The position numbers were made by a program, and so were the translations under genes. A DNA stretch of 64,000 nt. Source: Mobula hypostoma. Its lineage: Eukaryota. The notes beneath the pieces are model-generated. The model saw nothing but the letters and a program-made list of their open reading frames with translations, did no database searches and was not told the origin of the DNA. The stretch spans positions 43,650,001 to 43,714,000 of the forward strand of contig NC_086097.1 of NCBI RefSeq assembly GCF_963921235.1, in the 5' to 3' direction. This document shows, piece by piece, positions 1 through 64,000 of this stretch. The stretch's first letter is position 1. The number at the start of each line of letters is the position of its first letter.

Positions 1-2813
1 GATATGTCTTCTTTATTAGATACTTCCATTACAATGGATGAGATTAAGAATGTTATTTTTTCTATGAATCTGGGGAAAGCTCCTGGCCCTGATGGGTTTA
101 CCGTTGAATTTTATAAATGTTTTGCTTCTTTATTGATTCCTTGGCTCTATAAGGTTTTTGAGGCTTCTTTGAAACTTGGTAAACTTCCGGAATCTTTTAA
201 TAGAGCATCAATTTCTTTAATACTAAAGAAGGATAAAGACCCTGCTCAATGTGCATCTTATAGACCAATATCTTTATTAAATGTTGATTCTAAAGTTTTT
301 TCTAAGTTATTAGCAAATAGACTAGAAAAAGTACTTCCTTCTATTATTTCGGAAGACCAAACGGGTTTTATTAAAGGTCGTTACTCTTTTTATAATATTC
401 GTACATTGTTAAATATCGTTTATACTCCCTCACAAAATGTTCCTGAGTGTGTTATTTCTTTAGATGCCGAGAAAGCTTTTGATAGAGTAGAATGGCCTTA
501 TTTATTTAAGGTGCTTGAAATGTTTAATTTTAGCTTGAAATTTATATCCTGGATTAAACTGTTATATTACTCCCCTGTAGCCTCGGTTCGTACTAACTCC
601 TTAAACTCACCTTTTTTTCCTCTCTTTCGTGGTACTCGACAAGGCTGTCCTCTTAGTCCCCTATTATTTGATATTGCATTAGAACCTCTTGCAATTGCTA
701 TTCGAGAATCTTTAAATATTACTGGGATAACTCGGGGATTAAAGTCCCATAAATTATCACTCTATGCTGATGATTTACTTTTATATATTTCTAATCCTGA
801 GAGATCCATTCCTGCTGTTTTAGAGTTATTAGCACAATTTGGTCTTTTCTCAGGTTATAAATTAAATCTTAGTAAGAGTGAACTTTTTCCGATTAATAAA
901 CATCTTCCCTTATATTATAAATTTCCATTTAAATTGATTAATAATTACTTTTCATATCTTGGGATTAAAATTACTTGTAAACATAAAGATTTATTTAAGA
1001 CTAACTTTTTACCATTAATAGACCATATTACTCAACTTTCATCTAAATGGTTTCCCTTATATTTAACTTTGATTGGTCGTATTAATGCAGTTAAGATGTT
1101 TTTTTTGCCAAAATTTTTATATGTGTTTCAGGCATTACCAATTTTCGTTCCTAAATCTTTTTTTGATAAAGTTGACTCTAAAATTTCTTCATTTATTTGG
1201 CAGAACAAGAATCCGAGACTGGGTAAAATACATTTACAGAAAGCTAAGAGAGATGGAGGTTTAGCATTACCTAACTTTAGATTTTATTATTGGGCTATTA
1301 ATATTCGACATATGAAATTTTGGTTACTTGACCGGGACATACTATTTATTCCTAAATGGGTAGCATTGGAATTACAATCTGTTCAGGGTTATACACTTGG
1401 TTCTATTTTAGGTTCCTCTCTTCCTTTTGATTCGAAACGTCTTAAGCAGGTCTCTAACCCGATAGTTAAATATGCTTTGCGCATTTGGTTTCAATTCAGA
1501 AAATTTTTTGATCTTAATCAATTCGGGTTAGCGATTCCTATTTTAGGTAACATATTTTTTCCTCCCTCTTTTACGGATCGCGCTTTTCAAACTTGGAAGA
1601 CTAAGGGTATTTTACGGTTTTTGGATTTATTTTTAGATGGTTCCCTTATGTCTTTTGAACAATTATCTAATAAATATAACTTATCAAGAATACATTTTTT
1701 TAGATATTTACAAGTTAGAAATTTCCTAAGTACTATACTTACTTCCTTTCCAATGCTTCCTCCTATATATATTTTAGATTCGATAATTAACCTTAATCCA
1801 TGTCAGAAAGGTGCATCGGCTATGATTTATAATATTATTATGAAACTTAGGAAAGCTCCATTTGATAAGATTAGGGTAGATTGGGAACAGGAATTGGGGC
1901 TTACCATTTCTGTGGATGATTGGGGGCAGATTTTACAATTAGTTAATACTTCCTCTATTTGTGCTAAACATTCCCTAATTCAATTTAAAGTGGTTCATAG
2001 AGCACATATGTCCAAAGATAAGTTAGCGCGTTTTTACTCGCATATTAATCCTTTCTGTGATAGATGTTCGGGGCAGATAGCCTCTTTAACTCATATGTTT
2101 TGGTCTTGCCCTACTTTGGAAACTTTTTGGAGAGATATTTTCAATATTATTTCTAAGGTATTAAATATAGATATCTCTCCTCACCCTATTACTGCTATCT
2201 TTGGACTACCTAAAATTTCTAGTAATCTTTCCCCTTCAGCCCGTAGAATGATTGCATTTCTTACTTTAATGGCGAAAAGATGTATTTTACAACATTGGAA
2301 AGAGCTTAATGCTCCAACTACCTTTTTTTGGTTTTCTCAGACGATTTTATGTTTGAATCTGGAGAAAATTAGAAGTAACCTTTATGATTCTTCATTTAAA
2401 TTTGAACAGATTTGGGGACCTTTTATTCGATATTTTCATTTAATGTAATATTTACCCTTCTTGTTTTCTCTTCACTGTTTTAATGGAGGTCGGGATTGAG
2501 GACGTGATTTTAAGTTTAACTCTGTTTGGTTTCAAGTTAGCCCATTGCTTTGCTTTGCTTTTAGTTAGTTGCACGGTGGGTTTTTTTTTTTGGGGTTTTT
2601 TTTTCTTTTTTTCCATTGATATATATAAAATCTAGTATACTATTATGTTATCTTGGTTTCTTATGCTTAAATTACATTGTTTGTAGTATTTTCTTTTTGG
2701 TATTGTTATCTTTTGGAATTTTATTATACTTTAACATTGTATTAATGTTTATATGGCTTACCTTTTTTGTATACTTACTCAATAAAAAGATTTAAAAAGA
2801 AAGAAAGAAAAAA
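1..2813 (+). mobile_element. L1-like LINE, 3' portion including 3'UTR and A-rich tail; antisense to the host gene
   Basis: ORF2 is followed by a T-rich 3'UTR (T tracts 2581-2612), AATAAA at 2781 and the tail aaaaagaaagaaagaaaaaa. Confidence 0.88.
4..2448 (+). CDS. L1-clade LINE ORF2 (reverse transcriptase plus C-terminal Cys/His motif), truncated by the window start
   Basis: 814-aa uninterrupted ORF with non-LTR RT motifs KAPGPDGF, YRPISLLN, SLDAEKAFDRV, GTRQGCPLSPLLF and LYADD, plus C-terminal CDRC..LTHMFWSC as in L1/Tx1 ORF2. Confidence 0.93.
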   Translation: MSSLLDTSITMDEIKNVIFSMNLGKAPGPDGFTVEFYKCFASLLIPWLYKVFEASLKLGKLPESFNRASISLILKKDKDPAQCASYRPISLLNVDSKVFSKLLANRLEKVLPSIISEDQTGFIKGRYSFYNIRTLLNIVYTPSQNVPECVISLDAEKAFDRVEWPYLFKVLEMFNFSLKFISWIKLLYYSPVASVRTNSLNSPFFPLFRGTRQGCPLSPLLFDIALEPLAIAIRESLNITGITRGLKSHKLSLYADDLLLYISNPERSIPAVLELLAQFGLFSGYKLNLSKSELFPINKHLPLYYKFPFKLINNYFSYLGIKITCKHKDLFKTNFLPLIDHITQLSSKWFPLYLTLIGRINAVKMFFLPKFLYVFQALPIFVPKSFFDKVDSKISSFIWQNKNPRLGKIHLQKAKRDGGLALPNFRFYYWAINIRHMKFWLLDRDILFIPKWVALELQSVQGYTLGSILGSSLPFDSKRLKQVSNPIVKYALRIWFQFRKFFDLNQFGLAIPILGNIFFPPSFTDRAFQTWKTKGILRFLDLFLDGSLMSFEQLSNKYNLSRIHFFRYLQVRNFLSTILTSFPMLPPIYILDSIINLNPCQKGASAMIYNIIMKLRKAPFDKIRVDWEQELGLTISVDDWGQILQLVNTSSICAKHSLIQFKVVHRAHMSKDKLARFYSHINPFCDRCSGQIASLTHMFWSCPTLETFWRDIFNIISKVLNIDISPHPITAIFGLPKISSNLSPSARRMIAFLTLMAKRCILQHWKELNAPTTFFWFSQTILCLNLEKIRSNLYDSSFKFEQIWGPFIRYFHLM

Positions 2814-3149
2814 TTACATCCACAGTTTGCAATTTAGAAAAATAGTTATCTTATTGAACAAAATCCTGATGGCAAATAACAGGGTAGATCTTGAGATGTT
2901 TCCACCAATGGAAGAATCTAAATTGGAAGGGGTATAGAAACAAGATTAGGGAGAGGTCATTTGACTGTGGTGGACTGGAATCTTCTCTTTGAGGGTGTCG
3001 AATTTGTAGCATTCTCTACTTCAAAAGTGTTGTGGAAGCTAGATTTCAAAGTTCAGAGAATAGGTACAGAAGAAATTAGGCCTGCAGAGATCATATTGAA
3101 TGACAGACATGATCAGTGCATGAATATGGCTTCTCCAGCTCATATTTTC

Positions 3150-3745
3150 TGTCACCATCAAGGCAAGGCTAGCCCTCCTCTTTTCCTTCAATATTCCAAA
3201 TGGACTGTTCCCTCTCCAAAACCCTGGCTCATTCTTTCATCCTAAACAACACTCACCCCCCTTCTAGTATCACTCTTCCAAGAAACCAAGGAGAATCCAT
3301 ACATGCCTTGTTTTTCTTCACTTCCATGATTCAGGAACCCACACATTAATTTAAGGCACAACAGAAATTCACTAGTATTCTTCCAATGTAGCACTCACAT
3401 TCTTTACTCATAAAGTGGTCTCAACATTGGAGAAACCAAATACAGATCGTGAACTGAGTGGAGGCTTTTTGCAAGGGTGACTCTATCACCTTAATTCTCC
3501 ATTCCAGTCAAACCCGTGCCTTTTGTTTCTTGCATTGTTGCAACAAACCCAAAAGAAAGATCAAGAAAAAAAAGCGCATCACATCTCCTGATTAGATACA
3601 TTACAACCCTTAGGGCTTAATACTGATAACCAACTTTTCCAGTTTGTATCAGAATTGCCAGTCATCAACTGTAAGGTTAAACTCAAGTTTCTCTCCTCCA
3701 GACACTTCCTAATCTGCTGAGTCACCCCAGCATTTACTGTTTTTA
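3150..3745 (+). mobile_element. Old, degenerate Penelope-like element 3' fragment
   Basis: Decayed similarity to the GIY-YIG region (ctcaacattggagaaacc ~ LYIGET) and to the tail (ctgctgagtcaccccagcatt) of the element at 49348-52263. Boundaries approximate. Confidence 0.5.
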
Positions 3746-4298
3746 GTGGAAATTTAACACTACTGTACTTTAGCCTCAGAATGTTGGATAATAGGCAAGT
3801 GTAAAATTTACCAGTCTTTGATTATGATCAATCAATGGTGGTTACAAAAGTTTTTCAAAATGTAGCTGAAATGCTAAGGACAAAGACATTCAATTAGAAT
3901 CAGAATCAAGTTTAATATCACTGGCATATGTTTCAAATATTACCGAATTAAAGGTGTTCAATCAGAAGATTTTGAAATCTGATAATTACAACATATTCTA
4001 GAGGAAAAAGTTTATGATATTGGAACAAAATCATAACAACTTGCCTTTTCTGCAAATTAACTTTTGGACTATATGAGATTCAAGAGGCAATCGCTTAAAA
4101 ATAGCATTTTGCTTTGAGCTCAACAAAAAATGCACTTAGCATGTTATATATGCCATGAGCAAAGGTGCCAAATTATATTAGGAGAGGTCTATCTATTCCA
4201 CAATTAGGCATTTAATTTATACAATGGGGGTATTAATTAAATATAACATGAAATTTCAAAAAGTTTAAGTGTTTGTGCATTTCGACACAATTGCCTAC

Positions 4299-4364
4299 CT
4301 GGTTTTTGGAGACTGGGCACATGGACAGTTCCCAGGATGGCCAGTTTCGAAAGGAACCCAGTGT
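4299..4364 (-). CDS. Candidate alternative 66-nt cassette exon of PPP2R5C (TLGSFRNWPSWELSMCPVSKNQ)
   Basis: Acceptor gacttcctttcatcag| and donor CAG|gtaggc; 22 codons, no stop, phase 0/0, matching the phase-0 donor at 6029. No homology recognised. Confidence 0.4.
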
Positions 4365-6028
4365 CTGATGAAAGGAAGTCACTTATGAAGTTTGGTTAAA
4401 AATAAAGCAGTTTTGTCTTGGAAATATGTCAATATTTATGGAAAATGACCTCAGGTCAGGCAAAGCATAGGAAAAGAACACAATACATTTTCCTCCACTT
4501 CTTCCAAACATTTGAATTCAATCTCAATACCAGAGGAATCTTTCCAAGTTCATACCACTTTTCTATTTAACCAGAAAAAGTGATTTAATATCATTTTAGC
4601 AGCTTCCTCACCAACCCCTTGCCCCGTGAACCCAAGCTTTGAGATTGGCCATGGCTGGTCAACTTGGGCTTCTTTGAAAAATAACACAATTTAACAATGG
4701 CTGTATTACTCAATTACAACAAGGGAACTACTGTGCCACCCAGTCACTTGATAAGTTATAAATTTATTAGTGGATGTCCTGTGATATTGTACAAGTAGAT
4801 TCAACTTCACTAGTTAGATCAAGGAAGAAGAGAGAGTGGGACAAATTAGTGCATCAAGGTAGGATAGGAATCAGAGAAGGATAACTATAACGACAAGGAG
4901 TTAGAAAACCAGTATTCTGTTACATTATGGAGAGGAAAAACCAGTGACACAGCAAACTAACACTATATCAGGTAAATAATCTAACTATGGGAGATGCGAT
5001 AAAGTAACAAAGATGGATCTATAGCTACTAAAAGCCATTATTTATGGATCAGTATCACTGGCTCAGAATGAGTCTTTCCAGTGGCCTTCCGCATACTTCC
5101 CAAAACACCCATCTTTGAAAAATTATGAAGAAAATTAGACAGAACACAGTTAACAGGGAACGAGTAAAAGTTGGCCTTGAAGAGGGCTATAATTCCTACC
5201 ACAAACATGAAATTAAAGAACTGAGTGTGGGAGGAAAAATGCACATTAAGTTACCTTCGTTTGTCCAATTGTAGACTGACAGACTTTAAAAACTATATAT
5301 TCTGATATTCATTCAAGGTCAATATTATCACACTTTTGCAAATCAACATTTCCCTTGATGCAGAAATGCAATTTAAACAACTTGCTTGCTGTTTTTAAAA
5401 TTAAATTTATCAAGTTTTTAATATGGTAAAAGTAGAACACTGTCACTTCGGACACTATATATAGACAGGACACTTGAAATACATTTTCCAATAGAAAATA
5501 GTTTTCTTTGTGTCCCTAAATGAATAATTATGAACACAAGAAATTCTAACAAATAGAAGAATTGAACAACATTAATAATGACTGCACTGCTAGTTGAGAG
5601 AACACCTTTCTCCCAATGTCACCAATATATTACACTAACAATTTTCAATGGCTAAACACTGAACAAAAGCAAATGTCAGAAATCAACAAATGCAATTCTA
5701 ACTAATCAATATGAAGAGCTGGTATGGTAGTTAATAGGTATATTACAAGCGTGAAATATGACAAATAATTCCTTTTAAAACTTTGTGCAAATCAGCCAGC
5801 AATACAAGTTTACAAACAAACTGAAATATTTAAATGTGCAAAATGAATTAGAACATTTAATTCCATTTTCAAATTCGTTATTTTGAAACATGTACAGTTA
5901 ACCCTTACAGTTTAATTAGCCTATGCAAACAAAGTTGTTCTCTACTAGAAAATATGAAGTTACTATATTTTTATTGCAGCATGTATTATACTGTCCATAG
6001 CCAACATTTATACCAACAATAAGCATAC

Positions 6029-6101
6029 CTGTGGATTTGCTTTAGCTAGATTTTCTATTTTGAGCCAAGCCTCTTCACGTTCTTTCAATTTTGCTTTCTC
6101 C
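6029..6101 (-). CDS. PPP2R5C: PP2A B56-gamma exon, 73 nt: (K)[24 protein letters not shown]
   Basis: tttag| acceptor and CAG|gtatgc donor; peptide matches B56-gamma [18 protein letters not shown]. Confidence 0.95.
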
Positions 6102-9100
6102 CTAAACATCACAAAAAATTGAAAGAATTAAAGGGCAACCAAAAAATTGAAGACTTTCACAGCTGGAACAAGATCAAACTACTAAAACAATTTCAGTGAC
6201 ATTGTTCACCCGTGCAGAACTATTAACATGCATGAAAGCAACAAAACCACAGAAATTTACAATTTGTGACAACCATATCATGATGTTTATACTCATTATC
6301 AAAGTAATCTTAATTGGTTCGTCTTTCTGTTAATTATCCAATTTATAATAAAATGCCAAGATTGATCCTCAGAAAGGTACTGGGCATGTATCTACTATCA
6401 AAATTGTTTTCAGTTTTCTCTTTGCCTGCTCAGAGCCTAAATAGATCCAATATCCTTAGTTTCCTCTCCTAACTATTGATCCTTTATTATATATTACTGT
6501 GAAGAATATACACAAATGCATCTTTTTACCCACTTCGTACTTTCAATAAGTATCAAGCTCTATCTCCGAATCTGAGCTAGGTGTTTATAGTTTCAAAGGA
6601 TCAACCAGAGATACTTATAGTTCGTGAACAAAACTTTTGCATGTGCCTTTTTTCCCCTCTGGACCTCCAGCCTCTTTCTCAAACACAAGCCTTTGTTGCT
6701 TACCAGCCTAGATCTTCAGACTTACTGTTAATTCACTCTTTGGTCTAAAGCTTAGAACTTTAGGATTATTATAGCTCAGGACGTTGTCCACATCAAGTCA
6801 TCAAATCTTATTTAAGCACTTTTGCCAGTCCTGCTCTCATTAGTACATCCCACAGTCCTGCAAATTCTTTCCAAGTCCATTCTGAAGGTACTAATTGCCT
6901 CCAAACTCACATAAGCAAGGAATCCTTACCACTCTTAGACTAACACAGCTTTGCCGCACACTTATTTTACTTTTTGCCCCAAATTTTGGGTATTTTCTGA
7001 TAGTTGAGATATAACTACTGGGAATTCAATTATTTTTAGCTTGCTCATAAAGTAAAACTGAAAGCATCCTCAGTGCATATTTATCTCTTACAGGTTTTGC
7101 ATTTACTGATTATTTTACTTAGATCTCAGTTACACCGCTGACTGTTCACTTTCCACCCATGGTCTGAATTTAGACTTCGATCAGCCAAGTTCATCATGCG
7201 GTATGTGCATGCAGAACTATAGCACAAAATATGTTTAGTTGAAGGAACAGCTCATTACGGTATCTGAGGGGATTTTCTGGTCTGGTAGTCTGAAATCCCT
7301 TTTCTAATGACATTTTCTACAAATTTGCCATTATTATTACCTCTTCTACTTGGGCTATTACTTTATTAAATCCCACCTTCACTCAACTTTTATCATTTAT
7401 AGGACTGTGACCAAACTATTTTAATGAGGAAATTGAAGGCATCATCCCTGGGTCTTTTGCCCTTTCTTATGATTGCTACCAGCTTTCTATCCTCCCTCTT
7501 GTCCACTTTCAAAATCTCTGACCTCTATGTTGGTTGCTCCCAGATTCTGACCTCAACACCCCTCCCCTTATTGCAGGCCAACAGCAGGGCTTGCCATTTA
7601 CCATCCCAGACTCACCTGCTTCTACAGGAGGGCTCATGAAGTAAATCCATTATATCCCTTGAGTTGTATAAAAAGGTGCTGTGCAAGGAATAAAATGTGC
7701 TCCACTTCAGAAATAAATACGGTTATTGGAGTTTACCAATTACCACATCAAAACAAACAAATTTTACTTTTGAAATTTTGCCCGTCTTGTCTGCAATATA
7801 CCAATTTTTCCTAATACTAATCTCACAATCTAGTTACAACTTAAGCAATTTACCTACAGTTGCTTTCAGAAATCCAAATCCCTAAGTTTCACTTTTCACC
7901 TACACCCCTTAGTATCCTGTTCTTTCACCCTCCCATAAAAGATATTACCGCACAAATCACAATTAATTTCACCTACGTTCAATTAATCTATCTCCTCAAA
8001 GTATCTCAAGTCCATTTTTTGCTACTGGCAAACTATTTACTGTTAACTACAAACTAAAAATTCTATTCCTGCACATATACTTCGCAAATACTAATTTGAT
8101 TTGAGGTATGTTGTATTTCCCGTTAACTAGCTGATAATTCTTGCATAGAACCAAAATGATATTCCTTAAGGAGTAGTCTGTACACTGTGCTTGAGCTAGT
8201 AATAATCTACTTAGCCTTTCACAAAGCTGGATCATTTGTTTACCCTGAAAGTAATTACACAGTACTCCCAAAAATCACCAGATCTATTTCTACTGCCTTT
8301 TCAGGTTTGCATTCCAGAGTACACCTTGCTTAGAAAAGTTGCGGCAGTTCTTCTACAATATGCTTGAATTCTTTTCATTAGCCTTTTGATGGACAACTTG
8401 ATGTATGCTTTTCAATAATCAACACACATGCTATCCAGAACTTACCAATGATTACAGCAAACATTTAATGTTAATTAGACAGATTTCAAAATAATGAAGA
8501 TAGTCAAAGGAAAATAAATTTTCCATTGTTGAGGAAAGTTAAGCTCAAAGCAATGTAATGATGGTTTCTGGGTAAAAAATATTAACCAGCTTTGTGAAAA
8601 CCCAGGTGAGTTATTACAAAGTAAAAGCAATGACTTAAACATGAAATCAAATTCAGAAGATAGGTAATCAATTGTAATGTTTATTTATACTCTTTACAGA
8701 TACTAACTGATTTGTAGAACATTTGCACATTTTCTATTTCAGATATCCAGCATTTGCAATTTCTTTCCTTGAAAATTAGTCAAAGCAAGTCAGCTAAAGA
8801 AATACAAGGGGAGAAGAGAAAGATTGAAAAGGAAAAAATAAAAAGCATGCTCCCAGACTTGATTATCACAGGGCTATACAGTAGGGAAGTAATGGCCTTC
8901 ATTCCTTGTCTACAAATTCAGACTCCAAGGGCAAGGAAATCTTTTGTTGATCAACACCTACTATTTACCTCAGTTCAATGTTGGAAGAAGCACTGAAAGT
9001 AGTAAGGCTACTTAATGTAACAAGGCAGAATGTACTCTAATTGGAAGACTTCAACGTCCATCACCATATCTAGCACCACTACTGATGCAAGATGTAACTA

Positions 9101-9479
9101 CTGATACGAGAGAGATGGGTTGTGAAACTTAGCAGGGATAAACCTGCTTGTTGTTGTCCTCACCGAACTACCAATTCCAAATGCACCTATCCATGGAGGT
9201 GCTGGTAACAACATTGGAGGATCAACCACACATGAAATGCTGGAAGAACTCAGGAGGTCAGGCAGCATTTATGGAAATTAATAATAAGTCCATGTTTTGG
9301 ACCAAGATGCTTCTTCAGATCTCAGGATTCAGTTCAGTAATTTCAGAACTGATGTGCAGCTCAAAAACTAGAGACCCATTAGATTCACAGCCACCTATAG
9401 CTGCAGTTGCATTTTACTATGGTCTGTAACTTCATGCCTTTGTTTACCCTTCATTGCACCATTAACATTAAGAAGAGTA

Positions 9480-9790
9480 GCTGTGGGGAAAGTCGATGTT
9501 AAACCTACAAAGATAGAAATCGACTGGCTGATGAGCATAGTGGGCTAATGTTCCAAGAAAGGCTCTCAGGATTACAGGTGTAGATGAAGCCACAGCTTGT
9601 GAGAAGCTAGCCATCAGTAGCTTACACCACAGACGACAGGTTGCTGCAGCTACTGTGTTATACAAAATGCACACCAGCCACAGCCCTGCAGACCTTCACG
9701 CCATGCTGCCTTCACCTTATGAGAGATGGTGCACCACCCGATCAAGTTTATCTATGCCTGCTCATTCTGTTTCTATGCCTGATGTGAGAC
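9480..9790 (+). mobile_element. Degenerate non-LTR retrotransposon ORF2 C-terminal fragment (L2/CR1 superfamily-like)
   Basis: Reads ALRITGVDEAT..ISSLHHRRQVAAATVLYKMH, resembling the post-RT 'L..RR.va.l..fYK' motif. Confidence 0.45.
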
Positions 9791-9805
9791 CTACTGGATA
9801 GAAGT

Positions 9806-10379
9806 AAACACAAAATACTCTGCAGATGCTGGGGCAACACTCACAACATGCTGGAGGAACTCAGCAGGTCGGGCAGCATCTGTGGAAATGATCAGTCAAC
9901 ATTTCGGGCCGGAACCCTTTGTCAGGACTGAAGAGGGAAGGGGCAGAGGCCCTATAAAGAAGGTGGGGGGAAGGTGGGAAGAAGGCTGGTAGGTTCCAGG
10001 TGAAAAACCGGTAAGGGGAAAGATCAAGAGGTGGGGGAGGGGATAGGCAGGAAAGGTCAAGAAGGAATAGGGGAAAACACAATGGGTAGTAGGAGGCGGA
10101 ACCATGAGGGAGGTGATAGGCAGCTGTGGGAGGGGGCAGAGTGAAATAGGGATAGGGGAAGGGAGGGGGAGGGAATTACTGGAAGTTGGAGAATCCTATG
10201 TTCATACCAAGGGGCTGGAGACTACCTGGACGGTATATGAGGTGTTGCTCCTCCAACCAGAGTTTAGCCTCATCATGGCAGTAGAGGAGGCCATGTATGG
10301 GCATATCCAAATGGGAATGTGATCTCCCCCTCCTTTCCGTTATCCCTATTTCACTCTGCCCCCTCCCCCAGCTGCCCAT
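9806..10379 (-). mobile_element. Penelope-like element 3' fragment (second subfamily) with an inverted terminal segment and a CpG-decayed hammerhead
   Basis: Minus-strand ORF ..DMPIHGLLYCHDEAKLWLEEQHLIYRPGSLQPLGMNIGFSNFQ matches the C-terminus of the 788-aa ORF. About 10324-10379 is an inverted copy of about 10117-10170. Confidence 0.85.
9893..9930 (-). ncRNA. Degenerate minimal type I hammerhead ribozyme
   Basis: CAGTC CTGACAA A GGGT TCCG GCCC GAAATGTT GACTG: stems I and II intact; core changes are CpG-type transitions. Confidence 0.65.
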
Positions 10380-10725
10380 ACTTTAATGGGATACAGTTTG
10401 TCAATATGTTCAGGAGAGTTTCCTTAATCAATATGTAGAGTTCCCAACTAGAGTGAGTGCAGTACTGGATCTCCTGTTGGGGGAGTCAGATACGGCAGGT
10501 GACAGAAGTGTGTGTAGGGGAACAGTCTGCATCATGCTTTGAGATAATTACGGAGAGGAATAGGATAGGTATTCTAAACTGAAGGCCGGCCAATTTTGAT
10601 GGCATCAGAAGGGTTCAGGCAGGTGTACCTTGGGATAGGCTGCCTTCCAGCAAAGAGGTGTTTGGTAAGTGGGAGGATTCGAAAAGTCAAATGTTGAGAG
10701 TATAGAGATAATGTTCCTGCTAGAA

Positions 10726-12466
10726 TAGGGGTCGCCAACCCGTCGATCGCGATCGGTCGACCTTTGAGACTTTCCCAGTAGATCCCAAAAAAAATCAAAA
10801 ATAAATGCACAAATACTGTTGTAATGTGAGCATTATAAAAATCAGTAATACTAATTAGGATAATGGTAATATAGCAATACTTTTGCTACAAAGCTGTTTG
10901 TAAAGAGAGATTGTTTCCGGGTTGAGGGGTTTTAGTTCCGTTCTTCCTGCCCAGTGCCATGTGTGCAGCACCCCCGCCATGAACTGCGTTTTCCGCGTAG
11001 CTCGTGCTGCATCAACGTGACCAATTAAATTAGGTACGCAGTGGTTCCCAACCACCGGGCCACGAAGAATGCAGCGGTACAGCGGTAGTCAGAATGCACC
11101 CAGCACATTTTTAAGAAGAAAGCCAAAATAAACAAGCTAATTAATTAGGTGCCACCCGGCACGTAAATGTCGGCCCAGATCAGAGGCGATTGGCAATTGC
11201 GTTGGGAACCACTGGGTAAGAGTACAGATTGTCACAAACGTCAATATACGGCACTCACTCGTAATATCCTGATAGCATGGCGGAGGCTCCATGAAAGAAG
11301 GAGAAAACGTACAAATTCCATCAAGAATGGGAAGAGGAATTTCTATTTACCTTGGTGAAAGACAAGTGTGTGCGTATGTTGTGCAACCAAACACAAGCAC
11401 TGTCTAAAAGAGGGAATCTGGAGCGGCACCACAACACCAACCACCAGAAATTTAAAGACACCTACCCCACAAAGAGTGCAATTTGTGCCTGAAAAGTTCA
11501 GCTGAAATCGGGGTTGAAGGCCCAGCAATCGTTTTTCACAAAACATGCTGCTATTGAGGCATCATTTCGTGTAAGTCACCTTTTGGCTGAACACAAGAAG
11601 CCTTTTATAGATAGCGATTTATTCAAGGAAGCAATGGCCATTACCGCAGAGACTGTTTTTAATGACTTTAAAAACAAAAGCGACATCACAATCGCAATAC
11701 ATAATATACCGCTTGGCCCTGCAACAGTGACAAGGAGGGTAGAGTCACTGTCAGAGGACGTGGATATTTTTCACTACAATTTGATGAATCCCTGGATGTA
11801 ATGCAAACAGCTCAGCTTGTTGTATTTGTCAGAATGGCTTTCCAGGATTTTACAACAAAGGAGGACTTCCTTACTCTTTTGCAATTAAAGGAGAGAACGA
11901 GAGGTGAGGATATTTACAATGAGTTTAAAAATTATGTCTGTGAAAATGACAACCCCATTCATCAACTGGTGGCAATTACTACTGATGGAGCCCCAGCAAT
12001 GCTCAGTGTGCACGTTGGTTTTATAGCACTAAAAGTCAGTGCCTACTTTGGATCAACTTATCTATGTGAAATTGCATTTTCACAGATGAAAAATTATTAA
12101 ATCTAAGTACAGGAGCTGTCTTACTGACAGACACCTCACAGACTGTCTCAGACTGGCTGTCTGTAGTTGAGCCAAATTTCAGGGAACCAGCAACAAGTAT
12201 TCAGCCCCAGTCATCACACTGAGTGCAACAGTCAATTTTTATTCATTTATTTTTCGTGTTGAAATAAAATTAAATAATGAAACTTAGAATTAAAGGTGTG
12301 AAGTATTGTAATATTCTTAAAGAAAGATATGCTAGTTACAGTGTTTGAATTCTTGTTTGAATTAATTTGAAAGTTTGACAAAAGTATTTTGTGTAATTCA
12401 AATACAATTAGCCCAAAGAAAAGGCGAGGTAGGGGATCTTGGGCTTAAAAAGGTTGGTGACCACTA
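10726..12466 (+). mobile_element. Internally deleted hAT transposon (Charlie/SPIN/GTF2IRD2-like transposase remnants)
   Basis: 15-bp TIRs (taggggtcgccaacc / ggttggtgaccacta, 13/15); perfect 8-bp TSD tgctagaa at 10718-10725 and 12467-12474. Frameshifted transposase: BED-like finger, AQLVVFVR, AITTDGAPAML, FGSTYLCEIAFSQM. Confidence 0.93.
11039..11214. mobile_element. 176-bp hAT-type MITE nested in the hAT element
   Basis: Perfect 14-bp TIR cagtggttcccaac / gttgggaaccactg; no clean 8-bp TSD. Confidence 0.7.
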
Positions 12467-12992
12467 TGCTAGAATAAAAGGCAAGGCTAACAGATTTAGG
12501 AAAGCTTGCTTATCGAAAAATATTGAGGCCCTAGTAAAGAAAAAGGATGTGCATACCAGGTATAGGAAGTTAGAATCAAATGAGGCACTTGAGTAAGAGA
12601 GAACACAAAGAGAGAAATCAAGAGGGCTAAAAGAGAATACAAGGTTGCTCTGGCAGACAAGGTGAAAGAGAATTGAAATGCTTTCCAGAGGTATAGTAAG
12701 AGCAAAAGTTGGTCCACCTGACGATCACCATGGTCATCTCTGCCTGGAGCCAAAAGAGATGGAGGAGATCTTAAATGATTTTTTTTTGCACCCATTTTTA
12801 CTTAGGAGACAAGGACAGGGACTATAGAATGGAGGCAGAAGAGTAATGACGTCATGGGCCAGAGTACTGAGTACAGGAGTTGGGATGTTGTTGAAGTTGT
12901 ATATTGGTGAGACCAAAATTTGGAGTTTTATGTGCCGTTCTGGTCACCTATCTACAGGAAAAATATCAACAAGATTGAAAGAATACAGCGAA

Positions 12993-13375
12993 TTGTTTGT
13001 TATGTCTCCCCGCCCGCTAGGAAAATCTCTTTCTCCCTTATTAGGGAGAGAGAACCTGTGGTATGTCCAATACCAGGTGAAACTCGATTTCTTTGGGGTA
13101 CTGCAAGTCTGTGTCTTTGCTATTGCTTTGCTCACGCTTGAGTGCTCGGTGGTGGTGCCAATGCTTTTTTTTGCCCGCTGAAGGAGGGGATTGCTGCTCG
13201 CTGCCACCTACACACGGGAGGGGAGAGCGGGGGGGGGTGGATCTTTGGGGTTCTAAGATTTAACTGTCATTCATTCTTTGGGGCTCGTTTTTGTGGATGG
13301 TTGCGAAGAAAAAGCATTTCAGGATGTATATTGTATACATTCTCTGACATTAAATTGTACCTTTGAACCTTTGAA
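12993..13375 (+). mobile_element. Unclassified retroposon 3' end inserted in the CR1
   Basis: Interrupts CR1 coding continuity and ends in ATTAAA plus a tandem (cctttgaa)2 tail. Confidence 0.5.
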
Positions 13376-14250
13376 AATTTACAAGGATGTTACTGATACT
13401 TGAGGACCTGAGTTATAGAAGTAGAATATAGAGTTACAGAAGTATACAAGTAGAATAGGTTAGGACTTTAGTTCCTGGAGCATAGGAGAATGAGGGGAGA
13501 TTTGATAGAGGTATACAAAATTATGAGGGGTACAGATAGGGTTAATGCAAACAAGCTTTTTCCATTGAGGTTGGGTGACACTAGAACTGGCAGTCACAGG
13601 TTAAGGGTAAAAGATAAAATAGTGAAAGGGGACCTTTCCACTCAGTGGGCAGTGCAAGTGTGGAATGAGCTATCAGCAGTAGTAGTGAATGCAGGCATGC
13701 TTTTAACATTTGAAAGAAATTTGGAGAAGTACATAGATGGGGCATGTATGGAGGGCTAAGTTCCAGGTGTGGGTCAATGGGAGTAGGCATAATAATAGTT
13801 CACATTGGACTGGATGGGCAAAAGGGCCTGTTTCTATGCTGTAGTGCTCCTTGACTCAATATTCTAATTTCTGCTGAGCCATCATAATTGCAAGGCCCAC
13901 GTACAACGAGTAGCAGCATTAAGCTATCCATACCAAACTAACAAAGTGAATTGGTTGAGTCTTAATTATTGCTGCCAGTTCCAATTTATTTAATAATTGA
14001 ATTTTACAACTTCCCATGGTGGAATATGAACTATTTGTCTAGTACAAGTGGCAAACCATCAGATTAGATTTTTTAAAATTATTAGATAACTGATTGGACA
14101 CTCCTTACTTGTTCCATTAACCTTTGTTGCTCCATTAAAAAATGTAATATTTGGGCCCTTTCACATGCAAGTATGACGTCAAATATACAATATTTACAAT
14201 TTTATGAGAGAATAAAGCTGGTTATACCTAGACAGATGCAAACGAACTTA

Positions 14251-14376
<126 letters not shown>

Positions 14377-14409
14377 TTAAGGCAGGTCTGGTTACATTGG
14401 ACTGTAATA

Positions 14410-15206
14410 CAATAGATTCCAGTTAATTGGGCCATCGATTAATTGGGGCAGCCACTTATTTGTGACAACTCTTAAAGAACAAAAAATAAAGAAAATAACT
14501 GGGTTTCACTTTATTTATTTGGGACACTAATTACCACTTAATTGTGGTAGGGCACTATCGCCAAACAGTTTCTAAATTGCATCAGTCATATGCTCTAGTG
14601 TGTCCATTAGACACTACATTGAGCTTAAGGCAAACAGTTTTTAAATAGCATCAGTTGCATGTATTTGTATTCAAAATGTAGTGATTTTTGTCACTGATAG
14701 TTAGCGGGAATTAATTAGTAGGATAATTCAGAACTGTTTTGCTTACTGTGGTTTCAAGCATTTAGGCTTGGAGATGCCTGAAACACCCGTGAGTGAAAAT
14801 GAATCAATTTCACTACTTCAATAAGTTAGGAACTACGAAGGTATTGATAACCTTAAATGTTACGATGAAAATGAAGATTTAGAATGTGTAATCGTCAATA
14901 GCATTGCATGAGGCAGTCCATTATCTGCACTAGGTGTCTGCTAATTTTGCTCCTTTAAAATCAAAAGAACATGGCATTATACACTCTGTCAATAACTATT
15001 ACAGTTTTATAGTACTGTAGTAATAATGGTAATGTTCCAATTTGTTTTGTATTTAATTTGAATACATAATTTGTTACTCAGTGAAACAGCAGTTTTCCCT
15101 TTTTTATACCTTTTTGACCATTTCCATGAAACATCAGCTAATTGGGGCAGTCGCTTAATTGGGTCAAAATGGGTCCCAATGTGTCCCAATTAACTGGAAT
15201 CCACTG
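14410..15206 (+). mobile_element. Tigger/pogo-like non-autonomous DNA transposon
   Basis: 22-bp TIRs (caatagattccagttaattggg vs cagtggattccagttaattggg, 20/22), TA on both sides, and a remnant of the transposase C-terminus (RIIQNCFAYCGF). Confidence 0.8.
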
Positions 15207-16401
15207 TAATCTAATCTGCACATCTATTAAATTTAAACTTGTGCTTTCTTCCCAAAGAAATGATTTACATTTTAATGTAAACGCTTCCTAAACTACACCC
15301 CATTTAAAAACAAAAAATGTAAATTTAAACCACTCAGTTGTCTGGAATCAGATCAATTACTCACTTTACCTCCTACCTAGCTACTACTTTTGTTTAAAAG
15401 ACCAATTGATAACTGAAACAGTTTGTTGTTTTGCACAAGGTGAAAATTACCCATTAAGATATCAGCCAGTCAGAGTAATAAATGAACGAGTCCATGCTTG
15501 TGATACAAGTTCAACATTAAACATATAAATATACAGTTATTGACTACAGGAACTTTCATAATGCAATCAAGCTTTCTAATTACATTCCTAGTAAACCCAG
15601 GAAACAAATTAAAATACATTTAGCAATATGTACATAAATTATGCTATGCTGTCTTTTGACAGGTGACCTACATTTAAGGAAAGTACATTTCAGCCATAGG
15701 TAAATGAACAAATTAACTTTCATAACAGATCCTCTGGTGTTTCAAAGTGGTGTTGTAAAGTACTAAACACAAGACTAGAGAATTTACCAACTAATTCAGG
15801 AGTACAAATGGTAAATTGTGAGGGTTCTACACAGAGGCAGCATAGTTTAAAACTTATTTGTCTAGGTTCACAGAGAAACAATTTCTTTTAATAGGAAAAA
15901 TAAATAAGAGGGCAGAATCCTAAAATTATTATTCTGGTCATTTCTTCAAAGCAGCAAAAAAAAAACAGAACCCCCTTACTCTCAAAAGGCTATGGCTGGT
16001 GAGTCAGACTTTGTGATTAAGGGCATTGGTGATGTAAAACAAAGATGATGAATGGAATAGGGTGTAGATTATAACCTTATCAAATGGCTGAACGGATTCA
16101 AGTGGCCGAATATCCCAGATCACATCTCAATGAAAACCGTTTATACATATTGGCATCAAACATACTTCATGGTTCAAAAAAAAAGTTGGATATTTCAAGT
16201 ATATTCCATTTTACATTGTGTAAATGAAATGTTTGTTTTTATTTCATGTGAAGATTTATACAGCTAAGTTTGGCAATCAGAGAAACAACCCTTTTCAACA
16301 TTCATGCTTTTATTAGAGCAACTATTACCTAGAAATTGTTTTAAATTTTTTTTACTGAGCTCCTGAAAAGCCAAAGATAACACAAAACAGTGGTCCTCTT
16401 A

Positions 16402-16530
<129 letters not shown>

Positions 16531-16701
16531 CTACAATGTAGAACAAAAACAGAAAGAATTATGTACACTATAATTTTCAGATGCAACTTTTGTCATTTCA
16601 CAGAAGCAGACCCTTTATGGAATGACAATTTTGGTTTGAAACCAAAAATAAAGACACAAATTAAAGTAGTATCTCAAATTTCTATGTAACCTAATGCTCA
16701 C

Positions 16702-16872
16702 TTGAAAATGAGGACTGGAAACACATTTTGCCAGCTGTCGAAACAGGGGTTCCATGACCTTTACAAATTCTGAAGGTTCAATGACATCCAAAATCTCTTC
16801 CAGTTCGTTTAGAAACATCACTTCTTTTGGACTATGCGTCTTTGGCCAATACTTGAGCAATGCCATAACCAC
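16702..16872 (-). CDS. PPP2R5C: PP2A B56-gamma exon, 171 nt: [57 protein letters not shown]
   Basis: atag| acceptor and CAA|gtgagc donor; visible in the ORF track. Confidence 0.97.
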
Positions 16873-17479
16873 CTATAAAAGTCAAAGCAGTACTGGAGCT
16901 CAAAACTTTGAAAACTCTAAAACACATTCATATGCTTGAACAAAGTAACAGCAAAATAGTATCACAATTGAATAAAAATGGTAAGTACTAGTTTGTGAAA
17001 CTGCTTACAAATTAAGTTTATTAATATTGAAAACTTCTTACTACAGTTAAAATGACGGCTCATGCAAATTTTTTAGATTAATTCATTAAGATGTTTGCAT
17101 TTTAAGTTCAACAGCTATTGCATTTGAAAATTTTAATCTTTAAATTTTCCACTATTAGATATATTTCCAATTGCCTATTACCAAAAAAAACCTAAAATTT
17201 ATTATGCATTGTATCTCAAGAAGTTCAATATTCCTAATTGAAATACATTGTGTGAGCTTTTATAGGTATGTAAAAAAAAAGAAAAAGAAAAACAGCTTAA
17301 AAAGTTGGAGGAATAGAGTATAAGGGAACAGAAGAAACTTTGAGAAGGTCCTGCATAAGGATGTTGGTTAACAAAATTTAAGCCATGGTTAAGAATTGGC
17401 TCTGAAGAGGAAGCGAAGATTGGGATTAAATACATCATTCTCATGTTGGCTGCATAGGTGAGGTACCAAGGAGACTGCT

Positions 17480-18900
17480 GCTTGAGCCCTGGATATTCCC
17501 AATTAACATTATTTACTGAGGGGACAAATGTCATGTTTCCAGTTTGACAATACTAAATTAGGCGGATTGAGTCTAATAAAAAGAACGTAAAGAGGCTTCA
17601 ATGCGATAATAAGCTGAACTGGTCAAGAACAGAGCAGAAGGAATACAATTGAATTGCCATATACAATACAATTGCCAGGTCAATCACTCTGGTGGACAGA
17701 ATATTTGTCAACTGGTCAAGAACAGAGCATGGAAACATAGAAAACCTACAGCACAATACAGGCTCTTCAGCCCACAAAGCTGTGCCGAACATGTCCTTAC
17801 CTTAGAACTGCCTAGGCTTACCCATAGCCCTCTATTTTTCTAAGCTCCATGTACCCATCCAGGAGTCTCTTAAAAGACCCCATCGTTTCCACCTCCACTG
17901 CCGCCGCCAGCAGTAGGAATATAATTGGAAAATTATAAAAGCAAGGATGTAATGTTGAGGCTGGATGTACATTTTTTGAGAGAGGGTTCAAAGTAGGTTC
18001 ATGAAAATGATTCTGGTATTGAAAGGCTTGCCATATGAGGAGCGTTTGATGGCTTTGGGCTGCACTCACTGGAATTCAGAAGAATGAGGGGTGACCTCAT
18101 TGAAACCTATCGAATGGCGAAGGGCCTCAATAGAATGGATGTGAGGTGGGGGAGTTTAAGACCAGAGGACACAGCCTCAAGATAGAGGGGCATCTTTTTA
18201 GAATGGAGATGAGGAGAATTTTTTTTTAGCCAGAGCGGGGAGTCGGTGGAATTTGTTGTCACAGGTGGTTGTGGAGGCCATGACATTGGGTATACTTAAG
18301 ACAGAAGTTGATAGATGCCTGATTAGTCAGGGCACAAAAGGATATGGGGAGAAGGCAGGAGACTGGGGCTAAGAAAAATGGATCAGCCGTGATAAAATGG
18401 CAGAGCAGACTTGATGGGCCAAATGGCTGATTCTGCTCTTATGGAAAGTACCAGGTCAACTACATCGGTGGACAGAAAAGCAGAATATTTGTTAAATAGT
18501 AAGAGGTTGGATAGTGATAATGTTTAAAGAGACCAAGGTGCTTTTATACACAAGCATTTTGCATTGTCTTCTTTGTGTTACCAACACAATTATACTTGGC
18601 ATGATCTCTCTATATGGCATGCAAATAAAAGTATTTTGTTGTGTCTTGGAGACAATCAAAGCAAAACTGATAAGTAGTACATAGTTTAGTACTGAGATGA
18701 GGAGAATGTGTTATTACTTGTGGTGAACTTTCTAACTTTCTACCCCAGCTGACCATGGATGCTGTTACTATGTTCATAGAAAACTGTCATCAGAAGATCT
18801 TATGAGCATAAGGGAATCAATGGATACACCAGCCACAATCTAATGAACAGCAGAGTCAGCATAACTTATTTCTGATCCTATTTCTTATGTTCTTATTTGC
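17480..18900. mobile_element. Cluster of nested CR1 fragments (minus-strand 3' end about 17728-17910; plus-strand about 17915-18445)
   Basis: VETMGSFKRLLDGYMELRKIEGYG on minus; agaatgaggggtgacctcattgaaacctat and a CR1 tail on plus. Boundaries approximate. Confidence 0.75.
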
Positions 18901-19862
18901 TAAAAATAAACTCTTGAAAGATGAGAGAGTACAAAAAAAAGCTGGCCTCATCCATTTAAGCCTACTCCACCATTTTATATAATCACAGTTGATTCTGTAC
19001 TTCAGATCAATTTCAAAACCATCAACCTATCCTCTAATGTACTTATAAAAAAAACATGTCAACTCTGATTCCAATCATTGACTTGCATCCTTAGTCCTGA
19101 GGTAGAGAATTCTAAAGATTTACAACCACATAGAATGTAATTTTATTGTGTTCTTAAAAAGCCAACTTCAGTTTCTAGATCCTTCCACTCAAGGAAATGC
19201 CTGTATTCTGTCCTCTATCAATCCCTTTCAGAGACTTTTGTTTCCATGAGATACCCAACCTCTTGTTGGTATAGATCAAACTTCCAATCAGCATTCACAG
19301 GTCAACATGTTCTCTTACCAAGAATCAATCTTGTAAATTCTATACATCCTATTGCAACACAGACTGTACGTAGTACATCAACTATCATCTCAGTAATGCC
19401 CTGCACAACAGTGGCAAGACTTTAACATTTCCATTTGAGTTCTCCTAACAATATGCAAAATTCAAATATCCTTAATTGCTTCATGTACCTGCAAGATTTT
19501 ACTCCACCTGAGCCTACATATTTAACTAAATGAACACAAATATTTATGAATCTTTCACCATTCTGAAATAATGAATCACTTATTTTGTTCTCCACCTGCC
19601 TCCTTTTCTTCACTCGGTCAACTAATGCTCTTTTGCAGACACCACTTTACAGTTTTCACATCTAACTTTAAATTTAGATACTTTATATTGTCTTTTTGAA
19701 CGTCTAACTGGAATATTTTCAAGAAGTCAAAAAGAGAATTCAAAACCTTGAAACAAAACCACAAGACACTTTCAAAAAGGAATATTAGTTACACCTCCCC
19801 TAAAATTATTATAACATCTAAACGTAAAATAAACAGAGATCATATAATTAATGTCAACTCAC

Positions 19863-19916
19863 AGGTTCCGTAAGGGTGCTGTCTTTTTCTAGGAATTGCA
19901 CCACACAGTACGCCAA
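19863..19916 (-). CDS. PPP2R5C: PP2A B56-gamma exon, 54 nt: LAYCVVQFLEKDSTLTEP
   Basis: tttag| acceptor and CCT|gtgagt donor; conserved peptide. Confidence 0.97.
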
Positions 19917-20317
19917 CTAAATAAAGAGTAAAACCAAGTTAAAGCAATGTACATATTTCTCTTTACAACTTAAATGCTTGTGTAGTAGGCTCCCTCACTT
20001 TGCATAAAAAACTCTTATTCAAATGCAATGTTGTTTAAGAGTATCTTTACACATCCAAATTTAATGGCAAATCATAGATATCAACTATGGAAATTCCCAT
20101 GATCTTTGCCAAAGGAGGAACTAATCAAAATTGCTTAAGTTTTACTATATGGCTGTGCGGATATACAACACAGAAAATAAAAGAAGTTGTTGAATTTTGC
20201 TGACAACTCAAGGTCTTCAAATGACAAGGTAAAAAAAAATTGCCATCAGTGCCAAACCATTGCAGGAAACTTACACAGTCTCGATTACTGAGTGGAATTA
20301 GGTATTGTCAGTGCAAT

Positions 20318-21175
20318 TGTTACATGCTCAAGGAGATCTGTTTTTTTTTGTGAGAATGATGTAATGGTCTTTTGGAGGTCACCTGATGTGATTTTCCCAC
20401 CGATGTGAGGTCACGTGATGACATGTGCCCCGTGACTATATAAGGGTTGACCCAGGTGACGCAGTTAGTTTTTGAGTTTGTAGATTTCCAGGTAGAACTT
20501 GTTGTGCCTCCGTTTCTGTTGCGTGTTTGTTTTTGTGAACGGAAGGTGCGTTTTCTTACAAGATATTGTATTATTGGACTGGGAATTTGTGGCTGGAAGT
20601 GTCAATTTACTCAATTCTGACAGTTTTGAAGGGAGAGTGAAGAATTTATCGAAGTGAAGGATCGAGAAAAGTCGGCATCGTTTGGCAGTTTAATAAAGAA
20701 TCAACCTTATTGAGTCCTCGTTGGAGAGAACCTGCATTGACATAACTCTTGCAAAAGGGCAATGAGTTCATGCAAAAAGGTGCTCTCTCTCGCTAAAGGA
20801 AGTTAAAGTCAGTCGATTTAAACTGTTTATTTTTGGCATCATGAATCCTGTAGACAGAACCAGCAGTAAAGGTGCAACTGTGAAGAAATCCTTCTCCAGA
20901 GAAGTCTCTCCCAATTGAATGTGTAAAACTGTTGGACTTTCAAAGTTATCGCTTTAAGAACTATATCTGACTGTATCGCTTTAAGAACTGTTTTCGCATT
21001 TAACGCTTTAAGAACCAGAGCCGAGTGAAGTTGGTGAACGGCTGTGTACCTGTTAACCTCCGGTTAAAGTTTTCCCTTTTTTTTCCCCATTATCATTTAT
21101 ACGTGTTTAATAAATATTTGGTTGTTTTTATAAAACCTGTCTCGATTAATATTCATTGTTGCCGGTTACATAACA
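20318..21175 (+). mobile_element. Solo LTR (858 bp), probably Gypsy/Ty3-type
   Basis: TGTTA...TAACA inverted termini; 4-bp TSD caat (20314-20317 and 21176-21179); TATATAA at 20437 and AATAAA at 21109. Confidence 0.8.
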
Positions 21176-21241
21176 CAATATAGTGGTAAAACTTTTGACG
21201 AGGTAATTTAGAGTAACAGTGTGCAGCGAAAAGCAGAGCTA

Positions 21242-22132
21242 CAGTCAGCCCTCCTTATCCGCGAGTTCCGCATACACGAATTCAACCAACTGCGAATCGA
21301 GAAAACCCGGAAGTGCTCTTCCAGCACTTTTTGTTCGAGCATATACAGACTTTTTTTTCTTGTCATTATTCCCTAAACAATGCAGTATAACAACTATTTT
21401 ACATAGTATTTACATTGTATTAGGTATTATAAGTAATCTAGAGATGATATAAAGTATACAGAAGGATGTGCGTAGGTTATCGTGGATTAGGATTGAAAAA
21501 AAACGGAAGTTCTCTTACTAAGTAAGTCGGAATAGGTACATCTGGTATTACTTAGCGTCAGTTAGTTAAATGTTTGTCTTAGTATATATTTTACCTTTCT
21601 ATGCATATAACACACTTAAGAAATGTATGTTTCAGCACCGGGCTCGGGAATGGAAGTTCCCGAGTTCGATCCAGTGACAGACCGCTCCTGAGCGCGCTCC
21701 ATCCGTGCCGGGTTGACGTGGAGGATCAAAAACCCAAAACCCAATAATTAAACCACTGCGTTGCTTAGTAATAATTGTAGTTTTCATTGGGACAGGGCCT
21801 TTCTCACTTTATCGTTTAAAACTGTCCCGATTGTTGACCAACCGTAGCCTAACGCTTTCCAGTGACCGATGGCGTTTCACCTCTTTCCGATTACTTTATT
21901 TTCAATAGTGATCGCGATTATTTTCGTGAACGGAAACACTGCGGATTCAGAGCTCCCCCGCCAGGTTCTAATGTCCACCGCACTGCGACAGGTTAAATAA
22001 GGTCCGAGGTTCCGCAGGGTCCTAAGATCCACCGCATTGAGACAGGTTGAAAGAGGGACTTGAGCATCCGCGTTTTTTGGTATCCGTGAGGGGTCCCGGA
22101 ACCAATCCCTCACGGATAAGGAGGGCCGACTG
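21242..22132 (-). mobile_element. MER2/Tigger-like MITE
   Basis: TIRs cagtcagccctccttatccgcgag / ctcacggataaggagggccgactg with TA on both sides; ends resemble mammalian MER2 as recalled. Confidence 0.85.
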
Positions 22133-22526
22133 TACTGAATTCTTCCCTTTCACAAGCAGGGCACAAAACAAACTATTTACAAACTAAAAGTGAGAGCAAA
22201 CTATTCTGCAACTGAAACCAAGAGGACACAAAGGTGACCTAGGCAGATTATTTCTTCTAGATTTATTTTTTCCTTTAGGAATAAATGGAATCTTTATTAT
22301 TGTAGTATAGCCAATTGAGAGCTTGTGCAATTCATGATAAACTTTTGTAATGACCAAATAAATGAAGATCCATTACCTTTAAAACTTGGCCTCATTAAAT
22401 TTGAAATGAGTGTCAATTTTTGTTAGTTTGAGGCACATAAAGAGCTGCATTAGCACCATAAAATTCAGTAAATCTCTAAAGGATTGTGTGTAAAGCACTA
22501 GTTTCATTATTAATACTTTATTTTAC

Positions 22527-23445
22527 TTGGAGATACAGCACAGAATAGGCCCTTCAAGCCACACTGCCCAGCAACCTCCAACAACTCCGATTTAACCCCA
22601 ACCTAATTGTGAGACAATTTACAATGACCATTTTATAAGTGGTGGTATTTTTTAAATGATATAATTTTTATTAGTTAATAATAGTTATAATTTGGTTCAT
22701 GGAACACTTCAGCAAGTTAAGTTTCTTTCATAGCATTTAACCAAATTTCAGAAAAAAATCCTTTCATTTGTTGTGAACAATTTTTCTTTTTTCATATCTT
22801 TCAGTTGTAAAGATTTTCAAACTTGTTAGCTAACTAGTCCATTAGTCTTGCGAGACCATGGATCTGCGCCTGGGAAGTCTTCACTCTCAAGGGCACAGAC
22901 CTGGGCAAGGTTGTATGGAAGACCAGCAGTTGCCCATGCTGCAAGTCTCCTCTCCACAACACTCCTCACCAATGTTGTCCAAGGGAAGGGCATTAGGACC
23001 CATACAGCTTGGCGTCAGTGTAATCGCAGAGCAATGTATCATTAAGTGCCTTGCTCAGGGACACAACATGTTCCCTCAGCTGGGGCTTGAACTCACGACC
23101 TTCAGGTAGCTAGTCCAATGACTTAACCACTTGGCCACGTGCCCACTGATAGCAAACTACTAGTAGCAAACTAACAGCTAATTGATAAGGGATGATGAAT
23201 TATCCTAGGTGTGACCAAGTAACCTACGAATCTGCAGGTATCTGGAATTCAGGAGAAAACTGGAGCAAACCCATGTGGTCACAGGGAGAGTGTACAAACT
23301 CAAATAAAGAATTTTTTTCTGAAATTTGGTTAAAGGTTGTGAAAGAAACAATTAATCAAATTATAAACTTGAAAGACAGCGGCAGAATTGACCCTGGGTT
23401 GCTGCCGCTGTAATGGCATTGCGCAAATTGCTACACTATCGCGTA
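22527..23445 (-). mobile_element. V-SINE/HE1-like SINE, split by later insertions
   Basis: V-domain-like cccatgtggtcacagggagagtgtacaaactc at about 23270, decayed tRNA head at about 23380-23445, CR1-type tail at about 22530-22560. Confidence 0.55.
22835..23144 (-). mobile_element. tRNA-derived SINE
   Basis: Minus-strand head GGGCACGTGGCCAAGTGGTTAAG..GAGTTCAAGCCCC (Pol III A and B boxes), followed by the core tgtgtccctgagcaaggcacttaa. Confidence 0.8.
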
Positions 23446-23809
23446 GAATAGTACTGTCTAAAATCCTCATGCATTACATAAACAAAATATAACAAAATAA
23501 AAAAAGCTATAAAAAATATCACAAATGGTAGGTTCAATAGTCAGTTGCATGCACACTGAGCTATCATGAAGAGTAAGATTAAAAAAATTGTGTCATGGTT
23601 GCATTTAGGAATCAATATTAACAGGTTCTTTCTCATACTTTCATAGAAAAACAGGTTAATGCAACATTACACAACATATTGCACTATATAACTTGCCAGA
23701 ATAAATAAACTGATTTGTTTGTGTGTTAATCCAATGTGGAATTAATGACTTAATATATTACTGCCTCATATTTTAAAACATCTATATTTGAGTAATTATC
23801 TAAATTTCA

Positions 23810-23950
<141 letters not shown>

Positions 23951-24350
23951 TTAATTGAACAACTTGACTTTGACTAGTTGAAACAAAAAGAGCTGCTTAT
24001 TACTAGATTGCCTGTGGAATTTCTCAAAATCAAGTAATAATTAGGCTGTTCCAATGAAAATGGAGAAAAAGTTGGACACAAAATGCAAGTCCCATCAGTA
24101 CTGAAATTCAAGCACAGCTACAAAACCAGTTCAGCTGTTTATATTTTCACCTACTACTGTTGTTTGGGGCAAAGATAATGCTCACCATTCCAGACAATTC
24201 TAATTGTTTTACAAATGAACAGAAAAGGCACAGAACTCAGTAAGGATAAAGGGCTGTGCAGGTAGTTACTTCATACATCAACAAAATAAAACAACTACTT
24301 GGTCCAGCATGCTCTTTTAAGTGAGATGGCTCAAGAAGCTATCATGAACT

Positions 24351-24481
24351 GAAACAAGAGAAAATCTGCAGATGTTGGAAATCTGAGCAACACACACAGA
24401 ATGCTGGAGGAACTCAGCAGGTCAGACAGCATCTATGGAAAAAAGTAAGTAATGTTTCAGGCCGAAACCCTTCAGCAGGAG
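24351..24481 (-). mobile_element. 131-bp Penelope-tail insertion beginning at a decayed hammerhead
   Basis: 9-bp TSD tcatgaact (24342-24350 and 24482-24490). Minus strand reads CTGCTGA A GGGT TTCG GCCT GAAACATT, then the PLE tail. Confidence 0.8.
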
Positions 24482-25207
24482 TCATGAACTTAAGATTTTT
24501 GAACTTGTTTCTAATAAAAATCAGACAGCATGAATAAAAGTACTCATGCATTTAATTCTTCTGCCAGATTTATATGACAAACATAATTTGCACTAAGAAT
24601 ATATTTTAGTAGAGAAGGGAAGATAGGAGCTAGGAGTTTGAAAGGACTGTAAAATAATTTCACTACCTCAGTGTAGTAAAATATAAATTGATAAAATTTA
24701 CACTATTTACCCATGATGCCACTTTCTAGAAATTATAAACCTGTTTTCCCAGGTCTCTTTATTCCACCGCACAGCGTTACCATTCACTGTATATGTGATA
24801 CCCTGGTTTGTCCATTTAAAGTGCAACACCTTACACTTGCCTGTGTTAAATTTCACCTGCCATTTTTCAATCTATTTTCCCAGCTAGTAAAGATCATGCT
24901 GCAAACTTTGATGGCCTTGGGTGTCATGTGCAAATATGCTCAATTTTTAGTTCCCCTTTCCCGGAGTAAAGACTGTTGTTAGCTTCAGATTATATTTCTC
25001 CTTTTAATATCACAACAAAATTATAAGTCTGGTTTCTAGACTGATAACAATGGGAAAGCACTTGTGCTTGAAACATCTAACTGCTCCCCCCCCAAAAAAA
25101 AATCTAGAGTGAGATCTTTCCTGTAGGATATGAATGTTCAGAAAGCTACAAAATCACTTATTTTTCTGGTGACGTTGCTCAAGTAGAGAATATTAGATTA
25201 TTTAATA

Positions 25208-25742
25208 GTTGAGTGGTGCCACAACAACAACCTTTTACTCAATGTCAGCAAGACCAAGCAGCTGGTTACTGACTTCAGGAGGAGGAATCCACAAGCCCAT
25301 GAGCCAGTTCTCACTGGGAGATCAGAGGCAGAGAGGGTTAGCAACTTTAAGTTCCTCGGTGTCATCATTTCAAAAGGACTTGTACCGGCTCAGCATATAA
25401 GCGCAATTACGAAGAAAGTACCGCAACGCCTCTACTTCTTTAGGAGTCTGTTAAGATTCAGCATGACATCTAAAATTTTGACAAACTTTTGTAGTTCTGT
25501 GGTGGAGAGTATATTGACTGGCTGCATCACAACCTAGTATGGAAACACAAAAGCTCTTTAATGGAAAATGCTACAAGTAGTAGTGAATACGGTCTAGTCC
25601 ATCACAGGTAAAGCTCTCCCACCAAGTACTGTCACAGGTAAGCAGCATCCATTATCGGGGACCTCCACCACCCAGGTCATGCTCTCTTCTCACTGCTGCC
25701 ATCAATAAGGTGATATAGAAGTGTTAGGACTCACACCACTGG
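25208..25742 (+). mobile_element. Rex1/Babar-like LINE RT C-terminal fragment
   Basis: WCHNNNLLLNVSKTK..TDFRR and KKVPQRLYFFRSLLRF..VVESILTGCIT motifs, frameshifted. Confidence 0.75.
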
Positions 25743-26989
25743 GATCCATGTTGCAAGGTTTAAGTTTAGTTCAGTTCAGCGTCATGCCGCTAGCCCACTG
25801 CAGACCACAGGGCTATTCTTTGCCGAAGCTCCTGAGTCTGCACTGATCACCCTGTTCAAACTGCTCAGAAACAGCAAACGTAGAGTAACCAAAATCCAGA
25901 AACACATGCAACATAAACCTCAAAGCCCTCCAAAACAGGTCCGCAGCCTCTCTGATCAATCCTTGGAACATGGATCCCAAGACTCTACACTTTCCTCTGA
26001 CTGCAGCTAATGAGGGAGAGGAAGACTGCTGATGGCGCTGAACACCCGCCTGTCCTCTGCTCTTATCCTCATTGATTTCAATCTTGCTCAATGTCTAAAC
26101 CGGACAGAAGCAATGGAGTTGATCATGGCTTCATGCCCTGACTCCAGGCTGCAAACTCCACTTCAAACCTCACTGAACTCCCTTGGAGACAGCAAAGCGG
26201 AAGATCGTTCAATTGGCTCAAAAACACATAATCAAAATGTATAACACAGGTTCTAATCACATGCTACTCAGTAATAGAATATTTGAAAGCAGTAGTAACA
26301 GTAGTAGTTTCATGAATTGTCTGCAGGACATTGCCATTGGCCGCGTTGCTCGCCGGTGCATCTTACGAATTCTTCAGACCTCAACTCAGTACAGTTAAAA
26401 TCTAGTAGCCAGCTGTCAGAATTGTGTTATAGCAATTGGCAAACTACTAAGTAACATTTGGTAAAGTTCAGGAAATTCCTATATGCAACAATAGATATTA
26501 GTTACCACCTCTACAATATGGTGTTGTTGATACTTGTTATGAAAGAATTAATCCTCAATGCAAAAATATTATTTAATATTAATCTGTTCACATGACTGCA
26601 TTTATATATGGCCTTTCACTTCAAATCATTTCAAAATGCTGTTTTGCTAATTACATTACTTTCAGAAGTGCACCAGCTTAGGTATGCAAGAACAGCAGAT
26701 GGCAGCAATTACCTGATATTCACATATCTACATTAGTGCATACAAGTAATCTTTTCCTGTAGATAAAAATAATTACTTTATTTACTAACTGAAAACTCTT
26801 CATAACTATTACATGAAATAATCTTCTCTTAATAGCCAACCATGACAGTTTCAATAATGAAGGAGCACCAAGTATTTTATTTAAGGTGCTGGTTTATTGT
26901 CACTAGTTAGAACACTGTATCTGCTAGCACTTATTTAGAATTCACATGCATGAAAAATGCAGTGTCTTCAAACAAAGAAAGGTATTTTT

Positions 26990-28750
26990 CAGAAGCAGAG
27001 AAAACATAATACAAGACAGATGGCTAGATGGCCTACTCCTCTTTCTTTCTAAGTCACTCTATAATTCATCAAGATCATGGCTGATCTTCTACCTTTTACA
27101 GCACTATCATGATTCATACTGGATCTTTGGAATGAACACGATGACTGAATTTTTACAGCCGAGCAGAGTAAAGAATTACAAAGTTAGCCACCCTCTGAGT
27201 GACATCATTTTCCTCATCCAAGTCTGAACTGGCGCTAATACTCAAACAGTACCCCACGACTGTGGGCTTCTCAGTCAGGAGAAACATCCTCCCTCCATTT
27301 AGCCTACAGAACCACTTAAGAAATATGCTAGTTTAAGAGATCCCCTCATATCCTCCTAGCCTGCTTAATCTCTTCTTGTAAATTAAACCTGCCAGCCCTG
27401 AATATTCACAGCACTTCCAAGGCACCTGTGTGTAATTGTTGCTGTCAGTCTCTTGCCATTTAACAAATGTTCTGCATTGATTACGTATATCAAAGTGGAA
27501 GATCTTGCATTTTTTCAGATTATATTCTATCTGTCTTGTTCTTGCCCACCAATCAGGTTTCCTATATTACTTTGAAGAATCTTTTCCACTTACAGTCTCA
27601 CCTAGTTTACTATCAACAAACTTGGAAATATGACAGTCAAATCACTGAGATTGTGAATAGCTGGGGCCTCAAACACCAATTCCCATGGGACCTACAAGCT
27701 GGCCAACATTCATTGCTTTCTATACAATTACCAATCCCATCGTCAGTTGAGTACCATCAATTCCATGTGCTCCAACCTTGTTAAATAATTTTTTTTGGGT
27801 GTGACCTTATTAAAAGCTTTCCAGAAACTAACCACAGTCACTAGTTCCTCCTCATCCATTCTACTTATCACTACAAGAATTAGACAATACAGCCCATCGG
27901 GTCTGCTCTGCCGTTCCCTTGTGACTAATTCATTATCCCTCTCAACCTTATTCTTCTGCATTCGCCCTGTAACTTCTAACACTCTTACTAATCAAGAACC
28001 TCTGCTTTAAATATACCCGACTTAGCCTACACAGACATCTGTCACAATGAATTCCACAGATTCACCACCCCTGGCTAAGACAATTCCCCTGAATGCTATT
28101 TGAAGGGACATCTTTTTATTCTAAGACTGTACTCTCTGAACATGAACAGAATATTTCCTACAGTGGGAGAGTGTAGGACCACTCTATATAGGCTTTTTAA
28201 ATATTCAATAGGTTTCAATGAGATCCCCCTCACTTTTCTAAACTCCAGTGAGTACAGGCCCAGTCATCAAACGCTCCTTAAATGTTCTTTCATTTCCATA
28301 ATCATTTTCGTGAACTTTTCTCATCCTTTCTTAGAGACGGGGCCCAAAACTGCTCACAATACCCCAAGTGAGGCCTCTGAAGTGCCTTATAAAGCCTCAG
28401 CATTACATCCTTGCTTTTATATTTTAGTCCTCTCGAAATGAGTGCTAACATTCCATTTGCCTTCCTCCCCACTGACTCAACCTGCACATTAATCTTTAGG
28501 GAATCCTGCATGTAGACTCCCAAGTCCCTTTGCACCTCAGATTTTTGAATTCTCTTCCCGTTCAGAAAAGTCAATGCTTTTACTCCTTCTACCAAAGTGC
28601 ATGACCGTATACTTCCCAAGACGATATTCCATCTGCCACTTCTTTGGCCATTCTCCTAATCTGTCTGAGCCCTTATGCAGCCTCCTTGCTTCCTCAAAAC
28701 TATCTGCCCCTCCTCCGATCTTTGTATCCTCCGTAAACATGGCCAAACTT
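26990..28750 (-). mobile_element. Nested CR1 fragments
   Basis: EDTKIGG, LGEWPKKWQMEY, EVQRDLGV and MLRLYKALQRPHLGYCEQFWAP on minus-strand ORFs. Confidence 0.8.
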
Positions 28751-28965
28751 ATAAATTTCAAAGATTACTTGTTGGCAAAATTACCTATCAAATTTCAAAG
28801 CACCCAAACAACATAACACAGAATTAAGATTCAGCCTTAGCATCTGAAGCAGGACAGGCTACAAAAAGAAACCATGAGGGAGAGTGCAATGTCGTTACTG
28901 CATTTGTTTGGGCAATGGTGCAAATGTGGATGATTCTGAACAAAGCAGGTGAACCTACTGGTGAC

Positions 28966-29150
28966 AAACAACAGGAATTCTGCAGATGCTGGAAATTCAA
29001 GCAACACACATAAACAACAGGAATTCTGCAGATGCTGGAAATTCAAGCAACATATATCAAAGTTGCTGGTGAACGCAGCAGGCCAAGCAGCATCTACAGG
29101 AAGAGGCGCAGTCGACGTTTCAGGCCGAGACCCTTCGTCAGGACTAACTG
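28966..29150 (-). mobile_element. About 185-bp Penelope-tail insertion with an intact hammerhead and a tandemly duplicated 46-bp terminus
   Basis: Near-identical to 49347-49485. 28966-29011 is repeated at 29012-29057. Flanking TSD cctac/ttggtga (28954-28964 and 29153-29163, 10/11). Confidence 0.9.
29110..29145 (-). ncRNA. Minimal type I hammerhead ribozyme
   Basis: AGTC CTGACGA A GGGT CTCG GCCT GAAAC GTC^GACT; identical to 49445-49480. Confidence 0.82.
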
Positions 29151-30183
29151 GTCCTATTGGTGAAATGTTTTGCAATGAGCCCTTTCAGCAAGACTTTGCC
29201 ATATACTTTCCACAGCTGCAGGTACATTTAACAGTATTTTGAAAATGATACGCAATTCCTTGCATGCATGACAAGAAATAAAGACTTAATGGAAGCTCTA
29301 AAATACCTGAAGATTAGTTTTAAATACATATTATATGATTGGAGCAGAATGAATTATTATAACAATTGACAGATTATGAAGAATGCAACACCTTAAGTAA
29401 CATTGCTCAAAAAATCTGAACGTATCTAATGCCCTTAAGCAAAACTTTTAAGATTTCTCTTTTAAAAAAAAGGGTCTGAAATTAATTAATTTTTCTAAAC
29501 AGTAAGAAAAACCATAAAGGCAAAAGACCAATTCACACCCCCCGCCAAAAAAAAATGAACCCCAGTTACACCCTATTATTTCCTAACGAAAGTACACATA
29601 CACATTTAAGAAAAGCATTGTTGAAATGTTAGGAAATTTGGTTTTGAAATACCCTATGAACCTTGAAAGATTCATCTTCCACTTGAAATGGAGGACTTTA
29701 CAGGTTTAAAAACTTGCACGATCTAAAATCACTCAGAACACAAGATTGAGAGTTTTCTGAGAAAACGATGAGCCTCACAGATCCTGGATAATTCTGGATT
29801 AAATATAATTACTTGGAGCTTTTAATCAATTTTGTTCATATTATTTTAAGATCTTATCTGTACTAGCACAGAATGTAGAACATGATTTTTGTAAGTGCAA
29901 ACACCCACTGGAGTAATAAGACACATCACAAGACGCATCAAATGAGTTACCACATGGAACTGAAACAGTACCTGCAACCTAGTTACACTTCCTCTACATA
30001 TACCACAGACCTATTTAAAAATCTGCTCAGATCAGAATGGCTAAACCATGCACTGTTCCACAGTGCAATGGTGATAATATTGCAGTTCCAAAATATTACT
30101 ATTTCAAAATGTGAAATTCATGGCCATCCCAACAACAAAAATCTTAGATCTCCAAAGCACTTACAAAAATAGCAACCACTCAC

Positions 30184-30243
30184 CTTCCCAAAATCTCCAA
30201 CAGTTCCGCGATACCATTGTGGTGTTCTGTTTCATAAATAAAC
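30184..30243 (-). CDS. PPP2R5C: PP2A B56-gamma exon, 60 nt: (R)FIYETEHHNGIAELLEILG(S)
   Basis: cctag| acceptor and AG|gtgagt donor; conserved peptide. Confidence 0.97.
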
Positions 30244-31039
30244 CTAGGATAAAGAAGTGATTATAAATAGATTTATGGTTACTTACAGCATTAATCAACT
30301 AAATCCAAAAGCAGAATAATGCTGAATTATGCAAGCATGGTTACTGAGTGCTTGTGCTCATAGAACTTCATTTCCAACCCAGAGATTGAGGTAAATCTAA
30401 TATGGTACAAAACAAAGCGTATGGACTGGAACGCACAGCTTTGCGCACTAGTTCCAGGGTGCTTGATACCAAATTAGGAAGGTAGCATAATGCACAAGCA
30501 CCTGACTCTTCTGTAGACATACCATGGGTCCAGGGCAAGGGCTTCATTATTTGCTGATGCAAGAGGCTAGATACACTCCAAACGTGCCCCTCAGCTTAAC
30601 CCCACCCATGCATTTGCATGGATTGCTTACTTTCATTTAGAACTTACTTTTTCCCTCATGATAGATTTGTTTTCCTTATATAACAGGGTTTTGTGTTAAA
30701 TATCTTATTGTTGTTACTTTCAATCAATAAATGGGTTCGTTTACAAATTAATTTAAAAATCTTCATGTCTCACTTAATAGTGAGACATTTCGAAGCAATG
30801 AAAAGGTCATGAGATTATAAAATGTCAAAAGATCATCAAAACTGTCTGTGGGCTGGGCCAAACTTTCCATTGTTTGCAGCCTAGTTGCTCACTACGCTTT
30901 GCAGAAGACAGCAGGTGACTGCAGGAGGTAAGTGTGGCAATGAGGTTACCATACAGAATGACAAGAGAGCTTGTTAAGCACAATCCAATCCATTAATACA
31001 CCTTAAATTTCAGAAAAATAACTCTCAATGCTTGGAAGA

Positions 31040-31420
31040 GCTTTACCCATGATGGACTGAGCTGTATCCACTATTTTTTTTAATTGAATTTTCCATTCAT
31101 ATGTATTGGGTGTTTTCATACCAGACTGTGATGCAGCCAGTTAATGTACTCTCCACTACATATCTGTACTAGTTTGTCAAACTTTTAGATGTCCGCCAAC
31201 TCCTAAGGAAGTGGAGGTGCTGCCATGCTTTCTTCATAATTGCACGTGTGCTGGGCCCAATACAAATCCTCTGAAATAATAGCACCTCTAGGAATTTAAT
31301 GTTGCCTACACTCTCCATCTCTGATTCTACAATGAGACTGCATTATGGACCTCTGGTTTTCTTAACCTGAAGTCTATATTTATTTCCTTGGTTGAGTGAG
31401 AGGTTGTTGTTATGACAAGG
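31040..31420 (-). mobile_element. Rex1/Babar-like LINE fragment
   Basis: Reverse-complement similarity to 25208-25742 (cataacaacaacctctcactcaac, cagcacctccacttccttaggag). Confidence 0.65.
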
Positions 31421-32219
31421 TAAGTCACCAAACTATAAATAGTTATTGTTCAATAATAGCAGACAATCACAATATGTTTGCAGATCAAGCAACATCCATC
31501 GGGAAAGAGCTAACACTTCAGATCAAGTACTCTTCAACAGAACTGGAGAAGTGAAGAACAGGTGATGCAGAAGTGGGGTGGAGAAAACAGAGGAAATGTC
31601 CGTGGTAGAACGCAGACCCAAATTGTCAACGTGATTATCTTAAAAGCAAGCTGTTAAAATTTTAAAATGAAATAGTAAATCGCAAACTGATTGAATTTGT
31701 TTCTTTTTTCTCTTCTAATTGCCCTTTTCAAAGTAATTTCTCACTTGTTTTGCATTGAACATCTACATGTTTTGCCTCAATGATAAGAGAATTGAATAGT
31801 CTCTGCAGGCGCTTAATCAGAATAAAAGTACAGCGTGCTTACAATGGTTAAACTTACTTCACTAATAATTCAATAGCTGGTGTGCAAGCTGAGAATTACT
31901 TCACTGACCTGTGCTTGGGAATGGCTGCTGAAATCTTGGTGTGCAAATGCTGGGAATATTTTACCTTGACGACAACATGGTGGAAAAATACTTAGGGTGC
32001 ATGAATGCGGAACAGGCATGTCCTGTATAGTACTGTTGAAGGTGTGCTTTGAGAAACTCAAGCACTTCTTTGCAATTCTGAAGTGCCTTTTATACAACTG
32101 GAAGACTTTGGATGCACCCACCAACAACAGCACTATCAAAACCTGCGCCCATTTATTTGACAGGTCTGGGTGATGACACCACCATCTCTATTACAACACA
32201 CTAGATTCCACATCAATTA

Positions 32220-32420
<201 letters not shown>

Positions 32421-34032
32421 TTATTGAGCACCTTCCTGGCTAGATAAGAGTGAGAATTTCTATTGTAGAGCAATCTGTTTGGCAAAAGTAAACAGTATCT
32501 CTGATGTCCTTTAATTAAGTTTAAAAAAGCATTCTTAGAATTCAGTAAGACCATTGCCCATTTAACCTAGAGTGGGCTTAGAGGATTTGGATCTCTGGGC
32601 ACATGGAAGCACTTTAACTTCCTTAATAAGTAGTTGATCAAAAAATATTTTCCAATGTTGAATAGACTAGCAAGGCAGAATAAAAGATTACAGGAGTTCA
32701 TTAAGACCTCTCCAAGCCATTCTTATCAAGTATCTCGTAATATTTTACACAAGATTTATTGCAATATGCTTCTAAATAAATGTTCTGAGACCATGCCTTT
32801 ACTCAAACTGAGCTAGTAGATGCTACATACAGAGGTAGTAAACCTTTTTCAGCTAAATTGGCAATAAAATTCTAAGTCATTTTCTCGAGTGCTACATTGA
32901 TATTGAGCAGACTTCATTAATGAATTAGTAACAATAATTATAGATTTTAAGGAAAAAGGATGAGTCCTGTTACTGATTTATGTGTATTCATTGTTTTACT
33001 AATAAAAGTATAACAGACACAGACGGAAATAAACGAAGCATTTAAGAAAACCTTTTCCAAGGTAATTAAAATTTAAAAAGACAAATGAAAAATATTCACT
33101 AAGTCACTGAATTACATTTATTTACTGTTATCACTAAATATCCAGTGCTCACTCACAAATGACACAAAAACATAAGCAGAGTGAGGCCAATGCCAACTGG
33201 TGTGCACACCAGATCTGCAAGGATTTCAAAACACATCATCCGATTTCACATGCTCTTGCAATGTCACATCTCCTTGCTCTCAGGCTGTAAAATGCCATTT
33301 GCTGCTTCATTAGGCAGTAAAAATAATCATATCATAATCATTTGTTATAGGTGGGTTTTAAAGAATTGTGGGGTATACAAATAATTATGGAAAAGGAAAG
33401 AATGAGACTCAAATCTGCTATTTTCAAAACCACCAGCTCATTTTCTAATATAATAATCATTACTTCATTTGTGATGCCCAAACTGCTTGAAGGCTCTTAA
33501 AGCATAATACAGAAAAACAAACGTGCATCTATTCTGGAATCTGTTAATAAGTGTTCTCAAAGAACCTAAATAAATGAACTATTTTTTTTAAAATGTAGTG
33601 CTGTAGGCAAACATTACAAGTCCTTTTTATAGCTTCAAACTTAAAATTTAAAAAATGAGAAAATTCTAGTCAATATATCATATCCTAACATTTGCTGTCA
33701 ACTTGTTAAATTTGCTTATTGGCAATGTGACCTGACAACACACTTAAGGCATTGCTACAGGGATCATTCACACCTTGCATCTATAGACCCCATTAACAGG
33801 TTTGATACAAGTTCATACTACAGCCCCGTAGAGCTGATACATAAAAATTATTTTATCTTGTTCTGATAACCACCATGAATTAGCACTAAAAATTATGGAA
33901 AATAATGCTGATCATGATGATCCAATTTGTTTAGCAAAACTTTAATACCACAAAAATTAAGAGATGCCAACTAGAAAGCCATTCAGGACAAATAAAAAAA
34001 ATAAAATAAGCTTGGTGCATTATTTCTCTTAC

Positions 34033-34125
34033 CTGCATTACAAATTTCTGGTCAATGTACTTCTTTGCTATATTTGGTTGAAAATCAGCAGACTCCAGAA
34101 ACCTCAAGAAAAATTCATACACCAA
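34033..34125 (-). CDS. PPP2R5C: PP2A B56-gamma exon, 93 nt: [31 protein letters not shown]
   Basis: ttcag| acceptor and CAG|gtaaga donor; visible in the ORF track. Confidence 0.97.
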
Positions 34126-34199
34126 CTGAAAAGAAAATTATTAATAATATTGGTATTAATAGATGACAAAGATCACATTATACTGCATTATATTCTATA

Positions 34200-36326
34200 T
34201 ATACAATCAGAGTCCACTGAGAATGTTTGTGGTCTTCTGCTGCTGTAGGCCATCCTCCTCTAGGTTCAGCTTGTTGTGCGCTCAGACATGCACTTCTGCA
34301 CACCACTGTTGTAACATATGGTTGTAAGACCCTAAGACACAGGAGCTGAAATAGGCCATTTGGCCCATCGAGTCTGCTCTGCCATTTCATCATGCCTGAT
34401 TTATTATTCCTCTCAACTCCATTCTCCTGCCTTCTGTATGAAACACCCCAACCAGAATAACCAACTGTACGGTCAGACATCAGCAAATTTTCATGCCTCA
34501 GTGAGATTAGGTCTCATTTCTCTATATTTGAGAGTGTACTGGGCCAAGTTACTTAATTTCTCATTAGGATAGTTCCCTGTCCTCTAAATTAAACAGGAGA
34601 AGCATCATTATGTTTCTTTTATTTAGGAAGAGCAGACCAGAACATAATTTTCCAAGTGCACCCCAACTAGGGCACAATAGCACTAAAACAACTTTATGCT
34701 AATATTTAAATTTTCTCAGAGGGACCATTTGTTTTTCTTACTTGCAGTATCTACACATTAATATTCGATGATTTGTATGCAAGAACAACCAAGAGCTTCT
34801 ACTCTATTGACATTTGAAATGTTCTTTCATTCTGTGCACACACTGATTCTCTGCAATTACTCTATCCTTAACTCATCCTTATCACTGTCAATTTGTTCCT
34901 ATCTCAATCCTGCAACCAAAACCCATTGTATTACAAACCCTGACCCCTGGCAACCTAACCATCCCAGACTTGTACTTGGCCCCCTCTTAACCATGACACT
35001 GCCTTCCCATTCTGTCCATCAGAGCCCCTCCCACCAGCTCCTTGGGCAGTCCACTACCCCTAATCTCTAACTGAGCCCCAGCAACTCCCTCCCCACACGC
35101 CTACCTGGACAACTTCAACACTACCACCCATTCTCTCCTTTCCACCCCTCCCAGAATCCTGTCTCCTTCAACTGCCCAACTTTCCCAGAACCTCCTTCCC
35201 CTGTATCTACTTACCACTCCCAGAAACCTCCCTTTCAGAACTTCCTATCCCCTCACCTACTCCCCTAACCCACCCCACTCCATCTGGAATGCCCTTTACT
35301 CCCCATTGCCCAAGAGCCCCTTAAACTCCCTCTACCCACACCCCGCACTCCATTGTACCCCTTCACCACCCTTGAACACCCAATCCCCAACCACCCACCC
35401 AGCCTCCAAAATCCTCCAACCACCTCACCCATGTTCTCTGACTCTCCTCTCCCTCACAGCCACCCCTTCCAATTCCCCTTCCCCCAGCCCTCTCTAGCTT
35501 CCTTATTCCTTGGCATGTCCCCTCCCTCCTTTTCCTGACACAGCACAGTACCCCTCTCTCCAACCCCCACCCTCCCCAGGGCTGTGCCCTCATATCTTCC
35601 ATCTTCTCACTCTTCCCCACATTCTACCCCATTTGGCTTCTTCAAATTCCTCCAACCCCCTGCCTCTCCCTCATTCCTCACTTTCTCTGACCCCCCCCCC
35701 ACCCCGGCCAGGATTTTCCTCTTCTTTTCCTTGCTCACTCTCCCTTTCAGCTCTGTTTTCTCTCTCTACACCATTCTGTGTACCTTGTGGCTCAGATATT
35801 TCCTGACCAAAGCAGCGGCTGACTCTTCCACCCTACTGTTGTCCATTGCCAGGGCCTGAGCTGTTTACACCGCATCTTCCCTCTTCATTCAAATCACCAA
35901 CACTGAAACTACGCAAACCTCTCACTCTTCCAAGTCCATTTGAGTTACTGTCATCTTTCTGTCAGTTTGAACAAGTCTGGCCATTCTCCTTTAGAATTTA
36001 CAGGGCATCCACAGAACTGCCACTTATTGGATTTTGTTTTTGTTTTTCGCACCATTCTCTGTAAACTCTAGAGATTACCATGTGTAAAAATCCCAGGAGA
36101 TAAGCAGTTTCTGAGATACTCAAACCACTCTGCCTAGTACTAATAATCATTCCACTATCAAAATCACTTAGATCACATTTCTTACCCATTCTGATGTTTG
36201 GTCTGAACAACAATTGAACCTCTTGACCATGTCTGCACACTTTTATGCATCGAGTTGCTGCCACGATTGGCTGATTACAACCTGCATTAATGAACAGGTG
36301 TACCTAATAAAGAGGCCACCAAATGT
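34200..36326 (-). mobile_element. Tc1-like non-autonomous element split by a 1.6-kb insertion (34325-35937)
   Basis: Transposase N-terminus MGKKCDLSDFDSGMII..GLSISETAYLLGF..RRMARLVQTDRKMTVTQI (36192-35938) continues as TICYNSGVQKCMSERTT..MAYSSRRP from 34324 downward. Confidence 0.75.
34930..35800. repeat. C/pyrimidine-rich low-complexity tract (G-rich on the host transcript strand)
   Basis: Dense CCC runs and few G on the plus strand. Confidence 0.8.
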
Positions 36327-37135
36327 AAAACTAACATGATTAATTTGTGTATAATTATTTTTGTAGTGGACCTGTGTTATGCATCATTTCCAAGTGAAAT
36401 GGTAACTGTTAATTAACCGAAGTATCTTATGGCAACTTGTCCACCAACTTTACTCCCTCCCTTTTTTTTGCCTTCAGCTGTTGATCAATAGAGGATTAGG
36501 TTTATGGTGCTGAAGGTTTAAAAGCCATTTTTGAAATACAGGAAAATAATTTTTCTAGTGCTAAGAAGTTAACTAGTACGAGATCAGACTGGCTTCTTGT
36601 CTACACCTCAAAAGATCCTCAGACTATGGTCTGCCTGTTGACCAAAATACTTTTGCTTAATTGTTTACAGCTGCATACTAACCTTTAGTATGAAAGCAAG
36701 CTGTTCCAATTAGATTTACAGTCAAAATAAATTAATGGAGTAGTTCTATGTTGAATTTGAGTGAATAACAACTAAATGTCCAATGTATGACCAATAATAA
36801 GAAACAACTAAATTATTTAGGTTAGAACTGAATTTTGAGATTTTCTACTGTCTGAAAAGAATCGTGTTTAAATTTACTACATTATTAATTGTCAAATTTC
36901 ACTTACAAGAAGATTCATTCCAAAGAACTAATTCTAATTTGCAACGATTATAGTTAAATGGCTGTATACACTGAGGACCAGTAGGAAGGTGATATGTTAG
37001 CATGCAGAAATAACAGAAGGAATTTTAGAAAATTGTAAATCAAAGAGAGACAATGGGGCTTTTTGAAGGGAAATTTTGTTCAAAAGATTTGCAAGTATCT
37101 TTAGGATGTATTAAACAGGATTTACTGGTGTAACG

Positions 37136-37921
37136 CAGCGGTCCCCAACCACTAGGCCGTGGACCGGTACCGGGCCGCAAAGCATGTGCTACCGTCCGCG
37201 AGGAAATGATATGATTTGGCAATATGAGTCAGCTGCACCTTTCCTCATTCCGTCACGCCCACTGTTGAGCTTGAACGCACGCGAGGTCATTACCCACGCG
37301 TCATCCATGTCAGCACGGGAAGGAGATCAACTCCTTGAGCTTGCAAATGACGGTGGGCAGAAAAGTATGTTTGACATAACATCTCTGCCGGCATTCTGGA
37401 TCAAAGTCAAGGCTGAATATACTGTGACAGCCACAAAAGCACTGAAAACGTTGCTTCCATTTCCGACATATTTCTGCGAAGCGGCGTTTTCTGCAATGAA
37501 TACTAAATTGCGGAATAGATTGGACATAAGGAACCCCCTTTGAGTATCGCTGTCTCCCATCACTCCTCGATGGCACCGTCTCGTTGCAGGGAAACAAGCC
37601 CAGGGCTCCCACTGATTCAGCGATATTGGTGTGTTGCAATGATTTTATATGTTCATATGGGGAAAATATGTGCCTGAACAGAATTGCCAAAAACGATCTG
37701 TAGGAAAAAAAAAAATTTTCTACACGTGCACACCTACACACATGCACACACAGGTGTTCGCGCAAGGCTTCATGGTCATGGTAGTCTTTCTCGGGGTAAA
37801 CACAACGTATTCGACTGCTACTCTTGTCCGTTGGCAACCCTACCCATCCCTCACCCCCGGTCCGCAAGAATATTGTCAATATTAAACCGGTCCGCAGTGC
37901 AAAAAAGGTTGGGGACCCCTG
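37136..37921 (+). mobile_element. Charlie-like hAT non-autonomous element
   Basis: TIRs cagcggtccccaacc / ggttggggacccctg; TSD gtgtaacg / gtgtgatg (6/8); hAT dimerisation-domain remnant FWIKVKAEY..ALKTLLPFPTYFCEAAFS. Confidence 0.88.
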
Positions 37922-38499
37922 GTGTGATGTATTTGGGTTTCCAAATAGCATTCGACAGGTCGTTGCACAAAGGATGGTGGGATAAGGGTGATTACTACAA
38001 GAGATAACATTTCACAGCTTTGGCACTAACACAGGACCAATTTGCTTTCAAACTTACTCTGCCATTTGATACAATCATGCCTGATCATCTTCATATCCCT
38101 TGACACGTTTTGTTTCTAGAAAATTATCCACCATCTTAAATAATATCCATCAATTAAGGAGACCAAAACAAGAGGCAATGTGCCCTGAGACACAAAAGCT
38201 TGAAGATGCTGGGATAGGGAATAAATGAATAATTGCTAGAGGAACTTGGGAAGTAGACAGTTGACCATTCCTTGAATGGTCCACAAACATAACCTTGCAC
38301 ATTAATTGCACTTTTGCAATTTTTAAAAATATTGTAACTTATACTATTTTTAAAAAAAAAATCTTACATCATATTGCTGCTACAAAATAAATTTCACAAT
38401 ATACATCAGGGACAGTGAACCTCATTCTGAATACACGGAGGCAAGCACTGCTCCTTATGGTACCACATCAGTCGATGCATGATATCCAAAAATAACTAA

Positions 38500-39890
38500 G
38501 TTATTGCAGAGGTGGAATTACAACATGGAAAAGGATCTTTCAGACCAATGCATTCATGCTAACCAAGATGCCTATCCAACCTGGTTTCATTTGCCTGTGT
38601 TTGACCCTTTTCCTGCCCATATTCCTGATGAAATACCTTTCAAACATTGTCACTGCTCTACCGCTGGAAGCTTGTTCCATGTAATCACAATTATGTGCAG
38701 AAAAGCTTACCTTCAGGTCCTATTTAAATATTTCCCCACATTTCCTCACTCCCATTTTAAATCTATATCTTCCATTTTTATACATTTCTACCTCTGGAGA
38801 AAGACTTTGTGTATTCACCTCATCTATCCATTCACTCGTGATCTTATAAAGTTCTACAAGGTCACCCCTCAGTCTCCCACATTTCAGGTAAAATATCCCA
38901 GCCTGACCTTATAACTCAAACCCTCCAATCTCAGTAACATCTTTGTGAAGCTTGGCTGCACCCTTTCCATCTTAATGACAACCCAACTATAGCTGCGCGA
39001 CAAGAACTACACACAATTTCTAAATGTGGCCTCAGCACGACTTGTGCAGTTGCAACATAACACCCTATCTCCTGTACTTAATGATGTGACCAAGAATGCA
39101 AGTCTGCCAAAAGTCTTATCCACTATCTTGACTGCTTATGTCATCACCTACAGGAAAATTTGTACCTATACTCTTAGGTATGTCTGTTCAACAATCTTCC
39201 TCAAAACCCCCCCATTTATTGTACAAGTCCTGGCAAAATATGACATTTCACCTCTGAGCTCTTCCTTGGCCCACCTTCTGTAAATTTTAAACTCATCTTC
39301 TTCACCATTTACTACACCACCAATTTTGGTGCCATCCACAAACTTACCAACATGTTATCACCCAAATTGTTAATACAGATATAAACAACAATGGTCCAGC
39401 ACCCAATCCCTATGGTCATATACCTCCGACTGCCACCCTGTCTCCTTCCACCAAGCCAATTTTCTATACAATTGGCTAGCTCATGTGATCTAACCTTCCA
39501 CACTAGCCTACCATGCAAGATTTTATCAAAGGCCTTGCTAAAAATCCATGTAGATAACGTCTACTGCTCTGCCCTCAATATTCTTTGCTTCATCTTCAAA
39601 AAAAAACACCTCAAATTTGTGAGACTAGTTCCCAAGCACAAAGCCATGATGACAACCCCAACTAGTCTTTACCTTTCCAAGTAGACCTTATCCCTCAGAC
39701 TCCCCTCCAGTAACTTTCCCACCACTGATGTTAACATCACTGGTCTGTGGTTCACTGGTTTGTCCTTGCAGCCTTTCTTAAATAAACGCACATCATTAGT
39801 CACTCTCTATTCTCTCAGGACTCCCACGTGACTAAAGTTGATGCGAATATTTCTGTGTGGGATCCACAATTTCCTCCCTAGCTTTCAATA
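38500..39890 (-). mobile_element. Old CR1 RT fragment
   Basis: Minus strand: gtagacgttatctacatggattttagcaaggcctttgataaa (VDVIYMDFSKAFDK) and IENWLGGRRQ. Confidence 0.75.
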
Positions 39891-39907
39891 ATGATGCACT
39901 TAGTTAG

Positions 39908-39998
39908 CAAACAAGAGAAAATCTGCAGATGCTTGAAATCCAAGCAACGCTCAGAAAATGCTGCCTGGCCTGCTGAGTTCCTCCAGCATTGTGTGCGC
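39908..39998 (-). mobile_element. 91-bp Penelope-tail insertion with internal inversion
   Basis: Perfect 15-bp TSD gatgcacttagttag (39893-39907 and 39999-40013); the two halves of the tail are in opposite orientations. Confidence 0.85.
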
Positions 39999-41066
39999 GA
40001 TGCACTTAGTTAGGTTATTGATTTATCTACCTTGACATGCTTGAAAGCCACCAGTAAGTCCTATTTGGTGATTTGTACCTGGACCAAGGAATCATGACTC
40101 ATTTGCTTTGTTCCAAATTAAGGATTTTAATTTGTGGATTACTTCTTCCTTTTTTCATAAGTATTTTAGATTTAATATAATTTTACACACACAGGCCCCA
40201 AAGAGCTCCTGTGTCAGTCATCCAGCCTCATTTTCCAGCAGATGATCAGGTGTTGCTCTTTATTAGATCCATAAACATGCTGTTTGAGAAAACTTCCCAT
40301 GGCACATTTAAAATATTGTCTTAGGGAAATTGGTATAACCTACCATTACAATCCTATTATTCTTACAGATGTCTGTCAACATATCTGTCAGGTATCTTCC
40401 AGAAAAACGGTGGCAGGTATACACGCAGCAGCCTCTCGGAGTGAACCAAAGGTGTTTTTTCTTTGTTAAATGGTGTTTCTATACAGAATAAGACTATTCT
40501 TGACTCCAATAACTGCATGTAAAGCAAGTCCACTGCATCAGCTAGCTATTCATTGCTCAGAGTAGCCAGTTGGCAGTTCAGAGAAAGCGAGTCAGCCCAC
40601 TGAACTGAGAGATTTGAGCCAGGCTGCTGAGCCCGGGAGATTCAAACAGGGCTGCAGGAGGAGATGGATTGTGTACAGAAGAGCTGACCTGGGTGGAGAT
40701 TGTGCTGCTGCCTGCTACTAGGAGGCACTGGAGTTGATGCCTTCGTGTTGATGCAAAGGCGGCGAGTAGTGAAACTGAGAATGACGGTCTTGGATGTTTC
40801 TTTTGCGATCGCAACACCCTGTTGGAACATTAATTGCTGCAAGCCTGTTTCCCTTGTTCAGAGGGGAGACAGGCAGTGAGGCAGCAGTGTTGCCTCGGTT
40901 ATAGTGAGGACTAGGCCTCAATCCTCAGGCTTGTGTTGTAGTGTGGTGTCTGGGCTCAGTGTGGGGGCGGGGGGGGGTGGTGGTGGCCTCACTGTTTGGT
41001 GCTGCCATCCAGTGTTGGATCAGTGGAATTACAGGTTGGACTGCTGGGAACCAATTTGCAAGATAT

Positions 41067-43712
41067 CATAGAAAACATAGAACATAGAAAGCCTACAGCA
41101 TAATACAGGCCCATTGGCTCACAAAGTTGGGCCGAAATTACCTTAGAAATTAGGGTTACCCATAGCCCTCTATTTTTCTAAGCTCCTTGTACCTATCCAA
41201 AAGTCTCTTAAAAGACCCTATCATATCTGCCTCCACCACACGCATTCACCATTCTCTGCATTAAAAAAAAACTTACCCCTGACATCTCCTCTGTACCTGC
41301 TCCCAAGCACCTTAAACCTGTGCCCTCTTGTGGCAGCCATTTCAGCCCTGGAAAAAAGCCTCTGACAATCCACACGATCAATGCCCCTCATCATCTTATA
41401 CACCTCTATCAGGTCACCTCTCATCCTCCGTCGCTCCAAGGAGAAAAGGCCGAGTTCACTCAACCCGCCTTCATAACGCACGCTCGCCAATCTAGGCAAC
41501 ATCGTTGTAAATCTCCTCTGCACTCTTCCTACAGTTTCCACATCCTTCCTGTAGTGAGGTGACCAGAACTAAGTACAGTACTCCAAGTTGGGGTCTGACC
41601 AGGGTCCTATATAGCTACAACATTACCTCTCGGTTCCTAAATTCAATTCCACAATTGATGAAGGCCAATGCACCGTATGCCTTCTTAACCACAGAGTCAA
41701 CCTGTGCAGCTGTTTTGAGCATCCTATGGACTCGGATCCCAAGATCCCTCTGATCCTCCACACTGCCAAGAGTCTCATCATGACAAAGCTATGCTGACTA
41801 TTCCAAATGTTCATAAATCCTGCCTCTCAGGATCTTCTCCATCAACTTAACAACCACTGAAGTAAGACTCACTGGTCTATAATTTCCTGGGCTACCTCTA
41901 CTCCCTTTCTTGATTAAGGGAACAACATCTACAACCCTCCAATCCTCTGGAACCTCTCCCGTCCCCATTGATGATCATTGCCAGAGGCTCAGCAATCTCC
42001 TCCCTTGCCTCCCACAGTCGCCTGGGGTACATCTCATCCGGTCCCGGCGACTTATCCAACTTGATGCTTTCCAAAAGCTCCAGCACATCCTCTTTCTTAA
42101 CATCTACATGCTCAAGCTTTTCAGTCCGCTGCAAGTCATTACCACAATCACCAAGATCCTTTTCTTAATGAATACTGAAGTAAAGTATTCATTAAGTAAC
42201 TCTGCTATTTCCTCCGGTTCCATACACACCTTCCGACTGTCACACTTGATAGGTCCTATTCTTTCACGTCTCATCCTCTTGCTCTTCACATACTTGTAGA
42301 ATGCCTCGGGGTTTTCCTTAATCCTGCCTGCCAAGGCCTTCTCATGACCTTCTGGCTCTCCTAATTTCCTTCTTAAGCTCCTTCCTGTTAGCCTTGTAAT
42401 CTTCTAGATCTCTAACATTACCTAGCTCTCTGAACCTTTCGCAAGTTTTTCTTTTCTTCTTGACTAGATTTACTACAGCCTGTGTACACCACGGTTCCTG
42501 TACCCTACCATAACTTCCCTGTCTCACTGGAACATACCTATGCAGAATTCCACACAAATATCCCCTGAACATTTGCAACATTCCTTCTGTACCTTTCCCT
42601 GAGAACATCTGTTCCCAATTTAAGTTTCCACATTCCTGTCTGATAGCCTCATAATTCCCCTTACTCCAATTAAACGCTTTTCTAACTTGTCTGTTCCTAT
42701 CTCTCTCCAATGCTATTGTAAAGGAGATAGTGATCATAATTCTATCCCCAAAATGCTCTCCCACTGAGAGATATGACACCTGACCAGGTTCATTTGCCAA
42801 TACCAAATCAAGTACAGCCTCTTCTCTTGTGGGCTTATCTACATATTGTGTCAAGCAATCTTCCTTAACACACCTAACAAACTCCACCCCATCTAAGCCC
42901 CTCGCTCTAGGGAGATGCCAATTGATATTTGGGAAATTAAAAACTCCCACCACGACAACTGTTATTATTACACCTATCCAGGATCTGTTTCCTTATCTGC
43001 TCCTTGATATCCCTGTTACTATTGGGCGGCCTATAAAAAACACCCAGTAGAGTTATTGACCCCTTCCTGTTCCTAACCTCCACCCACAGAGACTCCGTAG
43101 ACAATCCATGACGTCCAACTTTTCTGCAACCGTGACACTATCTCTGATCAACAGTGCCACGCCCCCACCTTTTTTGCCTCCCTCCCTATCCTTTCTGAAA
43201 CATCTAAAACCTGGCACTTGAAGTAACCATTCCTGTCCCTGAGCCATCCAAGTCTCTGTAATGGCCACATCATAGCTCCAAGTATTGATCCACTCTCTAA
43301 GCTCATCCGCTTTGTTCACAATACTTCTTGCGTTAAAATAGACACAACTCAAATTGTCAGTCTGAGCGCATCCTTTCTCTATCACCTGCCTATCTGCCCT
43401 CACGCACCGTTTCCAAGCTTTCTCTATTTGTGAGCCAACTGCTTCTTCCCCAGTCTCTTCAGTTCGGTTCCCACCCAACAATTCTAGTTTAAGCTCTCCC
43501 CAGTAGCCTTAGCAAACCTCCCCGTAATGATATTGGTCCCCTGGGATTCAAGTGCAACCCGTCCTTTTTGTACTTGTCACACCTGCCCCAAAAGAGGTCC
43601 CAATGATCCAGAAATCTGAATCCCTGCCCCCTGCTCCAATCTCTCACCCACACATTTATCCTCCACCTCATTCTATTCCTGCACTCACTGTCACGTGGCA
43701 CAGGCAGTAATC
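41067..43712 (-). mobile_element. CR1 LINE with ORF1 esterase remnant, APE endonuclease and partial RT (internally deleted)
   Basis: GFRFLDHWDLFWGR..KKDGLHLN (SGNH/GDSL-like ORF1); YFNARSIVNK, AITETW, GGGVALLIR (APE); KSPGPDEMYPR; (ttctatg)n tail at about 41067-41090. Confidence 0.9.
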
Positions 43713-45555
43713 TGAATATTGCTCAGGGTCTTGACTAAAAATGTGTTTCCTTACATGACCTATATTCTTCTTTTTTTCCCTTTCCCGTTATTTTGAACAC
43801 TTGTGTATGTTTTTGCCCTTTGGCCCCAGAGAAATGTTGTATCATTCTGCTGTATCCATGTATGGATTGAATGGCAAACTTGATTTGATTTAATTTCCAT
43901 GGACTATTGCAGGGTGGTGATGCTATGATCCTTAAGTGATCATCTCCTGTTTATTTTTACATTTGACTCATACAGCCTCATTGGATGATCCCAAAAATAT
44001 CCTAGGACCACTGTAATGTTTTCCTTAATCAAAAATGGAACTCTGCCTCCCCTCTCCCCTGCCTCTATTACACCTGCAACATTTATATTTTGGAACACTG
44101 AGCTGCCAGTCCAGCCCCTTTCTGAACTATGTTTCTGTTATAGCTATAACATCACAGCTTTATGTATCAATCCATGCCCCAGATTTCTATGCCTTACCTA
44201 TCAGGGTTCTTACAGTGTAGTTCATCAGACCTTTCCCATTTCCAGTCTTTCCTCCACCTATCTTGTCTACTGATCTTTCTCACTTTTACATTTATAGTTG
44301 TCTCAATTTTCCTATTTGCAACACTGCAGGTTTGGATCTCAAAGCAGTAACATGTTTCCTGCCAACCAACTTTCAATCAATGCCAGTCTATCATATCAAT
44401 CCCTTGTGCTTTAAAATTTTCGGACTCACATGGGACAACATAGGCATTCTGAAAATTTAAATAGACTACACTGGCTTTTCCCTCATCTATTCAACCAGTT
44501 AGGCCTCAACCATTTCTAACACACGTTAAAGATATGTACAAAGCAGCAAATAGTATTATGGCCAAATCTGGTAATGATAACAAGTTGCAAGGAAGGCACA
44601 ATGAACTTGCAGAAGGGATATAGACAGTTAAGTGTGCTAATTTGAAGATGATAGCATTATTCTTACCACAACAATGCATTTGGGATTCTGGCAAATTAGG
44701 GAAATCAGTTCTTTCTTTTTAAAAGAATGGGATTAAGAATTGAGAGAACACTGAAAAACAGGGTAAATTTGAATTCAGTGCAGTCATATGGGACAAAGGA
44801 AGAGAAAAATCTAAAAAATTAAATTTTTATATTATTAATAATCTGAAGACTACATACTTTAAACTACTCATATCCTTTATAATTCAATTAATAAACAGAT
44901 GCAATGTCATGAGAGGTTTATGAGTTTTGCAAAGCTTATGAAGCAGTATTAATCAGATTGAAAAGTAATGATCATCATCTCCCTCTTGTAGCAAATTTCT
45001 GACCAATTTAATTGTTAAAGAGTTTGCAAAACATACTGTGGTTAACTGAGTGGGTGAGAAAGAATCAAATAGCATATTAAATGAAGTACGAGGTTCTTTA
45101 CTTTGGTTGGAAGATAATCAAAATAAAATTTTCAAGTGGTTAAAACCATCAAATGTTGCTATAGATTTTTAGTATGCTGGCATATAAAATTCTTAATACA
45201 TGGTCAGCAATTTAAGACTGACAAGAAAACAAATAGTGAATTGTTTTCAAAATGTCAGTGCAGTTTCATCATTTCCTGCATCAGGAACATAATACTGTCA
45301 TGTTCAGAGGACCAAATGAACAGGAAACACATCTAACTTTTAAAGAAAAAACTACTTGAAGGTAACAAGTGAATTATATCTCAGCAGGTCTAACAGACTA
45401 CAGCTTTTCGTACCCTTCATGTATTGGAAACACCAGATGGAAAATATGATATAGAGAAAAATAGAAAATACAAGGAAAAATAATAAACACAGGACTACCC
45501 ATGGATGTCAAAGATCATAAACTTTGAATAGTTGAATATCAATTCTATACGGTAC

Positions 45556-45666
45556 CTGTAGATGAGGCCACGCAGCCTCCAATGTTGGTTCATCCTCTTC
45601 AGGATCAAACTCTGCACCTGTGGGGTTTGATGAAGGTGGTAATGTCCGAAACATGTTCACTGCAAA
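45556..45666 (-). CDS. PPP2R5C: PP2A B56-gamma exon, 111 nt: [37 protein letters not shown]
   Basis: ttcag| acceptor and CAG|gtaccg donor; FAVNMFR is gamma-type (delta has FSVNLFR). Confidence 0.97.
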
Positions 45667-46485
45667 CTGAAAAGTTGTTGAGAGGTTAGATGTACACACA
45701 TTCACTGTAAAAGTGTGTAAAATATTGCTTTGTTTAGAAATACAGTTTGTCTGTGCACATCCCCTTAAATTTAAAATATGCTTGCAACATTACAAATGGC
45801 TATCTAACAAAGAGCATTGTCCTAGTCATAGCAACTCATGAAGTTCATACCAATTACATTACTCTGCTTTATTCCTGTAACCTTACAAATATTTCCCTCA
45901 AATATCTGTGCAATATTCTTTTGAAATCCTTGATCATTTCCACTTTCACACATGAACCAGGTCTTTCAATTCATTGTGGAGTATTAAAGGTCTTCCACAT
46001 ATGCCATATCCCACCCCTATATTTCTATGGCGTCTTATTCTTATACGGGTCATTAATGATAACAGTTCTTTGTGCACCTTATCTAAACCTGCCAGGACAG
46101 CCATTAAATTTCTCCTGAATCATCTCAAGGACCAGACCGGAACTAGAAGCAATACTCTAGACATGGTCTGATAAAGAGTTAGCATAATTTCTCTGCTTTT
46201 GCATATAACACCTGTATTTATGAAGCCTGAAATTCTGCATATGTTTTGCTAACTATATCATGCCATCTTTAAAGGTCTATGCATACAAATACCCATGTAC
46301 CTGTACATCATTAATTTTACACTGAATCTTCCTACCACTTTTTTACTGCATTAACCAACCACTTTTCTGCCCTGTTAATGAATTGGATCATCCTTGCTCT
46401 CCAACATACCCTCAAGTTTGACATCTGTAAATTTTTGAAAAATTACTGTATTCCAAATAAACCAACAAATTTGTAACGATCTTTT

Positions 46486-46833
46486 AAGGTGGCAGGGTGA
46501 AAATACGTCTCTACCAAAGGAGGTGCAAGGTACTCCCTCCCTCCGCTAGCCTGTAGGTCATCCTTGAACAAGGTGTAGCACCTGCTCAGCACCCCTCACT
46601 GATGAGGGTCACACGAATCCATGGGAGTAGGTGGTGGATAGTTACATGTGTACATCACAAGTCCTAGTTATGTGACCACTGACACTAATCTCTGAAGAAC
46701 ATTGATAATAGCTGGGGTCAACTGTCTTGTAAAGACACTGCCCAGAGGGAATGGCAAACCACTTCTGTAGGAAAAATTTGCTAACAATCATGGTCATAGG
46801 AAGACCATGATCACCCACAAAGACATGACACAC
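46486..46833 (+). mobile_element. Short retroposon with an RTE-like tail
   Basis: atggcaaaccacttctgta resembles the RTE/BovB 3' motif; terminal hairpin tcatggtc..gaccatga; imperfect flanking repeat aac(g)atctttt. Confidence 0.5.
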
Positions 46834-49444
46834 AACATCTTTTGGTAATTGTTTGAATAAATGCACTGCAGCACATTTTTTAAACTTGGACCACTAATAC
46901 CCAACTTTCAGGAGATACATGTTCACGGACATCATTACATTTATGAAAATCAGCTAAATTTTCGTCAACAAAATGTGATTAAAAGTGGATCAAAATGAAT
47001 TATACCATTTTAATTTACAGCACATTATTTTTTTTCTTTGTAATGCCAAAATAACCACCACTCAAACAAAAACCTCTTTGCTCAGTCTCTTTATTACTCA
47101 ATTCAAACTGAAGCCGCTGTTGAAGGCTGGACAGGAGAACAACAAATGAGGTAGATTATACTTGCATTTCTTTCTTATGTATTATGACAAATGCTGACAA
47201 AACTGAATTGTTAAATTAAAATCTGCCTTTGCCTTGAGATTGGAGCCAAAATTTTACATCATAGAAAACTTACAACACAGGTGACATCAATTCAGCCCAT
47301 TCTGTCAATGCTGGGGTTGGGGGGAAGGGAGGAAATAATCATTATTCTAACTAAAATCTCACAATTAACTCAGACTTGGCAATATGTAGGAGTACAAGAG
47401 ACTACAGAAAAAAAAGAGGGCTATACAGTAGGGAGATTCTAGGCAGTTTCTAGAGTAGGGTACATGGTCGGCATAACAATATGGGCTGAAGGACCTGTAA
47501 TGTGCTGTAGATTTCTATGTTTCTAGAGTCAAAACTGACAGGAATTTTATGTGAAAGGAGACAACAATGTGATCACATTTAACAATTCACTAGTTTATTT
47601 CCCTTCTAACCCCTTCCCTCAGGAGGTTTTTTTAAAAAAATCAGTTATGACATATTTTTAAATGTTATTTCTTATAACTGACAATAGCTTAATAATCATG
47701 TGGGTTGTAGCCTGAGGAGTAGGGCGGGGGATCATGAAAAACTTTATTCCATCACACAGGTGAAGAGCATCTTTACAAATGAAATCAGTTGCTCAGGATT
47801 GTCCGAGTACACATGATCTGATCTCATCTTGGCTCATCTCTCTTGGGGTTCATCAACATCCTTTATAATCTTCAGTCAGTAAACTAAATTATGGAGGATG
47901 CAGTGATAGCATAGGCTTAATCTCTTTGCTTGGATGTACTACTATCAATGATAAGCAACTTTACTGAAATATTCCAGAAATTCTGAAGGTGGCTTGATTA
48001 CCACAGATGTAGTTGGCATATCAATTACAATTTTACTGGTAGATTGTTAGGAACTTCTGGAGATGTGCTCTAACCCATGAGCTTCTCCCAAAGTTATCAC
48101 AAGCAACCAGGAGGAACTCCCACTGAAATTATAACAACACCTCAAGACAAGACCAAAATTTATTTTTCAGAAGCATGGTAATTTTTAAACAGTCAAAAAA
48201 CTTTTGTTCAGTTAAGAGCAGTGAATTGTTTGATGTGGCAATATATCCAACATAATAAAAGTTTACAACATAATCTACTGGATCAGCAATACAAAAACAA
48301 TTTATACCAATCTGAGTCAAGAGACCTCATTCTTTGCATAAACACAATGAACAAAATGTTAAACAGAATAGTCTGGTTTAAGTAAGTTTGTCTTAAAACT
48401 AAAAATTGTGGGTAAGTTATGGTAAACAAAACTATGAAGCAAATTTTAATAATGTGACTAACTACTGCCAAATGAACACAATAATTCTAGTATCAGTAGT
48501 ATGTATGCATTCTTTGAAGATTGAGATGAAAGAGTATAACGTCAAAAAGGCATTTTTACAAATTAAAAAGAAACCTAGATGGCTAATGCATTTAAGTTTC
48601 TTTCCAATTGAACCAAAATCCCATATACTTGATTTAACATTGGATGCATTTTCATGTAGTCCCTCAATCATTTTGTATAATGTGTTACTTGTTTTATTAC
48701 CTGCTTGTTAAAAACAAAATGCATTTTAGTTCCTAAGCATTTTGTAACTATTCCATTTCTTATGGGGTTGAATATGAAGTCCTAATTACCTTCCATCATT
48801 TACCAGTCATATTTCACTTTTTCCACTATTTATTAAAGGATTCTATGATCAGGAATATACTACATTAGTTTCTTATTTTAAGCAAGCAAACGCCGGTTTC
48901 ATTCTTTCACAACCCAGGTGTTACAAATCCTTTGGCTAGTACTTTTACACATGGCTTTAGCAGGAAATGGAACACCTCGTTCCTGTTGTTTCCTATCATA
49001 CCTACACCCTTACACCCTTTCATGCCAGAAAAACACTCCTGACATACAAAACAGCAATTCACATGGACTTTCTCCAATCGAGTATAACATGCTCAATCTT
49101 CAAAGCAATCTGCTCTATATTAGGAAGTCCAAATGTAGACTAAGTGATTACTTCAATAAACAGCAGCATTACCTGCAAGGGTGATAAGAAAGACTCAGTA
49201 ATTATTTTCATTTTTACTACCCATTTTTGGTACTTTTGGAGTATGTTTCAAAACTATTTGAATGGTCACCAATTTTATATTTCTGCTCCCTGAAATAGAT
49301 TACACCCATAGTATTGACATGGGTACAATCTATCTGAGGGGACAGAAAACAACAGGAATTCTGCAGATGCTGGAAATTCAAGCAACACACATCAAAGTTG
49401 CTGGTGAACGCAGCAGGCCAAGCAGCATCTATAGGAAGAGGCGC

Positions 49445-49480
49445 AGTCGACGTTTCAGGCCGAGACCCTTCGTCAGGACT
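49445..49480 (-). ncRNA. Minimal type I hammerhead ribozyme; predicted cut after GUC, between 49449 and 49448
   Basis: Stem I AGTC/GACT, core CUGACGA, stem II GGGU/GCCU with a CUCG loop, GAAA, and a loopless palindromic stem III ACGU. Confidence 0.85.
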
Positions 49481-49769
49481 AACTGAAGGAAGAGTGAGTA
49501 AGGGATTTGAAAGCTGGAGGGGGAGGGGGAGATGCAAAATGATAGGAGAAGACAGGAGGGGGAGGGATAGAGCCGAGAGCTGGACAGGTGATAGGCAAAA
49601 GGGGATACGAGAGGATCATGGGACAGGAGGTCCGGGAAGAAGGGGGGGGGGTGACCCAGAGGATGGGCAAGAGGTATATTCAGAGGGACAGAGGGAGAAA
49701 AAGGAGAGTGAGAGAAAGAATGTGTGCATAAAAATGAGTAACAGATGGGGTACGAGGGGGAGGTGGGGC

Positions 49770-52136
49770 CTAGCGGAAGTTAGAGAAGTCAATGTTCATG
49801 CCATCAGGTTGGAGGCTACCCATACGGAATATAAGGTGTTGTTCCTCCAACCTGAGTGTGGCTTCATCTTTACAGTAGAGGAGGCCGTGGATAGACATGT
49901 CAGAATGGGAATGGGATGTGGAATTAAAATGTGTGGCCACTGGGAGATCCTGCTTTCTCTGGCGGACAGAGCGTAGATGTTCAGCAAAGCGGTCTCCCAG
50001 TCTGCGTCGGGTCTCACCAATATATAAAAGGCCACATCGGGAGCACCGGACGCAGTATATCACCCCAGTCGACTCACAGGTGAAGTGATGCCTCACCTGG
50101 AAGGACTGTTTGGGGCCCTGAATGGTGGTAAGGGAGGAAGTGTAAGGGCATGTGTAGCACTTGTTCCGCTTACACGGATAAGTGCCAGGAGGGAGATCAG
50201 TGGGGAGGGATGGGGGGGACGAATGGACAAGGGAGTTGTGTAGGGAGCGATCCCTGCGGAATGCAGAGAGAGGGGGGGAGGGAAAGATGTGCTTAGTGGT
50301 GGGATCCCGTTGGAGGTGGCGGAAGTTACGGAGAATAATATGTTGGACCCGGAGGCTGGTGGGGTGGTAGGTGAGGACCAGGGGAACCCTATTCCTCGTG
50401 GGGTGGTGGGAGGATGGAGTGAGAGCAGATGTACGTGAAATGGGGGAGATGCGTTTAAGAGCAGAGTTGATAGTGGAGGAAGGGAAGCCCCTTTCTTTAA
50501 AAAATGAAGACATCTCCCTCGTCCTAGAATGAAAAGCCTCATCCTGACAGCAGATGCGGCGGAGACGGAGGAATTGCGAGAAGGGGATGGCGTTTCTGCA
50601 AGAGACAGGGTGAGTAGAGGAATAGTCCAGATAGCTGTGAGAGTCAGTAGGCTTATAGTAGACATCAGTGGATAAGCTGTCTCCAGAGACAGAGACAGAA
50701 AGATCTAGAAAGGGGAGGGAGGTGTCGGAAATGGACCAGGTAAACTTGAGGGCAGGGTGAAAGTTGGAGGCAAAGTTAATAAAGTCAACGAGTTCTGCAT
50801 GCGTGCAGGAAGCAGCGCCAATGCAGTCGTCGATGTAGTGAAGGAAAAGTGGGGGACAGATACCAGAATAGGCACGGAACATAGATTGTTCCACAAACCC
50901 AACAAAAAGGCAGGCATAGCTGGGACCCATACGGGTGCCCATAGCTACACCTTTAGTTTGGAGGAAATGGGAGGAGCAAAAGGAGAAATTATTAAGAGTA
51001 AGGACTAATTCCGCTAGATGGAGCAGAGTGGTGGTAGAGGGGAACTGATTAGGTCTGGAATCCAAAAAGAAGCGTAGAGCTTTGAGACCTTCCTGATGGG
51101 GGATGGAAGTATATAAGGACTGGACATCCATGGTGAAAATAAAGCGGTGGGGGCCAGGGAACTTAAAATCATCGAAAAGTTTAAGAGCGTGAGAAGTGTC
51201 ACGGACATAGGTCGGAAGGGATTGAACAAGGGGTGATAAAACAGTGTCGAGGTATGCAGAAACGAGTTCGGTGGGGCAGGAGCAAGCTGAGACAATAGGT
51301 CTGCCAGGACAGGCAGGTTTGTGGATCTTGGGTAGGAGGTAGAAACGGGAAGTGCGGGGTGTGGGAACTATAAGGTTGGTAGCAGTGGATGGGAGATCCC
51401 CTGAGCGGATAAAGTCGTTGATAGTGTGGGAGACAATGGCCTGGTGCTCCTTAGTGGGGTCACGATCGAGGGGTAAATAAGAGGAGGTATCCGCGAGTTG
51501 TCGCTGTGCCTCGGCAAGGTAGAGGTCAGTACGCCAGACTACAACAGCACCCCCTTTATCAGTGGGTTTAATAATAATGTTAGGATTAGTGCGGAGGGAG
51601 TGGAGAGCAGAGCGTTCCGAAGGAGTGAGGTTGGAATGGGGACAAGGTGCGGTGAAGTCGAGACGGTTGATGTCCAGTCGGCAGTTGGCAATAAAGAGAT
51701 CCAGAGCAGGCAGAAGACCAGAGCGGGGTGTCCATGAAGAAGAGGAGGGTCGAAGACGGGAGAAGGGGTCATCGGTGGGGGTGGAAGGGTCCTTGCCGAA
51801 GAAGTAGGCTCGGAGACGGAGACGGCGGAAGAAAAGTTCCGCATCGTGGCGAACACGGAACTCGCTGTGGTGTGGGCGAAGGGGGACAAACGTGAGGCCC
51901 TTACTGAGAACAGAGCGTTCTGCCTCCGACAGTTGAAGGTCGGAGGGGATGGTAAAGACCCGGCACGGATGAGAGCTGGGATCAGAGGGGGGAGGGGGGA
52001 GGCTGGGGGTGTCAGTGGAGAGGGGAGGGTTGGGGTGAGAGAAAGATGGAGCCTCTGAGGGCCCAGGAGCTGACGGTGGGATCTGAGGAAGACGGGGCTG
52101 CGGAGTGGTGGTGGGGGAAGGGGAGACGGGAGTCAC
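49770..52136 (-). CDS. Penelope-like reverse transcriptase plus GIY-YIG endonuclease
   Basis: IIKPTDKGGAVVV, FYLLPKIHK..PGRPIVS, MDVQSLYTSIP, GVAMGTRMGPSYA, YIDD, LPFLD; Cys linker CKRNKCYTC; VIYCVRCSRCGLLYIGET..RFAEH. The ORF starts at GTG with an in-frame stop just upstream, so the true start is uncertain. Confidence 0.93.
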   Translation of the reverse strand: MTPVSPSPTTTPQPRLPQIPPSAPGPSEAPSFSHPNPPLSTDTPSLPPPPSDPSSHPCRVFTIPSDLQLSEAERSVLSKGLTFVPLRPHHSEFRVRHDAELFFRRLRLRAYFFGKDPSTPTDDPFSRLRPSSSSWTPRSGLLPALDLFIANCRLDINRLDFTAPCPHSNLTPSERSALHSLRTNPNIIIKPTDKGGAVVVWRTDLYLAEAQRQLADTSSYLPLDRDPTKEHQAIVSHTINDFIRSGDLPSTATNLIVPTPRTSRFYLLPKIHKPACPGRPIVSACSCPTELVSAYLDTVLSPLVQSLPTYVRDTSHALKLFDDFKFPGPHRFIFTMDVQSLYTSIPHQEGLKALRFFLDSRPNQFPSTTTLLHLAELVLTLNNFSFCSSHFLQTKGVAMGTRMGPSYACLFVGFVEQSMFRAYSGICPPLFLHYIDDCIGAASCTHAELVDFINFASNFHPALKFTWSISDTSLPFLDLSVSVSGDSLSTDVYYKPTDSHSYLDYSSTHPVSCRNAIPFSQFLRLRRICCQDEAFHSRTREMSSFFKERGFPSSTINSALKRISPISRTSALTPSSHHPTRNRVPLVLTYHPTSLRVQHIILRNFRHLQRDPTTKHIFPSPPLSAFRRDRSLHNSLVHSSPPSLPTDLPPGTYPCKRNKCYTCPYTSSLTTIQGPKQSFQVRHHFTCESTGVIYCVRCSRCGLLYIGETRRRLGDRFAEHLRSVRQRKQDLPVATHFNSTSHSHSDMSIHGLLYCKDEATLRLEEQHLIFRMGSLQPDGMNIDFSNFR

Positions 52137-52289
52137 AACAGCAGCACATCAAGACCCGGCCTGGTGTTCAAGGCTGGAGTTGCAGTTGGTGGTTGCGTAA
52201 TCACTTCGAATGTGTCCATGGTCGTTGCTGGAGTCCGGGTTTTGAATATGTCCTGAGGTGTTGGAGGGGACAGAAGTAGGGTAGTGCTT

Positions 52290-53405
52290 GGTTCCAAAGG
52301 ACTGGAAAAATATAAATTTCACTCCACTCTTTAACGAAGGAAGACAGAAGAAAGGAAATTATAGGCCAGTCAGCCTGACTTCAGTGGTTTGGGAGATGTT
52401 GGGAGTCCCTTATTAAGGATGAGGTTTCAGAATCTTGGGAGGCACATGTAAAATATGACAAAATCATCATAGTTTCAAGGAGAATCTAGCCTAACAAATC
52501 CACTGGAATTCCTTGAGGAAATAACAAGCAGGATAGGCAAAGGAGAGTCAGTGGGTGTTGTTCATGGGAATTTTCAGAGGCCTTTCAAGGTGCCACACGA
52601 TAAGATCCCACGGTATTACAGGAAATATACTAGCATAGATAGAAGATTGGCTGACTGGCAGGAGGCAAAGAGGTGGAATAATGGGGGGCTTTTCTGGTGG
52701 GCCGCTGGTGACTAATGGTGTTCCACAGGGGTCTATTTTGAGACTGCTTCTTCTCATGTTATATGCCATTGTGATGACCTTGTGACCAAGTTTGCGGACG
52801 ATGTGGAAACAAGTGAAGGGTCAGGCAGTGTTCAGAAAGCAGGGATTCTGAAGGATGGAGGTTGGTAGAATAGCAAAAAAGCGTCAGGTGAAATACAGTG
52901 TATGGCCATGCACTGTGGTAGAAAGAATAAAAGTGTAGACCATTTTCTAATTTGGGAGAAAATTCAAAATTGAGGTACAAAGGGACTTGGGAGTCCTCAT
53001 GCAGGATTCTGTGAAGGATGATTTGCAAGCTGAGTTGGTGGTAAGAAAGGCAAATGCAATGCTAGCATTCATTTTGGGAGGACTAGAAATATAAAAGCAA
53101 TAATGTAATGCTAAGGCTTCATAAGGCATCAGTCATACCCCACTTGGAGTACTGTCAGTAGCTGTGGACCCCTTTATCTGAGGAAAGATGTACCCTCTCC
53201 AATGCCAGCATAAGGGAGGTTCATGAGAATTATTCTGGGAATGAACGGGTTAATAGCTCAGTCAGTGTCCATATTTACTTGAGTTTAGAAGAATGAAAGG
53301 GGATCTCAGTGAAACCTATCAAATGTTAAAAGGCCTAGATAGAGAGGATGTGGAGAGAATATTTCCCTATTGTGGGTGAATCTTGGATCAGAGGACACAG
53401 CCTCA
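52290..53405 (+). mobile_element. Degenerate CR1 RT fragment
   Basis: aattataggccagtcagcctgacttcagtgg (NYRPVSLTS), ggtgttccacagggg (GVPQG) and aagtttgcggacgat (KFADD). Confidence 0.82.
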
Positions 53406-54620
53406 GAACAGTGATAGGTGAAGCCAGGTAGGTAGGAAGGGTAAAGGGCTGGAGAGGAAGGAATCTGTTAGGAGAAGACAGTGGACCATAGGAGAAAGGG
53501 AAAGACGAGGGGCACTAGGGAGGCTATGGACTGGCACATCAGAACGGGAACTGGAATCTGAATTAAAATGTTTGACCACTGGGAAATTCCATTTTTGGCA
53601 GATGGAGCGGAGGTGCTCAATGAAGCGGTCCCCCAAATTACATTGGGAGCACTGGACGCAATAGATGACCCCAGCAGATTCACAGGTGAGGTGCTGCCTC
53701 ATCTGGAAGGACTGTTTGCGGCCCTGAACAGGGGTGAGAGATGAAGCCAATGGGCAGGTATAGCATTTTGGCTGCTTGCAGGGATTAAGTGCTCGGAGGG
53801 AGATTAGTGGGGAGGGACGAATAGACAAGGGACTTATGGAGGGAATGATCCCTGCAGAAAGCAGAGAGATGGGGACAGGTAAAGATATGCTTGGTAGTAG
53901 GATCCCTTTGGAGATGGCAGAACTGTGGAGAATAATGTGTTGGATGCAGAGGCTCAAAGGTTAGTAGGCAAGGACAAGAACAACTAAACAACAGGAATTC
54001 TGCAGATGCTGGAAATTCAAGCAACATACATCAAAGTTGCTGGTGAACGCAGCAGGCCAAGCAGCATCTATAGGAAACGTCGACTGCGCCCCTTCCTATA
54101 GATGCTGCTTGGCCTGCTGCGTTCACCAGCAACTTTGATGTATGTTACAAGAACAACTATTTCTGTTAAGGGAGCAGGAAGATGGAATAAGGATGGATGT
54201 TCAGGAAATGGAACAGATACGGGTGAGGATAGCAACAATGATGGTGGAAGGGAAACCCTGGTCTTAGAAGGACAACATCTCTGATGTCCTGGAAAAGAAA
54301 GCTTCATCCTGGGAACAAGATGGTGGAGACAAAGGAATTGAAAAAGGGGAATTGCATTTTTACAGGAGACAGGGTGGAAAGAGGTAAAGTTAAGATAGCT
54401 GTGAGAATCTGTAGGTTTATAGAAGATGCTGGTCAACAGTTTATCTCCAAAGATGGAAACAGAAAGATCAAGAAAGGGGATGGGAGGTGTCAGAAATGGA
54501 CCAAGTGAATTTAAAGGACAGGTGAAAGTTGGAGGCAAAGTTAATGAAATTGACAAGCTCAGCACAGGTACATGAAGCAGCACCAATGCTGTCGTCAACT
54601 TAGTGGTGGTGTTGGGGATC
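53406..54620 (-). mobile_element. Older Penelope-like fragment interrupted by a younger PLE-tail insertion
   Basis: PFLDLSVSI..YKPTDSHSYL, CKQPKCYTC and AGVIYCVQCSQC, frameshifted. Confidence 0.88.
53987..54146. mobile_element. 160-bp Penelope-tail insertion containing a perfect 54-bp inverted repeat
   Basis: 13-bp TSD acaagaacaacta (53974-53986 and 54147-54159); arms 54023-54076 and 54093-54146 with a 16-nt spacer. Confidence 0.92.
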
Positions 54621-55270
54621 ATTACAGGGTGAAAATATCACGCTTTTAAAATCTGCAGACAATGAACCTTATTCGAAGCTGTATCTCAAGTAAATCTATT
54701 AACTTTCTCCCCGAGATTTTCAACATTCCATTATTCTCTGCCCCCCCCATAAATATAACATGCCACTTATCACTGTTCAGGCTCTCATTGACCTGATACA
54801 CATTTAGAGATTTTTCTAAAATCACATTTCCTCTGCAAGAGTGCACACTAAATATATTGCACTGTTGCCAAAATCTCTCAAACTAATTATATTCTTGATT
54901 ATTTTAGTACTTGCCACATTAGCATGATTTAAGAGGATCATTTATAGTAAATGTTAAATAAAGATAATTACAAATTAATCTGTTATAAATGGGTGATAAA
55001 AACATCTTTGTAGATTTCTAGAAACTAGCAATGCAACAACTCTCAATTAAAACCCTCTCACATTTGCAGAACTGGTCCAATACATTATTAACTTGTGTGC
55101 TGCTTCTAATGTGTTTGGGATACTTTTCAACAAATATCAAATTGGCTGATAGAACAAGGTTCAACTAGTTTTAACCAGCCCAATGAAACAAAATAAATTC
55201 TTTCGTAAGGATAAAAATGACAACATGCAGCCACTAATGTTCTTGTCAATAACACAGGTTTCAAAAACTA

Positions 55271-55513
<243 letters not shown>

Positions 55514-55833
55514 TTATAAAAACATGTTACTTTAAAGAATGCAAATAACAATGAACAAGTTTTTTTCCTTGACCTCAATCTCTTCAAAGCAATAACTGTT
55601 GAATGCATTGTAGCTAACATATGAAGCACTTAAATGTAAATAAGTTTTCACTTAAAAACTAAAAGGGTGCATTAGAAAGGTATAATGAATATGCATGTCA
55701 CCACACAACTACTGCAAAAAAAATGCAAGTGCAGAGCAACCAGAGAATGTTCGCTTTTCAAAAGTCTGAGGGGATCTAAGCAGAATCCTCCTGAAATTTA
55801 ACCTTAGGTTTCCAGTCTTCAACAACATCTCAA

Positions 55834-56529
55834 CAGACATCACACCCTGCAAAAACTGATTTCAGGCAGGTAGCACCATCAATTTGCGGGAAACTTCCTG
55901 GGAGAGGTGGGATGTCTGCAATAGAGTAGCTCCTTAGCAGCTAGCCAGCTAGTTTAAATAACATTAGCTATGCTAATGAATGAATGACACCTGTTAAACT
56001 CACCTCAACATGTCTTTTACAGTCTTAACCCACCATGGGCAATAGAAAAGTCACTGTTGCAAACAGTGCAGCGAGCAACGCTGTCATTATTTTGACCCCT
56101 ATTAGGCAGGGGTACACTTCAGTGTAGTCTCAGGTGACGTACGTTTTATATTTTCTTTTTATTTTGGAACACTCTGCCATGGCGCGCTCTTGCTCTCTCT
56201 CGCGCTCTCGCTTTCTCTCTCGCTCACTTTCTCTCTCGCTCGCTCTCTTGCTTGCTTTTTCGATTGCTCTCTCGCGCTCTCGCTTGCATTCTCTCTCACG
56301 CTCTCGCTTGCATTCTCTCTCTCGCGTTCTCGCTTGCATTCTCTCTCGATCGCTCTTGCTTGCTTTCTCTCTCGATCACTTTCGCTTGCTCTCCCGCTTG
56401 CTTTCTCTCTCTCTCGCTTGCTTCCTCTCTCTTTCTCGCTCTCAAAAAAATTGATTTCCGTGATATTGTATATAATTTGTGGGCATATGCGGGAGACTCC
56501 CGGAACTTCCGGGAGAGGTGGGATGTCTG
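55834..56529. mobile_element. Probable non-autonomous DNA transposon carrying a CT/CG-rich microsatellite
   Basis: Imperfect TIR cagacatcacacc / ggtgggatgtctg; the right-end motif gggagaggtgggatgtctg also occurs at about 55900-55918; no TSD found. Confidence 0.5.
56183..56443. repeat. Degenerate (CT)n / ctcgcttgc compound microsatellite
   Basis: Repeated ctctcgcttgcattctctc units. Confidence 0.9.
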
Positions 56530-57184
56530 TTACAAGTTATTCCAACAAGCAGAGATCAAACCCCAGTACAAATCAAGATTAAAGTCATATCATCACTCAA
56601 AATTTCCCCATTTTACCCTCAGTATAATATCGCACTTCAGCTCCAACAAGCTTTCCATTAGAATTAACCTAATCTAAAAGATGAGTCACCCCCATTCTAG
56701 AAGGTTATCCCTTTCAGTGGTCATTTTTCACTTTCACTTGTGCAGAGAATGAGTCATTGTTAGCTTAGTCAAACATGAGGGAAGGAACTCTGCACTAAAT
56801 AATCATACAAGGGGAACTATAGCTATACCAACCTTCAACACTGCACTTTTTAGGGTGAATGGCCAATCTATGGAAAATGTGGGTTACTTTTCAAATCTCA
56901 GAAGCTACTCATCAATTGAAGGCAAATGTTGATAACAAAATTCATCACTACTGCATTAGCACCATCTTTGGCTACCTGAAGTGTTGAGATCAAAGGTCCA
57001 TCAGACACCAGTAATCCCCACCCTCCTCTATACTTGGACTACCTGGACTATCAACAGCAGTAACTGAAAGCAGTGGAGAGGTACCAGCAGTCCTGACTCA
57101 GCAAATTCAATAGCATAATGTCCAAAAAGGACTTCAGTTTCATTTTTCTGGGTAACATTTCAAATCAAACATACTCCACATCAT

Positions 57185-57985
57185 TCTCATGATGGCAAAT
57201 GTACGATAATGCACTTTGGTAAAAGGAACAATAGTGTGGACTATTATCTAAATGGGGAGAAAACTCAAACAGAGGTGCAAAAGGTACTTTGGAGTTCTTC
57301 TGCAAGTCTGCCAGAAGGCAAATTCACAGGTTGAGTCTATGGTAAAGGCAGCAAATGTGATATTGGCATTTATTTCAAGGGAAACAGAATATTAAAACAA
57401 GGAGATAATGCTGAAGCTTTACGATATAGTAGTCAAGCCACACAGTATTGCCAACAATTTTGGGCCCCTTATCTCAGAAAGGATGTACTGTCATTGGACA
57501 GAGTCCAGAGGAGGTTCATAAGTATGATTCTGGCAATGAAGGGGTTAACATATGAGGAGCGTTTGGCAGCTTTGAGCCTGTACTCACTGGAATGTAGAAG
57601 AATGTGTGGGGATCTCACTGAAACCTACTGAATGTTAAAAGGACTAGAGTAAGGTGGATGTGCAGCAGATGCTTTTACTGGTGGGGGTATCCAGAACTAC
57701 AGGGAACAGCCTCAAAATTGAGAGGTGGCCTTTTAGAACAGGAGGAGGAAATTTTTTAGCTAATAGTGGTGAATCTGTGGAATGCTCTGCCACAGACTGC
57801 AGCAGAGGCCAAGTTCCTGAGTATACTTAAAGCGGACGTTGATAGATTCCTGTTTGGTAGGAGCATCAAGGGATATGGCGCGAGGGCAGGTGTATGGGTT
57901 AAGTGGGATCTGGAATCAACCATGATGAAATGGCGGAGTGGACTCAATGGGCTGAATAACCTAATTCTGCTCCTATGTTTTATGG
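57185..57985 (+). mobile_element. CR1 3' fragment
   Basis: VVNLWNALPQTAAEAKFLSILKADVDRFL and the tail atgggctgaataacctaattctgctcctatgtttt. Confidence 0.82.
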
Positions 57986-58637
57986 TAATGAACTTAAACA
58001 GGCCACCTACCCTGGAGATTTGTCAAAACAAAAAATAACTCCAAGGGCCAAGGAAACACTTTAGCTGTTCTAAATATGTCACAGAGAAATATAAACTCTT
58101 CCCCAATCCATGGCAACACCATGACTAATCAAAAAGAATTTTCAGGGCAATATACGATGATGTATATGTACTTTAATAAATTCACTTTGAAATAAACAAA
58201 AAATATTCAAGAAACCACTGAGGACTCACTCTTTTTAAATCAGGAGCATACAGAAGCAATAAGCTACAGATTCCCCCAAGCTTACAAATACCCAATTTAC
58301 ACACAGCCTGTACATAGGAAGGAATGCTTAGGAGACTGATGGCACTGTCAGTGCTGATAATAAAATAAAATAACACAACAGCACTCTTGCTATTTTACTT
58401 GTGCACAAGAACAGCACTGGAGCCTGTCACCCACACTGTTCGAAAGCCAGGCTAGAAAACTGCTATTTTCATACAGTTAAGGATACTGATCACTGTAAAT
58501 TGATTATGTTTGAATTCCTTCCTCACAAGATCAATCACCATTCACCATAGAGGAAAGTTAGTAGACACAATAGTTGCTGGGTTTGTTTCACATCCTTCCA
58601 TTATCCTTATCTGGTCTGTCTCCAGTATCCCCTACAG

Positions 58638-59839
58638 CAGTGGTCCCCAACCTTTTTTGCACTGCGGACCGGTTTAATATTAACAATATTCTTGCGGACT
58701 GGCCGACCGTGGGGGGGGGGGGGGTAGGGTTGCCAATGGACAAGAGTAGCAGTCAAATACATTGTTTACCCCGAGAAAACTACAATGACCATGAAGCCTT
58801 GCGCGGGCACCAGTGCGCATGCATGAACGTGCCAATTTTTCCCTACAAATCGCTTTTGCCGATTCTGTTCGGGTGGGGAGGGGGGGTGGTGTTAATCACG
58901 ACCGGAATATAGGTGATAAGTGGCTAATACACTCAATTTCATTTCTAAAAGGCTTTATCTAACAAATTTAATATTAAACACACAGTGCATATTTTCCTCG
59001 CATGAATACAGCAATAAGTCAATTATCAAGGGAGCTTGAAGTAAGTGTTGAATGAACTTCAGTAGAAGTGGTAGAGGCAGGTTTGATGTTGTCATTTAAA
59101 GTTAAATTGGATAGGTATATGGACAGGAAAGGAATGGAGGGTTATGGGCTGAGTGCAGGTCGGTGGGACGAGGTGAGAGTAGCGTTCGGCACGGACTAGA
59201 AGGGCCAAGATCGCCTGGTTCCATGCTGTAATTGTTATATGGTTATATAAGTCAGTTATAAGTCAATAGCATCATAACATTTTAAGTAACGTTTGGATAT
59301 TAAACACACAGCACATATTTTCCCTGTATGAACATATAAAATCATTGCAACACACCAATATTGCTGAATCAGTGGGAGCCCTGGGCTTGCTTTCCTGCAA
59401 CAAGACGGTCCCATCGAGGGGTGACGGGAGACAGCGATACTCTAAGGGGGTTCCTTATGTCTAGTCTATTCGCAATTTGGTTTTCGTTGCATTCATTGCA
59501 GAGATATGTTGGAAATGGAAGCAGTGTTTTCAGTGCTTTAGTGGCTATCTCAAGATATTTAGCCTTGTCTTTGATCCAGAATGCCAGCAGAGATGTTATG
59601 TCAAACATACTTTTCAGCCCGTCGTCATTTGCAAGCTCGAGGAGTTGATCTCCTTCCCGCGCTGACATGGATGACGCGTGCGTAATGAGCTCGCGCAGGT
59701 AATCACCTCGCGTCCGTTCAACTTCACCAGTGCGTGACAGGAGATGAGGAAAGGCGCAGCTGACTCATATCCCCAAATCATATCATTTCCTCGCGGCCCA
59801 GTAGCACATGCTTTGCGGCCCGGTGGTTGGGGACTGCTG
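58638..59839 (-). mobile_element. Charlie-like hAT non-autonomous element (same family as 37136-37921) with an embedded CR1 3' end
   Basis: TIRs cagtggtccccaacc / ggttggggactgctg; perfect 8-bp TSD ccctacag (58630-58637 and 59840-59847); same transposase remnant as the 37-kb copy. Confidence 0.92.
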
Positions 59840-62800
59840 CCCTACAGTGTAAAGGGGCACTATGTTTTAGGAAGACTTTTCTGGAAAAGTCTCACGATAG
59901 AGGCTCCAGTTGTTTGGCTTGATTGCACACTGCCACAGTCACCTCACCTATCTCATCTGTAATAAGCAGTCTCACTTCAAATGTCTCGGTTGACTACAAA
60001 TGCCTTACCATGACTTCCTCAGTATGGATTTGCTGGTTACTATGAGCATCTGCCTGGGAACTCTGTTCAAAACACTTTTCTGACTTTGCCAAGTTCCTGC
60101 TGTCCCAGCTCTGGCAGAATCTGTGGATCCTTTAAAAGCCTCAGAAACGAGGCAATAGCATATGATCCTCAATTCTTCAGGACTGTTCAAGATGATAAAA
60201 ATGGAAACCAACCTACTTGAGAAACAATCGCAAAGAAACCCTTTCCTTCTCTTACAAGTACCAGGCAGAAATTTTGTCGAAGTTCAGGAGCAAATTTACT
60301 TTCAATTTATTATTCCCAGTTAGGACTTGTAAAGGAATCTTGCTGCTATCAATAAAAATATAACAGGAAATCCCTATAAGACAAAAATTGCAGTCTTCTA
60401 TAAATTAACCCAACAGATTAAAATAAGGAAACAATTTAATCTGTAACATAATGTGATGGTCAAACATGAGTAGTCAATTCCTCCTTCAAGACTCAAGTCT
60501 TTTAACACAAAATTGGCAAGTTTTGAACAAATTCTGCCTATCAGAGTTCATTTGTACATTTGTCCAAGTTTGTACTATATACTTGGATGACAAAAATCAA
60601 CTTATTAATTTGACATTGCATGCCTTCTGATATTACCCAAAATTTCTCTCTACCTCAAGTTTTAAATATACTACTTAAATAAATCTTCTAAACTTGAGGA
60701 AATAAAGACAAAAAATATGATTTTAATTTGTATTAATTTAGTGAAGCAGCACTCTACCCCAAAGGAGAATGTATTTTTCCTGAATGGTACGCAATATAAA
60801 GCTGTTCTCAAAGGCTTTACAAAGCAGAAGGATCTTTTTTTCTCATGTTGGTATTCAAACATCTAGAGATATAGTCAAAGATTCTATTTAATGTTGTTTC
60901 TAATGGTTATCCAAGTCATGTTTATCTACATTTGTTGGGTTTCCCAACTAAAATATTTGGATTTTAAATAGTAGTGAATGACCCTGTATCCTCACATTAA
61001 ATTCCTTTGCTCACAGAACTTTCATTTACAACATATTCCACCTCTTGCTTACAATTCACTACTACTTCAGTAACTTCATTTGACTGCTGATAATTTGAGG
61101 CCACAAGGCAGATCCCCAGGAGCACCACATGGATTTCTTCATGATGCTGCAGTTACCCCTCACATCAAAGGCAACCTAGCTGATAAAATGGATATAGTGT
61201 AAATAATTGGCGGGAAATAAGCAGTGCGGAATGGGATTGTGCTGAAATCCAATACAGACACCAAGGAGTAAATAGATACCTCTCCTAAGTCATAAAGATG
61301 TACAAGATAAGACGCTTTTAAAGGAGAGGAGCATAATACATAATGTATTATTCTTCTGTCCTTATGAAGCTTCGTCCATTACAAAAGGAGACAGACTAGT
61401 TGCAAAAAAAAACAGCCTTAGGTCAGCCTAAATTGTGAAATGAAAAGCCTCGCTACATAGTTAATATGCATATATGAGAAATTAAAAGGTTAACTACACA
61501 TACAAAATATACCCCTGTAAATCTCCTGTGTACTTTATGTATCATACAGTGAAGGGATTGTAAATACTAAGCAACCATATAATTTCAATGTTTTCTGTCA
61601 TTCTAAGGAAAATTATTCTGATTTCTGTCATGGCAACAAGAATGCTGACGCAAATTGCAATTCAAGTAATTTAAAAATTCATTTATTGCTCTATTCAATG
61701 ATATGCTGTAGAAATATTAATGGACAAAATTTGCAAGTGCAATATTTTAAAAAGCCTGTCATATATTGATTCAGTTGGTATTATAGAACTCAAGCTTGCT
61801 TTTCCAAAAATGCTGCTGATAACATGCGGTCCCAATGTTCACAAAAAAATAATTGCATAGGAATTATGAAATAATCCCTAAATAAAACCGGAAAATAATT
61901 GGGAAGCCATGAGCTACATAGATTATCCTAGTTTCATTCAAAATTGAACGTTCATGGGAAACTCAAGAAAATTGTCAGAAATAATTTGAAGGCAATACCT
62001 CTGGGTGTGAATATTTCGAAAAATACTTTTCTCACTTGAGAAAACATTCATAGCAAGACCTTGGGCCCCTTTTTCAAACTTGCGTCAAAGACACTTGTTT
62101 CTTCAAAATGGTTCTAGCATAATTTGGAATAAATTTAATGTAGACAATGAGCTTTGACAAAAAGGAATCTTCAATGTTTCTTCAAGTTTCTTTTGAACAG
62201 AGGTTTCTTTCCTAATCCAATTTTTAAAAAATCAACCCTAGGAAATAAGGCAAAGTAAATACATGCTGTTTTATCACTACAAAACCATTACGAGGCATCT
62301 ATTGGCACACGACCATTCTGTATTAATCATTTTGGTAGCAAAACACAGGGAATATTATCCAGTTTCTCAGGATAGCATGTGCTAGGAATTATCAATTTGT
62401 GCAAGTATGAACACTTTTTCCTCAATCACAAGTCACTGAATACTTTCCCAATTAGTTTACAGTTTTGGAATTCTCCTGAATGCAATCTTACATCTCACTT
62501 ACAACAGAGCTTTGAACCAAAAATTAAAGTTGCTTTACTTTGGGGAAAAAAAGCAAATTAGAACACTAAATTATTAACATTATCATTGTCAGTCAGTTGT
62601 AACAAGCCCTTTGCAAAGTTTAAAATACATCCAATTTTCTGCCAGTATAGTGGAGAACACAAGGAAACTGTGAGAGTGTACTAATTGCAAAAAGATGTGC
62701 AGAAATAACAAACATTTAAAAAATGATAAATTTAATAGTTAATAGAACTGGAAACAAATGACTGAGTACAGAATTAGAATAACCTAAATTATGATAACTA

Positions 62801-63301
62801 ATGCAATTATTTGTTTAAAAATTACCATTTAGAAACTGCAAAGCAATACAAACACCATCTACAAAGAAAAAAAAAATCAAATTTCATGAAAAGCAAACTC
62901 GAAAGGCCAGGTTTTGTCAGACTGCCTCATTTGGACCGTAGCATGTAACAGAAATAACTGTTTCTGCTTTCATCTTTTATGTGGAGAATAGACCAGGAAG
63001 ATCAGTTTGCTTAATTGGATTGTGGCTTTATAAATCTTTTTCCAAAATGGTTCATGGAAAAGATCCATTTCGGTTTTTTGGGCAGGAAATCCATAAGTTT
63101 TCTCAGTTTTATATTTTACATTGTGCATTGTATTTCAACATCCTTGCTTGAAGATACAAAACTTACACGGCACCATTTTAACTATAAAACTGGTACCATC
63201 AATATTGATGATCTGTTTTAAAAATATTTACATGTTTACTTATGTAATGGCAAGGTTGGAACCTTGGACATAAACTAGGAAGGGAAAATTAACTTAGCAC
63301 C

Positions 63302-63389
63302 CGACTCAAAATGCCGGAAGAACTCAGCTTGTCAGGCAGCACCCATGTGTTGCTCTGGATTTCCTGCAACTGCAGAATCGCGTGCTTAC
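63302..63389 (+). mobile_element. 88-bp Penelope-tail insertion with internal inversion
   Basis: TSD aattaactt(a/t)gcacc (63287-63301 and 63390-63404, 14/15); tail halves in opposite orientations. Confidence 0.72.
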
Positions 63390-64000
63390 AATTAACTTTG
63401 CACCTTTTGTTGTGGAGGTGATGGCATATAAATTAAATAATCTCATAGGTAACCACTACCCACGTTCTAACCCCAACAAATAGCTCCAGTATTTAAATTC
63501 AGTTAAGTCTGGTCATCTCAATCTTTTGAAGTCATCTAGCAATCACAACAACAAAACCATAAGTGATCTTGGGACTGGATTTAAACAGGCCAAAGTTATT
63601 TCATCATGGGGTAATGCTACAAAGCTACCTATTCCCTACCAACATCAGTGTAGAAGTACCTTCACCAGAAGGACTACACTAGTTCACTGCCATCTTCAAA
63701 ATAAATAGGTGATGGAAGAACACCAGTGAAGACCTTAGTATGCTTACCAGTGAGAACTTTATTCCAAAAATGAACGAATACTTGATTCCCCCAACATATA
63801 CTGCAGCAATATTGAATTTCTGTCAGAGGTTTATACTTCTAAACCGTGCATCAACACAAAAGTTATGTTTTGGTGGAACATAATTCAAGCAGTGGCTAAG
63901 TTGTTGGTGAGTGTACTTCTGTTGGTGACTCTTTCTATCATAGAGGGAAGAAAATGATTGATTATATTACCTTGGCAACATTGTACATGTCTAGTAAATG

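Follow-up and report, generated by a model that had tools for sequence, protein, structure and literature searches.

A 5'-truncated Penelope-like element of probable Neptune type within an intron of a PP2A-B56 gene in Mobula hypostoma

The window analyzed in this study is a 64,000-nucleotide stretch of the Mobula hypostoma genome (NC_086097.1, positions 43,650,001 to 43,714,000 of the forward strand), and all positions given below refer to it. A Penelope-like element (PLE) was found sense-oriented within an intron of a PP2A-B56 (phosphatase-subunit) gene. The element, its parts, the neighbouring host exons and two related insertions are as follows.

55298-55497, minus strand: PP2A B56-family exon of the host gene, on the upstream side of the element (limits approximate, from splice dinucleotides)
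53987-54146, no strand assigned: 160-bp sibling insertion, sitting inside an older PLE copy, with a 13-bp duplication at 53974-53986 and 54147-54159
52264-52275, no strand assigned: target-site duplication (TSD), copy at the 5' junction of the element
49348-52263, minus strand: 5'-truncated Penelope-like element (Neptune-like), 2916 bp
52152-52263, minus strand: 37 codons of repeat-rich linker, in the same frame as the ORF and ending at the truncation point
52149-52151, minus strand: in-frame TGA closing the 5' side of the frame
49773-52148, minus strand: open stretch of 792 codons lacking a start codon, with a Pro-rich linker followed by reverse transcriptase (RT), thumb, Cys linker and GIY-YIG nuclease
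49477-49769, minus strand: pyrimidine-rich 3' untranslated stretch, from stop codon to hammerhead core
49444-49481, minus strand: minimal type I hammerhead, predicted cut after 49449
49348-49383, minus strand: 36-nt terminal tail, lying between the two positions (49348 and 49384) at which reverse transcription probably starts
49336-49347, no strand assigned: TSD, 12-bp copy at the 3' end of the element
45556-45666, minus strand: PP2A B56-family exon of the host gene, on the downstream side of the element (limits approximate)
28967-29150, minus strand: sibling insertion with whole hammerhead, tail and tandem extra tail

The limits of the element and its perfect 12-bp TSD, both proposed in a first-pass annotation of the sequence, hold on the minus strand. 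The two TSD copies (GAGGGGACAGAA) match exactly, and no third copy occurs in the 64-kb window. The chance of such a duplication is about 1e-7 at fixed ends and 4e-5 when 20x20 offsets are allowed. TSD lengths at four insertions in the window are 12, 13, 9 and 15 bp, variable as in EN+ PLEs, and none of the four is a (TA)n microsatellite. A (TA)n target preference has been reported for some Neptunes; it is an optional trait of that group and not a defining one.

The open frame extends from 52148 to 49773, and counts 792 codons from stop to stop instead of the 788 first given. The RT, linker and GIY-YIG nuclease claimed for it were all located, with YIDD at codons 438-441 and D341, CKRNKCYTC at 659-667, VIY at 696 and YIG at 709. 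The Cys linker reads CX4CX2C-X23-C (C659, C664, C667 and C691), and the nuclease possesses CCHH (C699, C702, H740 and H746) together with R720, H724, E769 and N785 at the catalytic positions. Upstream of the RT core, GLTF at 84 and DKGG at 197 represent the GxKF/Y and DKG motifs, named here after Fig. S2 of Craig et al. (PMC8557442); the GLTF position reads GLNF or GLKF in relatives. The traits of EN+ PLEs are present, namely a single ORF in which RT is followed by GIY-YIG, and two Cys between GIY and YIG. Pfam finds RVT_1 at E 3.9e-5 and GIY-YIG at E 8.1e-4, each scoring below its curated cut-off, and a sequence search of PDB with the element protein returned no match. A fold search against PDB with the predicted protein model (pLDDT 82) placed three telomerase RTs on top (E about 1e-9) and R2 at rank 4 (E 3.6e-9), with TM-scores of 0.25-0.37 and only a narrow lead of telomerase over R2. 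Judged from this model, the RT of the element is related to telomerase RT, its predicted fold being narrowly closest to telomerase. The PLE identity proposed at first is supported by the RT with C-terminal GIY-YIG, the linker and the telomerase-like predicted fold.

The frame had also been described as uninterrupted, which is incorrect. An in-frame TGA lies at 52151-52149, where two stingray relatives carry Ser, and 37 further codons separate it from the 5' junction. In these relatives the same frame stays open across the TGA position and then continues about 200 residues farther upstream. A second open frame lies at the 5' end, and a frameshift from it was discounted, since the stingray relatives use the ORF's own frame. 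The 5' truncation, the missing upstream pseudo-LTR and the missing ATG start noted before were borne out: the copy lacks the 5' repeat, the N-terminal domain and about 200 N-terminal codons, and no ATG of the frame precedes Met340, which is inside the RT. The related loci did not yield a definable upstream repeat either. Without a 5' repeat and its N-terminal codons, with an in-frame TGA and with its first ATG within the RT, this copy is incapable of moving itself. No full-length copy of the family was seen; a master of full length would offer a candidate enzyme for biochemical work on PLEs. A TGA common to the family and recoded, by read-through or as selenocysteine as in some Naiads, would be no lesion, and we give this reading hardly any credence. 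Selenoprotein PLEs exist (PMC8557442), and among the differences to other copies listed, none near 100% falls at 52149-52151, though neighbouring positions appear. However, both stingray relatives spanning the position (2/2) carry Ser and not Cys, the site is in a non-conserved disordered linker (pLDDT about 30 adjacent), and a SECIS-like pattern was not found in the 3' region.

Compared by eye with a published alignment, this Penelope-like element likely belongs to the Neptune group. The Cys linker had been taken as the mark of Neptune, but it is given for both Neptune and Nematis (PMC8557442), and Naiad has one too. The Neptune-like placement stands through the 23-residue linker spacer and the PxGxN nuclease end, which favour Neptune over Nematis. 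This contrast was read by eye from the rows of four Neptunes and three Nematis and does not correspond to any published definition. Craig et al. (PMC8557442) recover Neptune itself as paraphyletic. As in Neptune1_Nv, Neptune-1_Ac and DrerioNep1 (PMC8557442, Figs S1-S2), GIY-YIG with CCHH is C-terminal. The CX2-5CxxC linker with a long spacer (23 residues, against some 25-28 in the four Neptune rows compared), the PxGxN nuclease end (PDGMN in the element), TMDVxSLY and PxYA in the RT and the hammerhead near the 3' end are further likenesses. Nearest by eye is the sea-anemone Neptune1_Nv, with PPG before the linker and CxxC inside GIY-YIG. Unlike Neptune, the element carries ahead of the RT a long linker of Pro-rich and tandem-repeat sequence, which was found in no relatives other than those of sharks and rays, and has no (TA)n target at its site; this copy is also without 5' repeat and N-terminal domain. 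Nematis shares the Cys linker and C-terminal nuclease, but in the three shown the spacer after CxxC is about 5-7 residues and PxGxN is absent, and the 23-residue spacer and PDGMN end speak against membership. Penelope and Poseidon were rejected as they have no Cys linker before GIY-YIG, and Naiad and Chlamys as their nuclease is N-terminal (with DKA in Naiads), whereas the element combines a C-terminal nuclease with DKG. Hydra was rejected as well, with no CCHH, DKT and a CxCX5C linker there, against CCHH and DKG in the element.

A total of 1132 protein relatives were found among 8000 candidates scored. Those with names that score best come from sharks and rays and are 66-77% alike (shark ones about 70% identical), and full-length invertebrate-type relatives of 880-950 aa are about 50% alike. 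The Cys linker is present in 102 of the 109 relatives reaching the nuclease, with a spacer of 20-26 aa. In a quick tree of 32 of 121 proteins, which holds no named clade references, the sequences from sharks and rays group together (SH-aLRT 100); the tree leaves room for horizontal transfer from marine invertebrates without pointing to it. A metagenome scan with the single protein gave 127 stretches, and no relative was among them. Summed contig depth, which is not copy number, rises from 9 in the unique flank to 9.3 million at the element's 3' end and declines from there to 0.26 million at its 5' end. The family is very abundant and common to at least three species, with shark and ray relatives. 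In the openly accessible literature searched, no dedicated description of this shark-and-ray PLE family was found, and the copy is a clean example of it. The element is real but ordinary, every part of it having been described for PLEs already.

The hammerhead is composed of helix I, the CUGACGA core, an extra A, a 4-bp helix II, GAAA and a palindromic ACGU replacing helix III. Its core starts at 49476, 294 nt past the stop codon, and the predicted cut site is 101 nt from the 3' end, in agreement with the distances of about 290 and 100 nt estimated at first. The loose pattern by itself does not exceed chance (5 matches in the window, 2.6 expected), and Rfam reports no hammerhead in the whole window or in a 461-nt focus; the call rests on conservation and covariation. 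A hammerhead in the terminal repeat region is a further trait of EN+ PLEs that the element shares. From 80 loci fetched, 29 include the 500 nt that follow the ORF; the core occurs there in sense orientation in 14 of them and in antisense orientation in one, with 0.2 expected, and a strict descriptor recovers 6/29 as against the 14/29 of the core pattern. In an alignment selected on the core pattern, with rows related to each other, 90.8% of cells are paired and 24 double changes occur (0/500 shuffles). The predicted fold probability as a monomer is 0.001; the hammerhead is predicted to be inactive on its own, and would need a second copy or the protein.

The minimal type I hammerheads described from metazoan PLEs (Cervera and de la Pena 2014, PMC4209133) likewise have a short helix I, an extra base after the core, a G-C closing helix II, palindromic 15.2-16.2 and no helix III, but helix II is 7-8 bp in the schistosome motifs and 4 bp here. 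In the green anole Poseidon PAc (Frangieh et al. 2024, PMC11167929) a hammerhead is also found about 100 nt before the 3' end; Poseidon has no Cys linker, and the PAc ORF begins inside the hammerhead. Non-LTR retrozymes (10.64898/2026.07.22.740005) carry a type I hammerhead derived from PLE repeats as well. They are non-coding tandem repeats, whereas the hammerhead of the element is single and stands behind an RT-nuclease frame, and no retrozyme tandem array was found at any copy in the window. The 3' end of the element is fixed and common to many copies, with 311, 251 and 57 loose contig ends starting at 49347 in three runs; the contigs revealed no site at which molecule ends pile up.

Two tiny insertions (29013 and 53987) are 97-99% alike to the element and belong to its subfamily, the other small insertions being 74-88% alike. 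The 160-bp sibling consists of a tail-bearing arm (89/90 alike) and an inverted, tail-less arm (71/73 alike), which end at positions matching 49348 and 49384. An inverted arm with a one-sided 36-nt tail is the textbook PLE layout. Rfam microRNA matches at 54044-54123 are these inverted arms, below the gathering score, and were discarded. The other sibling is 135/138 alike to the element over 29013-29150, its extra tail of 45 nt (28967-29011) is identical, and no duplication of at least 7 bp was found around 28967-29150. Fixed internal RT start sites, a 30-40 nt tail and extension of both strands are described for PAc (PMC11167929) and match the 160-bp sibling, which suggests that the two-start-site, two-strand mechanism of Poseidon also holds for a Neptune-like element.

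The first-pass annotation proposed that the family had supplied the enzymes for these tiny insertions, which this copy cannot have done, and implied that they were separate passengers. Truncated copies are the simpler account, and the two are most simply heavily truncated siblings from the element's own RNA. A separate non-autonomous family, SINE- or retrozyme-like and moved in trans by the family's enzyme, is in our view improbable. It would accord with the origin of animal retrozymes from PLE repeats (10.64898/2026.07.22.740005), with the start of copy 29013-29150 right at helix I, and with the depth, which roughly halves from the last 180 bp to the next bin (9.3 to 4.1 million) and suggests that very short copies are abundant. 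Yet each of the four short copies begins at a different 5' end and none contains sequence foreign to the element, only 1-3 places distinguish the two young ones from the long copy, and neither a tandem of two hammerheads nor a promoter is present. A gradient of 5' truncation suffices for short copies with differing 5' ends.

We consider it highly probable that 49348-52263 is a 5'-truncated, likely dead-on-arrival PLE copy, likely of Neptune type and likely target-primed into the PP2A-B56 intron. By analogy with PLE biochemistry (PMC11167929), an RT-nuclease protein from a full-length master elsewhere would have nicked the two strands 12 bp apart. Reverse transcription would then have begun at a fixed internal position of the RNA, 101 nt beyond the hammerhead cut site on its downstream side, passed through the uncut hammerhead and halted after 2.9 kb. 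The two tiny insertions likely reflect the same process ending after 90-140 nt, in one of them likely with priming on each strand, at two start sites that lie 36 nt from one another. Synthesis from a circular RNA, made by cleavage at two hammerhead repeats and ligation and copied across the ligated site, is a route proposed for PLEs and retrozymes (PMC4209133) that we regard as unlikely here. A ligated circle would account for an intact hammerhead within the insertion just as uncut RNA does, and the tandem extra tail at 28967-29011 is a possible more-than-unit product. In the only purified PLE system, however, hammerhead mutants inserted normally and the main template was uncut RNA (PMC11167929); the low monomer fold probability also speaks against a circle, and 49348-52263 shows no second repeat or junction to the element's 5' part.

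The age of the insertion was approached through a related species, organism B, whose flanks are 1.8% diverged from the window. A contig of organism B matches up to 49335 and continues with 102 letters unlike the element, the empty-site joint not being among the matches listed. Organism B likely lacks the insertion, which likely postdates the split from this relative; a flank difference of 1.8% may equal millions of years in rays. Presence or absence of the insertion is usable as a marker between related rays. The many retained CpGs noted at first were verified, with 106 sites in the element and an o/e of 0.61, against 0.31 in the remainder of the window and 0.21 in two older PLE copies of the same kind. 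This contrast and the likely absence in organism B make the copy look young. At 9 places or more, at least 98% of other copies differ from it, and its private divergence is bounded between 9 and 99 places. Of the claim of a recently active family, the relative youth of the insertion is supported; the family is not simply young, given its presence in a third species, its shark relatives and the older PLE copies 72-80% alike in the same window.

An old and extinct family, the clean look of the copy being due to slow mutation in rays, seems rather unlikely to us, though it deserves some weight. Contigs 90-95% alike outnumber those at least 99% alike in all four runs, organism C carries the family at similar likeness and spread, and in a second sample of organism A the left junction is filled, though only 16 letters into the element. 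Against it stand the CpG contrast, the likely absence from organism B, the perfect duplication and the 83,212 of 342,462 aligned contigs that are at least 99% alike (short contigs, right flank included). As for the host, a still-mobile ray Neptune family, abundant enough for identical minimal hammerheads to lie in sense in one pre-mRNA, pair as active dimers, cut host transcripts and regulate genes genome-wide and polymorphically, is very improbable. Two sense hammerheads, at 49476 and 29141, lie in this same PP2A-B56 gene.

A Penelope-like element (PLE) copy lies on the minus strand and carries a long open frame.

49348-52263, minus strand: PLE copy with a 12-bp duplication on both sides
52148-49773, minus strand: open frame of 792 codons (translation)

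The exact 12-bp duplication described in the first-pass annotation is present: the 12-mer at 49336-49347 has one other identical copy in the window, at 52264-52275, with a chance of ~1e-7 at fixed ends from base composition. The target strands would have been nicked 12 bp apart. The reported uninterrupted frame of 788 codons stands as a long open frame, but an in-frame TGA, previously unreported, closes it upstream, and 37 further codons reach the 5' junction. The reverse transcriptase (RT) motifs D341 and YIDD (438-441), the CX4CX2C linker (659-667), and downstream a GIY-YIG domain containing VIY, CxxC, YIG and the residues R, H, E and N were located, in line with the RT (YIDD), Cys-rich linker and GIY-YIG nuclease claimed before; Pfam matches of the frame are weak and below curated cut-offs. 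No Met occurs in the frame upstream of residue 340, in agreement with the lack of an ATG start noted before.

A total of 1132 relatives of the element protein were found among 8000 candidates scored. Among the best 120, the closest named relatives are shark and ray proteins with 66-77% identity, and the remainder are ~42-56% identical, the named ones being from corals, echinoderms and molluscs. Full-length relatives are 880-950 residues long and include a helical N-terminal domain, which is missing from this copy. In two stingray proteins the alignment (79-80%) passes over the 5' junction without a change of frame and has Ser at the TGA position, and one of them extends ~200 residues upstream via tandem repeats to the N-terminal domain; the host is thus likely a ray, and the copy was cut inside a linker. 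In stingray relatives (P0123 and P0124), three tandem repeats of ~32 residues each separate the N-terminal domain from the RT; invertebrate relatives lack these repeats. An AlphaFold model (pLDDT 82, 19 sequences) has telomerase RTs as best fold matches and R2 as a close second. Five shark and ray rows cluster with SH-aLRT 100 in a quick tree of 32 proteins built without named references. The best 120 relatives, most of them unnamed, include no bony-fish or amphibian names, which is only a lead for an old horizontal transfer. Next after sharks and rays in this set come marine invertebrates with at most 54% identity.

The Cys linker had been taken as a Neptune mark. It is present, also in 102 of 109 relatives reaching the nuclease (85 with identical spacing), but it marks Neptune and Nematis alike according to Craig et al. 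2021 (PMC8557442). In Fig. S2 of that paper, Neptunes show a long spacer after CxxC and a PxGxN end, whereas Nematis show ~5-7 residues and no such end. The element has a 23-residue spacer and a PDGMN end, sharing both features with Neptune and differing in both from Nematis; Neptune1_Nv is the nearest row as judged by eye. This placement is a motif comparison as opposed to a phylogeny.

The hammerhead core begins at 49476, 294 nt past the stop codon, and the predicted cut lies 101 nt from the element's end, close to the ~290 and ~100 nt first estimated. Rfam did not detect this hammerhead, and a loose pattern gave no excess over chance within the window. Among 80 related loci, 29 contain at least 300 nt past the ORF end; 14 of these 29 have a sense core 94-139 nt downstream of it and one has an antisense core, against 0.2 expected; six of the 29 match a stricter descriptor. 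The motif covaries: in 15 aligned motifs, whose rows are related, 90.8% of cells are paired and each of the four pairs in helix I has double changes (0 of 500 shuffles as high), although two of the five measures did not exceed shuffles. Only a palindromic ACGU is left of helix III. This is the minimal form described by Cervera and de la Pena, which showed no monomer cleavage in their test (PMC4209133). The hammerhead fold has a probability of 0.001 in the monomer ensemble. The RT would have read through an uncut hammerhead.

Other PLE-derived sequences are found in the window.

29013-29150: same-subfamily insertion, 135/138 alike, with the whole hammerhead and a tandem 45-nt tail
53987-54146: same-subfamily insertion of 160 bp with two arms and a 13-bp duplication
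9195, 9815, 24353, 39908, 63346: older or weaker matches
53403-54605 and 9819-10364, minus strand: older decayed PLE copies of related subfamilies, 72-78% alike, CpG o/e 0.21

One arm of the 160-bp insertion derives from the element's 3' end and the inverted arm begins 36 nt further in, with an identical variant base in both. The inverted arm reaches at least 5 bases beyond the cut site, so the template was uncut or re-ligated. The layout of this insertion is that of the inverted copies bearing a 30-40 bp tail on one side in Craig et al. (PMC8557442), and would be accounted for by the two RT start sites with extension on both strands reported for the anole Poseidon (PMC11167929). Two RT start sites may likewise have been used here, with reverse transcription primed internally on the element RNA. 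The simplest reading is that the tiny insertions are extreme truncations of the element's own RNA, with the enzyme coming from a full-length master elsewhere. Of the tiny insertions for which this family had been proposed as the enzyme source, only those at 29013 and 53987 belong to its subfamily. The 160-bp young insertion interrupts the older copy 53403-54605. A second two-armed mini insertion, of an older subfamily, lies at 39908-39998 with a 15-bp duplication.

A total of 342,462 of the 29.4 million contigs in four runs from organisms A, B and C matched the stretch, repeated right flank included. In organism A, summed contig depth, which differs from copy number, is 9 over the unique left flank; along the element it drops steadily from 9.3 million at the 3' end to 0.26 million at the 5' end. 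These counts and this profile show a very abundant family in which most copies are 5'-truncated. In three runs, loose contig ends (311, 251 and 57) cluster at 49347, and therefore the 3' end is common to many copies. Organisms B and C carry the family at similar likeness. At the locus itself, an organism A flank contig extends 22 letters into the element, and a second organism A sample has a filled left junction supported by 16 letters only. The orthologous organism B contig differs by 17 substitutions and three gaps in ~935 letters (1.8%); it matches up to 49335, one base before the duplication, and its next 102 letters do not match the element. As to the empty-site check proposed earlier, the place where this match ends fits an empty site, and the element is probably absent from organism B.

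At least nine element positions differ from at least 98% of other copies and 99 differ in at least one fifth of them, which gives a private divergence of ~0.3% to 3%. CpGs are retained (o/e 0.61 vs 0.21 in the two older PLE copies), and compared with neighbouring copies this one is young, as had been proposed.

The whale shark genome is known to contain PLEs (PMC8455134), and the sole chondrichthyan sampled in a study of retrozymes has them (10.64898/2026.07.22.740005); the main text of a mobulid genome preprint, as far as accessible, mentions neither (10.64898/2026.10.27.761883). No dedicated description of this family was found in the literature outside Repbase, Dfam and subscription journals. 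The element belongs to an already known kind of PLE and is new as a member.

PP2A B56 family matches come from five of 222 frames scanned, all on the minus strand, and the element sits between two consecutive exons, in sense to the gene. On its right it is flanked by a decayed LINE fragment, which contains an NYRPVSLTS motif and which we take to be CR1-like.

16618-55513, minus strand: host gene, PP2A B56 family, five exon-bearing frames
1-2445, plus strand: open frame of 815 codons truncated at the window edge, with RVT_1 (E 4e-39) and zf-RVT matches; probably a young LINE of L1 type, on the strand opposite to the host gene
43056-43722, minus strand: Exo_endo_phos and GDSL-like fragments (domain matches); 5' part of a LINE, likely CR1/L2
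11295-11489, plus strand: Spin-doc zinc finger fragment (domain match); likely a decayed DNA transposon

Oriented by the tail-bearing arm, eight of nine PLE-derived loci (9195, 9815, 24353, 28967, 39908, 49348, 53403 and 53987; exception 63346) have the same orientation as the host gene (two-sided binomial ~0.04, calculated by hand for this one gene). An A directly precedes the terminal AAC at all five 3' junctions (49347, 53986, 28966, 24352 and 39909), which may reflect either a match of one base or a preferred nicking site.

Follow-up and report, generated by a model that had tools for sequence, protein, structure and literature searches.

The locus and its host element

The window, by which we mean the whole 64,000-nucleotide stretch of Mobula hypostoma DNA analysed here, contains on its minus strand a 5'-truncated copy of a Penelope-like element (PLE) that carries a minimal type I hammerhead motif in its 3' terminal repeat (pLTR), ~100 nt inside the 3' end of the element (Table 1). 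This copy represents ~2.9 kb of a unit of ~3.5 kb and shares 98% identity with the long copies L050 and L056; it lacks their 5' terminal repeat and their N-terminus and has a single hammerhead. Its 792-aa frame, which is closed on the upstream side by an in-frame stop and ends ~290 nt upstream of the hammerhead, contains the RT motifs DKG, GVAMG and YIDD as well as the linker CKRNKCYTC at residue 659. Pfam matches to RVT_1 (E 3.9e-05) and GIY-YIG (E 8e-04) both fell under the curated cut-offs, and a PDB sequence search with the frame returned no match at E up to 1. A CX2-5CxxC linker between RT and EN is described for the Neptune and Nematis clades (PMC8557442). Judged by its sequence, the host is a Neptune-type Penelope-like retrotransposon, the type being read from a linker shared with Nematis, and it appears to have been very active recently.

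Table 1. Features of the hammerhead locus and related copies in the window. Positions on copies are numbered from the first base after the predicted cut (+1).
Feature	Coordinates	Strand	Evidence or remark
5'-truncated Penelope-like element copy	49348..52263	-	12-bp TSD at 49336-49347 and 52264-52275
Stop-to-stop frame, 792 aa: RT, CX4CxxC linker, C-terminal GIY-YIG	49770..52148	-	ORF, Pfam, motif location
PLE 'tail', ~36 nt, bounded by the two favoured 3' ends (near +65 and +102)	49348..49384	-	3' ends of 30 anchored copies
Minimal type I hammerhead motif	49445..49480	-	Direct read, descriptor match, genome-wide exact 34-mer matches
Helix I, 4 bp	49477-49480 with 49445-49448	-	AGUC/GACU; one additional U-G pair possible (4-5 bp)
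Core CUGACGA	49470-49476	-	Direct read
Extra A, one base 5' of helix II	49469	-	Direct read
Helix II, 4 bp, CUCG loop	49457-49468	-	Direct read
GAAA	49453-49456	-	Direct read
Loopless ACGU palindrome	49450-49453	-	Direct read
C17, end of GUC cleavage triplet	49449	-	Predicted cut between 49449 and 49448
+1, first base after predicted cut	49448	-	Direct read
Short 139-bp young-subfamily copy	29012..29150	-	97.8% identity to the 49445 copy
Older-subfamily copy with hammerhead remnant at 9893-9929	9806..10323	-	Sequence comparison
Older-subfamily short copy with hammerhead remnant at 24451	24352..24481	-	Sequence comparison, 9-bp TSD
Two-armed (inverted) short young-subfamily insertion	53987..54146	.	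13-bp TSD; 3' half of hammerhead only

Direct reading of the minus strand from 49480 to 49445 reproduced exactly the sequence and coordinates given for the motif in the preliminary description of this locus. A minimal-hammerhead descriptor matched two sites in the 64-kb window, at 49445 and 29110, and none in 200 shuffles of 64 kb each that approximately preserved dinucleotide composition. A loose core pattern by itself was not above chance, with four matches in the window and this number reached in 18 of 100 shuffles. In addition, the hammerhead family was absent among the eight matches of an Rfam scan at E up to 10, and the isolated 36-mer folded no better than its shuffled versions (z -0.37). 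A chance likeness to a hammerhead inside a repeat could account for such a loose pattern, an ordinary fold energy and the missing Rfam match; it is nevertheless highly improbable, given that the full descriptor never arose in the 200 shuffles and that the motif lies where PLE hammerheads are described. Since Rfam gave no match and helix III has no loop, we regard the motif as a loopless minimal hammerhead ribozyme (min-HHR) rather than a canonical Rfam type I hammerhead. Its first helix II pair (10.1-11.1) is G-U in the 49445 copy, whereas G-C is the form in the min-HHR definition.

Other copies and features in the window

The hammerhead of the short copy at 29012..29150 (positions 29110-29145) is identical to the 49445 motif, including an exact 34-mer at 29111-29144 that occurs twice in the window and in none of 100 shuffles. 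The 5' end of this copy lies 36 nt upstream of the cut site, and its tail is doubled in tandem (28966-29014), as though both RT start sites had been used. The two older-subfamily copies carry remnants of the motif. At 9893-9929, helices I and II are kept, the loop reads UCCG, G8 is changed to A and ACGU to AUGU, and this remnant is predicted to be inactive. At 24451, A6C is combined with a UUCG loop and ACAU in place of ACGU, and helix I is absent, because the insertion boundary (9-bp TSD, 24482-24490) removes the 5' arm and leaves the 5' end of the copy 30 nt upstream of the cut site. The statement in the preliminary description that these four copies keep their stems holds for the identical 49445 and 29110 motifs, both with CUCG loops, and for stems I and II at 9893, but the cores at 9893 and 24451 are broken, and the 24451 copy has no helix I.

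The two-armed insertion at 53987-54146 lies within a PLE relic of older age (53519-54605). It forms a perfect inverted repeat, to which sub-threshold, false Rfam miRNA matches are due. Another older short PLE end, at 39908-39998, is apparently two-armed as well, with a 15-bp TSD and no hammerhead. A Pfam scan of 20 of the 32 long frames in the window identified no host exon. A 117-aa stop-to-stop frame at 12828-13181 (plus strand), with a sub-threshold match to Herpes_U15 (24.8 bits against a cut-off of 25; E 3.9e-05), may be a spurious repeat-derived frame, and the frames at 25187-25537 (plus) and 43053-43508 (minus), which match ALKBH8_N and Exo_endo_phos, are most likely LINE fragments.

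Folding and predicted activity

In a nearest-neighbour model, which does not include tertiary contacts, the best fold of the monomer is a non-hammerhead hairpin in which the GACG of the core pairs with CGUC and the cleavage triplet is hidden (-11.0 kcal/mol, as opposed to -7.0 kcal/mol with helices I and II only). Similarly, a nested double-hammerhead model reaches -11.5 kcal/mol, compared with -30.3 kcal/mol for the best, inactive dimer. Stability drops by 1.4 kcal/mol in an alternative register that uses the extra A for a closing A-U pair. The predicted disadvantage of the active fold fits the low or protein-dependent activity reported for related motifs: a single min-HHR showed no cleavage and dimers and trimers showed low cleavage (PMC4209133), and the hammerhead of the anole PLE, the one studied biochemically, was cut only with protein and was unnecessary for insertion (PMC11167929).

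The preliminary description had classified the motif as a PLE minimal type I hammerhead that needs a dimer to cleave, which agrees with both the min-HHR definition (PMC4209133) and the location in a pLTR. Its further proposal, that the RNA is functional and processes PLE transcripts by cleaving itself, is for the family a hypothesis, genomic copies mostly reading through the cut site. In the 49445 copy, self-cleavage appears unlikely, because this copy is 5' truncated, contains one hammerhead and has its nearest same-strand partner in the window 20.3 kb away. No tandem repeat was found at the site, and the copy is most likely inert.

On the 3' side of the hammerhead (49358-49430, minus strand), AGAUGCUG is predicted to pair with CAGCAUCU to form a hairpin that encloses a shorter, variable stem; the prediction holds for young copies and the 9893 copy. 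It may serve as a protein-binding or RT-start structure.

Sequence conservation and covariation

The preliminary description had further held that the structure is conserved across subfamilies. We aligned 30 copies from young and old subfamilies, having set aside 19 of 40 older-anchor loci, mostly truncated within the motif or heavily rearranged. The stems proved to be kept in sequence, with 85% of the cells forming pairs, but without covariation: two-sided change occurred in only 1 of 11 pairs, in a single cell, and the covariation score of 0.173 compares with 0.183 in shuffles, 377 of 500 of which scored as high, in a test of low power that draws on one genome, related subfamilies sharing their stem sequence and neutral decay. 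With no compensatory signal and broken cores in two of the four copies originally cited, the claim of structural conservation was overstated.

Helix I can be extended beyond AGUC/GACU by a U-G or a C-G pair. Among 60 young copies that could be compared without gaps (out of 100 anchored arms, the others being truncated or gapped), position 11.1 is U in 47, giving a G-U wobble, and C in 13, giving G-C, so that pairing is kept either way. Position 7 is U in five of the 60 and varies between C, U and A among subfamilies, and every other motif position is changed in at most seven copies, mostly through CpG decay. The extra A before helix II is present in 59 copies, as is C15.2 of the palindrome, and G16.2 in 54; other frequent variants lie outside the motif, at +6, +7, +18 and +28. 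A CpG just beyond helix I has been lost in major lineages, and the CpG-prone bases G8, G12, C15.2, G16.2, C17 and G1.1 remain in the majority. This pattern is suggestive of selection on master elements combined with neutral decay of their copies. In the older subfamilies, position 7 is U or A and loop II reads CUCG or UUCG; one group also carries A6C. Members of this group (core CUGC, mostly with a UUCG-type loop II) include L097, L104, L128 and the window copy at 24451-24481; in L120 and L121, the core reads CUGU. A natural A6C hammerhead variant is known to have low activity (PMC3088659). The fixation of C11.1U in the youngest subfamily and the presence of A6C in an old one suggest that catalysis is under weak constraint. 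Moreover, sequence blocks on the 3' side of the motif match it in their degree of conservation between subfamilies, so that conservation alone is no proof of catalysis.

These observations could also be explained by a vestigial, non-catalytic hammerhead, or by a motif that has taken on another role, as a protein-binding or RNP-assembly signal or as part of an internal promoter. The two substitutions just mentioned, the absent covariation and the disfavoured active fold in the nearest-neighbour model all agree with such a loss of catalysis, and the clustering of 5' ends at the first base of the motif, described below, could mean a promoter. However, variation in the master lineages falls on positions that hammerheads tolerate (position 7, the loop II bases and the 11.1 wobble), the CpG-prone core bases have been kept in the majority, and cleavage has been reported for related min-HHRs, either in multimeric form (PMC4209133) or in the presence of protein (PMC11167929). 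On this evidence, we consider a vestigial or repurposed motif quite unlikely.

Copy number and tandem arrangement

The 34-nt motif has 45,139 exact matches in its own genome (3.48 Gb), compared with none for a reversed-pattern control. The corresponding numbers are 85,845 for a 26-mer just downstream of the motif, 18,500 for a 24-mer of the older subfamily, 1,304 for a 35-mer from the 5' part of the ORF and 552 for the junction between tail and ORF. A similarity search of the genome with the 216-bp end, by a tool that passes over very common words, gave no match. In 12 of 30 loci anchored in the 5' ORF, a further copy of the 3' end adjoins directly upstream; a second motif is included in 11 of the 12. 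In such long tandem copies, the second hammerhead lies ~3.5 kb upstream on the same strand, in line with a unit of ~3.5 kb (two of the matches listed on contig C2 are spaced 3,515 bp apart). Their frame is open from ~60 nt past the cut site, and the likely ORF start follows the motif at a distance of 60-140 nt. As in other PLEs (PMC8557442, PMC11167929), pLTRs arise from partial tandems, 5' arms can be inverted, and a tail of 30-40 bp occurs.

One locus, L227 (G000:C2:157816600-157817750), is a head-to-tail array with a 310-bp unit (from about -30 to +283 relative to the cut) and three hammerhead motifs. It is retrozyme-like, and every unit begins at the 5'-end hot spot considered in the following section.

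Ends of the copies

The 3' ends of 30 anchored copies, as placed by crude ungapped extension, fall into two groups, with 15 at +55 to +69, 14 at +101 to +113 and a single one at +75. Loose contig ends coincide with both preferred sites, although the contigs concerned are assembled sequences whose RNA nature is a guess and which are uninformative on expression, RNA ends or cleavage. The PLE tail has been tied to two RT start sites (PMC11167929). Because the copies read through the cut site to the two tail ends, the insertion templates must have been either uncut or re-ligated at the hammerhead; as far as genomic copies record it, the template RNA of the majority of insertions was evidently intact at this position.

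The 5' ends were determined for the first 100 listed matches to a downstream anchor, all of them in the first 3.5 Mb of one contig. Thirty-eight of these arms reach past -95. Another 14 stop between -34 and -29, where helix I begins on its 5' side and 2.0 ends were expected; a flat-hazard scan simulation gave a p of 0.0016 for so dense a 6-nt window, which was picked post hoc and in which both arms of some inverted insertions are counted. By a 10-mer test, eight of the ends between -29 and -36 did not fall in the inverted class. Around the cut site itself (-2 to +3), five ends were observed versus 2.4 expected (p 0.10). Similarly, none of 40 long junction-bearing copies (out of 100 listed) started within 4 nt of +1, whereas eight started at -27 to -50.

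Apparent 5' junctions across the whole genome gave a related picture, with 161 at -48, 494 at -32, 95 at -15, 77 at -1, 363 at +1 and 137 at +3. Each pattern consisted of five non-matching bases followed by an intact body, and the patterns were unequal in length and degeneracy (the -48 count is inflated by two free positions, and the body at -32 was stricter), such that only large ratios are meaningful. Inspection of the first 100 junctions at +1 by eye identified 50 of microhomology type, namely inversions made through the complementary strands of helix I and deletions from one GAC word to another. At -32, junctions of this type made up about 27 of the first 100, and at -1 they were 21 of the 77. 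With these classes removed, the excess at +1 amounts to ~1.3-3 fold over the controls, and that at -32 stays larger. The small excess at +1 would be compatible with cleavage of ~1% of the templates or with microhomology alone. The bases upstream of the -32 junctions are diverse, element-derived microhomology classes aside. Loose contig ends cluster at -30 (16 contigs in one contig set, run X3), which likely reflects the genomic junctions themselves. Collectively, these data point to the first base of the ribozyme, not the cut site, as the main 5' boundary of the copies.

The origin of this boundary may be explained in several ways. We tentatively favour, at slightly less than even odds, run-off at a transcription start located at the first base of the ribozyme. 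In young and old subfamilies alike, the hot-spot site fits the initiator consensus YYANWYY, which is very degenerate. In D. virilis, the pLTR of Penelope contains an internal promoter that lacks a TATA box (PMC2377424). Stalling or release of RT after helix I, or a preference for microhomology, could also produce the hot spot. A hairpin in the cDNA that shields its 5' end is not favoured, as the antisense DNA folds weakly (-2.8 kcal/mol).

Two places, one immediately 5' of helix I and one at +20, have a pyrimidine tract with an AG. The second tract, which ends in YAG ~20 nt past the cut (49428-49440, minus strand), is splice-acceptor-like and kept in most copies of each subfamily, its sequence differing between them. 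Helix I is also where an intron of the D. virilis element ends (PMC4209133). None of the 15 joints listed, out of 56, represented a GT..AG skip around the motif, and we tentatively set aside a splice acceptor at helix I in view of this result, the diverse flanks of the -32 junctions and some short copies, such as the one at 24451, that directly abut their TSD at this site.

The distribution of ends also bears on a model in which cleavage is obligatory. The hammerheads of the two pLTRs would cut as an intramolecular dimer, and the released unit-length RNA would be circularised and serve as the template; as proposed in PMC4209133, re-ligation would restore the motif and mask the cut in the copies. 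Read-through at the cut site is equally expected from such a circle, which would moreover suit the two motifs 3.5 kb apart in tandem copies, the modest excess of +1 junctions and the 310-bp array with its three motifs. A circle, however, has no 5' end, yet the 5' ends cluster 29-34 nt upstream of the cut, as would fit a linear RNA that starts there or on which RT stalls. Furthermore, in vitro insertion by the anole PLE was unchanged by hammerhead mutations, and no RNA-seq reads started or ended at its cut site (PMC11167929), and Naiad PLEs thrive without canonical hammerheads (PMC8557442). Obligatory cleavage followed by circularisation therefore seems unlikely to us.

Discussion

Our results argue for a min-HHR in the pLTR of a Neptune-type PLE whose cutting is minor or late, with most insertions derived from uncut template, a reading to which we assign a probability of roughly 0.7. 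According to this reading, and in keeping with established work, a single copy would be unable to close helix III, and cleavage would require two motifs that pair through their ACGU palindromes. A tandem element would supply them from its 5' and 3' pLTRs, which lie 3.5 kb apart, and the reaction would probably be slow and aided by the element's own protein. Cutting would not be the source of template for most insertions; reverse transcription would instead begin at the two downstream tail sites and read across the motif, which would be uncut (or re-ligated). The motif would be maintained through selection on active masters, with the genomic copies, including the one at 49445, being passengers that decay by CpG mutation. 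The excess of +1 junctions (363, compared with 77, 137 and 95 at control positions) suggests that cutting is not wholly irrelevant.

It is tempting to go further and regard the copies as a fossil record of RNA ends, in which transcripts start at helix I, short copies spin off, and ~1% of the templates are cleaved and lose a capped leader. We rate this scenario as doubtful, but its implications are worth stating. RT starting at the nearby 5' tail site would yield SINE-like copies of 100-140 nt, the smaller peak at the cut site would record in vivo cleavage of ~1% of the templates, and cleavage would remove just a capped leader of ~31 nt; its role would be that of a switch for decapping or attenuation, not the excision of units from a long transcript. 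A comparable analysis of RNA ends from PLE copies was not found in the literature searched, and the pile-up of 5' ends at the edge of helix I is possibly a new side result.

By itself, the motif adds little, because PLE min-HHRs have already been described from fishes, the coelacanth, amphibians and reptiles. The value of the family lies in its use as a test bed for the in vivo role of PLE hammerheads, which PMC8557442 calls unclear. The family offers at least 45,000 motifs of near-identical sequence, natural tandem arrays and several hundred pLTR-ORF junction copies, so that insertion junctions can be read for RNA ends with high statistical power.

Comparison with known systems

By its structural features, the motif belongs to a known kind, the min-HHRs of PLEs (Cervera and De la Pena 2014, PMC4209133), which are defined by an extra base between positions 9 and 10.1, a palindromic 15.2-16.2 segment, a G10.1-C11.1 pair and covariation. 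Common to both are the conserved core (CUGANGA ... GAAA ... UH), the type I topology without a helix III loop, the palindrome, the extra base before helix II, a helix I of 4-5 bp, the location in pLTRs, and the prevalence of single motifs on truncated copies together with close opposite-strand pairs. Helix II, in contrast, has 4 bp here and 7-8 bp in the Schistosoma example, and its first pair is G-U in most young copies, as opposed to G-C. The sequence of the motif is very uniform here and heterogeneous there, and its copy number is higher than the 4,000 reported for the coelacanth and the 9,000 for Xenopus, numbers obtained by different counting methods. A likeness by description also exists to the small PLE hammerheads of Lunse, Weinberg and Breaker (via the review PMC6765202), which have a very short palindromic stem III and cleave as dimers. 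The work of Lunse et al. with its supplements, the supplement of PMC4209133 or those of bioRxiv 10.64898/2026.07.22.740005 may already list this hammerhead family. A literature search for Penelope hammerheads in sharks surfaced only one review, in which 'shark' refers to the shape of a fold.

Non-LTR retrozymes, reported in one chondrichthyan genome (bioRxiv 10.64898/2026.07.22.740005), share type I hammerheads in short PLE-derived units, as does the L227 array. They form tandem arrays, whereas the 49445 copy stems from a coding PLE, and most copies of the family are dispersed singles or inverted pairs. We therefore rejected this classification for the 49445 copy, a single coding PLE fragment with no tandem repeat at its site; L227, located elsewhere, fits it.

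A further counterpart is PAc, the Poseidon element of Anolis carolinensis (Frangieh et al. 2024, PMC11167929). In both systems, the pLTR carries a hammerhead, two sites of RT initiation lie downstream of it and delimit a tail of 30-40 bp, elements are arranged in tandem, and the template is apparently uncut RNA. They appear to differ in clade, given the CX4CxxC linker of Neptune and Nematis in the element described here, and in the position of the ORF start, which lies inside the hammerhead in PAc and probably downstream of it in the present family.
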